Part shown: piece by piece, positions 1 through 64,000 of the stretch
How positions within the stretch are numbered: position 1 is the first letter of the stretch
Layout: every line of letters begins with the position of its first letter
NCBI GenBank assembly: GCA_024679065.1
Contig: JAGIQG010000002.1
Location: forward strand, 59,892,001 to 59,956,000
DNA: 64,000 nucleotides
Origin: Sphyrna mokarran
Taxonomy: Eukaryota
Direction of reading: 5' to 3'
Program-made: the position numbers and the translations under genes
Notes under the pieces: model-generated
What the model saw: only the letters and a program-made list of their open reading frames with translations
Databases searched by the model: none
What the model was told of the DNA's origin: nothing

Positions 1-826
1 ATAACGTTGGCAAATGTGAGGTTATCCACTTTGGAAAAAATAATAGTAGGCTGGAATATTATTTAAATGGTGAAAAGTTGCAACATGCTATGGTGCAGAG
101 GGACCTGGGGGTCCTTCTGCACGAATCGCAAAAACTCAATCTGCAGGTGCAGCAGGTGATCAAGAAGGCGAATGGAATGTTGGCCTTTATAGCAAGGGGA
201 ATAAAATATAAAAGCAGGGAGGTCTTGCTGCAACTGTACAAGACACTGGTGAGGTTGCAACTGAAATACTGTGTGCAGTTTTGGTCCCCTTATTTCCAAA
301 AATATACATTAGCCTTAGAGGGAGTACAGAGAAAGTTCACCAGGTTGATACCGGAGATGAGATGGTTAACTTATGAGGAGAGATTGAGTAGATTGGGCCT
401 ATATTCATTGGAGTTTAGAAGGCTGAGGGGGGATCTTATAGAGACTAACAAGATAATGAAGGGGCTAGATAGGGTAGAGGTAGAGAGATTCTTTCCACTT
501 AGAAAGGAAACCAGAACAAGAAGGCAAAGCCTCAAAATAAGTGGGGCAGTGCAGTTCGGAACAGAGTTGGGGAGGAACTTCTTCTCTCAGAGGGTGGTGA
601 ATCTGTGGAATTCTCTGCCCATTGAAGTGGAGGACACTACCTGGTTGAATATGTTTAAGTCACGGGTAGATAGATTTTTGATAGACAAGGGAATTAAGGG
701 TTGGGGGAGCAGGCAGGTAAGTGGAACTGATCCACTTCAGATCAGCTATGATCTTATTGAGTGGCGGGGCAGGCTCAAAGGGCTAGATGGCCTACTGCTG
801 CTCCCATTTCTTATGTTCTTATGTTC
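1..826 (+). mobile_element. CR1-clade LINE, 3' end of ORF2 (post-RT region) plus 3' UTR and microsatellite tail
   Basis: ORF 78-935 has CR1 C-terminal motifs ([70 protein letters not shown]); ends in ttcttatgttcttatgttc tail at ~808-826. Confidence 0.95.
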
Positions 827-1994
827 CTATTTAGCTCCAACACTGCTCCTTACTCCCTCTCTTCTTTTCTACATTTGTTGTACCCCACAATACTTAATTC
901 CCAGTCCTGATATTTTTTCCCTAACCATCATTTAGTAATCCCTATTAAACCTGATTCCTCACAATGTGTTATTGCCATCAGTTTCTCTGCTTTATTACAG
1001 GCAGCTTAAGAGAACTGCAATTGGTTACCTACAGCAATCACCCAGATTGGGGGTTTTGTACTAAATCCTCCAGGGAAACACTAAGCTGCAGCATGTCAGG
1101 AGGAGTTTTAAAATACTGACAAAGCTGTTTCTATTTTCTGCCTCTCAAGCTTCTTAACTTCCTACTGTTTTCACTCTGATAACTCGAACAAGAATCCTGA
1201 TTGGCAGTGTCTCCGCATTGATGAGAACACTGGCAATCTGCATAAATCAAGAAGAAGAACTGACTATAGCTTTAATATTGTGCCTTCTGTTTTGTCACAC
1301 GGCCAACAGAGATGGGGAATCAGAGAGAGTTATAAAAATATTGTGTGACTTGCTGCCCATTTTTCCATTTAAATATATTTATTCCTAAAATGATAGCCAT
1401 CACACGTCAAAACAGATTTTGAAAATCATGCTTGGAACAAAAGATTTAATGGGTATGTTTTGTGGCCACTTGGGCACTTTATTCATCTGATTCATAAGAG
1501 AATATATTACAGCCACAGGGAATGACATTTTTATTCAAGTCGTGTGAGTTTGATAGATATGGCAGATCGTTCGCAGCTCATTGTGAAATGTCTGATGTTT
1601 TCCCAGGAAGAAATTTCCTCTTGATTGTTTCAGAATTAATAAACGATACTGTTTCACAATTGTTCCTTTTTTAATCTGGGACACTATTAATATTCTAATA
1701 ACATTGCAATTACCAATCATTGAAGAAAGAAAGGAAAACAAAACAATTGTAAAAAAAAATTATCCATATCGAAACAATAGGAATGTATAAGGGAAGATTC
1801 CAAACAAAGAGGAAAATAAATGCTTTTCTGGTCAACCAGATACTCCAGTTAAGGAATGTGATTCCATATTTCTATTAGAAAAACTGGAATTTGAAACAAA
1901 AATTAAGAAAAAAGTTAAGATTTAACCACTGTGTTATAGCGACTGTGTCCCATGTGTATTTGAATTGCTTTTATTTTACCTATTATTTACTTTT

Positions 1995-2395
1995 GGGATG
2001 TGCGCTTTGCTGGTTCAGACAGCGTTTGTTGCTCATCCCTAATTGTTCTTCAGGACATAGCAGTAAGTCACCCTCTGGAACTGCAGCAGTGCACGTGGGG
2101 TATTCCCACAGTGATCTCACAAAGGGAATGCTAGGATTTTTGACCCAAAAATGACAGTGGAATAAAGGCACTTTCCTTCCAAGTCAGAATGGTGAGTGAC
2201 TTGGAGGGCAGCTTGTAGGTGGGTGGGGTTCCAGCCAGCTGGTAAATGTTATGTGTTTAGGAGGAGTCTTGGTCAGTTGTTGCAGTGCATCTTAAATGTG
2301 GTACACACTGCAATACACACTGACATTGCGCCAGTTGTGGAAGGAGTGAATATTGATGGGTAGGATGCCAATCATGTGAGCTGCCTTGTCCTTGT
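1995..2395 (-). mobile_element. Decayed 3' end of a Jockey-group LINE ('family B')
   Basis: Similar to 37205-37730 and to the reverse complement of 47900-48350 (ttgctcatccctaattg, ttccaagtcagaatggtgagtgacttggaggg, gcagtgcatctt). Confidence 0.7.
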
Positions 2396-2397
2396 TC

Positions 2398-2612
2398 TTT
2401 TATTCATTCGTGGGACATGGGCGTCTCTCGCTGGCCAGCACCCGTTCCTAGTTGCCTTTGTTCAGAGGGCGGTTGACAGTCAACCACATTGTTATGGCAA
2501 CCACATGTAGGCCAGACCAGATAAGGATGGCAGATTTATTTTCCTAAAGGATATTAGTGAACCACATTGGTTTTACGACAATCGACAATGGTCTCATGGT
2601 CATCAGTAGATT
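2398..2612 (-). mobile_element. SINE family 2 fragment (SacSINE1/DeuSINE-like; tail shared with LINE family B)
   Basis: Matches 55238-55640 (gtcaaccacattg, cacatgtaggccagacca, gacaatggt..catggtcatcagtagattc). Confidence 0.7.
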
Positions 2613-3399
2613 CTAAATTCTAGATATTGTCCAGGTCTTATTGCATTTCAACAAGCAATAATACCTCTCCATGGCACAAGAACAAAAAACAATGAAGCAA
2701 GGAGAAATTGGATGGGTTTCTCTCATCAGCACAAGTTGGACAATCTTATTGAAATAAAGCTTGCATTTCTCCTGCCTTTTTTTGAGAATGTCAACACAGC
2801 TGGTTTTATTGAGTAAAATAAAATTCATGCCCATTAGTGTGGTCATTATTTATTCATTGGCTACACATAGAAAAGTAATCAAAGATAGAATGAATAGTTA
2901 TAAATTTAAATCAGAGTGAATTAGTTATAAATTTATAAAGTTTTTTTTAGAAGCATTGATAATATTCTCTGCTTACCAAGATAATGAATCTAAATACTGC
3001 AAAAGGATTCCCTGAAAATTTTGCATCTGAAATCATCATCGAAGATTTTCTGATCAGATAAAATATGGTGCCATTGGAAAGTCAAGTTATTTTACACTAT
3101 TCATCACTGTTTTTCAACCTTAATCTCAAATTGTTGTTACAGCAGCTTTACACTTCATTTCTCAGATAAATCATCTTTGTAGACTTTCAGAGTAAAATGA
3201 CCTGTCTGTGTGTTCAAGGGAAAGGGTGAGATCTCTTTCAATTACTGTAGACTATGTAGAAACTAATTGCAGAGATGGTAAAACATTTGGGTGCACAGTA
3301 TAAAAAGATGAACAGTCTCTTCTTCTCTAAGTGTTACTGAAACCAAATTGAACATGCAATTCTGAAGAAACTGTTCCCTCTTTCACTCCATAATTATCT

Positions 3400-3500
3400 C
3401 CAAAGTTTAGGAACAGAACCACATTCTTCAATTATATAATTTATTACCTTCTGGACTTAACATTGAGTTCAACAATTTCAGATCATAAACTCTGTTCCCA
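3400..3500 (+). mobile_element. Penelope-like element, end of the GIY-YIG ORF (remnant)
   Basis: ccttctggacttaacattgagttcaacaatttcaga reads PSGLNIEFNNFR; the same motif is on the - strand at ~28740-28780. Confidence 0.6.
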
Positions 3501-3779
3501 CTTCGTTTTATTTTCCTTTGTAGATTTTAGTTTTATTATTTTTCTCTTGTTTTTGATTTTGGATGACAGTCATTGATCAAACTGCCATGTACAAATTCTC
3601 AAAACACATTTTATTTCTCTCTTTATTTCTTTCTTTTATTTGCTCTTAGGATGTGGAACATCATGGCAAGGTTAGCATTCATTGCTCATCTCAAACTGCC
3701 CTTGAGAATGTATTTGTAAGCTCCAATGCTTGAAATGCTTGCTACAGTCCAGGTGAAGTAGATACAAGGATTGTTCAGT

Positions 3780-4040
3780 GGCACAGTGGTTAGCATTGCT
3801 GTCTCACAATGCCAGGGACCTGGGTTTGATTCTCAGTTTGCTTCACTATGTGTGGAATCTGCATGTTCTCCTTGTGTCTGTATGGGTTTTCTCCAGATGC
3901 TCTGGTTTTCTCCAGATGCTCTGGTTTCCTCCCACAGCCTGAAAGGCATGCTGGTTAGGTGCATTGCCATGCTAAATTCTCCCTCACTGTATTCAAACAG
4001 GCACCAGAGTATGGTGACTAGAGGGTTTTCACAGTAACTA
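3780..4040 (+). mobile_element. V-SINE (HE1-like head and core) with type-B tail; tail resumes at ~5336-5392
   Basis: tRNA-like A/B boxes (ggcacagtggttagc; gggtttgattc), V-domain-like core (tgcatgttctcc..gtgtctg..ggtttcctcccacag), tail ttttcacagtaac / ttcactgcagtgttaatataagcct..tgtgacactaataaa. Confidence 0.9.
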
Positions 4041-4060
4041 AAAGTTTATTTATTTATTAG

Positions 4061-5283
4061 AACATAGAACATAGAACAATACAGCACAAACAGGCCCTTC
4101 AGCCCACGAGTTGCGCCGATCACATCTACCTATCACATCACAGACCTATCTATAACCCTCTATCCTATTCTTTTCCATATACTCATCCAGAAGTCTCTTA
4201 AAAGACCCCAGTGAGTTTGCCTCAACAACCTCCGACGGCAGTCAGTTCCATTCACTCACCACCCTCTGAGTGAAAAGCCTACCCTTGACATTTCCTTTGT
4301 ATTTGCTTCCCTGCACCTTAAATCTGTGTCCTCTTGTAGTGACCATTTCAGCTCGGGGAAATAGTCTCTGAGAATCCACCCTATCTATCCCTCTCACCAT
4401 TTTATAAACCTCTATTAGGTCGCCTCTCAACCTACGTCGCTCCAGTGAGAAGAGTCCCAGCTCCCTCAACGTATCTTCATAATGCTTGCCTCCCAATCCA
4501 GGCAGCATCCTTGTAAATCTCCTCTGAACTCTCTCAATAGCCTCTACGTCCTTCCTATAATGAGGCGACCAGAACTGCGCACAATACTCCAACTGGGGTC
4601 TGACAAGAGTCTTATAGAGCTGCATCATTACCTTCTGACTCCTGAACTCTATTCCTCGATTAATGAAGGCCAGTACACCGTACGCCTTCTTGACCACTTC
4701 CTCCACCTGTGAGGCCGATTTAAGAGTCCTATGGACCCGGACCCCGAGATCCTTCTGCTCTACAACACAGCTAAGACTCCTACCCCTTATATTGTACTCC
4801 TTCATCCCATTATTCCTGCCAAAATGGACCACTACACATTTATCTGCGTTGAAGTCCATCTGCCACTTCTCCGCCCAGTCTTGCATCCTGTCTATGTCCC
4901 ACTGCAACTTTTGGCATCCCTCCAGACCATCCACAACACCACCGACCTTTGTATCGTCGGCGAACTTCTAACCCATCCCTCCACTTCCTCATCCAGGTCA
5001 TTTATGAAAATGACAAACAGCAGGGGTCCCAGAACAGATCCTTGGGGCACTCCACTGGTTACCGACCTCCATGCAGAACAAGACCCATCCACAACCACTC
5101 TCTGCCTTCTACTGGCAAGCCAGTTCTGGATCCACGAGGCCAAAGCCCCTTGGATCCCATGCCCTCTCACCTTCTCCAGAAGCCTTGCATGTGGGACCTT
5201 ATCAAACGCCTTACGAAAGTCCATGTGCACTACGTCCACTGCCCTTCCTTCGTCAATGTGTTCAGTCACATTTTCGAAGAAAA
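4061..5283 (-). mobile_element. 5'-truncated young CR1 LINE (RT domain to tail), frameshifted
   Basis: ORFs 4892-5269 ([32 protein letters not shown]) and 4242-4934; (agaacat)n tail at ~4059-4079; TTATTAG duplicated at 4054-4060 and 5284-5290. Confidence 0.95.
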
Positions 5284-5859
5284 TTATTAGTCACAAGTAA
5301 GGCTTACATTAACACTGCAATTAACTTATGTGAAATTCACTGCAGTGTTAATATAAGCCTCCTTGTGACACTAATAAATGAACTTTAAACTTTCCAATTT
5401 CAGCAGGGAATTGTAGGACTTTGACCCAGTAACAGTGAGGGAACATTGATAGAGTGCAAAGTCAGGATGGTGTGTGACTTGGAGGGGAACTGCAAATTTT
5501 AGTGAATCTTGCAACTGCTGCACTTGTTCTTCTCAGTGTAGAGGTACCACTCAACTCAGCCTTGCACCACCACTTTCTCATTTATTTTCTCCTGTCTTCC
5601 TCTCAATCACAGAACTTCCCTTTTTTTTTTGTCCATATTCTCCACTTGCTAAAAATGTATCCCATTTCTGATTTTTCCCAGTCCTATCAGCCATGATCGA
5701 ATGGCTGAGCGGACTCGAAGGGTCAAATAACTTAATTCTACTCCTTTAACTGATAATGTTAGGTCATTATCCTGAAATATTAACTGTTTTGATCGCCAGA
5801 GAATGCTGCCTGAAGCATTGAGTATTTCCAGTATTTTCTGTTTATATTTATGAGAATTG

Positions 5860-6480
5860 AATATTCAATCAAATGCACAAATTGTATAATGGCACATTAT
5901 TAACTCCTCAACAATCAACACACATGTCAGATATTCAGATGCCCCTCCTCACCCTCGAACACTGGAAGTCACATACCCACATCTCACAGTTGTCACAGGT
6001 AGTCGGCACATCACTCAAAGATACCGCATCATACCAGTACTTACTAGCATTCTACTCCATTGCAGGACAAGGTGGCACACAATAGGAGGGAAAGGCAGAA
6101 AATTGATGGGGACAATCACACAGGCATAGCCTGACCCCTTTGCAATGAATAGTTCTCTGCATTATAAGGACAGCTGTGACCAAGGCAGCAGCATCAAGCA
6201 TTACTGGAAAAAACCCAGGGTATCAGTATGTTCCTGCTTCGTGCACTCTCAAATTTTAGTTCTTCCCCTGTCTAACATGATGTGTTAGCTGCAGATAGTG
6301 CAGCCATGGATCTCTTGCTTAAAACCTTCCTCAGATTCCTTCACCCCTAATTCTTTCTATCCGGTATCTGCTTTTAGTTACCGTGACCTGAACACGTGAG
6401 TAGCCAACCCCCATATGCTCACCATTAAGTATACAAGTAAAAGCAGACCTCTGATGAAGGAGCACTGAAACATTACCTGC
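5860..6480 (+). pseudogene. PIF/Harbinger Myb/SANT-like ORF2 remnant (intron plus exon 2); may continue at ~8280-8950
   Basis: Acceptor ttgcag (AG 6064-6065) followed by DKVAHNRRERQKIDG; the same motif follows acceptors at 15060(-) and 51853(+). Confidence 0.65.
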
Positions 6481-7413
6481 ACCCATCAGCTCAAAAAAGA
6501 GGGGCAGGAGCAACACATGGTTAGTCAGCAGGTATGGGTAGGCTGCAGCCAGGACAGAGGAATTGGTAGCACATAGGCCAGCTCTCTGGAGGGGAAGATC
6601 ATGGATGGGTTTTGCTGCAAGAATTCAAATGAGGCAATTGATGAGATAACATATACAAGAATACTGATAGGTATGTACACAGTGGTGCTTGATACTTAGC
6701 AGTCTGATCATAAGGTCATAATACATAGGAGCAGAAATGGGATATTAAGCCTATCAAATCTGCTTCAACATTCAGTAGATCATGGCTGTTCTGATTATGG
6801 CCTTAAACTCCAACTTTCTGACTGGCTCCCATAATCCTGGACTTCCTTGTATATCAAAAATCTAACTCAGCCTTGAATATATTCAATGACTCAGCCTCCA
6901 TTGCTCTCAATGGAAGACAATTTCAAAGATTAATAACCCTATGAGAGCAGAAGTTTCTCTTCATCTCTCTTTTAAATGGGAGGCTCTTTATTTTGAAACA
7001 GTGCCCTTTAGTCCTGGAGTTCTCCACATGAGAAATCTCTCTCAGCATCTACCCTGTCAAAACCCCTTAACATCATAAGATCATATTTCATTCTTCTAAA
7101 CTCCAGTGAGTATGGATGCAACCTGTTCAACTTTTCCCAGTAAGACAGTCTCTTCATTCCAAGAATTATCCTGGTGAACCTTTTATAGACTGATTCCAAT
7201 GCAAGTAAGATTCTCCATCTTAGAAGCTTTTACTGTTTCCTTTAATATTTCTAGTTAGTTTACTCTTACTGCAATTTCACCTTTTTTTCAGTCATCATTT
7301 GATGGTTTCTAACATTTTTCCAATCTTCTGACCTACTATAAATCTTTGCAATATTGCATGGCTTTTCTTTTAATTTGAAACCATTCTTAATTTCCTTTGT
7401 GAGCCATGGATGG

Positions 7414-7664
7414 TGTAATGATGCATGCTCACAGATTTCGTCAGGAACACAAACAGCATTTATTAACAAGGAAAAGCTGTCAAGGCTAGCAGCCCCCCAT
7501 CTGCCCTAGAATAACTCACCGGTTGTCCCAGACCCTACATATCCTCTACATGTTTACTGCCTAAGATGGGACTCCACTCCCTGGAGTGATTACCCAATCT
7601 CAATTGCTCCCTCAAGTCAGGTAACCCTCTTCTGCTGTGTTTTCCTTAAAGGGACAATCACCAC
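7414..7664 (-). mobile_element. Solo-LTR-like insertion (~250 bp)
   Basis: TG...CA termini, AATAAA on the - strand, interrupts CR1 sequence that resumes afterwards. Confidence 0.45.
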
Positions 7665-7844
7665 AGGGAATGCATCCTTCTCTTAGAACTTTTCTTTCTC
7701 AAATAAATAGTTCTTTGTTGAGGTATGAAATATCTCCTTAAATATCTCTTATTGCTTCTCTACCATTCTACTGACTGAGATTATTTACGAAGTCCCACCT
7801 TCTCAACATTGCCATAGTCATCTGGGATGACTTTACCATCCTAT

Positions 7845-8120
7845 TAAAGTTTATTTATTAGTCACAAGTAAGGCTCACATTAACACTGCAATGAAATTAC
7901 TGTGAAATTCCCTAGTCCCCACACTCTGGCACCTAATGCACCAGCACCAATGCACCTAACCAGCACTTCTTTCAGAACGTGGGAGGAAACCAGAGCACCC
8001 GGAGGAATCCGATGCAGACAAATAGAGAACGTGCAAACTCCACATTGATAGTGACCCAAGCTGGGAATCGAACCCGGGTCCCTGGTGTTGTGAAGTAGCA
8101 GTGCTAACCACTGTGCTACC
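7845..8120 (-). mobile_element. V-SINE, type-B tail
   Basis: Reverse complement of the SINE head (gtgctaaccactgtgc, gggaatcgaacccgggtccctgg) and core (gggaggaaaccagagcacccggagg); tail tttatttattagtcacaagtaaggctcacattaacactgcaatgaa. Confidence 0.92.
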
Positions 8121-9199
8121 AGGATGCCCCTATTAACCTATTTTCCCGTTCCATTGTGGTCAATTCTGTTTCATACCCTTGTAATTGCCTTTATTTACAT
8201 TTAAGACAATAGTTTCAGACTCAAATTTCTCACTCTCAAACTGAATGTGAAATTGCTTCATACTATGGTCACCCCTAAACATGGATTTTCAGAATCTGCT
8301 GTCATTAGCAAGGAGAATGGAGAAGTCTGGCTCTAACTTGGGACAGATCATCACTCAGACTTTGGAGCTCAGTCTTGGATGTGAAAATGGTGGCTATCTC
8401 CATGAAAGCACATTCAGAGCCAGCTTTTGCTGGACTTTTGTTGCGGTTTCCATTGTAACACAGGTGGAAACCATCCAATGACCAAGTTGTTCAGTGGAAG
8501 TTCAGCCCGACATCATGGGAGTTATGCTTATTGCCATGCAATCCCAACTTGGTGCAATGTAGTTTAAGACTGCTGCCATCATGGCTGCAGATAACAAAGC
8601 TCAAAGACTTATGCAAGCTCTCACAGCAGTCCTGCAATCTGTGCTCCAGCAGGAGATTAGTAGTCACTTAGTGGTATCTGAACGCAGTGATTTTGCAGCA
8701 TGTAAAGCTATTGTCCTTTCTCCAGTTCCCACTATTATCACTCCACAAGTGCCCAGTCGGCCTGCCAGGCCAGACTGCTATAGCTTGTGCTGTGATGGTG
8801 CCATCCAAAACAGGGCTTCTTAGGCCCAAAGCTGCTTAAGCCTATCATGCCAAGACAACTAGCAGTGTCCCAGTGAAATTCAGCAGCCTCCACCGACCAC
8901 TGTAGCTAGTGGATTAACTTCATGTAGGGACTCTAGAAAGATACAGGTACATGGAGGACAAAAAGATAGAGAACGTATGAGGGTGAATTCTTCACTTTTG
9001 TTTGTATTACTGAAAGTGCTGTTAGATGAAGTTGTTATTGGAATTTTTTTTGGTTGTGCCTTTTATTTCGGGATTTTTAATTTTGATCAGGAGGATGCAG
9101 TGAAGATCCAGGGTAGAGGGATGGAAAGGTGGAGAGTTGTGGAGCAGCGATGTGAGGATGTGATTTTAGGGGAACTGGAGTTTGATTGACTGTGTATGG

Positions 9200-10200
9200 T
9201 AGCCTTTCTAGAGCAGTGAGTTTCTGGATGCCTCTTCCATTCCTCTTCCTCATCCCTTTACTCCTATTTCTCTCTTTTTCCTTTTCTTCTCTCTCTTCTT
9301 TTTTCTACTCCTGGTCAGGAGGTCATGCAGAAGATCTGATGGCAAGAAAGACACACTCATGAAATCAAAGTTGTGGAGGATGCAGCAGACTTCAGAGATA
9401 TACTACATCTAGTATTGGATTCTGAATAGTCTGGCTAGTGGAATTGTTGTTATTGAACATGATTGATTGGTCTACAAATATTCCTGGTGACAGCATAGCT
9501 TTCAATGTATACTGTTGACAATGGTCGAATAGTAGAGGGATTCATGAGCCAAGCATAGACAATGTTGGCTTTGTCAATAAGTAGCCAGCCTTTAATCAGT
9601 TGTGGAGACTCCAATATGGTGGGATAGCTAACTGGTGCAGGATGAAAGCATTATGGTTGTTGCCAGGATAGCAGGCATTTAGGGATGTGATATTCAGTGT
9701 ATGGTCACACCCCAATATCACATGCATAAATTGGTAGCCCTTGCCATTTTGACACATTTCCCCATGAATATATGATGCCTGCAGAACCATTTCCACACAT
9801 TTGATGGCTCCCTGCAGTGTCCAGATTCCCAATATTCTGGCCAAGCTACTCACTGCTCTGCTCATCCTGCTTCGCTCTGGCTAATGGAGTCTTTGCTACC
9901 ATATTCCAAATGTGAATTGTAAAATGTTGACAGTCTCACTGGCCCCTGGATAAATTGGGGGCCCTGATGATTGTCATGTTCTGTAGATCCAGTTGGAGGA
10001 AGTGGCACAGTCCAGTGACCAGCTTCTCCTTGAATTGTAGCCACCTTAGATATAGTTCCTGGCTGAGTTGGAGATGGGTGAAGTACTCACTGTATAATCT
10101 GGTAAGTGCATATAATCTTTGTTGCAAGTTCTCATCCTGATTGTTTCTCCTCATCGCAGACTTTCTGCCGACAAGCCTATAAAATCTGCTGACATCATTT
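9200..10200 (-). pseudogene. PIF/Harbinger DDE transposase remnant (HARBI1-like)
   Basis: Decayed HARBI1-type motifs: LQGAIKC, QNGKGYQFMHVILGCDHTLNITSLNACYPGNNHNAFILHQLAIP (9596-9865); RLYSEYFTHLQLSQELYLRWLQFKEKLVTGLCHFLQLDLQ (9936-10214); acidic/purine-rich C-terminal stretch at ~9230-9310. Confidence 0.85.
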
Positions 10201-11577
10201 AAAAAGTCCTGCATCCCATCCTCCTAAATTCAGTACCTTTGCAAAAACTTATCTAATAACATTCAACACTTTAAATGGTGCTTATCAAAGGTCTGTCATG
10301 CAGCTAAACAAATGTTCAGCTGGAGAGATTTAAAGAGATAGCCTTAAAAGAGGCTGCAAAGTCCAGATTAGCACTTGCCACTGAACAATACTCAACTGCA
10401 ACAACATCTTTATACTGCACATTTCTGGCATTTGCATGGCACACCTATATTAATGTGCTGCAAAGAATGGTGGACCTTGCAGTGCCTTGCTGCGCTATGA
10501 AGAAACATTTTGCAGTCAATCTGTTAGCACAATGATCTTTTGCCAAAATTGTTTCGACGAAAGGATCTCGATCTGAAAAATCAATACCGCTTCTATCTCC
10601 AATGGTGCTGACATACCAATGGGATATTTCTACCATTTAGGATTTTGACTTCACTACATTTTATGAGTGATTGTGAATGAAACATTCCTGGGATTTTATA
10701 AAAGAGGCTAATTCATCTGGAATCTACATTGCATTTTTATTAGCAATTCAAACTTCACTGGGATTTCGGAGATTTCAAAGCCTCCAGGAACAGATTGGGG
10801 ATGACTGCATGATAATAAATTGCTGATTAGTGACTGTATCAGCTGTCTTCTAGTAGCTACTTATCATTTCTGACTGTGACTACAGCAGCCCTCACGGGCA
10901 TTGTGCACTGTTGGAGAAAGGGACATCTAAGTCACTGCGTATTCCTTGTTTACACATCTTTAACAGAATAATTAGACCTGGCCAAGTTTATTTCCCCTTT
11001 CATTGACTTTTCAAGTGTTTCCTGAAAAATGAGCAAGTCAACTTCAACCATGAACCTGAGAGTTGGTAAATATTTCCCTGTTCGCTAAAATTGTGAATTG
11101 GGTGTACTCGTCAACTGTCAGGACCAAAATGATAGTCAGCATTTCAGCCTGTCCGCTCGCTTTTCACAAGTGGAATGAATTTTTCCACTTGAATTGAGAG
11201 TCGTCAGTATTAACCAATCGAATCAATAGAAGTGGGTGCCTGTCAAATTCAATTGGATCTTATATTTCACTACTGTCGGCTATGACCTTGGGATAGATGT
11301 TTTTAAAAATCACTGATGGCTTTGAGAGGGTCACAGTTATGAGTTCTGTTTATTTCATGTCTTCAATGAGACAACTGCTAAAATGCAGCTTGGAAAATGT
11401 TTTCTTTTTTTCTCTCACTTTGCCTTTCTGGCATATGTATTTGGGAGAAGTTGCTTTGGGCGAATGTTCACTTCATTCAGCCACTTGTTGCCACTTGATA
11501 GGATGAAGATATAGTCCTCTGACATGAACTATCTTTGCTCAAGCCTTTCTTTCACTTCCTTTTAAGAACTGGAAGTG

Positions 11578-11900
11578 TTTAGTTTAGTTTAATTTAGTTT
11601 AGTTTAATTTAGTTTAGTTTATTAGTGTTACAAGTCGGCTTACATTAACACCGCAATGAAGTTATTGTGAAAATCCCCTAGTCACCACACTCAGGTGCCT
11701 GTTCAGGTACATTGAGGAAGAATTTAGCATGGTCAATGCACCTAACCAGAACATCTTTTGGACTGTGAGAGGAAACCGGAGCAAACGGAGGAAATCCACA
11801 CAGACATGGGGAGAACGTGCAAACTCCACACTGACAGTGACCCAAGCCAGGAATTGAGCCCTGATCCCTGGTGCTATAAGGCAGCAGTGGTAACACTGTG
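11578..11900 (-). mobile_element. V-SINE, type-B tail ending in (TAAAC)n microsatellite
   Basis: SINE head/core on the - strand (ORF track reads FARSPHVCVDFLR); (tttag)n at 11578-11620. Confidence 0.92.
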
Positions 11901-12439
11901 CACACTCCCCCCTGCCTCCCCAATGAAGAAGCGAGTTCAGCATCCATGTAATATAGTATGAGCAACACTACTAAAGACCAGTGAGCCTGATTGATCTAAA
12001 TAAATGGATTGAAGGCAGTAATCCATATCCACAAGAGAACACAGATTTCTACATCCTGGACCTGAATTTTCAGGTCCAGCCGAGAGTGGGAATGAAGGCA
12101 TGTGGGGTACAAATATACCTGCACTGGATGGACCTGAGGTGAACATGACTGAGCTATTTTATCATGTGGCAATTAGCATGGCATCTTGGCAACCTGGGAT
12201 ATTTAACATGGGTTCCCACACATGAACTCATCAAACTACAATGGGAATACACTCAACACAATCACTTGGACAATGGCAGAGAAAGAAGATTCCCAGACAT
12301 GAAGTAACTAAGTTACAAAGGGAAATACATGAATAACAATCATGTTTGAATTACTGCATGACTTTCTTTGTATTGAAGCTTCTTTTTTCCCTGCAAGAGG
12401 AGAACAAGCAGCTGAAGCACTGATGAGAGCAGACCTGAG

Positions 12440-12999
12440 TGGGGGCTTCCCTTCCTCCCTCTATCTCCAACCCACATGCAACCCTTCAACCCTGTTTGCT
12501 GATTGTGACCTACCAGTGTTGTTTCTGCTGCAGAAAGCGACTTCTTAAAAGAATTCAACCCAGCAATACCACCTCCAGGACAACAGCCAAATCAACTGTC
12601 AACATCTTTAAATGTTGCTGCACAACCAAGAAAAGTCGCAAGGCCACCAAATTCATCCTGAAGCCAGCCAAGTCGCCAAACAACAAACTGGATGCCTTTC
12701 ATTTCTCTGCACCCTAAGTTGACAAATTTCTCTTTCCCCAATGAAAGTGAATTGTATTTGTTTGTGTAAGTAGTTGTGTATTTTATTACTTAGATCAGTT
12801 TAAGTATGATAAAGCTAACCTCCTTATGTTGAACTAAAGAAAACCTGTCCGATTAGATCTGTTCTGATTTCAGTGCATTAACAGTTGGACACTCACTGAC
12901 TTGGCAAATGTAGCCTTTTTTTAAAAAAACCTATTACAGTCAAATGAGAAGAGGAAAAGGAGGGGAGCCATTCAACCCCTCCTCAGCTGAGAGTAACAA
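12440..12999 (+). mobile_element. Solo-LTR-like sequence (3' part)
   Basis: Ends ...gagagtaaca immediately before the transposase remnant resumes; LTR-like composition; 5' boundary unclear. Confidence 0.45.
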
Positions 13000-13330
13000 A
13001 AGGCAAAAAGGCACTACGACCAAAGCCATCTCACGAGCAGGCCATCAAGTTTCTGAAGATGTCCTTCTGGTGCCAGGACTCGTCAAGGGGCACCCTGCAA
13101 TCACCCTCACGAGAGGCTTATTCATTGTGATGGTCTGCTGTGCTTGCCATAGTTTGTCTCTCCGGTGAGGTGTGGATTTTGGACAGAGTAAAGTACTGGA
13201 ATAACACATGCTGGAAGAAGAGGAGAAGCAGAGAGAGGGGAATAGAAGGAGGAGGATGCAGAGTGCTCGGCTGTGCAGGGAGGTGGCCAGGGCTGGTGAG
13301 GGTCTCAAAGGTCCCGTCAGGGTGCTGCTA
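13000..13330 (+). pseudogene. Harbinger transposase C-terminal remnant
   Basis: KRHYDQSHLTSR, LKMSFWCQDSSRGTLQ, IVMVCCACHSLSLR then an acidic run; compare consensus LKMRFRCLDRSGGALQY...VVCCALHNLAL. Confidence 0.8.
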
Positions 13331-13334
13331 ATGC

Positions 13335-13478
13335 CAGGAATACAAAAAATACTGGAAAATCCCAGCAGGTCCTGGCAGCATCTGTGAAAAGGGAACAGAG
13401 TTGACGTTTTGGGCCCAATATGACCCTTCTTCAGAGCAGTTTCAAATTTCCAGCATCTGCAGTATTTTGCTTCCATCA
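13335..13478. mobile_element. Short Penelope terminal-repeat-derived unit (inverted arrangement)
   Basis: aaaatactggaaaatcccagcaggtcctggcagcatctgtg followed by an opposite-sense end, tttccagcatctgcagtattttgctt; same family as 19575, 28275, 44570. Confidence 0.75.
13398..13437 (-). ncRNA. Minimal type-I hammerhead ribozyme motif (one core mutation)
   Basis: - strand reads CUGAAGA-A-GGGUC-auauu-GGGCCC-AAAA-C-GUC; GAAA box changed to AAAA, consistent with CpG decay; GUC cleavage triplet present; stem I imperfect. Confidence 0.65.
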
Positions 13479-14679
13479 TTTAATTCAAGCGCATTTCAAC
13501 TGACTCGCTTGACTCAAGGAAGAACAACATAGCGTGGAACTCACCTTGATCAGTCTATGAGAACACTTTTATCAAAAACACAGCTTGGAGCAGGTCAACT
13601 GACTGCAATGAAGGATGCACATCTGCCCAGAGGTTTCACTGTCACTGCTCAGGGATTTTTACTCCCTTTCCCATTTTCTTCTCTTCAGCCATTGTGAAAA
13701 GGAGGCACACATATCTGCCCTATTGTGTCAATATTTGCATGGTGATGCAAAAGCCAATAAGTTGCTGCATTCAGCCAATTCAGCACGGTTCCCCTTGTTT
13801 GCCCTCATGGAGGTGATTTTGGCTTATAGCTGAGATGCAAATGGAATTTGTCCTCATTGTGGAAGTAGATACTCCTTACTTAGAGAATTCAAACGAGGCC
13901 TTTCATGATGGTGTCCCTTAACAGGTGGCACTGTTAACCTCCTCAGCTTCTGTCTCACCATTAGACTGGGATCAGCTGGCTTCTCCTTTAGACTCCTATG
14001 CTGACTAATCAAAGCTACATCCCATGAATGTCAGTGTGCAGTTCCCTTTGTGCTGTTACATGTGGCTTTCCATGAGGTTGGCTAATCTCTCAGTTGAGGA
14101 ACTTATGCACTCAAAGCATTGAATCATGGTAGTTCAAATGAGCTGGATGGACTCTTCTATTCTCTACCCATGATCACACATGGCCTCAGAGAAATCTGTC
14201 ATGTGAGGACATAGCTGTTGGTGCTGGTCTAAGTACAACCTCCTTTCCTGAAACTTCTGAGGTGGTGCGTCTAGGCCCAGCTGAGCAGAGATGTATTTGT
14301 TCTCATTCCTCTGAAGAGTACCAGTCACTGCTGTCACAACTCCTGCCACTTTCTTGTGCACACTGCTGCTATGTTCCTTCCTGAGTGACACACTATCTAA
14401 GTCTGATGTAGAGACACACTGAGCTGACTGCACTGGGGGATGGTGTGTTTGTAAGATATGATAATGCTTGATATGAGCTCAGCTGTGGCTGCGCTGTGCC
14501 CACTGATGATGGAGTCTAATGACCTCAATTTTCATGCAAGAAGAGATCATGAGAGTTAGTTTTGGATGACAGAAGCTTCTGCAATGTTAAGGCTTTTCAA
14601 TGCAACTCAGTATTCTGCAGTTGGATGGGGTAGATTACAATGTACCATCTTAATGAATTCACTGCCCTTTCTAATCACT

Positions 14680-14900
14680 GTTGTATTAATGTGCTTGCTA
14701 ATATGTACAACATAATAACTTAAATATCTGATTACGTAAATAGTTATGTCATCACAGGAAGTGATGCATCAGCCATTTTAGTTAGTTGATCTGTACAGTC
14801 AGCAACACAAGCAGCAGCAGCAGTAAGAAGCCTCCATTAAAGATCCACATTCAACCTCTATACCTGTCTTCAGCTTTGTTAGTACTAGAAAGATATAATA
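14680..14900 (+). mobile_element. Solo-LTR-like insertion (~220 bp) inside the Harbinger relic
   Basis: Starts tgttgta, ends atataata (imperfect inverted termini); ATTAAA at ~14837; sequence unrelated to flanks. Confidence 0.45.
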
Positions 14901-15009
14901 TAATGATCACCATCTCCATCACAATGCTCATTTTGCCTACATAACATCCTGTGGCCAGTGACCTTGACAATGCCCATTGCTCCATAGTGATGATAACTTA
15001 TAGGATTGG

Positions 15010-15520
15010 AAGCCCACTTCGTGTCAAGTCTCTCTTTTGAGCATTAGAAATCTATTTCTCCCGCAAAGAAAATAAGTGTGAGATAAGGCACTGATGGCCT
15101 TCACTACCAATCCTAGCAGTTTCTATTCATTAGAAGCTGCAGGTTTCAATGCTTGCAGGTCCTTAGCAACGCTGTAGTTCCAAGCCATTCTGAGGAGTCA
15201 TGATGTGCCCTGGGAAAATGCTCTTCCCATGTTTATGCGATCCTCAGCAGACGTGTCTGCTGGTGCACAGAGACCAATCTTGAGAATCTGATTTGCACTT
15301 ACCCTGTCAGCGTGAACCAGGTCATTAAACATTTTCCTGTTGTGTATCCAGATTCAACACACCACACAGCATCAGCTCACTGTGGTAGTAACCTCTATTT
15401 AGGCCTGCTTGATCTGATTGGATGGCCCCTTCCTGCTATCCTCCGGAAGGAGGATATGCCTTTCCTCCTTCACAACATCTAAGAGGATCTCCAGGTGTGC
15501 ATCTACAAATAGAGGGGTGG
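15010..15520 (-). pseudogene. Harbinger Myb/SANT-like ORF2 remnant, two exons (downstream part continues to ~13500)
   Basis: Exon ending WIHNRKMFNDLVHADR at 15303, donor GTAAGT; intron 15061-15302 with mutated acceptor; next exon EK*ISNAQKRDLTRSGLP. Confidence 0.75.
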
Positions 15521-16379
15521 TCCTTCCTCGGTTCCCAGGCCTCTGCCTGTCTTGAGACATCTTTCACACAAAAGTAAAAGCAATGACACAGTAGCCATGA
15601 TAATGGCTGCTGTCCCTGCATAAATCAGATCTACACCTGCACAATCTTGCCATATCCTTCCCTATCCCTCACGTTGGGCCATCAGACCTGTCTTCAAATG
15701 GTGTCTGTCTCCACCACTGACTAACTCCCCCGCCCTTGCAGCCCCCAGCCACTGCCCCTGCACCCCCACCCCCAGGTCAATTCTGGACCCTGGAAATAGT
15801 CTTGATGTTTTCTGCCCAGCCCAGGAAGGAAAATTCTACCCACCATGTCAGTTCCTATAAACTGCATTATCACGTACTTTTACTTTTTGTAGTAATTGCT
15901 GGATGCAATACTTTTCTGTATGGGAAAACAAACCATTTTGACAGTCCAAAGAGCACCTCACCAGCAAGTAATGTGAAGAGCACTTTGCTGGATGTGACTG
16001 TGGATGAATACTTCACAATTTGATCTATCATTGGTCTCTAATATTTTCAGTTGGTTAATACATAAGGAGGCTCTTAAAGTTAAGGGTCCTTTAGCTAATA
16101 AGATTCCATTAGGCACTTTGTAAAAGCTGTTAAATGTTAAAACATTTAATTTACTGACAAACTGACTGTGGTATGTACCTAATAAATGTTTCTGCATAGA
16201 TTTTGAAGTAATTTTCAGTTATTTACATTCAGATAACTGACTAGATACGCTGTTTTTTGCGATATACCCATTCTCAGTGGCATTAATGAAACTGCAATGG
16301 AGAATATTTTCAAAGAATGTTTACTCTATTCTTAGAGTTACAAGGCCAATGTGCAGACTGGACAGGGCAAGCTCTTAAC

Positions 16380-17780
16380 CCATCTCTTTGCTTGCTCCAA
16401 ATATCAAATCAATGTGAATCCAATTCATGGTCCCACAAGATAAGCATATAAATTCAAGCTGACAAGTAAAGGCATTGCATCTGATCTTGGGCTTGACCTG
16501 ATTATTCATCTTAGTCAAAAGGTCAAGAAGTGATAAACCGAGAAGAACAGGCACTATACTTGATCTAAATCTAAAAGCAGAGAAAAATGAAACAAGTGTG
16601 TTCTAAAATGTTTCCTAATTATGCTGGTTCACGAAGATATTACATTTGTCAGAAATGCAAATAAGCTTGAGCTGAAACTCAGACAGAGTTAGAACAGAAA
16701 AACATGATGTTCAGTGAGCAACATCACAATAATTTGAGGAATTCCTCCATTCTTGGCTGTAAGGCAGAACCACCTAGATGTACTTATGGTGTTGTAGAGT
16801 TGGACTGCTTGTGTGATACCAGGCCATCGCATTGATTGTAGGCTCCTGCTCTGCATTTAGGAAGGCAGAGATGATCTCAACGGAGTATCCTTTTTTGGGT
16901 GTGTCGAACATCCTGGAGCTTTGTGGTAGATACGAGCAGTAAGCTCGTGATGGTGGAGGAGAAAGTTTCTACATCTGATGTCAATGTAGAAGTGAGGGCA
17001 ACAGTGTGATTGGCTGGGTCTCTAAAGAAAGAACCTGCCACCGTTTGTGATTTGCCTGGCACAAAGACAACTGTATATTGGTACTTCATCAACCAGAGAA
17101 CTACTGACTATGGATAGGTATTTTAACAATCTCCATGGAATTGAAGGGTGTTATGAGAGGCTTGTGATCTGTTTCTCCTGGAAGGATATCCTCATCAGGT
17201 AATCAGCTAAATAGCTCATATTTCCACCAGTGCTTTTTGATAATAATGGCATACATTTGTTCAGTTTCCATGGGAGGATTTATTGAGCTGTGTAAGATCT
17301 ACACAAAGCCGGAACTGACCATCAGTGACCAGACTGGAGTACTCCTGGGTTGGCTGTGTGACTAGAGAAATATAGCCAGATGTAATATGTGGTTAAGACC
17401 TTTAATCCTCGGCAATAGTGGTAAAGTAATCTTCTAGGGGTGAACAGACACTGACATGGCATCTGGGAGCAGAGAAATGTGATATTCGATCTTCAGCTTC
17501 ACCAGTTTTTGAAAAAAATTGTAGAAATTTTTGACAGAAAGTGATGGTGGTGTGGGATGGAAGAATTTCATTGATTTTCTGTATGAAGCCTAACTGTACA
17601 CATAACCTCCCTGCCCCCTAGGGTTCGGTTGTGGATGACAAAGAGCTCGTTGATCTTTCAGCCCATATAACATAGGGTGGCAGTAATTTGATCCTTAATA
17701 GGTAGGACTATACCACCCAGCCCTTGGAGTTTTATAGCTTTTGAATGATGAGGAATTGTGCAGAGTAATCCAAGGTAACC
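16380..17780 (-). mobile_element. Decayed Ty3/Gypsy pol fragments (protease-RT linker, RNase H end, integrase start)
   Basis: MKYQYTVVFVPGKSQTVAGSFFRDP resembles the RNase H C-terminal Y.PGK....AD.LSR motif; WIHIDL-like integrase motif at ~16407-16425; many stops and deletions. Confidence 0.75.
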
Positions 17781-17789
17781 AAACGGCAG

Positions 17790-18160
17790 TTTTAGGAAAT
17801 AGATATCATTTAAGGTGATTTATATTGGTATTCTCTGGTTTGGACATAAGCTATAGCTTTAAATTGAAGTTTTAGCTTTAAGTTTAAGTTTAAATTATAT
17901 TTCTGTGGTTGAGTGTGAAAGGAATTTTGATGTTTAATTTCACTTTGAAAGATGCTTGCATTTTAATAAGATTTAATGATCATTAAGGTGGGGAAAGATA
18001 TGTTGTTGCCCAGAAACAAAGGACCTACAAAGACTACAAAAGCAGTTTCAGTTCATTTGAAGGTACATGAGGCCAAAACAAGATCATTATTGTCTTAGAC
18101 AGTGGGTGTCCTGTGCCTGGCATCAAAAATAGACTAAATTTATGTCACCATTGCCCCAAC
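17790..18160 (+). mobile_element. Possible LTR fragment
   Basis: AT-rich LTR-like sequence abutting the Gypsy remnant; no diagnostic termini. Confidence 0.3.
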
Positions 18161-19660
18161 CATGTTGTAGAAGGTGTTAGGTCAGAATTCTAGCAAGGAA
18201 GAGCTGCAGGCATATCAGAGTTTCTACTTCACAACTAGCTTCTTGATGCTATTTATAGTATGTACATTGTGAGTTACAAGGAAGGGCCAGCTGCCACGCT
18301 ACTCCATTTTGTACCTTACGCAGACTACCTGATGTCAGTGCAACATTGCAACATCAAGATTTGCCCCACAGATGGGCAGCACATCCATTCTGTTTACTCT
18401 TTATCCTAGAAATTCCCTCAATAAAACTGCCTAATATGTTTCTGATGCTAATGTTCTGAGAATGTCATCAGCCATCCTATTCTATTAGATAACCTCCAAA
18501 AATAAAATGTCTCTTCAGAGAAGAGTGCTGTGGTCGCTTAAGAACTGCTTCTCTGTAAATTCTGGGGGTCTCAAACTCCCTGCAAATGGAAAAACCATAT
18601 TGGAAGAGAAGGTAAGTTAAACAAATAGCTTTACCGAGTCAGTTCAGGTTCTTAGCTCGTATTTACATGTAGTTAAACACTAGAAAATTGTTAGCTTGAC
18701 CATGTACTAATTCCTAATGTTTATATTGTGACGAGAGTGAACTATTTCATAACTTGTATTTTTGCTTTGATGCCCAATAATTTGAAACTGTCTCAGCAAT
18801 TGATTGGTTAATTAGAATAATTAAATAAGATTGTGATCAATTATAAGATGTGAATCAGCCTACACCATGTTAAATGCTAAATTGAAAGGATAGCTATTGT
18901 TTGGTCACATAATACACGGGAAATTACATATCATGCACAGAAAATAACAAGTAACACAACTGAGTGGGATTCAGGAAAAGGCATAACTTTTGAACTGTTT
19001 TGTACACTCTAAACTAATCTTGCATTGTCCTACGGAAATACAACCCAACTATTTTATATAACTTACGCAAAATACTGCATTTACATAACATCCTCTGCTG
19101 CAATTGGCAGTGAATCTGCCTGAGGAGGTGGTAAGAGTACCACATGGGGTGTGATGGATGAGAGTGAATTAGTTATCACTGCATCGTGATGCCCTTACTG
19201 AAGCAAGATAACACGTGACTCATGGTCGGATATCACACCCTTTCCTGATACAGTGCAGTACTAGTTTTATTAATTATTTTCTGTATATGTTGGAGCAGAT
19301 TTTCTGCGCCCTTGCCTGTGGTGAGAGACCTCATGCCCTGCAAATCTGCACCGGAACTTTGTGGGTAGGAGGCCTGTGATTTTCTATTGCGCTCACAGCA
19401 TGCAATTTACCTAGTCATGGGAGAGGATGCAGCACATCTCCTCTGTTACTTTTTTGCTGTATAAAGCAGAACCACATTTTGAAGCAGTTCTATGAGGTAC
19501 CCTTAATGATCATGCTGCCGTTGATCAGGGCCCAAAAAAAAGTACTCAGACAAACTACTATCCAGGAGACACCAAAGCTGGAAACCTGAAATGAAAACAA
19601 AAAATGCTGGAAATGCTCAGTGGGTCTGGCAGCATCAGTGGAGAGAGAAACAGAGTTTAA

Positions 19661-19787
19661 GGGTGGGATTTTATGGCCTCATTCGTCCTGAAACCAGAAA
19701 ATCCAACCAGAGGTCAACAGGCCTTTCCATGATCCGCCCCTTACCTCTCCGATTCCTGTGGCGGGCAGGTCAGTAAAATTCCAGCCA
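19661..19787. mobile_element. Harbinger-type MITE (~126 bp)
   Basis: Imperfect TIRs gggtgggattttat / gtaaaattccagcc, inserted after TAA; similar to 37736-37862. Confidence 0.7.
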
Positions 19788-19818
19788 ATGTCTCAGGCCG
19801 ATGACCTTTCATCAGAAC
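19787..19818 (-). ncRNA. Degenerate minimal hammerhead motif, disrupted by the MITE
   Basis: - strand reads GUU-CUGAUGA-A-AGGUC-auc-GGCCU-GAGA-CAUU; the stem-I partner (aac) lies beyond the MITE. Confidence 0.6.
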
Positions 19819-20344
19819 ATGTTATCACTGGCCTGAAACTCTGTTTCTCTCTCCACAGATCCTGCCAGACCTGCTGGACGTTTGCAACATTTTCTGTAGT
19901 TACGCGAGGATTGTTGCTGCCAATGTTCTCTAGCACTGAAATCGCTTGATTTTCTGGGGTTGGCCTGATGGATTGATATCACTGAAACATGCCTGACTCA
20001 TGCAGGAGATTTTGCACCTAACTACCACTGGTGAGATGCAAAGAGCTGTAATTTTCATATCAAGCTGGCACGGTTATCACTGATCCAAATGTGATACATC
20101 ATGATTGGAGCATATTAGACTGATGAAAAGCCAGTGTTTGGATGGTGACCAATCACTTTGCAAGTTCTGGCACATCTATCTGGCAATGACCATGGACCAT
20201 TTTTCTTGGGATCATTATCAAAAGAGTGGAAGATACAGATATTAATCCAATATCATGTAATATAATTTTGCTGCACTCAAAATGAGTAATGATCAGCCAA
20301 GTTGTGAAATCTCTTTGTAAGATCTTTATGTTGGACTGTTTGTA

Positions 20345-20720
20345 TATCAAAAGCCAGCAAAACCTGGTGTCAGCTTCAAGGCCAATGTTTATTACCCATT
20401 CAAAATAGTTCTAAGAAGGTAATGGTAAGCTGCTTTCTTGAATGGCTTTCTAGATCTTTTCAGGAGACTATCAAGAATCAGTTACATTGCCGTAGATGTG
20501 GAACCACATAAAGACTAGACCGTGTAAGGAAACAAATCGCCTTTCCTATAAAACATGAGTGAATCAGATGAGGTTTGTCAATAATCCTGTAGCTTCACAG
20601 TCACCATTATTGTTATTAGTTTTTTATTCCAGATTTATTTAAATTTCTCAACTGCCATGATAGAATTTGAATTAATGGATCAAAACATTAATCCAGATTA
20701 GTCCAGATGTCTGGGTGATT
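20345..20720 (-). mobile_element. SINE family 2, decayed
   Basis: Colinear with 55238-55766 (gtttattacccat, ttttttattccagattt, aaatttctcaactgccatg). Confidence 0.65.
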
Positions 20721-20724
20721 AGGG

Positions 20725-23700
20725 GTAGCCTATCAAAATGGTATAGTTACTGGACAAGTAACCCAGAGGGTTCTGTACCCAGCTTTAAATCCCGCCATGC
20801 CAGGTGGAATTCATAGAGTCACAGAGTCATGGATGTTTGCAGCATGGAAACCCAATTTGTCCATGCTGCCCTTTTTTTTAACTCTAAGCTGGCTCCAATT
20901 GCCTGTGTTTGGCCCATATCCCTCTGTACCCATCTTACCCATGTAACTGTCTAAATGCTTTTTAGAAGACAGAATTGTACTCGCGTCTACCATTACCTCT
21001 GGCAACTTGTTCCAGACACTCACCACTCTCTGTATGAAAAAATGCCTCTTTTGTATCTTTCCCCTCTCACCTTAAAACTATGCCCTCTAGTTTTAGACTC
21101 CCCTACCTTTGGGAAGAGATATTAACTGTCTAGCTGATCTATACCTCTCATTATTTTATAGACCTTTAAAGATCTACCTGAAGCCTCCTACACTCCAGAA
21201 AAAAATGTCTCAGTCTATCTAACCTTTCTTTATAATTCAAACCATCAAGTCCTGGTAGCATCCTAGTAAATCTTTTCTGTACTCTTTTAATTTAATAATA
21301 TTCTTTCCATCATAGGGTGACTAGAATTGTACACAGTATTCTATGTGTGGCCTTACTAATGTCTTGTACTACTTAACAAGATGTCCAAATTCCTATATTC
21401 AATCTTCTGACCATTGAAACCAAGCATGCTGAATGCCTTCTTTACCACTCTATTCATCTGTGACTCCACTTTCAAGGAGCTACGAACTTTAACCTCCAGA
21501 TCTCTTTGTTCTTTAACTCTCCCCAATGGCCTACCCTTAACTGAGTAAGTCCTACCAAAATGCATCACCTCACATTTGTCTAAATTAAACTCCATCTGCC
21601 ATTCATCAGTCCAACAAGATCCAATTGCAATCCTAGATGACCTTCTTCAAGGCCCACTGTGCCATGAATCTTGGTGTCATCTGCAAACTTACCAACCATG
21701 CCTACTAAATTCTCATCCAAATCATTGATATAAATAACAACAGCAGTGGCTCTAGCACTGATCCCTGAGGCACACCACTGGTCACAGGCCTCCAGTTTGA
21801 AAAACAACCCTCCACAACCACCCTTTGTCTTCTGTCATCAAGCTAATTTTGTATCCATTTGGCTACTTCAACCTGGATCCTGTGAAACCTAAACTTATGC
21901 AACAACCTATTATGTGGTACATTATTAAAGGTCTTGCTAAAGTCTATGCAGACAACATCAACTGCATAGCCCTCATCTACCTTTTTGGTTACCCCTTCAA
22001 AAAACTAAATCAAATTTGTGAGACATGATTTTCCACTCACAAAGCCATACTGACAGTCCCTAATCAATCCTTGCATTTCTGTAGATCCTGTCAATCAAAA
22101 TACCTTCTAATAACTTACCAACTACAGATATGAGGCTCACCAGCCTTAGTTACCAGGCTTTTCTCTGCAGCCCTTCTCAAACAAAGGCACAACATTTGCC
22201 ACCCTTCAATCTTCAGGCACCTCATTCGTCACTATCGATAATTCAAATATCTCTGCTAGGGCAATTTCCTTCTTAGTCTTCCATAGTATCTTGGGAAACA
22301 CTTCATCAGGTCCCAGGGATTTATCTATTTTGATGTGCTTTAAGGCTTCTAGCATCTCCTTCTCTGTTACATTTTCACTCCTCAAGACATCACTATTTAT
22401 TTCCCCAAGTTTGCTGACGTCCATGCTTTTTCTCAACAGTGAATACAGATGAGAAACATTCACTTAGGATCTCACCCATCTCTTGTGGATCTACACATAG
22501 ATGACCTTTTTGAAGCTTAAGAGGCTTTACTCTCTCCCTAGTTACTCTTTACGTATTTGTCGAAGATCTTTGGATTCCCCTTTGCCTTATCTGCCAAAAT
22601 AATCTTGTGTCCTCTTTTTACTACCCTGATTTCTTTCTTAACTCTACTCCTATATCCTCTGTACTCTTCAAGAAATCCACTTGATATTAGCTGCCTATGC
22701 ATGTCATGTGCCTTCTTCTTCTTTTTGATCAGAGCCTCAATGCTCTGAGTCATTCAGGGTTTCCTACTTCTATCAGCCTTGCCCTTCACTCTAAGAGGAA
22801 AGCGCTTACCCTGAACCCTGGTTAACACACTTTTGAAAGGTTCCCTCTTACCAGATGTCCCTGTGCCTTCCCACAAACTCTCCCGAATAACTGTTGAAAG
22901 TTCCTGTCTGATACCACCAAAATTAGCCTTGCCCCAATTTTGAATTTTAACTTTCAGGCCAAGTCTATCACTCTCTATAGCTATCTTAAAACTAATGGAA
23001 TTATGGTCACTGGTCCCAAAGTGATCCCTCACTGACACTTCTGTCACCTGTCCTTCCTTATTTCCCAAAAGGACATCAAGTTTTGTCCCCTCTCTAGTCG
23101 GGCCATCCACACACTGAATGAGAAATTCCTCCTGAATGCACTCAACAACTTTCTCTCCATTCAACCCTCAAATACTGTGGCTGTCCAATCAAATTTGGGA
23201 AGTTAAAATCCCCTACTATTGCCACCCTATTTTTCTTGCAGCTATCTGTAATCTCCTTGCATATTTGCTCCTCAGTTTTCTGCTGACTATTTGGAGGCTT
23301 ATAGTACAACCCTATCAAAGTGATTTCCCCTTCTTATTTCTCTGTTCAACACATATAGACTCAGTGGGCGAACCCTCAGATATATCCCCTCTCAGTACTG
23401 CCATGATGTTTTCCTTAATCAAAAGTGCAACTCTCGCTCCTCTCTTTCCTCATGTTCTATCTTTCCAATAGCGTTTGTGCCCTGGAACATTGCGCTGTCC
23501 TTCCCTTCACCATGTTTTAGTAATTGCTGCAATATCCCAGTCCCATGTATCCCTCCATGCCCTGAGTTCATCTGGCTTGTCTGTAGCTCTCTTGAATTGA
23601 AATAAATGCAGTTTAATCTGGACTTCCCTTGCTCTTGGTCTTGCTTCTGTGTGATTTGTCTAATACTAGGATTATTGACACTGCCTTTAATATTTAATGT

Positions 23701-24015
23701 GCTGTCTTTAACTTCTGTGCTGTCCTCAACTTTCTCTTTTGTCTCCCTACTGCTTTGGGTCCCACTAATGAAAAACTCAATACACTCAATAAAAAAATCT
23801 AGAATTAAAAGTCTAGTGATGACAATGAAATAGTTGTTATAAAAACATCTGGTTCGCTAATATCTTTTAGGGTAGGAAATATGCCATCCTTATTTGGTCT
23901 CATCTACATGTGACTCCGACTAGAGTGTGGTTGACTTTTAAATGACATAACAAAACATTCAATTCACAGGCAATTAAATGCTGGCCTTGCCATTGATGCT
24001 CACTTTCCATCAAAC
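20725..24015 (+). mobile_element. SINE family 2 (+) split by a CR1 insertion (20725-20811 / ~23785-24015)
   Basis: Head ...aaatcccgccatgccaggtggaatt resumes as tcaataaaaaaatctagaattaaaagtcta...ctacatgtgactcc...aaatgctggccttgcc. Confidence 0.7.
20812..23765 (-). mobile_element. ~3-kb CR1 LINE covering the ORF2 APE endonuclease, RT and tail (stops and frameshifts)
   Basis: FLIQCVDGPTREGTKLDVLLGN and DHFGTSDHNSI (APE), [36 protein letters not shown] (RT); catagagtcacagagtcat tail. Confidence 0.95.
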
Positions 24016-25243
24016 AATGTTAAAAATGTAAAAAGTCACTCACCTTCACTTTATTCTTTTTGAATCTTATTAAAAAACTTGTCCTCCCAGCCTTTGCAAA
24101 TGCCACTAATATGTTTAGATGACTTTTTGATACCTTTGAAGTCTTTCTGAATTTTGGTACCTTCCACTGTTTTAACCCTCACTTTAAATATGTAATAAAT
24201 GCCCCCATATTTACTGCCTAATACCCATCTCAATTAACTTCCTTAAACATTCTTGGCATTGGTGTGTAGCACTATGTGGTATATGTTATTCCAGTCCCAC
24301 ACAAACATGGTTGAATAGCAGACGATCTTATTCAAGTATTTTACAGCTGATTGGGGAAGTGTAATGTTATCACTTGGATATAAGGAAGACAGTATTTTCA
24401 ACTGCAAAATATACTTTGTGCAACTAGAGATTATGTGCAGAACAGATCAAGTAATTAATTGTGTTGTTATAATGATATATCTTGAACATACTTTGTGTAC
24501 AAGAAACAAGGCACCAGTCATTTATAAAGGTTTAGACAAAGGAAAACAAACTTGTATTCTTTTAAAGTTTCAAGACACTAGAAGCCAAGCATACTCTGCA
24601 CAAAATAAAAGTGAAATTACAACTAGATCACAAGGTACATTTCCTTTTTAATGATGTTGTGCTGATATTCCTTGAAGGTATATTGTATCATTGCCCACTC
24701 CTTTTAAAAATACATTTTCCCCCTCCAAAGAAATATAACTATTTGCAGTACATGTTCATATTAGTTGCTATTACATACATTCATAAAACTAATGAATCCA
24801 CAAGTCTCTAAAGCATAAAAGTAATCTGTTGATACATCCATATCTTGTGTTGGTAACCGTGTCTGGAGGTTTATTTAATTGCTCAGTATCTGAGTGATTG
24901 TCATTCTTGGATGCTGTTCCTGTTGCATTTGGGGTCTTGTCCTAGAGGCAATAGAACTCTATGATGGTTGAGGAGCTGGAAAGGATCTGATTAATCCTCA
25001 TTTAGAATTGTGCATTTGTGTGTAATAACTTCATAAAACCTTCATTCTAAACAAATCTTTTTTATTTTGGCTTGTTGCCACATGCCTTCTGCGGGAAGCT
25101 GGATGTGAATTACTGGTCGTAACTGTAAATTTGACAATTTTATACCTGCATTTTTATTGTGTGCATTTGTGATCTTTCTTTGCAGTTTTAAAAGTTGCTC
25201 TCTAGTTTCTGAGAAAGTAGAATAGTTAAAATTGGTACACAGA

Positions 25244-25552
25244 GTGGCACGGTGGCACAGTGGTTAGCACTGTTGCTGCACAACACCAGGGATCCTGGTT
25301 CAATTCCCTCTTGGGTCACTGTCTGTATGGAATTTGCATGTTCTCCCTGTGTCTGCGTAGATTTCCTCCGGATGCTCTGTTTTCCTTCTGCAGTCCAAAG
25401 ATGTGCAGGATTAGCCATACTAATGTCAGTGAAGGTTGCTAGGGTAAATGCATGGGGTTATGGAATAGGGTATGGGTGGGATTGTGGTCGGTATAGACTT
25501 GATGGGCCGAATGGCCTCCTTCTGTACTGTAGGATTCTAAACTTCCATGATT
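25244..25552 (+). mobile_element. V-SINE (HE1-like) with type-A, CR1-like tail
   Basis: ggcacggtggcacagtggttagcac head, ggttcaattcc B box, V core, tail gggccgaatggcctccttctgtactgtaggattcta. Confidence 0.93.
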
Positions 25553-28274
25553 AGTTTACCAAACATGAACTTTGCCAATAATGGAATAATTAAAGATGTC
25601 ATTTTCAGATGTAACACTGCAGTATGTAGATTTTTCTTAGTCTGTTTACTTTTGAGAATTAGGGATTTCACTGTTCAAATCATTTGTCCCATTAGACTGT
25701 TTGACCTAGGATAATGAAGAGACGATATAGTATAATCAATATTCCACTTCTCATGATTATCCTGATTTAGCTTAACAATAAATTGCAGACCATTATCTAC
25801 AATGATTTATTTAGACACACCAAATAACTGGAAAATAACATGCATATGACAGTTAGAGCTTGAAATTTAGTGCAATTGTTGAATACTTGGAAATTTGGTA
25901 AAGTAGGCAATGATGAAGATGAAGTTAGTACCATGGGCATGAAAGGGTTCACATATGATTTTGGATCAAGGATGAGTAGGAACTTCATGTGGACTAAAAG
26001 GTGCTTTGTGCTGACTTGTTCTATGATCTTGACATTCCTCACACTTCTTGACAGTGACTTCAATGTTCAAACCAAATAGACTGCTTTGCTTATGAGTTTT
26101 CTCATCTGTGCCCATGTGTGAATGATTAAGTTGCTGTCAAGAAATTCAGATTGCAAAGACTCTGGTATAACGACCTGCCTGTCTTTATTGTTTTTTCCTG
26201 TAGCAACTGGAATTTGTGTTGCATAAAATGTACCAGATTAATTTGGAGAGCATTTTCATGTTCAATGTCAAAGTCAACTTGTAGATCAAAAGACGTATCT
26301 TCCTTTGGCTGGGTTCGGCAATCTGCTAAGTGTGTCTGATGCGATCATCAAGTTACCTGATTGTGCCGACAGTCTTAAATTTTCATCTTTATCAAGCATT
26401 GCAAGCTTGGCAGTGCACTGGACAATAATTTTGAACCAAATCATTTCCCGTAGCTTGTGGTTGGTCTATAACACAATTTTATTTGGTCAAATGGATAGCC
26501 ATGAAAAGGCATGATTCCAAATAATAAAGCTAATGTTTTGCACTTGATGGAAGAGTAGTTGGCTTCTCTAATGGATAGAGGTTTTGAAACAATTGAGATT
26601 TTGTGTTATGCTTGCTCCTGGACCTTTTTGTGAGAGATCTATCGCCAGGATAGTTGCCTCACTACAATCACAAAGTTGCAATACTTTACATAATGATTCT
26701 TTCAGTGTTTTAAAGAGGTAATGCTATGCTACAGGAAATGCACATTCTTGCTGAAAAATTCTCATAGCAATGAGGATTTTTGAGTGAAATTGAGAATGCA
26801 TGGAGACAAGAAATTAAAGAAACATAGATGGCTTTAACAATCCTCCTACTCTTGATCTATTTTACTTGGATTGGGACCTATGCCAGCAACTGGAATAAAC
26901 AGAACTGAGAATATTGATCTGCTGCATGTGGATGTCTCATTTCACACCGTTGAACACCAATCCTTTATTACATGCTGTTTGCATCAATGAAAGCAGATTG
27001 TGGTCAGATTCTTGCTTTGTCCCTCCCATAACAACTCTATCAATTAAGATATAGATGTATCCTGGCATAATGTATTCAATACATTACACGAGCTTCTTGG
27101 CTAATAGGTGCCATGAAAGGTAGTCTTTGGTAGCAGTATTGAAATGTGTTAAACTCCTGGGATTTTTCTGTGAGATGTACTGGACAATAGCCATACTTTG
27201 CACCAAGTATAAAATAATTTTACACTTGCAAATCTTGGTTTTAACTCTTCTAATGGTGGTATTTTGTGAGGACAATGTTTAAAATCTGTGGTTAAATACT
27301 ACGAATCAAGACATAGTCTTAATGATCTGCCCTTCTTTATGCTACATGCGATTGAGTTGCACCAATCTGTGTACATTTGTGTTTTAACAATTCCACCTTT
27401 TTCCATTTTGCCTAGTTTGACCTACAGATTGTCTTGTTTGTAGATGCTGCACTTATATGGTGGATCGGTTGATGGGTTCAACTGCAAGTGTGATGTTGCC
27501 GTTCCCTTTAAACTGTCAATTTTGTCAAAGCAACCTGGATATTTCAGTGTTAGGGTCATGAACTGATGTGATAGGAGTATTTTCTAAGGTTGATCTGCGT
27601 TGCAATGTCTGACTGATTCTATGGATTGTTACTTGTATGAGGTCATGACATGCAGGCAGACTTGCTAGGCAATTAGTTTCCATGATGTAGAGTCTTTGTG
27701 ACATCCAGGAGGATTTACTGTATTTTCAGTCCAGGATAATGGATCCTGCAAATGGAATTAGTGAACCATTTAGATTGAAAGTTTTACAACAGGAGATTTT
27801 ATCGTGGTCTTTCACATCTGTGAATGTGTGTCTTAAAATTTTCAGAGGTGTTATGTTGACACTTGCCCCTGTGTCAATTTTGACCAATAACAAATTAGGA
27901 CGGATAATTAAAATCTTGACAAAGTCTTCAGAGAGTGTGATAGCATCTCTGTTTTTCCATGAGATTGACAGTATGAAACACAGGTTCACCATTCTTTGTC
28001 TCACTGTGGGCATCATTTTTATTTTCAGATTTATTAGTCACCTCATGTATGATGTCATTGACCAGAATACTGGATCGTCTTCTAATTGCTTGAAGGTACT
28101 TGTTGCATACAGTCTGTTTGGATCAGTGCACAGTTCTTTGTAGCTGAATCAGTCTTTCGTTTAGTGCACTACTGCTGTCAATAGCCCTTTCTACCACATT
28201 CCTTGCAGAATTGGTGAAACGCATGACATTTCCTTTGTGTGTGCAGAAGTTCATCCAAGGCATCACTAAAGTGA

Positions 28275-29320
28275 CAGCAAAACACTGCAAATGCTGGAAT
28301 CGGAAACAAAAACAGAAAATCTCAGCAGGTCCAACATCATCTGAGGACAGAGAATAGTGTTGAGGTTTTGAATTTGGATGACCCTTTGTCAAGGTTTAGA
28401 ACGAAGAGAATCAGTAGAGATTTATACTATTCGGGTGGTGAGGAGTAGTGCTGGAACTTGACAAATGGAATGCAAATAAGAATGAAGAAGGCTAGGAAAG
28501 TGCTAAAAATGTCCATAAAGTGATAAGTATATGAGGATGGCAGCACAGAGGTACAGATGGTTAAGGACTGCTTAGGAATTATGGCAGTTGCCCTAGGTGG
28601 GGCTGGGGAGGGGCAAAGATGAGAGCTAGAATGGAGAAATGGAAGTGAGAAATTTGGAAGATAAAATGAATGAATGAGATGAAATAAAATGAAATAATAT
28701 AAATGGAAATGGGGTGAAGATGGTGGGGAGAGTTCATGCATTGAAGTTGTTGAACTCAATGTTCAATCCAGAAGGCTGTAAAAGTGCCTAATCTGAAGAT
28801 GAAGTGCTGTTTCACCAGTTTGTGTTGAGCTTCGCTAGAACATTGCAAAAGGCCAAAGATGGACATATGGACAGGAGAGCAGGGTGGATGTTTTGAAGTG
28901 ACAAGTGACAGAAAGATCTGGGTCCTGCTTGCAGACAGACAAAAGTATGTTCAGCAAAGCAGTCGCCCAGTCTGTGTTTGATCCATCTAATGTAGAGTTA
29001 CTCTTTTTTGTTCCCCATTCCTTCAGGGCAACCGCCATAATCCCTCGGCAGTCCGTTAATCATCTGTACCTCTGTTCTGCCATTCCCACATTCTGATCAC
29101 TTTAATAAACACTGTTAGCACTTTCTGAGCCTTTTTCATTCTCATTTACATTCCATTTGTCCCATTCCACTCAACTAGCCTTGTAGTTTCAATCTCTGCT
29201 GATTCTTTTTGCTCTTAGCTCTGATGAAGTGTCATCTAGACTCGAAACATTGGCTCCATTCTTTCCCCACAGATGCTATCAGAACTGCTGAGATTTTTCA
29301 GCATTTTCTATTTTTTCTCC
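28275..29320 (-). mobile_element. 5'-truncated Penelope-like element with inverted terminal repeats
   Basis: GIY-YIG ORF end on the - strand (~28740-28990: DPDLSVTCHF, then an FRLGTF..LNIEFNNF-like end); ~290-bp inverted repeat 28300-28594 versus 29025-29315. Confidence 0.85.
29217..29255 (+). ncRNA. Minimal type-I hammerhead ribozyme motif
   Basis: AGCU-CUGAUGA-A-GUGUC-aucua-GACUC-GAAA-CAUU-GGCU: both core boxes intact, stem I (AGCU/GGCU), stem II with one mismatch, stem-III palindrome AACGUU decayed to AACAUU. Confidence 0.72.
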
Positions 29321-29664
29321 AAGATATCACACCTGTCTTTCTAGGTTTGTGTGTACTAGTGAGCGCGTCAACAGTTGGAGTTGTACTTAAGGCTTGTGCT
29401 TTCTTCATCTGTGAGAATTACTTTGTCCTTACATCCATCCTTGAGCAGCTCTTCAATGGTAGGAGCTTTGGGCTTGTATTTTTCTTCTTTTTAGGTTCAT
29501 CGAGCCATTCATTGTACAATAAACAAGACACCAAGAGATTTGGCAAACACATTGTGTGTTCATTTATTAAAGCTAGGCACAGGAAAACAGTTTAATATTG
29601 TTATAAAGCTTATATATCTGTAGGCAACAAGGTTACTGCAATCTGATTTCATGGCTTTGGTGCT

Positions 29665-29807
29665 NNNNNNNNNNNNNNNNNNNNNNNNNNNNNNNNNNNN
29701 NNNNNNNNNNNNNNNNNNNNNNNNNNNNNNNNNNNNNNNNNNNNNNNNNNNNNNNNNNNNNNNNNNNNNNNNNNNNNNNNNNNNNNNNNNNNNNNNNNNN
29801 NNNNNNN
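29665..29807. other. Assembly gap (143 N)
   Basis: Run of n. Confidence 1.
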
Positions 29808-30714
29808 TAAAACTGTAACCGATAACAAATAAGTAATGTTCCATGCTTGTGCCCTATTTAACACAGCAGTTGTTCCTTTTTTCAATTGTGGCAGAGATTT
29901 CCAGTTCTGTCTGCTGAAAGCCAGCAGTTGTACTTACAATAAGATTAATCCAAATTAACCATCAGAGAATTGCAAACCATATTTGGCAGCATGGCAGCAT
30001 TCTAGTCACTGCTAGGACAAAGACATGTAATACTAAGGTTACAAAAGGCTATGAATATGTGGGTTACAGTGCATTCTTCCATGGTTTCCTGCACCTTGTA
30101 GTTAAATGGTTGGGTATTCTCTTCTTTTAATGTTTCTTTTTTACCAAATTGCATTACTTTACATTGTAAGCTATCTTCGTTTTTCCAATTGCATCTTAGT
30201 TATGAAAGAGAGATTATCTGCTCAGTAAGAATATCTCCTTAAATAAGTTACTTTAGATATGCTGCTCTGTACCCATTTACCAGTGGGGTTTTTAAATTAT
30301 TCCACTGCCTTAATGACAGCTTCAATTCACAATCTGGAAGACAAGACAAAACAAAGTAGTTTTGCTCACAATCATTTCAGCTTATCTTAAACTCTCAATT
30401 GAAGGTCCCAGAGAGCCAAACAATTACCCAAATTTGAGTTTTCCTGTCAGCATCATATTCCTTAGATGCAACCAGTGTGTTTTATTTCCATAAAATGAAA
30501 GCCCTGATTTTCACTCTGGGCAGGAAAGGTGTAGTCAAGAGTCAAAGCAGGTGACCTTGATAATAATGAAAGATGAGAGATTTTAACTGCAGAGTTCACA
30601 TGGTCACCTGCTGGAACTGGCTGGAGGGCACAAGTGGTTGTTAGCCAGCAGGCAGCAGTCACTGGGGACCTGAAAGAATGATCCCTAGCACTTGGTTGAA
30701 TGGTTGGAAATGTC

Positions 30715-31200
30715 TTGCAGTCATAGAAACATTGGAACACAGGAACAGGAGTCGGAACAGTTGAGGAATGCCCTGACCTCTGTGATTCATCACCCAGCTT
30801 GGGAGCAGATAACTGGGACAATCAGTGACAACACTCCTCAGAGGAGGATCACTACCTAGTGCAGAAAGATGATGAATGGATCTCATCCGCTCGACTAGGA
30901 TAATTCAGCCTTCTCCTCACTTTCACAGTCCTATCAGGCATTTTGCAGACTTGTACTCTACAAGGATCTTACATGCTACCATTGCAAGAGACACCTCGCT
31001 GACTCTCGCATACACACTTTGAGAGTGTCTTCTCTTCCCATATCCTGTACAGTTCACACCCTTCAGCCCTCACATTGGTCCACTCAGCATAGACAGAAGT
31101 CAGACATACTTATTATCTACTTGGGCATCTATACATTCTCAGTCTCTCCATATGTCAGTATCCAGTAGTGTTCCCAGCACATTGTTATTAAACTTGGGCT
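30715..31200 (+). pseudogene. Possible Harbinger Myb/SANT ORF2 exon-2 remnant
   Basis: ttgcag acceptor then frameshifted ..cacaggaacaggagtcggaacagttgaggaatgccctgacctc, resembling the HNR.E..RTGGGMPDL motif. Confidence 0.4.
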
Positions 31201-31301
31201 TCTTCTCTTTTGAGGCCATCACTCACAATGACTAGAAGAAAGATGGTGTGATGAGATCAAGGTTAGATAGATGAATCCCAGCCCATCCCACGACAATATA
31301 T

Positions 31302-31432
31302 GGGCCAAAATTCTCCAGCCTCTTAGCTGCGTGATTCCTGCCAGTGGGAAGTGGCGTGTTGTTTTCTAGCGACGTGATTCTCTGGTCTTGCTGCTGCCAA
31401 CGAGAATTCCCATGAACAGCCAGAGAATTTCA
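31302..31432. mobile_element. Harbinger-type MITE-like fragment
   Basis: gggccaaaattctcc ... agagaatttcag imperfect inverted ends. Confidence 0.45.
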
Positions 31433-32239
31433 GTGTGATGTGCATCACTTCATGCCTATATAATGAGCTGAAAAGTAGAAACCCGTACACACTAACCAGT
31501 GGGAAATACGTTACTCTTCACATATCACCACACTTACTCCCGGAAGCAGAAGTTTGTCCCTGTAAAGGTAATATTTGATTGATTGGGTCTAAACGTCATC
31601 AGTTAATCATTCAGCCAGACCAATGAAAAAAACTTTTTTTTTCATAGTCGAACTGACAATATAGCATATTTTCCATCAGGACAAAGTGCCAGGAGTTCAA
31701 TCAGGGAATTTATTTTCCTTCCAGTCACTTTCACAATTGCCATCCTGTTAAGGATGGAGGGCAGACTCCCATTACTGTGAGACAAAACACAGTTCTCGAG
31801 ACTCAACAGCACCAGAGAGGTGGGCACTGCTGAGGCAGGTCAAAAAATCTGAGGGTGCCTCAAAACCAAGATGCTCTAGACAGTGACAGCAAATCTTTCA
31901 CAACAACTGAGCAGGCTGGCCCCTTTTTTAATGGATGGAGTCTCAAATGCGGCACAGCAAAAGTCAAGTGAATGCTCTCCATGATATATAATGGGACTTT
32001 AAATATGTCCACTGCAAGAAAATGGGCAACCAATCGGTCCCATCATAGGAAATTTCCCTGGCAGTTGGAAAACACGAGGGGACAGTTCCAACCAAGGAGC
32101 CAGGAAATTCTGCTCAAAAATTCTATCACTGATTGTTAGTTTGAGAAGCCAATAGTTTGAATGCATGGATCTTATTCATTTTCTGGAAATGAGAAGTGGA
32201 AAACAGTTCATTATTGATATAAGATGAAGACCACAGCAC

Positions 32240-32560
32240 TGCAGCATAGTGGTTAGCACTACTGCCTCACAATGCCAGGGATCAAGCTCAATTCTGGCCT
32301 CGGGTGATTGTCTGTGTGAAATTTGCACATTCTCCCTGTGTCTGCATGGTTTCCTCCAGATGCTCTGATTTCTTCCCACAGTTCAAAGATATATAAATTA
32401 GGTTAATTTGCCATGATCAATTGTCCCTGAGAATAAGGGGAATTAGGAGGGTAAATATGTGGGGTTTTCGGGAAAAGATCTGAGATGGAATTGTTGTTGG
32501 TGCAGGCTCAGTGAGCCAAATGGCCTCCTTTTGCACTGTAGAATCTATGATTCTATGATA
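32240..32560 (+). mobile_element. V-SINE with type-A tail
   Basis: Head tagtggttagcactactgcctcaca, V core, tail tggcctccttttgcactgtagaatctatgattctatga. Confidence 0.92.
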
Positions 32561-32561
32561 T

Positions 32562-33135
32562 TAAACACCTCAATATAGATAAATAACACACCTCAACCTA
32601 GATACAAAACATCAAGATCAATACATAATACACGTCAATATAGATACATTATATACCTCAATATACAGAATTCCATGATTCTATGATATAACGCACCTCA
32701 ATCTCAATACAGAATACACTTCAATCTGGATACAAAATATACACCAATATAGATACAGAATACAGATCAATATCAATATGTAATATACTCACATATCGAT
32801 ATATAATACACCTCAATATAGATGTAGAATACACGTCAATCTGGATACAAAATATACCTCAATATAGATACAGAATGCACATCAATATCAATATATAAAA
32901 CACCCTCATTTTGATATATAATACATCTCACTATAGATACATAAACACAATACAGATCCATAACACACCTCAATATAGATCCAGAATATACCTCAATATA
33001 GATATATAATATACCTCAATGTACAGAATACACCTTAATATAGATACATAATACACCTCAATATACAGAATACGCCTCAACATTGATACATAACTCGCCT
33101 CAATATCAATACATAATTCAACTCAATAAGGACAT
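32562..33135. repeat. Degenerate 23-bp minisatellite (~25 copies), consensus AATACACCTCAATATAGATACAT
   Basis: Tandem units with recurring cacctcaatatagatac; some 19-bp variants. Confidence 0.92.
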
Positions 33136-34164
33136 GCAACACCTTATTGCAACAAGCCTTCTTAAAACTGTACAATCTCTATACAACAGGTTTTCTAGTG
33201 CAGTTACAATGATATCTTTACAAAAACAGCTCATTCAGGGGACATTAATATAGAGAAGGTGATGGCACAGTGTTTATTGGCTTTCAGAGCAAATATTGCT
33301 AGACTGGATATTCACGAATACCTGTCCGGTGCATTTGGTTATGTTTGTTAAAAGTTACAGGTCATTAATGGGAATTTTTGCACTTTTTTTTCCATGGATA
33401 ACCTCCTGTTTGTTTGTTTTTTGTACGAACTTTTTCTTGTGAATATACATTGGTTTTGTACAATGAAATTGGAATAGTTGAAACTGTCTTAGTTTCTATA
33501 GTTTTATTTTAAAGCATCAAACCTAATATAAACATTACAATTTGCATACTATTCAGTAGGTGGCTCAGCACGAATGAAATATTCATAACCTAATTTACAC
33601 GTAGCTGAAATGGTGCTGAAGAAAAATTTCATTGTTCCAAACAATCTTCACCAAAAATATAAGCAGCTTACCAGTTTGAATATGTGTTCTAAAATTGTCA
33701 GTAGCAATATATATAAATTATTAATGGGGCGAATTAAAAGAAATTGTTTTACTTTAATTATACCCAGCTGAAATAATGTTCCCCTGTTACCATAGAGATT
33801 GAATGAGCAGTATTTGGAAACACTTAACCTATTGATTCCATAGTTTCACTACTCCCTCCACATCTCAACTTGTATTTAACTTAGTCTATAACATTTTATC
33901 TGCTTCCATTAGATGTGTCTTTGGTGTGTGGGTAGGGAACACATAATTAGGGCATAATTAGGGCACTTCACCATCTTTCTGCCCACCCTCAAGCTCAAAC
34001 CATAATATGGACTGAAAGGGCAGAATATTATGGATAAACCAACCTCCTACTGCCCCAGCATTATACAGCACTTTCTATCCTTGGCTATTTTAATAAAAAG
34101 CATTATCATTTTTCTACAACTATCAGAACTATAGTTGATCCAATGTAGTACCCCCTGACTGACA

Positions 34165-34790
34165 GAGAATAGAAACATAGGAACTAGAGTAGATCACTTA
34201 GCACCTTAAGCCTATTCTCCCTTCAGTGAGATCATGGCTTATCTATACCTAACTCTAAATACTCGTCTTTATCACGTTTCTTAATTTAAAACTTGTCAAC
34301 CTCAGATTTAAAACTGACAATTGACTCAGAACTAATTGTCATTAGTGAAAGAGAGTTCCAAAATTCTATGAACCTTTGAATGTAGAAGTGTTCCGAACTT
34401 CACTTCTGAAAAGCCTTACTGTAATTTTTAGGCAATGTACCCTAACAGTTTGAAGTTTATTTACTAGTGTCACAAGTCAGCTTACATTAACACTACAGTG
34501 AAGTTACTGTGAAAATCCCCCAGTCACCACACTCCGGCACATATTTGGGTACAATGAAGGATAATGTAGCATGGAGAATGCAGCCAACCAGTGCATCTTT
34601 CAAATTGTGGGAGGGAACCAGAACACTCAGAGGAAACACACGCAGACATGGAGAGAACATTATTTACCCTAAAATTTCCTTTTGAATATCTTCAAAATCT
34701 TCAATCAAATTATACCAAGAATTTTCTAAATTCCAAGGAATGCAACCCTGGTTTGTGTAATCTCTCCTCATAATTCCCTTGAGATCTAAT
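34165..34790 (-). mobile_element. Old CR1 3' end interrupted by a V-SINE
   Basis: atagaaacataggaactagagtag tail; gagagttccaaaattct, ttttctaaattccaagga and similar match the CR1 antisense pattern. Confidence 0.7.
34445..34660 (-). mobile_element. 5'-truncated V-SINE, type-B tail
   Basis: tttactagtgtcacaagtcagcttacattaacactacagtgaagttactgtgaaaatcccc; core gggagggaaccagaacactcagaggaaac. Confidence 0.88.
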
Positions 34791-35929
34791 ATCATCCAGA
34801 ATCAATAAGAAGCACAGGCAATGATGTGAGGAGCAGTACCAGGCTAACCTAAAAACAAGGTATTAAGCTGCTGAAGCTACAACACATAAGTACATGTCAC
34901 GCAGGAGAAACTGGATGTGATCATTTTAAAAATGCATTTTCTTATTCGCCTTTCCTCACTGTATTTAAAAAAACAACAAACTGTAATCATATTAAGATAA
35001 TAGAGGACTGCCTGTCAGGCAGAATAAACAATTTGAACCTATTCCAAATGACCCTCAATTAAATAATCTGCGATAGAATTATCCTATGGAGCAAAATTTT
35101 CAGTTAATATATCCATGAAAGTTAGTGAAGCTGGAGAAATCCTCTCAGGCTGGGTTTAGAATTACATGTAGACTAGTGAAATTGATCTGAAATTGCAAAC
35201 AAGAAATTGAATGAGTTCTTTGGTGGAATTGAACATGGCCTTGTCCACTAGCTGAAAAGTGGGAAGAGAGGCAAGCTTTATCAGCCTTGGATGTCATACT
35301 GGATTTAATAGTTGTCAGGCAATTATTTGCCAGAGGTTGTGTCTGCTGATGAAGGGTGTGTCACCTCTGCAATCTCAGCAGTGCCACTGATGGCACATGT
35401 AGATGAGTGTAAATAAACATAGGCAGCCTCTGATGTCAATCAAAGGATATTACATATGCAGATGTGATTGCTTGAGTACCTTAATATATTTAACCTGGAT
35501 TGATCCAGTAAGTAGCTGTAATTAGAATATATGGAGAAACAATGGAGACCCTTCAGAAACAATGGAATGGGATAAAATGATGCTATTGAGAAAGATTGAA
35601 GTCTGAATATTCATACAAGCCAACTCTTAATTAAAAATTCATTCAATCAGTTCTCAATTCTGTAGGCCAGATAATTTATTTTTAGGAAAGTCATACATAA
35701 CCACTTTGTTGGCAAAAATGGCAAGAAATCTGCTGATATAATAGTGAGTCAGGGACCAGAGAGGAGTAAAATTTAAAGAAAATGTAACAATAACTAGTTT
35801 TGCTTTCACCTACTTCCATGTATGACAGAAGTATGTTTAGTTATGCGCAAGTGATCTGTTCACCAGAAGTGGGCTGATCATTAATGTAAGCATTTTGATC
35901 ATTTTCGGCTGATTCTGAGGATTTTTGTT

Positions 35930-36440
35930 TTAATTTGATTTATTATCGTCACATGCTTTATATACAGTAAACGTAATGTTTCTTGAACGTTATAGACACA
36001 AAGGATCCCATACATAGGGAAGGAAAGGAAGCTGTGCAGAATGAAGTGTTACAGTCATAGCTAGAGTGTAGAGAAAGATCAACTCAATGCGATGCAGGTC
36101 CATTTAAAAATCTGATGGCAGCAGGAAACAAACTGTTTTGTGTCAGTTGGTACGTGTTCTCAAACCTTTGTATCTTTTTTCCTGCTGAAGAAGATGGAAG
36201 AGCGTATGTTTAGGTGCTTGGGATCCTGGATTATGTTGACTGCTTTTCTGAGACAATGGGAACGGTAGACAACGTCAATGCATGGAAGGCTGGTTTGCAT
36301 GATAGACTGGGTTTTGACAACAACCTTTTTTACTTTATTGCGGTCTTGGACAGAGTAGGAGCCATACCAGTACAACAAGAAAGAATGATTCCTATGCTGC
36401 ATCTGTAGAAGTTGGTGAGAGTTGTAGCCGACATGCTACT
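35930..36440 (-). mobile_element. Rex1/Babar-like LINE 3' end
   Basis: Colinear with 52533-53060; WYGSYSVQDRNKVKKVV..SLPCIDVVYRSHCLRKAVNIIQDPKH. Confidence 0.85.
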
Positions 36441-37204
36441 CTGTAATTGTAGCAGAACATGGGCAGTAACCTCAGGTCTGGTCAAGTTATTGCAAAGCAA
36501 ATGGGAGACTTACAGAGGAAATTCCTGGTGATGTACTTCGAGGAAGCAAATTAAAATGAAAATTATGGCAGAAGCTTTCAAAAATCCTGCCTTATTGCAT
36601 AAGAAAATTAATCAAACTTCAGGAAATCAAAGTTGATATTTTCATGTTGAATGATGAGGTTAACAAATATGCCATACTGTTGTCTTTCTGGTTAGAATCA
36701 TAAACACATTAGTGGTGAATTGACCTTGCAGTATTCTGCATGCAGCTGTTGTTTAACAGACTGTGGCAGGCGTTTTGCAAATCGAGTAAACCAGTTAATA
36801 GACAATAAGCGATGATGACTTCTAAAACGTGCCCAATTATAGAGTGTCAAGTTTATATGGCATCAGTTTCTCCTAGCTTGCTCTCTTCAGTTTCTACTGT
36901 TTCCTCTTGTATCATGTGTTATAGTTTTTTTCTGTTATGTACACTGCACTTAGGAGAAGAGTAAACTCATGGATTTGCAACAGAGCAGCCATTTTGAACT
37001 AACTTTACTTACATTCCTCAACAAGGTAACAACAAAGACAATAAAACAAACTGCACAGATTTTGCAATATAATACATTCCCTGCCCACTTAAAAAAAAAA
37101 CTTATCTACATATACCATTTTAAATTTTAATGAATAAGTTTCCAGTTTACAACATGATAAAATTAATATCAACAATACCACAAAATTTAGAAGGCTTATG
37201 TTTT

Positions 37205-38010
37205 CTCATTTACTTACGTGATGTGGACATCAATGGCTAAGGCAGCGTTTATTGCATATTCCTAATTGCCATTGAGAAGGAGCCATCCTCTTGAATTACT
37301 GAAGCTTCACAGGTTATAGGTACATGGTGCTCAGAAAGGCAATGCCAGGATTTTGACCATGATTACTAGAGGAATGGCAATATAGTTCCAAGTCAGGATG
37401 ATGTGCGATGTTGAAGGGAGTTTTCAGGTGTTTGTGTTCCCATGCATCTGTCATCCTTGTTCTCCTAGGTGGTGGAATGTGCTGTTGAAGGAGTCTGTGT
37501 GAGTTGCTGCACTGCATCTTGTAGATGGTCAGTACTACTGCGATTGTATGTCGGTGGTGGAGGGAGTGGATGTTGAAAATGGTGCATGGGATGCTAATCA
37601 AGTATGTTGCTTTGCCTTGGATGGTGTTGAACTTCTTGAATGTTGTTGGAGCCGCATTCATCTAGAGAAGTGGAGAGTATTCGATCATACTACTGACTTA
37701 TGTCTTGCAGATTTTGAACAGCTTTGGGGAGACAAGGTGTGGAATTTTCCTGTCTCACCCACCATGGGAATTGTAACAGGTGGTGGTGAGTCCTACAAAG
37801 ATCTATTGATTGTAGATTGGATTTTCTGGCCTTGGGGAGAGTGTAGCTAGAAAATCCCACCCAAGAGATGAATTATTCACTCCAGAATTCCCAGCCTCTC
37901 ACCAGCCACCTTATTTAATATGGTTAGTCTAGTTCAGTTTCTGGTCAATGATAACCCCCAGGATATTGAGTGTGGGTGATTCAGTAATGACAATGCCATT
38001 TGAATATCAA
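37205..38010 (-). mobile_element. LINE family B 3' part with an internal MITE
   Basis: MNAAPTTFKKFNTIQGKATYLI..FNIHSLHHRHTIAVVLTIYKMQCSN; antisense counterpart of 47700-48350. Confidence 0.85.
37736..37862. mobile_element. Harbinger-type MITE
   Basis: ggtgtggaattttc / gaaaatcccaccc inverted ends flanked by caa; LINE sequence resumes afterwards. Confidence 0.7.
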
Positions 38011-38169
38011 GGATCAGCGCGAATTTGCTGCCACGATAAATGGAGCTCTCTACAATATCAATTGTGTTTGAAAAACATAAATAAATATTTGTTTGGTAGT
38101 TTCTTGTCATATTTTTTGCTTTCTTGGCATTTGTGGTTGGAACCACTCTCTCAGTTTGATTGCTGATTG

Positions 38170-38560
38170 ACTTAATGAGCTATTGCAACCCTGTTATAGT
38201 GTCTGACAAGGTGGCAATGTCATCAGCAAAGTTGTGAGCCAACCATCACTGATCCATTTCAATCCAAGATTATCCTTTGTTGACTTCCTTAATATCCAGT
38301 CAATGCTGACAAGACGAAGAGAGAAAAACATACAACTTCAGCTGACCCTGATAGCACATCAAACCAGTCACTGCAATTCATTTTGTCCTGACACAGCTTC
38401 TGGACTTCTCATTAATCTTCTTAATAGCTGCAACCATCCTTGCTGGGATGCATATGAAGAGAACATTTTCCAGTGTGAAATCTGATATAACCTATCAAAT
38501 GTTTTAGTGGAATCAGTAATACTGATGACAAGGGAATGGTTGGTGCTCTTAGAAGTTCTC
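38170..38560 (-). mobile_element. RTE-like LINE RT remnant
   Basis: - strand DSTKTFDRL, IDWILRK and NFADDIATL RT motifs in shifting frames. Confidence 0.6.
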
Positions 38561-39029
38561 AATAGTGCCATTGTGTAAAAATCTTCTCAGCACAAGAGCA
38601 TTTTGATCTGAAGCCTACCTTTTCTTCTCGAAATTCATCATCCACCCGCTCCGCCTTAACTGTATTGTAGCCGGGGCCGGGGGGGTCCAGGAGGCAGGGA
38701 GGGTTGCCCTGCTGGTGGGGGTCAGGTGTGCAGGGGGAGAGTCAGAATTGTGAGGAAGAAGGGTGTTGAGATCTGGGGTGGGGTGTTGAGACAGCAGGTT
38801 GGGTGGGGGATGGTGAGAGAGGAATCAGGAGATAGGGATATCCAAGAGGGGCTTGCGAATGGAGATTGAAGTGGGTTGGGGGAGAGGTGGGATCAACTCT
38901 GGCCTGGAGATGTCTAGAAGGCATCTTCCTCTGGGTGCCTTCCAGAGGTGAGATGAGAGGGGAAGGTGTGGGAGGAGGATTGGAGAGGGCTGTGTTTCCG
39001 GAATACGATCAAAATTCGTAGATGTCGTA

Positions 39030-39535
39030 AAGGTCTCAAAAGATTGGAAAACTGCAATATAATAAAACCATTCAAGAAAAGGAGGGAGACAGAGTGCAGA
39101 AAAATATAAGCTAACATCTTCATTGGGAAAATGCTGAAATTCATAATTATGGAAGTAGTAGCAAGACATTTATAAAATGTAATAATTTATAAAATAATAA
39201 TATATTAAGGTAAAGTCAGCATGGTTTTATGAAAAAGTATTATATTTATCAAATTTATCAAAGTGCTTTGAAGGTGTAACATACAGGGTAGACAAAGAGG
39301 AACCAGTAGGTGTAATGTTTTTGGATTTCCAGAGTCTTTAATAATGTACCACATGAAAAGGGTGATATTTTATCATGGATAGAACATTCGCTAACCAACA
39401 GGAAACAGAAAATTGGGATAAATGAGCAAGTTGGCAAAACATAACCAGGGCCTCATCTATTTAACATCCATGTTAATAGTTTGGATGAAGGGACAGACTG
39501 TATTGTAGCCAAGTTTGCTGATGATCCAAAGGTAG
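39030..39535 (+). mobile_element. Old CR1 RT fragment
   Basis: DWKTANI.PFKKR, QHGFMK, KFADDPKV-like motifs. Confidence 0.8.
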
Positions 39536-40479
39536 GACCTCTTATTTCTTAAACCCTGCCCTCTACATCTAGATTCCGTCATGAGAAGAAATATCCTCTC
39601 ATGATTCATTTTGTCAATCAAGACAACCCCCATTTTACCTGTTTCATTAAGGTTATTCTCTCAGATGTCTCAATTCCAAGGAGTAGAGTGGCTGAATGAG
39701 CATGATAGGCACAGTCACTGATTCCACTAATGGAATTCCATTTATTTTGTCAAACCATGCCAGCCTCTACTTGCTGTGATGCTGTGCCACAAAGTTCTTG
39801 TGTGCATCAGCATATGGAAAGAATTTATCTGTGAAATTGAAAAGGCAATGGTGAATTGTAATCTGGTTGACCATTGCCAAGCCTTCTGTTCTGCCTGGAA
39901 GGAGCGTATGTTTAATTGTGACGATTTTAATTACATAAGCATGATAAAGATATCTTTGAAATCATTGCAAAAATGTAATCCAACTATTTGTGTATGGCCA
40001 TTTATTTAAAGTTACATGCAAAGAAACATAGGATAAAGGAACAAGAGTAGGCCATTCAGCCCTTCAAGCCTGCTCCACCATTTAATAAGATCAGAGCTGA
40101 TTTGGTTGTAGTTTCAATTCCATTTTCCTGTCTACATCTCATGATCCTTGATCCCCTTGTCCCTAAAAAATGGCATCCAGTAGCTACAAAAGGTGATGAA
40201 TCTGTAACACATAGTCTGTTTAAGTGGGGGTGTCTTCACTTAATGGACCTCTATTGAAAGTTGCAAAGGCCAATTTTGAGAGGTAAGTTGTGCCACATTG
40301 CCGCACATGAATCTGCCAACTGACATTTCTGTTTTCAGCAGTACCATTTGTTGCCAAGCTGCAGTAGCCACTTATTTTCATGATGCTGCGCATCAGCCCA
40401 CATGAAATGTTGGTATTTCCCTTTTTGCCAGCTAATAGCTGATAGTTTAGAAAGTCAATATATAGGGTCTTTTGTGTTG

Positions 40480-41854
40480 GAATTTTTTAATTCTATCAAG
40501 ATAGGTAAGTCGCCGGGACCAGAGGGGATGTACCCCAGGCTATTGTGGGAGGTGAGGGAAGTGATTGCAGAGCCTCTAGCAATGATGTTTGCATCATCAA
40601 TGAAGATGTGAGAGGTTCTGTAGGACTGGAGGATTGCGGATGTAGTTCCTATTTTCAAGAAAGGGAACAGGGATAGTCCGGGAAATACTGACCGGTGAGT
40701 CTGACCTCAGTGGTTGGTAAGTTGATGGAGAGGATCCTGATGGACAGGATTTATGAGTATTTAGAGAAGTTTAGCTTGATTAGAAATAGTCAACACGGTT
40801 TTGTCAAGGGCAGGTCGTGCCTTACGAGCCTAGTGGAGGTCTTTGAAAATGTGACGGAACACATTGACGAAGGAAGAGCGATGGATGTGGTTTACATGGA
40901 TTTCAGCAAGGCGTTTGATAAGGTCCCCCATGCAAGACTTCTTGAGAAGGTGAGAGGGCATGAGATCCAAGGGGCTTTGGCCGTCTGGATCCAGATCTGG
41001 CTTGCCAGCAGAAGGCAGAGAGTGGTTGTGGATGGGTCTCTTTCTGCATGGAGATCAGTCACCAGTGGAGTGCCCCAGGGATCTGTTCTAGGACCTTTGC
41101 TGTTCGTTATTTTCATAAATGACCTGGATGAGGAAGTGGAGGGATGGTTTAGTAAGTTCGCCGACAATACGAAGGTTGATGGTGTTGTGGATAGTCTGGA
41201 GGGATGTCAGAAGTTGAAGAAGAACATATTGCTTAATACAGTGGAAAAGCCTATAAAAGAAGCTCAGTAGGAAACTTGTCTCTGCATAGAATTATTTCCC
41301 ACAAGAGACTCCATATAATTTGGTATACTATGTGCAGTTCTATTTGCCTCACTACAGGAAGGATGTGGAAGCTATTGAGAGGGTGCAGAGGAGATTTACA
41401 AGGATGTTGCCTGGATTGGGAGGCATGCCCTATGAAGATAGGGTGAAGGAGCTAGATCTCTTCTCTCTGGAGAGACGAAGGTTGAGAGGCAACCTGATAG
41501 AGGTTTATGAAATATTGAGAGGAATAGATAGGGTGAATTCTTGGAGGCTATTTCCCATAGCTGAAATGGTTGCTACAAGAGGACACAGGTTTAAGATGCT
41601 GGGCAGCAAGTACAGAGGAGATGTCAGGGGTAGGTTTTTCACTCAGAGAATGGTGAGTGAATGGAATTGGCTGCCATTGGTGGTGGTGGAGGCAAACTCG
41701 CTGGGGTCTTTTAAAAGACTTCTGGATGAGCACATGGGATTAAATGGGATTGGGAATTACAGGTAGTTCTATGGCCTGGTAGGTATGAGTATGATCGGTA
41801 CAACTTGTGGGCTGAAGGGCCTGTTTGTGCTGTAGTATTCTATGTTCTATGTTC
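40480..41854 (+). mobile_element. Young CR1 LINE (RT to tail) with an internal deletion and filler
   Basis: ORFs 40695-41270 ([41 protein letters not shown]) and 41320-41766; tail ttctatgttctatgttc; same subfamily as 4061-5283. Confidence 0.95.
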
Positions 41855-42234
41855 ATGTCATGCTTGCAAAACTCTTGAAGTGGAGTCTTACGAGAGCCTC
41901 TGTTCATCCGGCTCCAGCTCCCTCGCCATGCCGAAGTTCCATGGATGTGTGGATGTACCAAAAGCTCTCTCTGCTTGGTTAGTGCTAACACACTTGGTGA
42001 CTCTGCCTTTGAGGGGACAACTACATTTGTAATTTTTCCCATGAAGTGTTACGAAAACTCAAATACTTAACCTTTATTAATTTGTAGGTCGGGAACTCCA
42101 GTTCCTGACAAACCTTAGGCTTCCTGCTCATGTGTTGGGCAGGGAATGGCCACACATGTGCAGAACTCCTTTGTTCCATTCTTCAGCCTGGGAACCAGCC
42201 CTACCCACTTGTTCAGAAGAATAGAAATCGAAAA

Positions 42235-42395
42235 AACTTTTAAGGGGTGTCTTGACAAATAAATGAATTGGATGGGAATAGAGGGATTTGATTCTTAGAA
42301 AGGTACGGGGTTTTAGTTAAGTCAGGCAGCATGGCTAGTACAGGTTTGGAAGGCCAAATCACTTGTTCCTGTGTTGTAATTTTCTTTGTTCTTCT
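42235..42395 (+). mobile_element. CR1 3'-UTR fragment
   Basis: tttaaggggtgtcttgacaaata..gggaatagaggga..tggaaggccaaa..tgttcctgtgttgtaattttctttgttc. Confidence 0.7.
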
Positions 42396-42407
42396 TAGTA
42401 TGAAAAT

Positions 42408-43280
42408 GTAGGTCAGATGACCTGACATGGAGTACCATCATTTTCTAGGTATCCCAAGAAGCCAAGCACAGGAGGGCAGCAGTGCAAAGGTCTGAAACTA
42501 AGGAGAGGAGTAGACTGATGTCCCAAAAGATTGTAATAGGTAAAGAATGAAGACAAGAGACAGCAAGAAGTCCCATTAAATAAAATTAAAGAAAGGAGCA
42601 AAACAATAGGCTCTAAGTTCAAGAAAGAACTATAGAGAATAGACTTGAAGTGAATTTGGAACAAAAGGAGCCCTAAAAATCCGAGGAGGCAGGCTAAGGT
42701 TGATGAATCTGTGTTGCAGGGATAAAGTACCCATTTAGAGCAGTGATGTTCTGCTTGACATGGCTGAAGATCTGAAATTATGCTTGGAAGATGAAACCGA
42801 GTATATTCCGACATCTAGGGAAAGAGACTCTTGGAAGGTGAGATTGAAACCTTGTGAAGTGGGTCATTGTTGAAGACATCCAAGTGGGAGTGACTTGTGG
42901 AGAGAATTCTAAGAGGAATTCTTCAAAAGAACTTCAAATGAGATTGGAAACCCTAATGAGAAAGATAAAGTTTCAATAAGAGTCACTGGCTCGCAGTGTG
43001 ACAAATGTCTTGGGTGGATTGTTGGTAATGTGATGTACCCAGTCACAGTTCACCTGTTGATCCACATATATCTCATACTTAATGTTAGAGTATAAGAGAA
43101 AGATGATAAATGGTTTTACTTAATAAATGTGTACAGTAAAATTTATTTTTGTTTAAAATCCGTGGAATCTTGTGGCTTTATTCACTTAGTAAGAGATTCG
43201 AATCTCAAGTTTTAATTACTTTGATCAGAATGTTTTCTGTAACTGGATCTCTACATCCTGGGGTCAGACCAAGGAGCATA
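42408..43280 (+). mobile_element. Solo-LTR-like sequence
   Basis: Purine-rich U3-like stretch, AATAAA at ~43122, end ggggtcagaccaaggagcataa; termini not exact. Confidence 0.45.
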
Positions 43281-43284
43281 AATC

Positions 43285-44200
43285 AGGGTATACTGCAGGC
43301 AGTAGAGATGGAAATTATTGAGCTTCTTATCTGGATAACTATAAGTTGCCCATATTTCACAACCATACAGCAAGGTGCTGAATATAGAGGTCTATGAACC
43401 ATTAGTTTGGTCTTAAGGGTCAACTTAGTATTATCTCATCTGTGATTCTCCACTCAATTAAAGTTAGTAGCTGCTTTCCCTGTATGTGTATTGAGGTCTG
43501 TATCAAGGGTCAAATGCCTATCACTGTGGACACAAGGCAGCAGAAAATTCTAATCACTTCCACTGGGTGTTGTTCAGTGAGATCAGCAGCAAAGGTGCAA
43601 CACCTTGTCCCATGACCACAGTTTTCTTGATGCTTGTAGTCAGAGGGAACAAGTTACAGGCATGGGAGAGAGAAGCCATGACTCCTTGTAGCTGCATTTC
43701 CATAGAGGTGATTAGCACAGCATTATCAGCATCGATAATGATGAAACTGATGAAACTGGGATTATCCATGCAATCCGCCACACATTTCACAGCAGTAGAG
43801 ATGGCCCGTCATTGTCCAGTGATGGGATTCAACAAGGACTCCTGTTGAATGCACCCTTTGCCACTGGGAAACCCATGGGCTGGAAGATTCTGGCATGAAC
43901 GTCTGAAAAGTTCTGGCCAATGTGATTTTGTCTTTGCTTTCAGCCTTGTTGGATTGTGGAGCTTGTCGTCAGACCAAATAAAAACGCTCTATATCTGCAG
44001 AGACAGCAGTGGTCGGTGCATGGTAGAGAAGATACCAAACAGAGTGAACGCTAGGACATATCCCTGTTTCACTCCCTTTCTTCACTCTGAAATTGTCAGA
44101 AGTACAACTATCAACATGCACAGAACATGTTGCCATGGAAGGAACAGATGAGACTGAGGAGCTTTGGTGGACAGCCAATTATTTCAAGACTGCTAAGAAT
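43285..44200 (-). mobile_element. RTE (BovB-like) LINE RT remnant with a MITE-like insert (~43770-43920)
   Basis: GVKQGYVLAFTLFGIF; ADNAVL..LQGVMASLSHACNLFPLTTSIKKTVVMGQ. Confidence 0.8.
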
Positions 44201-44569
44201 TTCTTGCTGAATTGTTTTAACTAGATGTATAATCTATATTTCAGAATACTTTGCTATTCTAAATACAAAATCAATACCTTCTTCAAAACACTAAAACTAT
44301 ATTGAATATTGAAATTTCAACTGTCTTTAATTTTCACGCTTTATAATGTGATCTTTTAAAGCTATGCAAGAATTTGCATTTTCTTTGATTTATGCTGTAC
44401 ATCAAATCAGAATTAAAGGCTAGACATAAAACAAAAATACAATATTCTGCATCCTATTTCTGCATCAGAGGAAATTATAACCGTATCCCATTCCTGTTAT
44501 TTCATAGCCTTGTGAAGACATCATACCTATGTGTGAAGTGATTATGCCACCAATCTACTTTTTCCCTTT

Positions 44570-44722
44570 AAAAGCAAATTATTGTAGATGCTGGATTCTG
44601 AAATCGAAAGAGAAAATGCTGGAAAATCTCAGCAGGTCTAGCAGCAGCTATAAGGAAAGAAAAGAGCTGATGTTTTGAATCCAGATGACCCTTTAAGATT
44701 TTCCAGCATTTTCTCTTTTGAT
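44570..44722. mobile_element. Short Penelope terminal-repeat-derived inverted unit
   Basis: Perfect 23-bp inverted repeat aaagagaaaatgctggaaaatct / agattttccagcattttctcttt; partial hammerhead stem II on the - strand (~44667-44695). Confidence 0.8.
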
Positions 44723-45729
44723 TACTTTTTCAATTTAACTGCATTATACTACAAGCTGTGTGGATAAAGTTGTTTGCTACCTCTGGGAAAATCTTGCCAA
44801 ATTTCTAGCGATTGCTGAAGACTCTGTAAACGATTGGCATAGAACTTGCATTTTGAACATAGAATCTGATAACAAAGTTTGTATATAAACATTAGGAGTC
44901 TTTTCTGCTTTTCCATCAGCTTTGTAGTACCCCCATGCTAAAAATGCTTCTACTTTATAACAATCTGGAAAGTTAGAAGTTTTGTTTCTATCTTTGCCAA
45001 TTAAATAAGGTTAATCTTATTTCAATGTATTTTTTTTCTGAACGGTTTAACTTAACCGCCCATGTAATTTGATATGAACATTCAGAAATCTATTGACAAA
45101 AATATATAGGCTGGATGTATTTTATGAAAGAAGATTTATAGTAATTGATTTCCTGCTATAATGCTGTTTACAATACCAGTACTGTGCTTGTAATATTCCT
45201 CCTTTACTACTTCCACACAGATAAATGTGGCAATATACTTGCGCCTGCTGCTCTAGTGCCAACTCCCGCTGCCACACAGTATGCATGATGTTGCAGCCGC
45301 TAACTAAATCACAGCAGGTTATTGGCTTATCACAGGAAACTTTTTAAGCCCAGGAAATGAATCACCAGGGTTAGCTTACAAATGGTGTTTATTATCATTT
45401 ACTTTTTAGTGCTCAAGGTTTATCTAACTTCTTTTATGCAAGTTATTTTTCTCCTGTCTCTGTGGACTTACTCCTGTTTTACATATCATTTTAGTTCTGG
45501 AATAAGTATCCTAATTGGTTGTATAATTATCAAGTGCCTTCACTGACTTTATCTGGTAATTTGATCTCTATTTAGGTCACATCTGAGATGGTCTCAATAG
45601 ACTTATGCTCATTCAAAACTCTACTGCTTGCATTCTATTTGGTGGGGAGTTTCACCATGGAAATTGTGCAAAGCTTATGATTTTCAATTATTATGTTCCA
45701 AAAACCTTGAGAAATCTGCCAGTGAATAA

Positions 45730-48350
45730 AGATCCACCTGATATCAAGAAGCAGCTGATTGCACTGGATACAGATAAGGCAATGGTCTCTGAGGATTCGC
45801 CGAACCCCCTAACAAAACTTTTCCAGTACAGTTACAATGCTGACATCTACCCAACAATGTGGAACATTGTCCAGGTTTGTGCTGTTCACCAAAGATGGGA
45901 CAAATCTAATCTGGCTAACCTCACGATGCTCCACTCCTCCAGCTTCCACCCCAAACACATTAAAGAAGCCATTCCCCATGGACAAGCCCTCTGTATACAC
46001 AGGATCTGCTCAGATAAGGAGGATCGCTCCAGAAGCTGAAAGATGCCCTCATAAGAACAGGATATGGCGCTCGAACTCATCGATCGACAGTTCTAACATG
46101 CCATAGCCAAAAATCACAGCGACCTCCTCAGAAGATAAACACGGGACATGGTGGACAGAGAACCCTTTGTCGTCCAGTATTTCCCCAGAGCGGAGAGGCT
46201 ACGACATCTTCTCCAGAACTTTCAACATGTCATTGATGGAGATGAATATCTTGCCAAAGCCATCCCTACACCCCCACTTCTTGCCTTCAAACAACTGCAC
46301 AACCTCAAATAGACCATTGTCTGCAGCAAACTACACAGCTTTCAGGAACGACACCACACAATCCTACCACAGCAATTTCTGTAAGACGTAGCAGATCATC
46401 GACATGGATACCATCATCTTACATGAGAACATCACCTACTAGGTACATCGTACATACTCTTGCAACTCGGCCAAAATTATTTACCTGATATGCTGCAGGA
46501 AAGAATGTTGAGGCATGATACATTGGGGAGATCATGCAGATGCTACAACAACAGATGAATGAACACTGCTCGACAATCATCAGGCAAGACAGTTCTCTTG
46601 CTGATGGGAACACTTCAGTAGTCATGGGCATTCGGCCTCTGATTTTCGGACAAACATTCTCCAAGGCAAACTTCATGATGCACGACAACACAGAGTCGCT
46701 GAGCAGAGACTGATAGCCAAGTTCTGCACGTATGAGGATGGCCTCTACTGGAACCTTGGGTTCATGACACACTATCTGTCACCCCCATGACTTGCCTGGA
46801 CTTGCAAAACCTCACTAAATTTCCTATATGGAAACAATACACATCTCTTTAACCTTTGCTTAATGCTCTCTCCACTCACATTGTCTGTACCTTTAAGACT
46901 TGATTACCTGTAAAGACTCGCATTCCAACCATTACCTTGTAAATTGAGTTTGTGTCTTTCTGCCCTGTTTGTGATCAGAATTCCCACCCACTTGACAAAG
47001 GGACAGCTTGTTCTGAAAGCTTGAGGCCTTTGCTACAAATAAATCTGTTGGACTTTAATCTGGTGTTGTGAGACTTCTTTCTGTAATTTCCACTGCACCA
47101 GATTACTCTCACTGATCAGAAAATTGATGGAAGGTTTGAGAATGCTACAATTGCACTTATTTAGCAATGACTTGCTTACTGAGGCTCAGTTTGAGTTTCC
47201 ATAGGGGGACTTGGCTTCTAACCTTGTTATAGCGTTGGTCCAAACTGAATTACAGAGGCAAGATGAAAGTGACTGCCCTTTACTGTTTGACAGAGTGTGG
47301 AATCAAAGAATCCTTGCAAAATTGAAGGCAATGAAAATTGGAAGGAAAACACTTCACCTGCCAACATCATACATAGCACAAAGAAAGATCAGAGTTATTA
47401 GAGGCTAATCACCAGGGATCATTTCAGGGTTCTTCAGGATAATGTCCAAGGCCAAACCATAATCAGTTACTTCATCAATGACCTTCTCATCATCAGAAGA
47501 TCAGAAATTGATTGTTTGGTGATGATTGCATTGTGTTCATTTCAATTGGTGACTCTTCAGATATGGAAGCAGTTGCTTTGCAGAAAAACATGGGCAACGT
47601 CCAGACTAATAATTGGCAATAACATTCCCACCACACAAATATCCACAAAGGCCATCTCCAACAAATGAATAGCTAACTATCTCCTTTGATGTTCAAAGGC
47701 ATCATCATTGTCGAAACTCCACCTTCAACATCCTAGCATTAACTTTGGCCGGAAACTGAACTGGACCAGCCATATAAATACTGTGGCTACAAGAGCAGGT
47801 CAGAGGCTAAGAATTCTCTGGCAAGCAACCCACCTCCTGACTTCCAAAAACCTGACCATCATCTACAAGGCACAAGTCAAAATATAATAGAATACTTTCC
47901 ACTTGTCTAGAAGAATGCGCTTTCAACAACACTCAAGAAGCTTAACATTAATCAGTTTAAATTGACCTCTTGTTCAGCATCACATTCAGCACCTTCAACA
48001 TTCACTCCTTCCACCACAAGTGCACGGTGGCAGCAACCATTTACAAGATGTCACTGCAACAACTCATGAAGATTCTTTTGAAAACTGCTTCTGAGTCTGT
48101 GAACATTACCACTTGGAAGGACAAGGGTAGCAGACACAAGGGAACACCACTATCTGCACCTTCTCCTCAAGCCACTTGACACCTAGAATAATATTGCAGG
48201 ATCAAAATTCTGGCTCTCCCTTCCCAACAGCACTGTGAGTGTACATACATCATATGGAGTACAGCAGTTTGAGATGACAGTTACCAACAGCAATTAATAA
48301 ATACTGTTCTTGCAAGCAAACCTCAAATCCCATGAAGGAACAAGAAAATA
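45730..48350 (+). mobile_element. LINE family B (Jockey group) RT to 3' end, interrupted by Penelope at 45915-47082
   Basis: DIKKQLIALDTDKAM..PLTKLFQYSYN..DKSNLAN, then FDRVWNQRILAKL, FINDL, KLNWTSHINTVATRAGQRL, TIYKAQV. Confidence 0.88.
45915..47082 (+). mobile_element. 5'-truncated Penelope-like retroelement (RT C-terminus, GIY-YIG, terminal repeat)
   Basis: LTMLHSSSFHPKHIKEAIPHGQALCIHRICSD; YLICCR..YIGEIMQML GIY-YIG remnant; end aataaatctgttggactttaatctggtgttgtgagacttct. Confidence 0.92.
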
Positions 48351-49799
48351 AATCCCTGATGTCAGCAGAGACTTGAGAAATAACTTCCTTTCACTTTATT
48401 TCATTTTTTATTCCACTTCACACATTTGAAGTAAAGGCTCTGGTGTGAGAAAATTCTATTCAACCAATCAAATTCATCAAAATCCTAGTGAGGACTTATC
48501 TTGACCATTTTATTTGTCATTTTCTTTTCAAAATTCATAACTCTCTACCTCCTGTTGTGTTAGGATTCATCCAACTTCCTTGTGAAAGCTTCAACTGAGT
48601 CACTGCTGCAGATGGCAGTCTAGTAGTCAATAATTACAGGCATGAACAAGTTATTTATCATGCCAAATTTAACGTATCCTTTTTGGGTTTATAATCATCT
48701 CCTCCGTTTTCCGATTTTGGCACAAACACCTCTCTACATCCATTTCATTTATTCCCTTCTATTTAGCCTTCTAAATGTTATGCTGATAATTCTAATATTA
48801 TCAATAAAGAATATGACATATCCACATCCAATATTTTGGTCTACATATTCATATTATAACCGGGCTCAAAGGTACTCCTTACCTCTGAGCAATTCAGTGG
48901 TCTGCATGTAAAATTGGAACAGGAATTCTCAGACAATCTTTGGACTGTTTGGGTGTGATATTTTAGGCAAGATGATATTCATAGAAAACAGATGTAACCA
49001 ATAACTCACTGAAGGCCATCAAGTTGGATTATGTCCTAAACCATTTAAGGATGTAACTAATGAAATTGGGTATATTCTGGGAGAACCTTTTGAGATTTCT
49101 TAGAAATGGGAAGTAAGTCACTAAAGATCAGGAGAATGATATTATTATACAAAAATAGACAAAAAGATAGTCCAGTAAATTGGAGATCAGTGTGGGAAAA
49201 ACACTGGAGGTAACTGAAGGAATGAATGGTGAACATCTGAAGAGATGCAAAGCTATGCAACGAGCATTTTTCAAGAGAAAAAGATTCTAACTGATAAATG
49301 TTTTAGATTCTTCCTGACAGATTCTGTGTGTAAAATGGTTCAGGCTATGTTATTCAGCTTAGAGGTCAATTCAGCTTCCTCTACTTTGGTGAGAGATTGG
49401 CCCACAAGCTTAGAATGAACATTTAGATGGAGAGCCTCTGAAATGGATCACAATTAGCTGGAACAGAGGAAGGAAAAGGAAGTTGTAAAAAGAACTTTAC
49501 TATTTAGAATTGGTCATATGAGGAGACTTCGAGGAGGACAGCAAAATGCTTTAGAAATGTCCACAAAGCATTCCTGAAGAGGTCAAAATACTGACTATTG
49601 GAAGACCCTGACTTGTGGTCTACCAAACTGGTGAAGTTTCATTCAGGAAGGCACTGAACACATTCAGAATCTTCATCAGGAACATGCAACGGTGAAGTTG
49701 AGGGATCAGAGTGAGTACACAAATGTCCAAACAACATGTCTATCCAAATTTATGAGGATTATCTGGCAACCCATGTGGCAGAGTCTGCAGAGTATGCAT

Positions 49800-51040
49800 T
49801 AGACTTATCAGCAATTTTAAAATTGGTCGGAATAAACACAAGGCATTCTCAGTCTAAAATAACGGTCTATGAAGAAAGAAGGAGAAGCAGGCATTGAAAG
49901 AGAATTTCACTGAGAAAGAAAGACTATATAAGAAGGATGAACCACCCATGGCTAGCTAAAGAAATTAATGATTGTGTTAAACTGAAAGGAAAGGCATAAA
50001 ATGCTGTGAAGATTAATGGCAGGCTAGAAAATTGGGAAAATTATAGAAATCAGTGGAGGATGAAATGAAATAAATTAGAATATGAGAATAAACTGACAGG
50101 AAGTATAAAAACAAGCAGAAAGAGCTAGTGGTCAAAAAGGAAGAGAATAGTTAAAGTAAATCTTGGTCTCCTAGGTACCTTATACCTAGAGCTTAAGGTA
50201 TTATTAATAGGAAAAACAAGGAAATAGCAGAGACATTGAACAAGTGTTTTGCATCTGTCTTCGTGGTAGCAAACATAAATAGTATCCCAACAACAGTAGA
50301 AAATAAGTTGTAAAAGATTTAAAGGAGCTTGATACAATCACTATCACTAGAGAAAATATGCTAAAGAATTAAAAAAGAACCAGAGAGTTGACAAGTTCCA
50401 TGGAATCTTAAAATAAATGGCTACAGGGATAGTGAACAGATTGGTTGTAAACATCTAAAATTCCCTAGAACTCAGGGGAAGCCCAGCAGAGTGGAAAACT
50501 GCAAATAGAATACCATTATTGAAGAAAGGGGGTAGACAGAGTTAGGAAACTACAGGCCAGAATGCCTCGTATCTATCATTGGGAAATGCTACAATCTATT
50601 ATTAAAAAATAACTAGCAGGACACTTAGTGCATTCAAAAGAGTCTAAATAGTTTTATGAAAGGAGCATGTTTGACAAATTTATTGAAAATGTACCAAACA
50701 AGACAGACAACGGGGATCTAGTAGATGTAGTACATTTGGAGTTCAAAAGGCGTTTGTGCCACATAAAAAGTTACTGGACAAGTTATGAGTTCATGTTGTT
50801 GGTGGTGATATCTTGGCTTGTGTGGAGGATTCATTAATAAGAAACAGGATGAATAGGACATTTTCAGAATGGCAAACTGCAGCTAGTGGTCTGGCACAGG
50901 GATCAGTGCTGGAGCCTCAACTGTTTATAATCTATATTAATAATTTGGATGAAGGAGCAGAATGTATTGCAGCTAAATGTTCTGATGATACAAAGATAAG
51001 TAGTAAAGCAATTTATGAGGACGACACAAAGGATGGAATT
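49800..51040 (+). mobile_element. Old CR1 ORF2 fragment
   Basis: PWLAKEI, EIAETLNKCFASVF, GLAQGSVLEPQLFIIYINNLDEG..SDDTKI. Confidence 0.85.
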
Positions 51041-51379
51041 TAATCTTTGAGGCTTAGATCCCAAAAACATAGATATGGATGTGGGTGTCTCTTCTGCTTG
51101 CCTGTCTGGTATGCTGGCATACTAGAGTCTAAAGGAAAACTGAAAGATTCAGTGATGGCCATGTGAAACATATGGATTGTGTGTATGGGTGGACAGGAAG
51201 TGGTTGAATCCACTGTTAGATGACCGAATAGCTTCGGTTGGACGAGGCAGGGAGCAAGTCAGTAGAGTTGATAACACTTGGAGGTCAATCTTTTATCCCC
51301 TTCACGGCTGTAAAATTTCAGCTCCATCATTGACTTCCTCACACTAGTATTTAATCTACAGTGACACCTCATCTTTCCT

Positions 51380-52330
51380 GAAGAACAATTCTCCCCTGGG
51401 ATACAACCCCAACCCACAACTCTTCCCCATCTGTGAAATTACTAATGCTCGAAGGAGCATGGTCCACAGTTTAGCAAGGCCAATGGTTCTCCTCCAGGCT
51501 ATTCAGGAGTAACAGAAAATGCTCACAGACATGATGTTCAACCACAATTTGGGATCCAGTGCCGTGAGTAGGTCAACGGCCTGTTTGGATTAACCAAGGT
51601 AAGTGACAAAGTGATGATCCATCAATAGGGTTTTTCTGAGGGCATCAAACACTGCACATGTGTGAGTGGAGAAGGAGGTCAGGGAGTGGGTAAATGCGTA
51701 ACTGCATGAGATTTGATGCCAAACTATGCTTTGCTTGAGAATGAGAATGCATACAATTTACAAGTGATGGGCCACTATGTGTCATAGATGCATGTAGAAA
51801 ACGGTGTGAGGTCTCATATGACATGCCACTAAATCTTCACTTTGTCCTGCAGGATAAGCAGATCCATAATGCTAAAGAGAGGGCCAACACAGATGGCAGA
51901 GCGCCAGGTCACAGTGAGGAAGAGGCAATAAAGATCACCGAGGAGCAGAGGGACCATGCTATCATTGATGAAGAGATTGGAGTGTCCAGGATTAAGACTG
52001 AGAATTCCACCAAACTGGAATCGAGATATGGACATACAGAAGACATCTGGGAAAATGTGATGAGCTTATAGGTATTCCTGAACTTTAATGTGTTTTGTTG
52101 TCTTCTCCACTGCATGTCTTTGTAATCTGGAGCCGATGCCACAGCTAAGCAAGGGATGTTGAAGAGATGGGCCATGCTGAATCCAGGCTGATGATGATCC
52201 TCTGGCCTTAACCATGGGAAATCTGCACGGCATTCAGCAACAGGTAGGGGAACATATATTCAGATGCCACAGGCTATGCACAGCCTCACCCAAATGATGA
52301 CAAATCCATCTTAACCACAAATTCTATCAT
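51380..52330 (+). pseudogene. Harbinger Myb/SANT-like ORF2 remnant, two exons
   Basis: GIQCRE*VNGLFGLTK then GTAAGT donor (51599); intron to ctgcag (51852); exon DKQIHNAKERANTDGRAP. Confidence 0.78.
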
Positions 52331-52532
52331 TTCTCCAACACATGAGCTTGACGAAATCCCATCACAATCTTATCTGTTTTAATTCCTCTGCACTTCAATG
52401 GGTATAGTTTTAATGTGCTCAATCTTTCCTTATAAGATAAACCTTCTGCTCAGGAATCAATCGAGTGGACCTTTGCTAAACTACTTATAATGCAATTAAA
52501 TCCTTTCTTAAACTAAGAAGGGCAAAACTAAT

Positions 52533-53775
52533 TTTGATTTGATTTGATTTATTATTGTCACATGTAATAACATACAGTGAAAAGTATTATTTTTTGTGTG
52601 CTATACAGACAAAACATACCATTCATAGAGAAGGAAATGGGAGAATGCAAAATGTAGTGTTACAGTCATAGGTAGATGTAGAGAAAGGTCAACTTAATGC
52701 AAGATAAGTCCATTTAAAAATCTGACAATAGCAGGGAAGAAGCTGTTCCTGAATCAGTTGGTATGACCTCAGACTTTAGTATCTTTTTCCTGAAGGAAGA
52801 AAGTGGAACAGAGAATATCAGACGTGCGAGGGGTTCTTAATTATGCTGGCTGCTTTTCTGAGGCAGTGGGAAGTGTAGACAAAGTCAATGGATGGGAGGC
52901 TTGTTTGCATGATGGATTGGGCTACATTCATGACCTTTTGTAGTTCCTTACTGTCTTGGGCAGAGCAAGAGCCATACTATGCTGTGATACAACCAGAAAG
53001 AATGCTTTCTTTGGTGTGTCTGTAAAAGTTGGTGAGTGTCACAGCTGATATGCCAAATTTCCTTAGTCTTCTGAGAAAATAGGGATGTTGGTGGACTTTC
53101 TTAGTTTTAATGTCAGTATGGGGGACCAAGACATGTTGTTGGTTATCTGGATACCTAAAAATCTGGAGCTCTCAACCTTTTCTACTTTGTTCCCATTGAT
53201 GTAGACAAGGGCATATTCCCCTTTACACTTCCTGAAGTCAATGACAAAATCCTTCATTTTGTTGATATTGAGGGAGAGATTATTGTTGCCACACAGTTCA
53301 CCAGATTTCCTATCTCATTCCTGTACTCTGTCTTGGCATTGTTTGAGACCCAACCCAGTACAACGGTATCGGCAGCAAACTCAAAAATCAAACTGGAGGG
53401 GATTTTGGCTACACAGTCATAGGTGTATAAGGAGTATAGTAGGTGTTGAGAACACAACCTTGTAGGGCACCGGTGTTGCGGATGATCATGGAGGAGGTGT
53501 TGCCTACCTTTACTGATTGTGTGGTCTATGAGTTAGGAAGTTCAGGATCCAGTCACAGAGGGAGGTGCTGAGGCCCAACCCACTGAGTTTGGAGATAAGT
53601 TTCATGGGAATAATAGTGTTGAAGGCTGAGCTATAGTCAATAAATAGGAGAATGACATAGTTATCCTTGTTACTTAGATGTTCCAGGGTTGAATGCGGGG
53701 CTAAGGAAATTCCATCTACTGTGGACCTGTTGTGGTGGTAAGCAAACACTAATGGATTTAGTTAGTCCTGGAGGC
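52533..53775 (-). mobile_element. Rex1/Babar-like LINE (RT to 3' tail)
   Basis: [41 protein letters not shown]; LYSLYTYDC; VIDFRK..VESSRFLGIQI; (tttga)n tail. Confidence 0.9.
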
Positions 53776-54149
53776 TGTAAGTGAACCTGTGTACCTTAAC
53801 CTAGGTATGGCCTCAACTAGATCTTATACGTGGCTAAACTTGTAGTCTCTGGTGGCCAACTCTACCATCAAGAAAACCAGTCACAGATTACTTGCATCTG
53901 ACACAAATCAACTAATGTTTTGGCATTAATAGCCCTGTCAAGATGGCCAAGATCGAAAGTTTCGCTCATGGGTATTTGAGTGCAACATGTCCAAGTGCAA
54001 AGCAGTGGTCCTTGGATACATTCTTCAGTTATGAATGCATATGTCAAAGGCAACTCTGCTTGATCTTCTAGACAGTAAAAGACATAGATTTAAAGATTGT
54101 TCCAGGGATAGGTTGACAAAGGTGAGCGGTCAAACTAAGTAGGCAGTGG

Positions 54150-54480
54150 TTTGCAGGTGATGGTTTGCTGGTTAATTAATTGTCCCACACCTACACAAAA
54201 TTAACTAAAGTTGTTTTCAGCATGCCTAGTACATCTCTCATGGGCCTCATGTCTTGGAAAAGTTCTATGACATTCCTGGCCTCTTCTTCAGAATCCTCAG
54301 CAGCATCCTCAATTGAGTCAAAGTGCAGTTCCTCCAAGTATTCACAAGGCAATACCTCGGCTTGCTGCAATGCACATCAGTGCACAAAAAATTGTGATAC
54401 CCTCAGTGATATTGTTATGCCCAGCCAGACATGTCAGGGTAGCAGAAGAACATTTTCAGTGATTCAATGATCCACTCATT
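54150..54480 (-). pseudogene. Harbinger transposase C-terminal remnant
   Basis: IESLKMFFCYPDMSGWA*QY, then FCAL..ALQQAEVL and an acidic run; convergent with the Myb remnant at 51380. Confidence 0.7.
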
Positions 54481-54499
54481 GATTCCTTTGATTGAATCC

Positions 54500-54710
54500 A
54501 GGGATAACCCTCCTAACAACTTGTTAGGGATAACTGAAGAGTAGATCAGAGTGCAGTGGAGGAATATCCCTTTAGAATGTTCAAAGGAGAGGTCTGGGGA
54601 AGATGTCTTTGGTGATGACATCACGCTGGAGCTAGTAAAGATGGCGGAGGATGATCCATTGAATATGAAGGTTTGTGGAGTGGATGGTGAGGATGAGGGG
54701 AACCTTCTCA
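54500..54710 (-). mobile_element. Penelope-like ORF fragment
   Basis: - strand KVPLILTIHSTNLHIQWIILRHLYQLQRDVITKDIFP, typical of the Penelope RT-endonuclease linker. Confidence 0.75.
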
Positions 54711-55237
54711 TGCACCCTTCTCTGCAAGCACAATTGATGCAACATATGTCCTTTCACCTCTGCTCTTGCATACGCTACTTTGGTCCAGTTCAAGTCTCTA
54801 CCGCATCTTAAAAGAGCCCTCTGCCAGATTTGCCCTTGCTACTGCTGATAGTCCAGGACAGTGATCATTCTCTTGCCCCCTTCCTTTTTCCCTCTGAGTT
54901 TAATAAAGGTAACCACCCACCGCAGATCCAAATGAACCACTTTGCCTGATGCATGCCATCTTTAATCAGGTTGTAAATCAGGTGGCATGGGTTTCTCATT
55001 CCCTATTAACTTAATCTTGAAAATATGACTTAATTTGGGAAAGCTATAATTTAAAAAGTATCCATAGAAGGCTAAAATATAGAAAAGGGATTCTTGCCAC
55101 CAAACACTGTGAATCTTACCCCACTGCTGAAACACTACCTACCTTAAGCACAACTTACGGGTGGGGAAAAGAAAATTGACCTGCCTAACTAAATCATCTT
55201 ACCTGTCATGCGTGCCCATCCTATTGGTTCCATTAAT

Positions 55238-55766
55238 TCTTTTTATTAATTCATGGGACATGGTATCACTGGCTGGCCAGCATTTATTGCCCTTGAGAAT
55301 GTGGTGGTGAACTGTTTGATGAAGGAGCAGCACTCTGAAAGCTCATGATTTTGAATAAATCTGTTGGACTTTAATGTGGCATTATGAGACTTCTTATTGT
55401 GCCCATCCCAGTCCAATGCTGGCATTCCACATCATAACTACCTTCTTGACAACTGAATGGTTTGCCAGGTCATCTCAGAGGACAGTTGGGAGACAACCAC
55501 ATTGCTGTGGCTCTGGGGTCACATGTCGACCAGACCAGGTAAAGATGACAGATTTCCTTCCCTAATGGAAACAATGGAACTAGATGGGTTTTTCTGAAAA
55601 TCAACAATGGTTTCATGGGTCATCAATAGATTCTTAATTCCAGATATTTTTTATTGAATTCAAATTCCATTATCTGTTGTGATGAGATTCAATCCCAGGT
55701 CCCTAGAACATTCGCTGAGTTTCTGGATTAATAGACTAGCCATAACACCACTAGGCCATCGTCTCC
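55238..55766 (-). mobile_element. Near-complete SINE family 2 copy with a Penelope terminal fragment inserted (55316-55435, +)
   Basis: tRNA-like head on the - strand (gatggcctagtgg A box; gggattgaatctc B-box-like); tail caataaatgctggccagccag shared with LINE family B. Confidence 0.82.
55316..55348 (+). ncRNA. Degenerate minimal hammerhead motif at the start of a Penelope terminal fragment
   Basis: (U)UGAUGA-A-GGAG-cagca-CUCU-GAAA-GCUC; first core C and 5' stem I lost. Confidence 0.55.
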
Positions 55767-55784
55767 CCAAGTTCCAAGCAAAGA

Positions 55785-56745
55785 ACCCAAAAAAGATTTA
55801 GAGAGCTTAAAGAAGATAGCAACAATCTGACAGATTGAGTATAATGTGGCACAACGAATAAGAAATTGTAGAATATTGTGGCACAGAGTGATCTGTGTTT
55901 TGGTACATGAGTAACAAAAGGTTAGCAAGCAGATATAGCAAGGAATTAGGAAGGCAAGTAAAATGCAAGGGGTTTTATTGCAAGGCGCATACAGGTATAA
56001 AAATAACAAATTATACAGGGTGTTGATGAAACCACCCATAGAGTGTTGCGAACAATCTTGGTCATGTTACTTGAAAAAGGGTAACTTGGTTTCACAGTGG
56101 TTAGAACTGCTGCCTCACAATGCCAGGGACCTGTCTGTGTGGAGTCTGCACATTCTCCCTGAGTCTGCGTGAGTTTCCTCTGGGTGCTCTAGTTTCTGCC
56201 CACAGTCCAAAGATGTGGCAGTTAGGTGGATAGGCCATGCTAAAATGTCCCTTAATGTCAGGGAGACTAGTGAGGTAAATGCATGGGTTATGGGAATAGG
56301 GCTTAGGTGGGATTGTGGTCAGTGCAGACTCAGCATTGAATGGCCTCCTTCTGCTCTGTAGGATTTAATGACTCTGTGATTCTATAAGGATATTCTTGCA
56401 CAGAGGGCATTCAAAGTTCACTAAGTTGATTCCTAGGATAAAAGGGTTGAGTTATGAGCATGCTGGTCTTCCATTTATTGTAGTTCAGAAAAATCAGAGG
56501 TGATCTTAATGAAACATATAAGATTTTGAAGGGGGTTTAACAGGTTCGATGATGAATGGATGTTTCCCTTCTGGGGGTATCTAAAACTAGGGGAAACCAT
56601 TTCAGAACAGAGCATTTCCCATTTAAAATGAGGAGGAATTTCTCCTCTTAGAGGATCCTCAATCGGAATTCTCTCCTCCAGAGAAGAGTGGAGACTGAGT
56701 GATTGAATATATCAAAAGATGTGCAGGTTAGGTAGTTTGACCGTG
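55785..56745 (+). mobile_element. Old CR1 3' region interrupted by a V-SINE
   Basis: LYRVLMKPPIECCEQSWS; agaggtgatcttaatgaaacatataagatttt (RGDLNETYKI). Confidence 0.8.
56083..56386 (+). mobile_element. V-SINE with type-A tail
   Basis: cacagtggttagaactgctgcctcaca head, V core, tail tggcctccttctgctctgtaggatt..gattcta. Confidence 0.9.
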
Positions 56746-58344
56746 CTAAATTGCTCATTATGAATACATTCCAGAAAATCTTTGACGAGCTGTGAAGCAC
56801 TTTGACCATTGTGAAGTCATGGTGGGGTCTTATATAAATGCAAGTTCTTTCATTGCAAAACAATTCAAGCATTCTCTTTTCTATTTCAGCTTCCTGAATT
56901 GATTCTCCCTATTTGCACAATCTTTTGAATAACATTCATACTTAGTAATGCACTATCATGGATTGGTACTAGAATTTTCTCAAATTATATGTTTTACACA
57001 TTTTTTTATATCTTCCCAGCTGTGTTTTTGTTTAATGAGCTCAAATTCTAAGAGAAATGGCTAACCAGCATTCTATTTGCTTCACTCTCTCTATAATAGG
57101 ACTCTGTTTAGCCCCAGAAAAGTCAAAACATCATGATTTACCATCTCCCATGATGGATATTTATGGTTCTGAACTTATTGTGACAATTTATGAGGCATAA
57201 CATTTCTAACACTTTCCCACATCTCTACATGCATCATGCTTCGTCAGAACTAGAACAGACTAATTGAAAATGATCTTTCTTTATTAACCCTGAAATGGAT
57301 CAACTTTGATTCTGAAACTGTATTTTAAACTCTTTTTCCTTAATAAGATAAAATGATTCCACTAACGTGGCACTCACAATTTAAAACAAAAAGAAAATAA
57401 TCCATAACATAATTGACAGAACAGGCTAGTGGCTGAAAAAAAATCTCTTTATCATCTTTTTCTGCCAATTATAGGATTTTGCTTCAGGTTGATAGCACAA
57501 TATAGGTGGGCTGATGATTAACATCAATCTGTTCCTTTCTGTGTCTATCTGTCTGATTACAAACATATATGCAGCATGAATGATGAGTGTCTATTTATTT
57601 ATGCAATGTCCATTAAGAATCCATCTTCATCATAATAATGAAATGGTTTCTATCTATGACTTGAATCTGTATATGAAAGAATCATCCTTTGCATTTATAT
57701 ATTGGACCATTAACACTGGATAGAATACTATGAGAAGGTCACTCCACAAAATGGCTCAGAAGCCATAGGAATAATTGATACATATCCTGCTTGGAGGAAT
57801 TGGGATGTTTGTCTACAACCCATTCAAATTGTTTCTCCAGTAATATGAATAGAGTAAAATCAGCAGGTTCACATCAAGTAAGTTAGGTTGAAATATGGAA
57901 GTCTTACTTTTTTGTAGACTTGTAATTAATGAGGAACAAGGTTGTTGATGACTTTCTGTAAGGGAGATAACAGCTGCAATTTGATGTTTTGGTAGTTTCC
58001 AACCAGTTTACAACTCCAGATTTCTTGGTTGCATCTGTGGCTAACGATGCAAATCAGCTGCCTCATGCAGGGAAAGTTACATTGATACATGAAAGCTCAG
58101 TCAAAGCAAAGACATTAGCAAATAGGTACAATTTTTCTTCCTTCAAATCCCCCATTCCTTTTGATCCTGTGATTTTTTTTACAAAGTACAAATGGAGTTA
58201 AGAGGCTCAAGTGATGTTCTGAAACTCTGGCAGTAATTTTAACTACTATAAATAAATGGGATGTTTGGAGTGGATGTTAACGTCTCGAAAGACCTGACCT
58301 CAACCAGCCTCCAAGTGGACTACTTTAAATTTTAATAGAGGTCA

Positions 58345-59792
58345 CACAGGACTTTCAATCGATGCTATACACTAGATACATCAATGACATTTTCTTCCTT
58401 TGGACTCATGGTGAACAATAAGTGAAACAACTATGTGATGATATTAACAAGTTCCACTCCACCATCAGACTCACCATGGACGATTCTCCAGAATCGGTTG
58501 CATTCTTGGACACTTGCATCTCCATCAAGGACGGTCACCTCAGCACCTTACTGTACCGCAAGCCGACAGACAACCTCACAATGCTCCACTTCTCTAGCTT
58601 CCACCCTAGACATGTTAAAGAAGCCATCCCTTACGGACAAGCCCTCCATATATACAGGATCTGCTCAGATGAGGAGGATCATAACAGATACCTCCAGACG
58701 CTGAAAGATGCCCTCATAAGAACAGGATATGGCACTTGACATTGATCAACAGTTCTGATGCGCCACAGCAAAAAACCATACTGACCTTCTTAGAAGACAA
58801 ACACGGGACACAGCGGACAGAGTACCCTTTGTCATCCAGTACTTCCCAGGAGTGGAGGAGCTACGACATCTTCTCTGGAGTCTTCAACATATCATTGACG
58901 AAGATGAACATCTCGCCAGGGCCATCCCCACACCCCTCATTTCTTGCCTTCAAACAACCGCACAATCTCAAACAGACCATTGTTCGCAGCAAACTACCTA
59001 ACCTTCAGGAGAACAGTGACCACAACACCACATAACCCTGCCACAGCAACCTCTGCAAGACATGCCGGATCACCGATATGGATTACATCATCACACGTGA
59101 GAATACCATTCACTGGGTACACTGCACACACTCTTGCAACTTTGCCAACGTTGTCTACCTAATCTGCTGCAGGAAAGGATGTCCCGAAGCATGGTACATT
59201 GGGGAGGCTATGCAGACACTATGACAACGGATAAATGAACATCGCTCGACAATCACCAGGCAAAACTGTTCCCTTCCTATTGATGAACGCTTCAGTGTTC
59301 AGTGTCTGACCTTCGGGTAAGTGTTTTCTAAGGTGGCCTTCACGACACCCGACAGCACAGAGTCACTGAGCAGAGACTGATAGCCAAGTTTCGCACACAT
59401 GAGGATGGTCTCAACAGGGATCTTAGGTTCATGTTGCATTATCTGTAACCCCCATGAATTGCCTGGGTTTGCAAAACCTCACTTACTGTACTGTCTGGAG
59501 ACAATATACATCTCTTTAACCTATGCATAATGCTCTTTCTACTCACATTGTCCGCATCTCTAATAGTTGAATAGCAGGTTAGTTGTAAAGATTCACATCC
59601 TAATCAGTAATTTGTAAACTGTCTATGTTGTTATATGCTCTATCTGAGGCCAGAACTCTCCATTCACCTGACGAAGGGGCAAACCCTGAAACCTTGTGAG
59701 TTTACTATCAAATAAATTGGTTGGACTTTAACCTGGCGTTGTCAGACTTCTTACTGTGTTTATCCCAGTCCAATGCTGGCATCTCCACATCA
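58345..59792 (+). mobile_element. 5'-truncated Penelope-like retroelement (RT, GIY-YIG, terminal repeat)
   Basis: RYINDIFFLWTHG, VAFLDTCISIKDGHLSTLLYRKPTD..FHPRHVKEAIPYGQAL; NVVYLICCRKGCPEAWYIGEAMQTL. Confidence 0.95.
59663..59700 (+). ncRNA. Minimal type-I hammerhead ribozyme motif in the Penelope terminal repeat
   Basis: UUCAC-CUGACGA-AGGG-gcaaa-CCCU-GAAA-CCUU-GUGAG: intact core boxes, 5-bp stem I, 4-bp stem II; stem-III palindrome AAGCUU (seen at ~47017) mutated to AACCUU. Confidence 0.75.
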
Positions 59793-60699
59793 TGGCAGAG
59801 AGAGCCAGGCCTGCCTGTCAGACTGCTTTTCAGATAGAAAGCTTGCCAGAGGAAATAATGAAGCGCCCTGTGGAGCTCAAACCACATTTAGTTGGACATG
59901 TGCAAAACAACTGCTTACGACTCATGTAGCCTACCCCAATAAATATTGCAGCCTTCATTATTGTAGAGAGTATGATTTCTGAACATTCGAAACACTCTGA
60001 AAGGGGATTCGCATATGGGATTTTGATTAATTTATTGAAGCCTGGCCTTTGCTCTATGGGAATATTATATTCCAAATAACAAATAAGAAAGGAAATTGAC
60101 ATACCATATGTCTATTTCCTTCTTACTTGAACCTGTGTTTACTCTCCTTACTGAGGTGAACAAGCCAAGAGGATTCCTCCATTTCAATGAATAGCGATGT
60201 CTGTGGCAGTATTACTTTGCCAGCGAAACACTGACAGTATGTTGCCTGTTCCAAGCCCTGCAGCCAAGTTACAGGGCAAGCGGACCACTTGCTGCTGAAA
60301 TAAAGATGATTGTTACCTAAATGCCTTTGCCTCGGGCTTCCTTCAAGCTATTACAGGAGACATCAAAGGATAACCTGATTCTGTATGTTACAGCCCATTT
60401 TCCTGACATGATACATTTCATCTTACACCAGTCATCATTGACCCATTATTTGCTTCTAGGCAACAAGTACGAGGCCGGCACCTTGGAGATGTAAACTACT
60501 CACTGCAGGTTTGAAATCCACACGTACCTGCTGAACACAGTAATGATCAAGTTTATGTTTCAATGAAGCCTTTATCAAGCAAAAGATTAGTCTCTTGATT
60601 TAAAGTTTCTGGCATCTCAATGGTCATCACAGGGACACCCGCTAAGCTAGTTCAGAGTGACAAGCTCTATCAGTCTTTTCTGCACCCTCACAACTTTAC

Positions 60700-61240
60700 T
60701 TTAAGAAGTCTCATAACACCAGGCTAAAGTCCAACAGGTTCATTTGGTATCATGTGCATTCGGAGAATTGGGTTCACAAAGAGGGTATATATATATATAT
60801 ATATATATAGTATGTATGTGTATATGAAAGAGAGAGAGAGAGAGAGACAAAGACTCAATTGCAAGAGAAAGGTTGGAATGCGAGTCTTTATAGGTAATCA
60901 AATCTTTAAAGGTACAGACAATGCAAGTAAAGAGAGGTTTAATCACAGGTTAAAGAGGCATGAATTGTCTCAAGCCAGGACAGTTAGAGCAGGCAAATGG
61001 TGGGGGTTATATGTAGTGTGATTACAGTTGAAGCCATCCTCATGTATGCGGAACATAGTTATCAATTTCTCCTCAGCAATTCTGCATTGTCATGTGTCTT
61101 CAAGGCTGCTTTGGCGAATGTTTACCCAAAAATCAGGGGCTAAATATTGGATACCAAAAAAACCTGTTGGACTTTAACTTGATGTTATGAGACTTCTTAT
61201 TGTGCCCACCCCAGTCCAATGCTGACATCTCCACATCATC
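60700..61240 (-). mobile_element. Penelope 3' end (-) joined to an inverted terminal fragment (+, 61150-61240); contains (TA)n and (GA)n microsatellites
   Basis: Antisense of 46620-47080; inverted repeat taagaagtctcataacaccaggctaaagtccaacagg / cctgttggactttaacttgatgttatgagacttctta. Confidence 0.88.
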
Positions 61241-61439
61241 TCAGCTTTCTATGTGAGGATGATTGCACATGTTTAGTATGGCAGAAAGCAATCAGTAATA
61301 ATGATGTCCTGCCATTAGCTTGACCAGATTTGCATGTCCTTAAACTTGGCTATGTGGCTGTTCCAGCCTCCCCTGCATCCCCTCTATTGCCTTTAAGCAC
61401 TGGCACCTAGAGGGACATTTAATGATTTAGTCTTTGGGG

Positions 61440-62050
61440 TCATAGAGTCATAGAGGTTTATAGCATGGAAACAGGTTCTTTAGCCCAACTTGTTCATGTC
61501 GCCCTTTTCTTGAAAAAAAACTAAACTAATCCCAATTGTCCACATGTAGTGCATGTCCCTCTATACCCAAATTACCCATGTAATTGTCTAAATGCTTTTT
61601 AAAAGACAAATTTGTACCCACCTCTGTTACTACATCTGGCAGCTTGTTCCAGATAATCACCACCCTCTATGTGAAAAAATTGTCCTTCTGGACACTTCTG
61701 TATCTCTCCCCTCTCACCTGAAACCTATGCCGTCTAATATGCTCCTCTATCTTTGGGAAAAGATATTGACTATCTAGTTGATCTATGCCCTCATTATCTT
61801 ATAGACCTCTATAAGATCACCCTTCAGCCTATTACGCTCCAGAGAAAAAAGTCCCAGTCTATCCAGCCTCTCCTTATCACTCAAACGGTCCTGGAAGCAT
61901 CCTAATAAGTCTTTTCTGCACTGTTTCTAGCTTTCATAATATCCTTTCTGTAATAGGGTGACCAGAACTGTACACAGTATTCCACATGTGGCCTTACCAA
62001 TGTCTTGTACAGCTACAACAAAACATCCCAACTGTTATATTCAAATTTCT
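61440..62050 (-). mobile_element. CR1 3' end, same subfamily as 20812-21420
   Basis: catagagtcatagag tail; colinear with 20812-21410. Confidence 0.92.
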
Positions 62051-64000
62051 GGACCACTACAAGGACAATGGATAAATGTTTCCAAAAAAACTAAGTGTGT
62101 TTTCAATTAGGTTCTTAAATCAGTTTGGAATTATGGTTAATAGGTGGTCCTAATGTTATGTGTTAGTCATAGGAGTATCATTTGGCTATTCCCAGCAGAA
62201 TCCCATGCATATTTAGGATTCAAAAAGCACCATTAAGATGTTTTACAGGAGTAGTTAAGCTTCATGTACCTGGGAAGAATCTTGCTGCAAGATCTAATTT
62301 TTTGTGCACCGTAACCGTATTTGTAGGTCAGATATGCCCTGAAGAAAATATTTAATAAGGTTTTGTTCAACCAAGAGTCAAAACCACTTTACTCAGCCAC
62401 CACTTAAACAATTATGTTAATAATAACTGTTGGTTAGGAGCCTCATATGGAACAGCGAACCTAGGCTCGAAGAGGAAAAAAACTGATTCCTTTTCAAGGC
62501 CTATTTGCAACTGAAGATGATTCCGTATTCTATGCACAAATTAATTTATAAAATAGCATACATTAAACTATAGTTATGTTACATGTTTAGCAGGTTGAAC
62601 ATTAAGCGATTGGTAGGCCAGCAATGCAGGACTACTGTGCATGCGCCGATGGTGGGAAAAGGCCCTGCCCCCTGATTTTTTCATGCAAATCATGCTGGGG
62701 CACTGTGCAAAGCGTGTGAGAGATCCATTTTGAAAATCCTGCTTAAAACAAAACCACAGGGTTTACTCCAGTTTTTATGTGAATTTGGCACTTAGAATTT
62801 TTTCCATGTATCTTTTTACATCAGTCTATATGGGTGGTTCTCTTCCCCAGTCTCACATTAAACTTTGTCTGCCAAATACCCTTATATAACAAGTTAAAGT
62901 TGACAAGCTACCCATTGTAAATGCTCCCACCTTAACTTTGAGATCTTCTGACTTATTCTGAAATTACACGAATTTAATCACAAGCCAAAATGATTAACCA
63001 AGGTTCTAATATCCAGCCTGTGGAATCTATGGTTAATAATCACAGCATGGAAAACTACATCGATTATCTTGTTTCACCTTTTATTTAATTTCACTTTTTA
63101 TTATATTAAACTTATAAATCTCTTGAAATAACTTAGGGTAACTTATTTCAAATTTCAAAAGTTGTTCGTACTTCTGGGACCATGATGATTTGACAGATGT
63201 GAAATATTTTGTATCATAATTGACTAGACAGAGGCAAACTCCAAGCCTAAAAATTCCCGAATTGAGATTGTGAGGGTGGAAGCTGGTTGGGTCAGATTAT
63301 TTTGTGCCATTTCAAGTGTTGAAGGATCCTGTGTATGGTTTGCTTTATTTATGCAAAGACTTCATTTTAAGATATTTCTGCCTATGTAACTAACTCTGCT
63401 TAGCTTAAAAAATTAACTTGACTAATTTTAAAATTTGCAAGGCATGCTGGGTTAGCTAGAAATTGACTGCATTTTTGAAAAGCATAATGCAAGCAAAACA
63501 GTCTTTTTGTAAGTGAAACAAAGTTTTTTGTAAACAACATCTGCAAGGCCTCCAAGTTAGAGATAGCATGTGCAAAACATTTTCAATATCAAAGATAATG
63601 AAAGACATATATTGTAGTTTCAGCTTTGTGTCTGCAGTTCAGTTCAGTTTTGTTTATGAGTTGTGTTTGATCAGAATCTCTCTTTCCAGCTTTTCTTTTT
63701 CTGTTCACTTTTGTAATTATTTAACTTCAAGTTCTGTTCAGTAAAAGAAATTCATTTCAATATCATACCAATGCTGTCTTCATCTATTCTAAGAAATGAA
63801 TGGACCCTACCACGAGAATCTGCTGGACTTATCACACATCCCTTGGATTGGGTCATTTGAATATATGGTGTGTCATTCCAGCAGCGAACAGCAGAAGCAT
63901 CTAAGTGACTAAGGAGGAAGAATGTGTCGTGGTGCCAAACTGAAAAGGGGATTCAAATTCTGGATGGAACGAAAAAGACACATGGCTGGATGTTTCTCTG

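Follow-up and report, generated by a model that had tools for sequence, protein, structure and literature searches.

A short sequence in the Sphyrna mokarran genome resembles a minimal hammerhead ribozyme, placed just ahead of an AATAAA in a terminal repeat of a Penelope-like element (PLE). Is it a genuine self-cutting motif, and did cleavage there process the RNA that the family copies into the genome? The initial annotation of this DNA proposed both. The window, meaning the whole stretch of DNA analysed, is 64,000 nucleotides long and corresponds to positions 59892001-59956000 of contig C771, and the genome searched amounts to 2.77 Gb. The features of the window are gathered in the table below.

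Table. Features of the window (positions in the window; cells are empty where nothing applies)
Feature	Position	Strand	Basis or remark
Minimal type-I hammerhead (index copy)	59662-59701	+	letters, alignment to family, folding
Stem I, AUUCAC/GUGAGU	59662-67/59696-701	+	index copy
CUGACGA core box	59668-74	+	index copy
Unpaired A between core box and stem II	59675	+	index copy
Stem II, GGGG-CAAA-CCCU	59676-87	+	index copy
GAAA core box	59688-91	+	index copy
Helix-III palindrome, broken at 59692	59691-94 (ACCU)	+	index copy
Predicted cut	59695/59696	+	index copy
AATAAA	59711-59716	+	16 nt past predicted cut; no change across subfamily tree
5'-truncated Penelope-like (Neptune-type) insertion, putative type: RT end, thumb, zinc linker, GIY-YIG, 3' pLTR, tail	58343-59794	+	blastn, tblastn, Pfam on relative
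3' pseudo-LTR (pLTR), from ORF stop (TAA 59446-48) to tail end at next-unit ATG (59792-94)	59449-59794	+	23/357 aligned positions differ from subfamily consensus
PLE tail region	59753-59794	+	index copy ends at distal 3'-end site
Candidate 76-nt GT-AG intron	59578-59653	+	ends 8 nt before stem I
Second, older truncated copy, no tail	45917-47084	+	decayed hammerhead 46987-47027, AAGCUU palindrome intact
Third copy, short stub beginning at hammerhead core, with tail	55316-55435	+	C3U
Head-to-head pair of further decayed family fragments	60699-61239	60699-61197 -, 61152-61239 +	family matches
Partial U2 snRNA-like match, probably a pseudogene fragment	16386-16589	-	below Rfam cut-off (30.7 bits, E 0.025)
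Long imperfect inverted repeat, probably a short repeat element	44587-44741		weak miRNA-model matches
SNORD36-like match	63700-63771	-	just under cut-off (28.6 vs 30 bits, E 2)

The first answer is positive, as the index motif is confirmed to be a real but mutated copy of the self-cutting RNA motif known from Penelope-like elements. The letters that had been annotated, namely the CUGACGA and GAAA boxes, the paired stem I (UUCAC/GUGAG) and the AATAAA downstream, are all present at the annotated positions. The proposed stem II, AGGG/CCCU, does pair, but its register is shifted: the family has an unpaired A followed by GGGG-CAAA-CCCC, and the annotated register appears because C11.1 has been lost through CpG decay, leaving a G-U pair at 10.1-11.1 in the index copy. 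In an alignment of 149 relatives to this copy, 117 copies align at position 11.1, with C in 59 and T in 56. The index copy folds by itself into stems I and II (-11.1 kcal/mol, z -1.4; 15 of 200 shuffles are equally good), and folding on its own is weak evidence for the hammerhead. A relaxed hammerhead scan of the window matches the index site and the 55316 site only. The Rfam scan of the window (E<=5) returns seven weak matches, with no hammerhead or other ribozyme model among them; minimal hammerheads score below the Rfam hammerhead models. Genome-wide, the strict family pattern CTGAYGA-N12-22-CGAAAGCTH-N14-26-AATAAA gives 19,141 matches, against 1 for the reversed pattern used as a control, and therefore the motif is not due to chance.

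The host element can be followed through its relatives. The insertion aligns with a young unit over 1473 columns (blastn, 83.6%) and matches, in several frames, residues 542-913 of an intact-frame relative (tblastn). Its GIY-YIG endonuclease (EN) region is frameshifted and contains stops; in young relatives, frames of 770-1000 codons are open. In the intact-frame relative, Pfam places the reverse transcriptase (RT) domain RVT_1 above its cut-off (E=2e-9) and GIY-YIG just under it (E=3e-4, 21.3 bits for a cut-off of 22.6), with the VVYLI and YIGET motifs present. A C-X4-C-X2-C zinc linker separates RT and EN at residue 775 of the L123 frame. From this linker and the RT/GIY-YIG layout, the element is probably of Neptune type, the CX2-5CxxC linker being given in sections of PMC8557442 as a mark of Neptune that is common to Nematis. 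The hammerhead stands in the pLTR, 220 nt past the ORF stop, and the index copy is joined without a break to 1.1 kb of RT/EN coding sequence. In the young tandem pLTR-ORF-pLTR copy L124, whose unit is 3026 bp long, both repeats contain a hammerhead, and the cut is followed by the ATG at +101. The annotated location inside a Penelope terminal repeat is thus correct. Family 3' ends fall at +58-70 or at +100-112 from the cut, and the usual features of EN+ PLEs are present: pLTRs, partial tandems, an inverted 5' copy and an optional tail. Among 289 neighbouring pLTR pairs in targeted loci (overlapping loci included), 195 are head-to-head, 45 direct and 49 tail-to-tail.

Upstream of stem I, the candidate intron has a donor-like CAG/GTTAG in most subfamily upstream consensuses and an acceptor-like YAG in all of them. 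It may be the counterpart, by analogy, of the 75-bp intron of Drosophila virilis Penelope, whose transcription start is placed 46 bp upstream of that intron in the portion of PMC2377424 used here. No spliced joint across it was found in four contig sets, and no intron-less copy among 163 copies; contigs assembled from each of the 4 runs contain the element but are uninformative on ends, strand and level. At the other end of the pLTR, the sequence just past the AATAAA is complementary to the tail (59721-59775, GTTGGACT/AGTCCAA). In a young copy, the AATAAA-proximal sequence and the tail form, when folded, a long stem that takes in both 3'-end sites, possibly an RT-start stem-loop according to this modelled fold. 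The tail end (59778-59790) shows what we take to be a resemblance to the 3' end of tRNA-Ala, and this may be chance, given that younger subfamilies alter that stretch. One young element with an open frame (L131, G000:C738:56877300-56887299) sits within tandemly repeated units of about 30 bp.

How far the index copy has decayed is seen against the family form, UUCAC CUGACGA A GGGG CAAA CCCC GAAA GCUU GUGAG, whose 36-nt core is letter-perfect at 62 genomic places. The minimal type-I fold with a palindromic, loop-less helix III, invoked in the initial annotation, is a property of the family, in which an AGCU duplex stands in for helix III. In the index copy this palindrome reads ACCU. Of 125 copies aligned at position 15.2, 110 have G and 3 have C, which is also the letter of the index copy, and the self-duplex energy is +3.2 kcal/mol for the index copy vs -4.9 for the family form. 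Because the palindrome is lost at G15.2, the index copy is unable to form helix III, and it is predicted to be inactive as a ribozyme. The sister copies annotated at ~46989-47025 and 55316-55348 are indeed homologous and do differ in stem II, but both are mutated in the core (C3U and G8A in the 46992 copy), and the 55316 copy is without the 5' strand of stem I. On folding, the hammerhead stems are not the minimum-energy structure of either one. The three window copies come from separate subfamilies within a single lineage, and the stem-II differences between them are therefore genuine covariation at the subfamily level. Further along, the plus-strand fragment of the head-to-head pair begins about 11 nt past the cut. 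Partial decay of single copies, as annotated, is evident in all three hammerheads. Across the family, core and palindrome are both intact in 18 of 94 copies from the older group, to which the index copy belongs, vs 75 of 100 from the youngest, with truncated copies counted as misses.

Beyond single copies, the family has kept the motif through about 20 successive subfamilies. A profile search of 2.03 Mb of retrieved sequence matched 645 times, which came down to 609 distinct copies. Clustering was limited to the 373 whose core could be parsed and whose flanks were long enough, and it produced 20 subfamilies of at least three copies each, so that the subfamily consensuses are drawn from copies chosen for a recognisable core. 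Members lie 1-10% from their own consensus, and the 20 subfamilies form a ladder. The CUGANGA and GAAA..UH core, the unpaired A between 9 and 10.1 and the AGCU palindrome (15.2-16.2) are found in 20 of 20 consensuses, with pair 10.1-11.1 being G-C in 16 and G-U in 4. On the 20-subfamily tree, parsimony places no change on the 11 core positions, the unpaired A, G10.1 or the GC of the palindrome; the 55 downstream columns have a mean of 0.6 changes, with 58% unchanged (0.58^15 is about 3e-4). This invariance is not solely an effect of the filter, because the core is likewise seen in copies selected only through downstream anchors. Across subfamilies, N7 takes all four bases and N17 is C, U or A, never G; these are the tolerant positions of hammerheads. 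Pairs 1-3 of stem II are paired in all 20 subfamilies, and their nine changes on the tree consist of four double substitutions and five passages via G-U, none of them breaking the pair, while pair 2 of stem I went from A-U to G-C by double substitution. The five inner stem pairs together thus show five double substitutions and no break, which bears out the covariation suspected in the annotation. The stem II score is reached by none of 20,000 permutations, in a test that ignores relatedness. We infer that selection on active masters kept a cleavage-competent fold through about 20 masters.

The outer pairs of stem I are broken in several masters, including the four youngest, of TATAA/TAATA type (2-4 pairs). 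Stem I length shows no overall trend with subfamily age (rho 0.006). In the youngest amplifying subfamilies (s0-s2 and s4, e.g. L124:3240-3280:- and L090:2253-2294:+), stem I has only 2-4 pairs, G10.1-U11.1 is found in three of these subfamilies, and a change of N7 from C to A, G or U has abolished the CpG beside the catalytic G8. In terms of energies only, the family dimer fold is at -23.5 kcal/mol vs -28.6 for the best dimer.

The second question, whether cleavage shaped the copied RNA, can be put to the 5' ends of the copies. Because reverse transcription starts downstream of the cut, stubs starting at +1 are expected from RNA cut in the copied repeat (positions are counted from the predicted cut). 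To map 5' ends, we took five sets of copies from contig C1, each recognised by an anchor lying past the cut (100 of 3,208 matches, 94 of 1,788, 23 of 5,808, 22 of 4,969 and 22 of 3,206), and scored the ends against subfamily-specific references; the anchors hide ends past +24. Among the 261 mapped ends, 93 lie further upstream than -60, 116 at -60 to -21, 18 at -20 to -4 and 34 at -3 or beyond, with 4 within 2 nt of the cut and 2 at +1. Ends at -6 to -9 and at -35 in a single-consensus end map were miscalls, now superseded by the subfamily-specific references. In the older group, 24 of 94 ends are at or past the cut, spread over +1 to +22, vs 5 of 100 (p=8e-5), and this group is shorter overall, with 17 of 94 vs 42 of 100 ends beyond -60. 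Stem I strength was rejected as the source of the downstream ends (young copies with a strong stem I, 3/45, vs a weak one, 5/100; p=0.70). The 49 long young copies examined begin at scattered positions.

Starts were also counted genome-wide for the index group, at -3, +1 and +3 with three mismatching flank letters, a design in which the +1 pattern leaves out perfect fold-back junctions. The counts, which are raw and have no genome-wide denominator, are 23, 45 and 58 (23 vs 45, p=0.01). Internal deletions probably account for 12 of the 45 starts at +1, and fold-backs for 10 of the 58 at +3; after cleaning, the 33 left at +1 compare with 23 at -3 (p=0.23) and with 48 at +3 (p=0.12). Neither the 261 mapped ends nor the three genome-wide start patterns reveal a spike at the cut, and the claim that the family's transcripts were processed by self-cleavage is not supported by this evidence. 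At the cut there may be a small step, or a footprint involving 1-3% of copies; a blurred trace of cleavage could also lie behind the older group's excess and the raw rise from 23 to 45. When all loci were scanned for fold-backs, none of the 20 junction rows was a symmetric one at +1. Two insertions, at G000:C668:66142153-66142208 and C860:29800971-29801026, are perfect fold-backs in which each arm begins at +3, the same +3 junction as in the fold-back rows of the +3 count. Long insertions have their 3' ends 58-112 nt past the cut, and each therefore requires RNA that is intact at that point, either uncut or re-joined.

The RNA copied into the genome is thus likely to be mostly uncut, and we give a probability of about 0.6 to cleavage acting late or on a separate RNA pool. 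The family hammerhead would cut slowly, needing a partner hammerhead or an element protein, and the cleaved RNAs would be other molecules than those copied into the genome. Reverse transcription would start 58-112 nt downstream of the cut and run through the intact hammerhead, and stubs ending 21-60 nt upstream of the cut would stop near the 5' end of an RNA made from the pLTR promoter, their copying having begun at the RT start site of the 5' repeat. The pile-up at -60 to -21, which consists of DNA ends only, is most simply read as that RNA 5' end. RT pausing or template switching are other conceivable sources of it, and a start upstream of the intron, as in the D. virilis element described in parts of PMC2377424, would lie near -160 instead of near -50. 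If cleaved, the 5' repeat would lose its cap and the 3' repeat its AAUAAA and RT start sites; the likeliest role of cleavage would therefore be late trimming or self-limiting turnover, presumably of tandem and read-through transcripts, and not the making of template. On a wider and more doubtful view, which we offer tentatively, the lineage would be a dated natural mutagenesis series: a hammerhead selected for catalysis through about 20 masters even though the inserted RNA is uncut, acting as a self-limiting switch by which transcripts lose their cap, poly(A) signal and RT start. The youngest masters may then be loosening the switch (stem I of 2-4 pairs) while amplifying, and DNA alone would reveal, through the stub ends at -21 to -60, where the RNA starts.

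The alternative that fares best, although we consider it unlikely, is the model of Cervera and De la Pena set out in the part of PMC4209133 drawn on here, in which dimer cleavage in a tandem transcript is followed by ligation to a circle and reverse transcription around it, producing tandems of more than unit length. Tandem copies such as L124 do exist, a re-joined circle would keep the cut site intact and predict no +1 spike, and the palindrome is kept in all 20 masters. A circle, however, has no end and leaves the 116 of 261 ends at -60 to -21 unexplained; neighbouring pLTR pairs are mostly head-to-head, which puts the second hammerhead in antisense; and the anole element uses unprocessed RNA in vitro (PMC11167929, in the results drawn on here). 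It is quite improbable that self-cleavage routinely makes the 5' end of the copied RNA, as the HDV-like ribozymes of R2 elements do: the older group, in which 24 of 94 copies start at the cut or past it, and a raw +1 count twice that at -3 would fit, but only 2 of 261 ends are at +1, the +3 count is as high as the +1 count, ends at or past the cut show no link with stem I strength, and the long young copies have scattered 5' ends. Equally improbable is a motif kept as a folded signal (for protein binding, or for promoter or RT pausing) or as a passenger whose cutting is no longer needed. In its favour, the youngest subfamilies have a short stem I and several have G10.1-U11.1, yet 3,208 copies match their exact 35-nt anchor, and PLE clades without canonical hammerheads proliferate well (PMC8557442, in part). 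Against it, the positions that vary are precisely N7 and N17, where catalysis tolerates change, and the inner pairs are never broken, as expected of a ribozyme; stem I length, moreover, does not track age overall.

Compared with known systems, for which we draw on portions of the cited papers, the index motif belongs to the minimal hammerhead (min-HHR) class of metazoan PLEs, already known for fish Neptune elements. Such hammerheads have been described in the pLTRs of metazoan PLEs, including the fish elements Xena, Poseidon and Neptune, and the activity of their dimers is low (PMC4209133). The family shares with them the type-I topology, the absence of loop 3, the palindrome at 15.2-16.2, the unpaired nucleotide between 9 and 10.1, G10.1-C11.1, and the occurrence of many variable families in thousands of dispersed, truncated copies. 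It differs by a stem II of 3-5 bp, vs 7-8 in Schistosoma (PMC4209133), and by variants that form one ladder-like lineage, orderable by age. No description of shark or ray PLE hammerheads was found in titles or the starts of abstracts, and the portion of PMC4209133 drawn on here names no cartilaginous fish, although its supplements, or those of Li et al. (2026), may list them. Non-LTR retrozymes also carry type-I hammerheads related to those of PLE pLTRs, in a study that sampled one chondrichthyan genome (Li et al., 2026, 10.64898/2026.07.22.740005, in its portion used here). Unlike these short tandem arrays, the copies described here are truncated ends of an autonomous 3-kb element, and the index copy does not consist of the short, ORF-less tandem units, each with a hammerhead, by which retrozymes are recognised. 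With Neptune EN+ PLEs the element shares a C-terminal GIY-YIG, a Zn-finger-like linker between RT and EN, partial tandems, an inverted 5'-truncated copy and a tail of 30-40 bp (Craig et al., 2021, PMC8557442, in the sections cited), and the role of the PLE hammerhead is called unclear there.

The closest functional parallel is PAc, a Poseidon element of Anolis carolinensis, whose hammerhead cuts only with protein and whose hammerhead mutants still insert, with no RNA-seq reads ending at the cut (Frangieh et al., 2024, PMC11167929, in the results drawn on here). Both elements have a pLTR hammerhead upstream of two RT start sites that define a tail, and neither shows a sign of cut RNA as template. 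PAc belongs to the Poseidon clade, and its ORF starts inside the hammerhead, with the cut 26 nt past the ATG (PMC11167929, same sections); here, by contrast, the ATG lies 100 nt past the cut and the tail is untranslated. The motif itself is to be expected in such elements. What this genome offers is a set of natural variants ordered by age, with strong and weak stem I, together with young tandem copies whose frames are intact, and its map of genomic ends agrees with the one in-vitro study, as far as the part of it drawn on goes, in that the template is not made by cleavage (PMC11167929).
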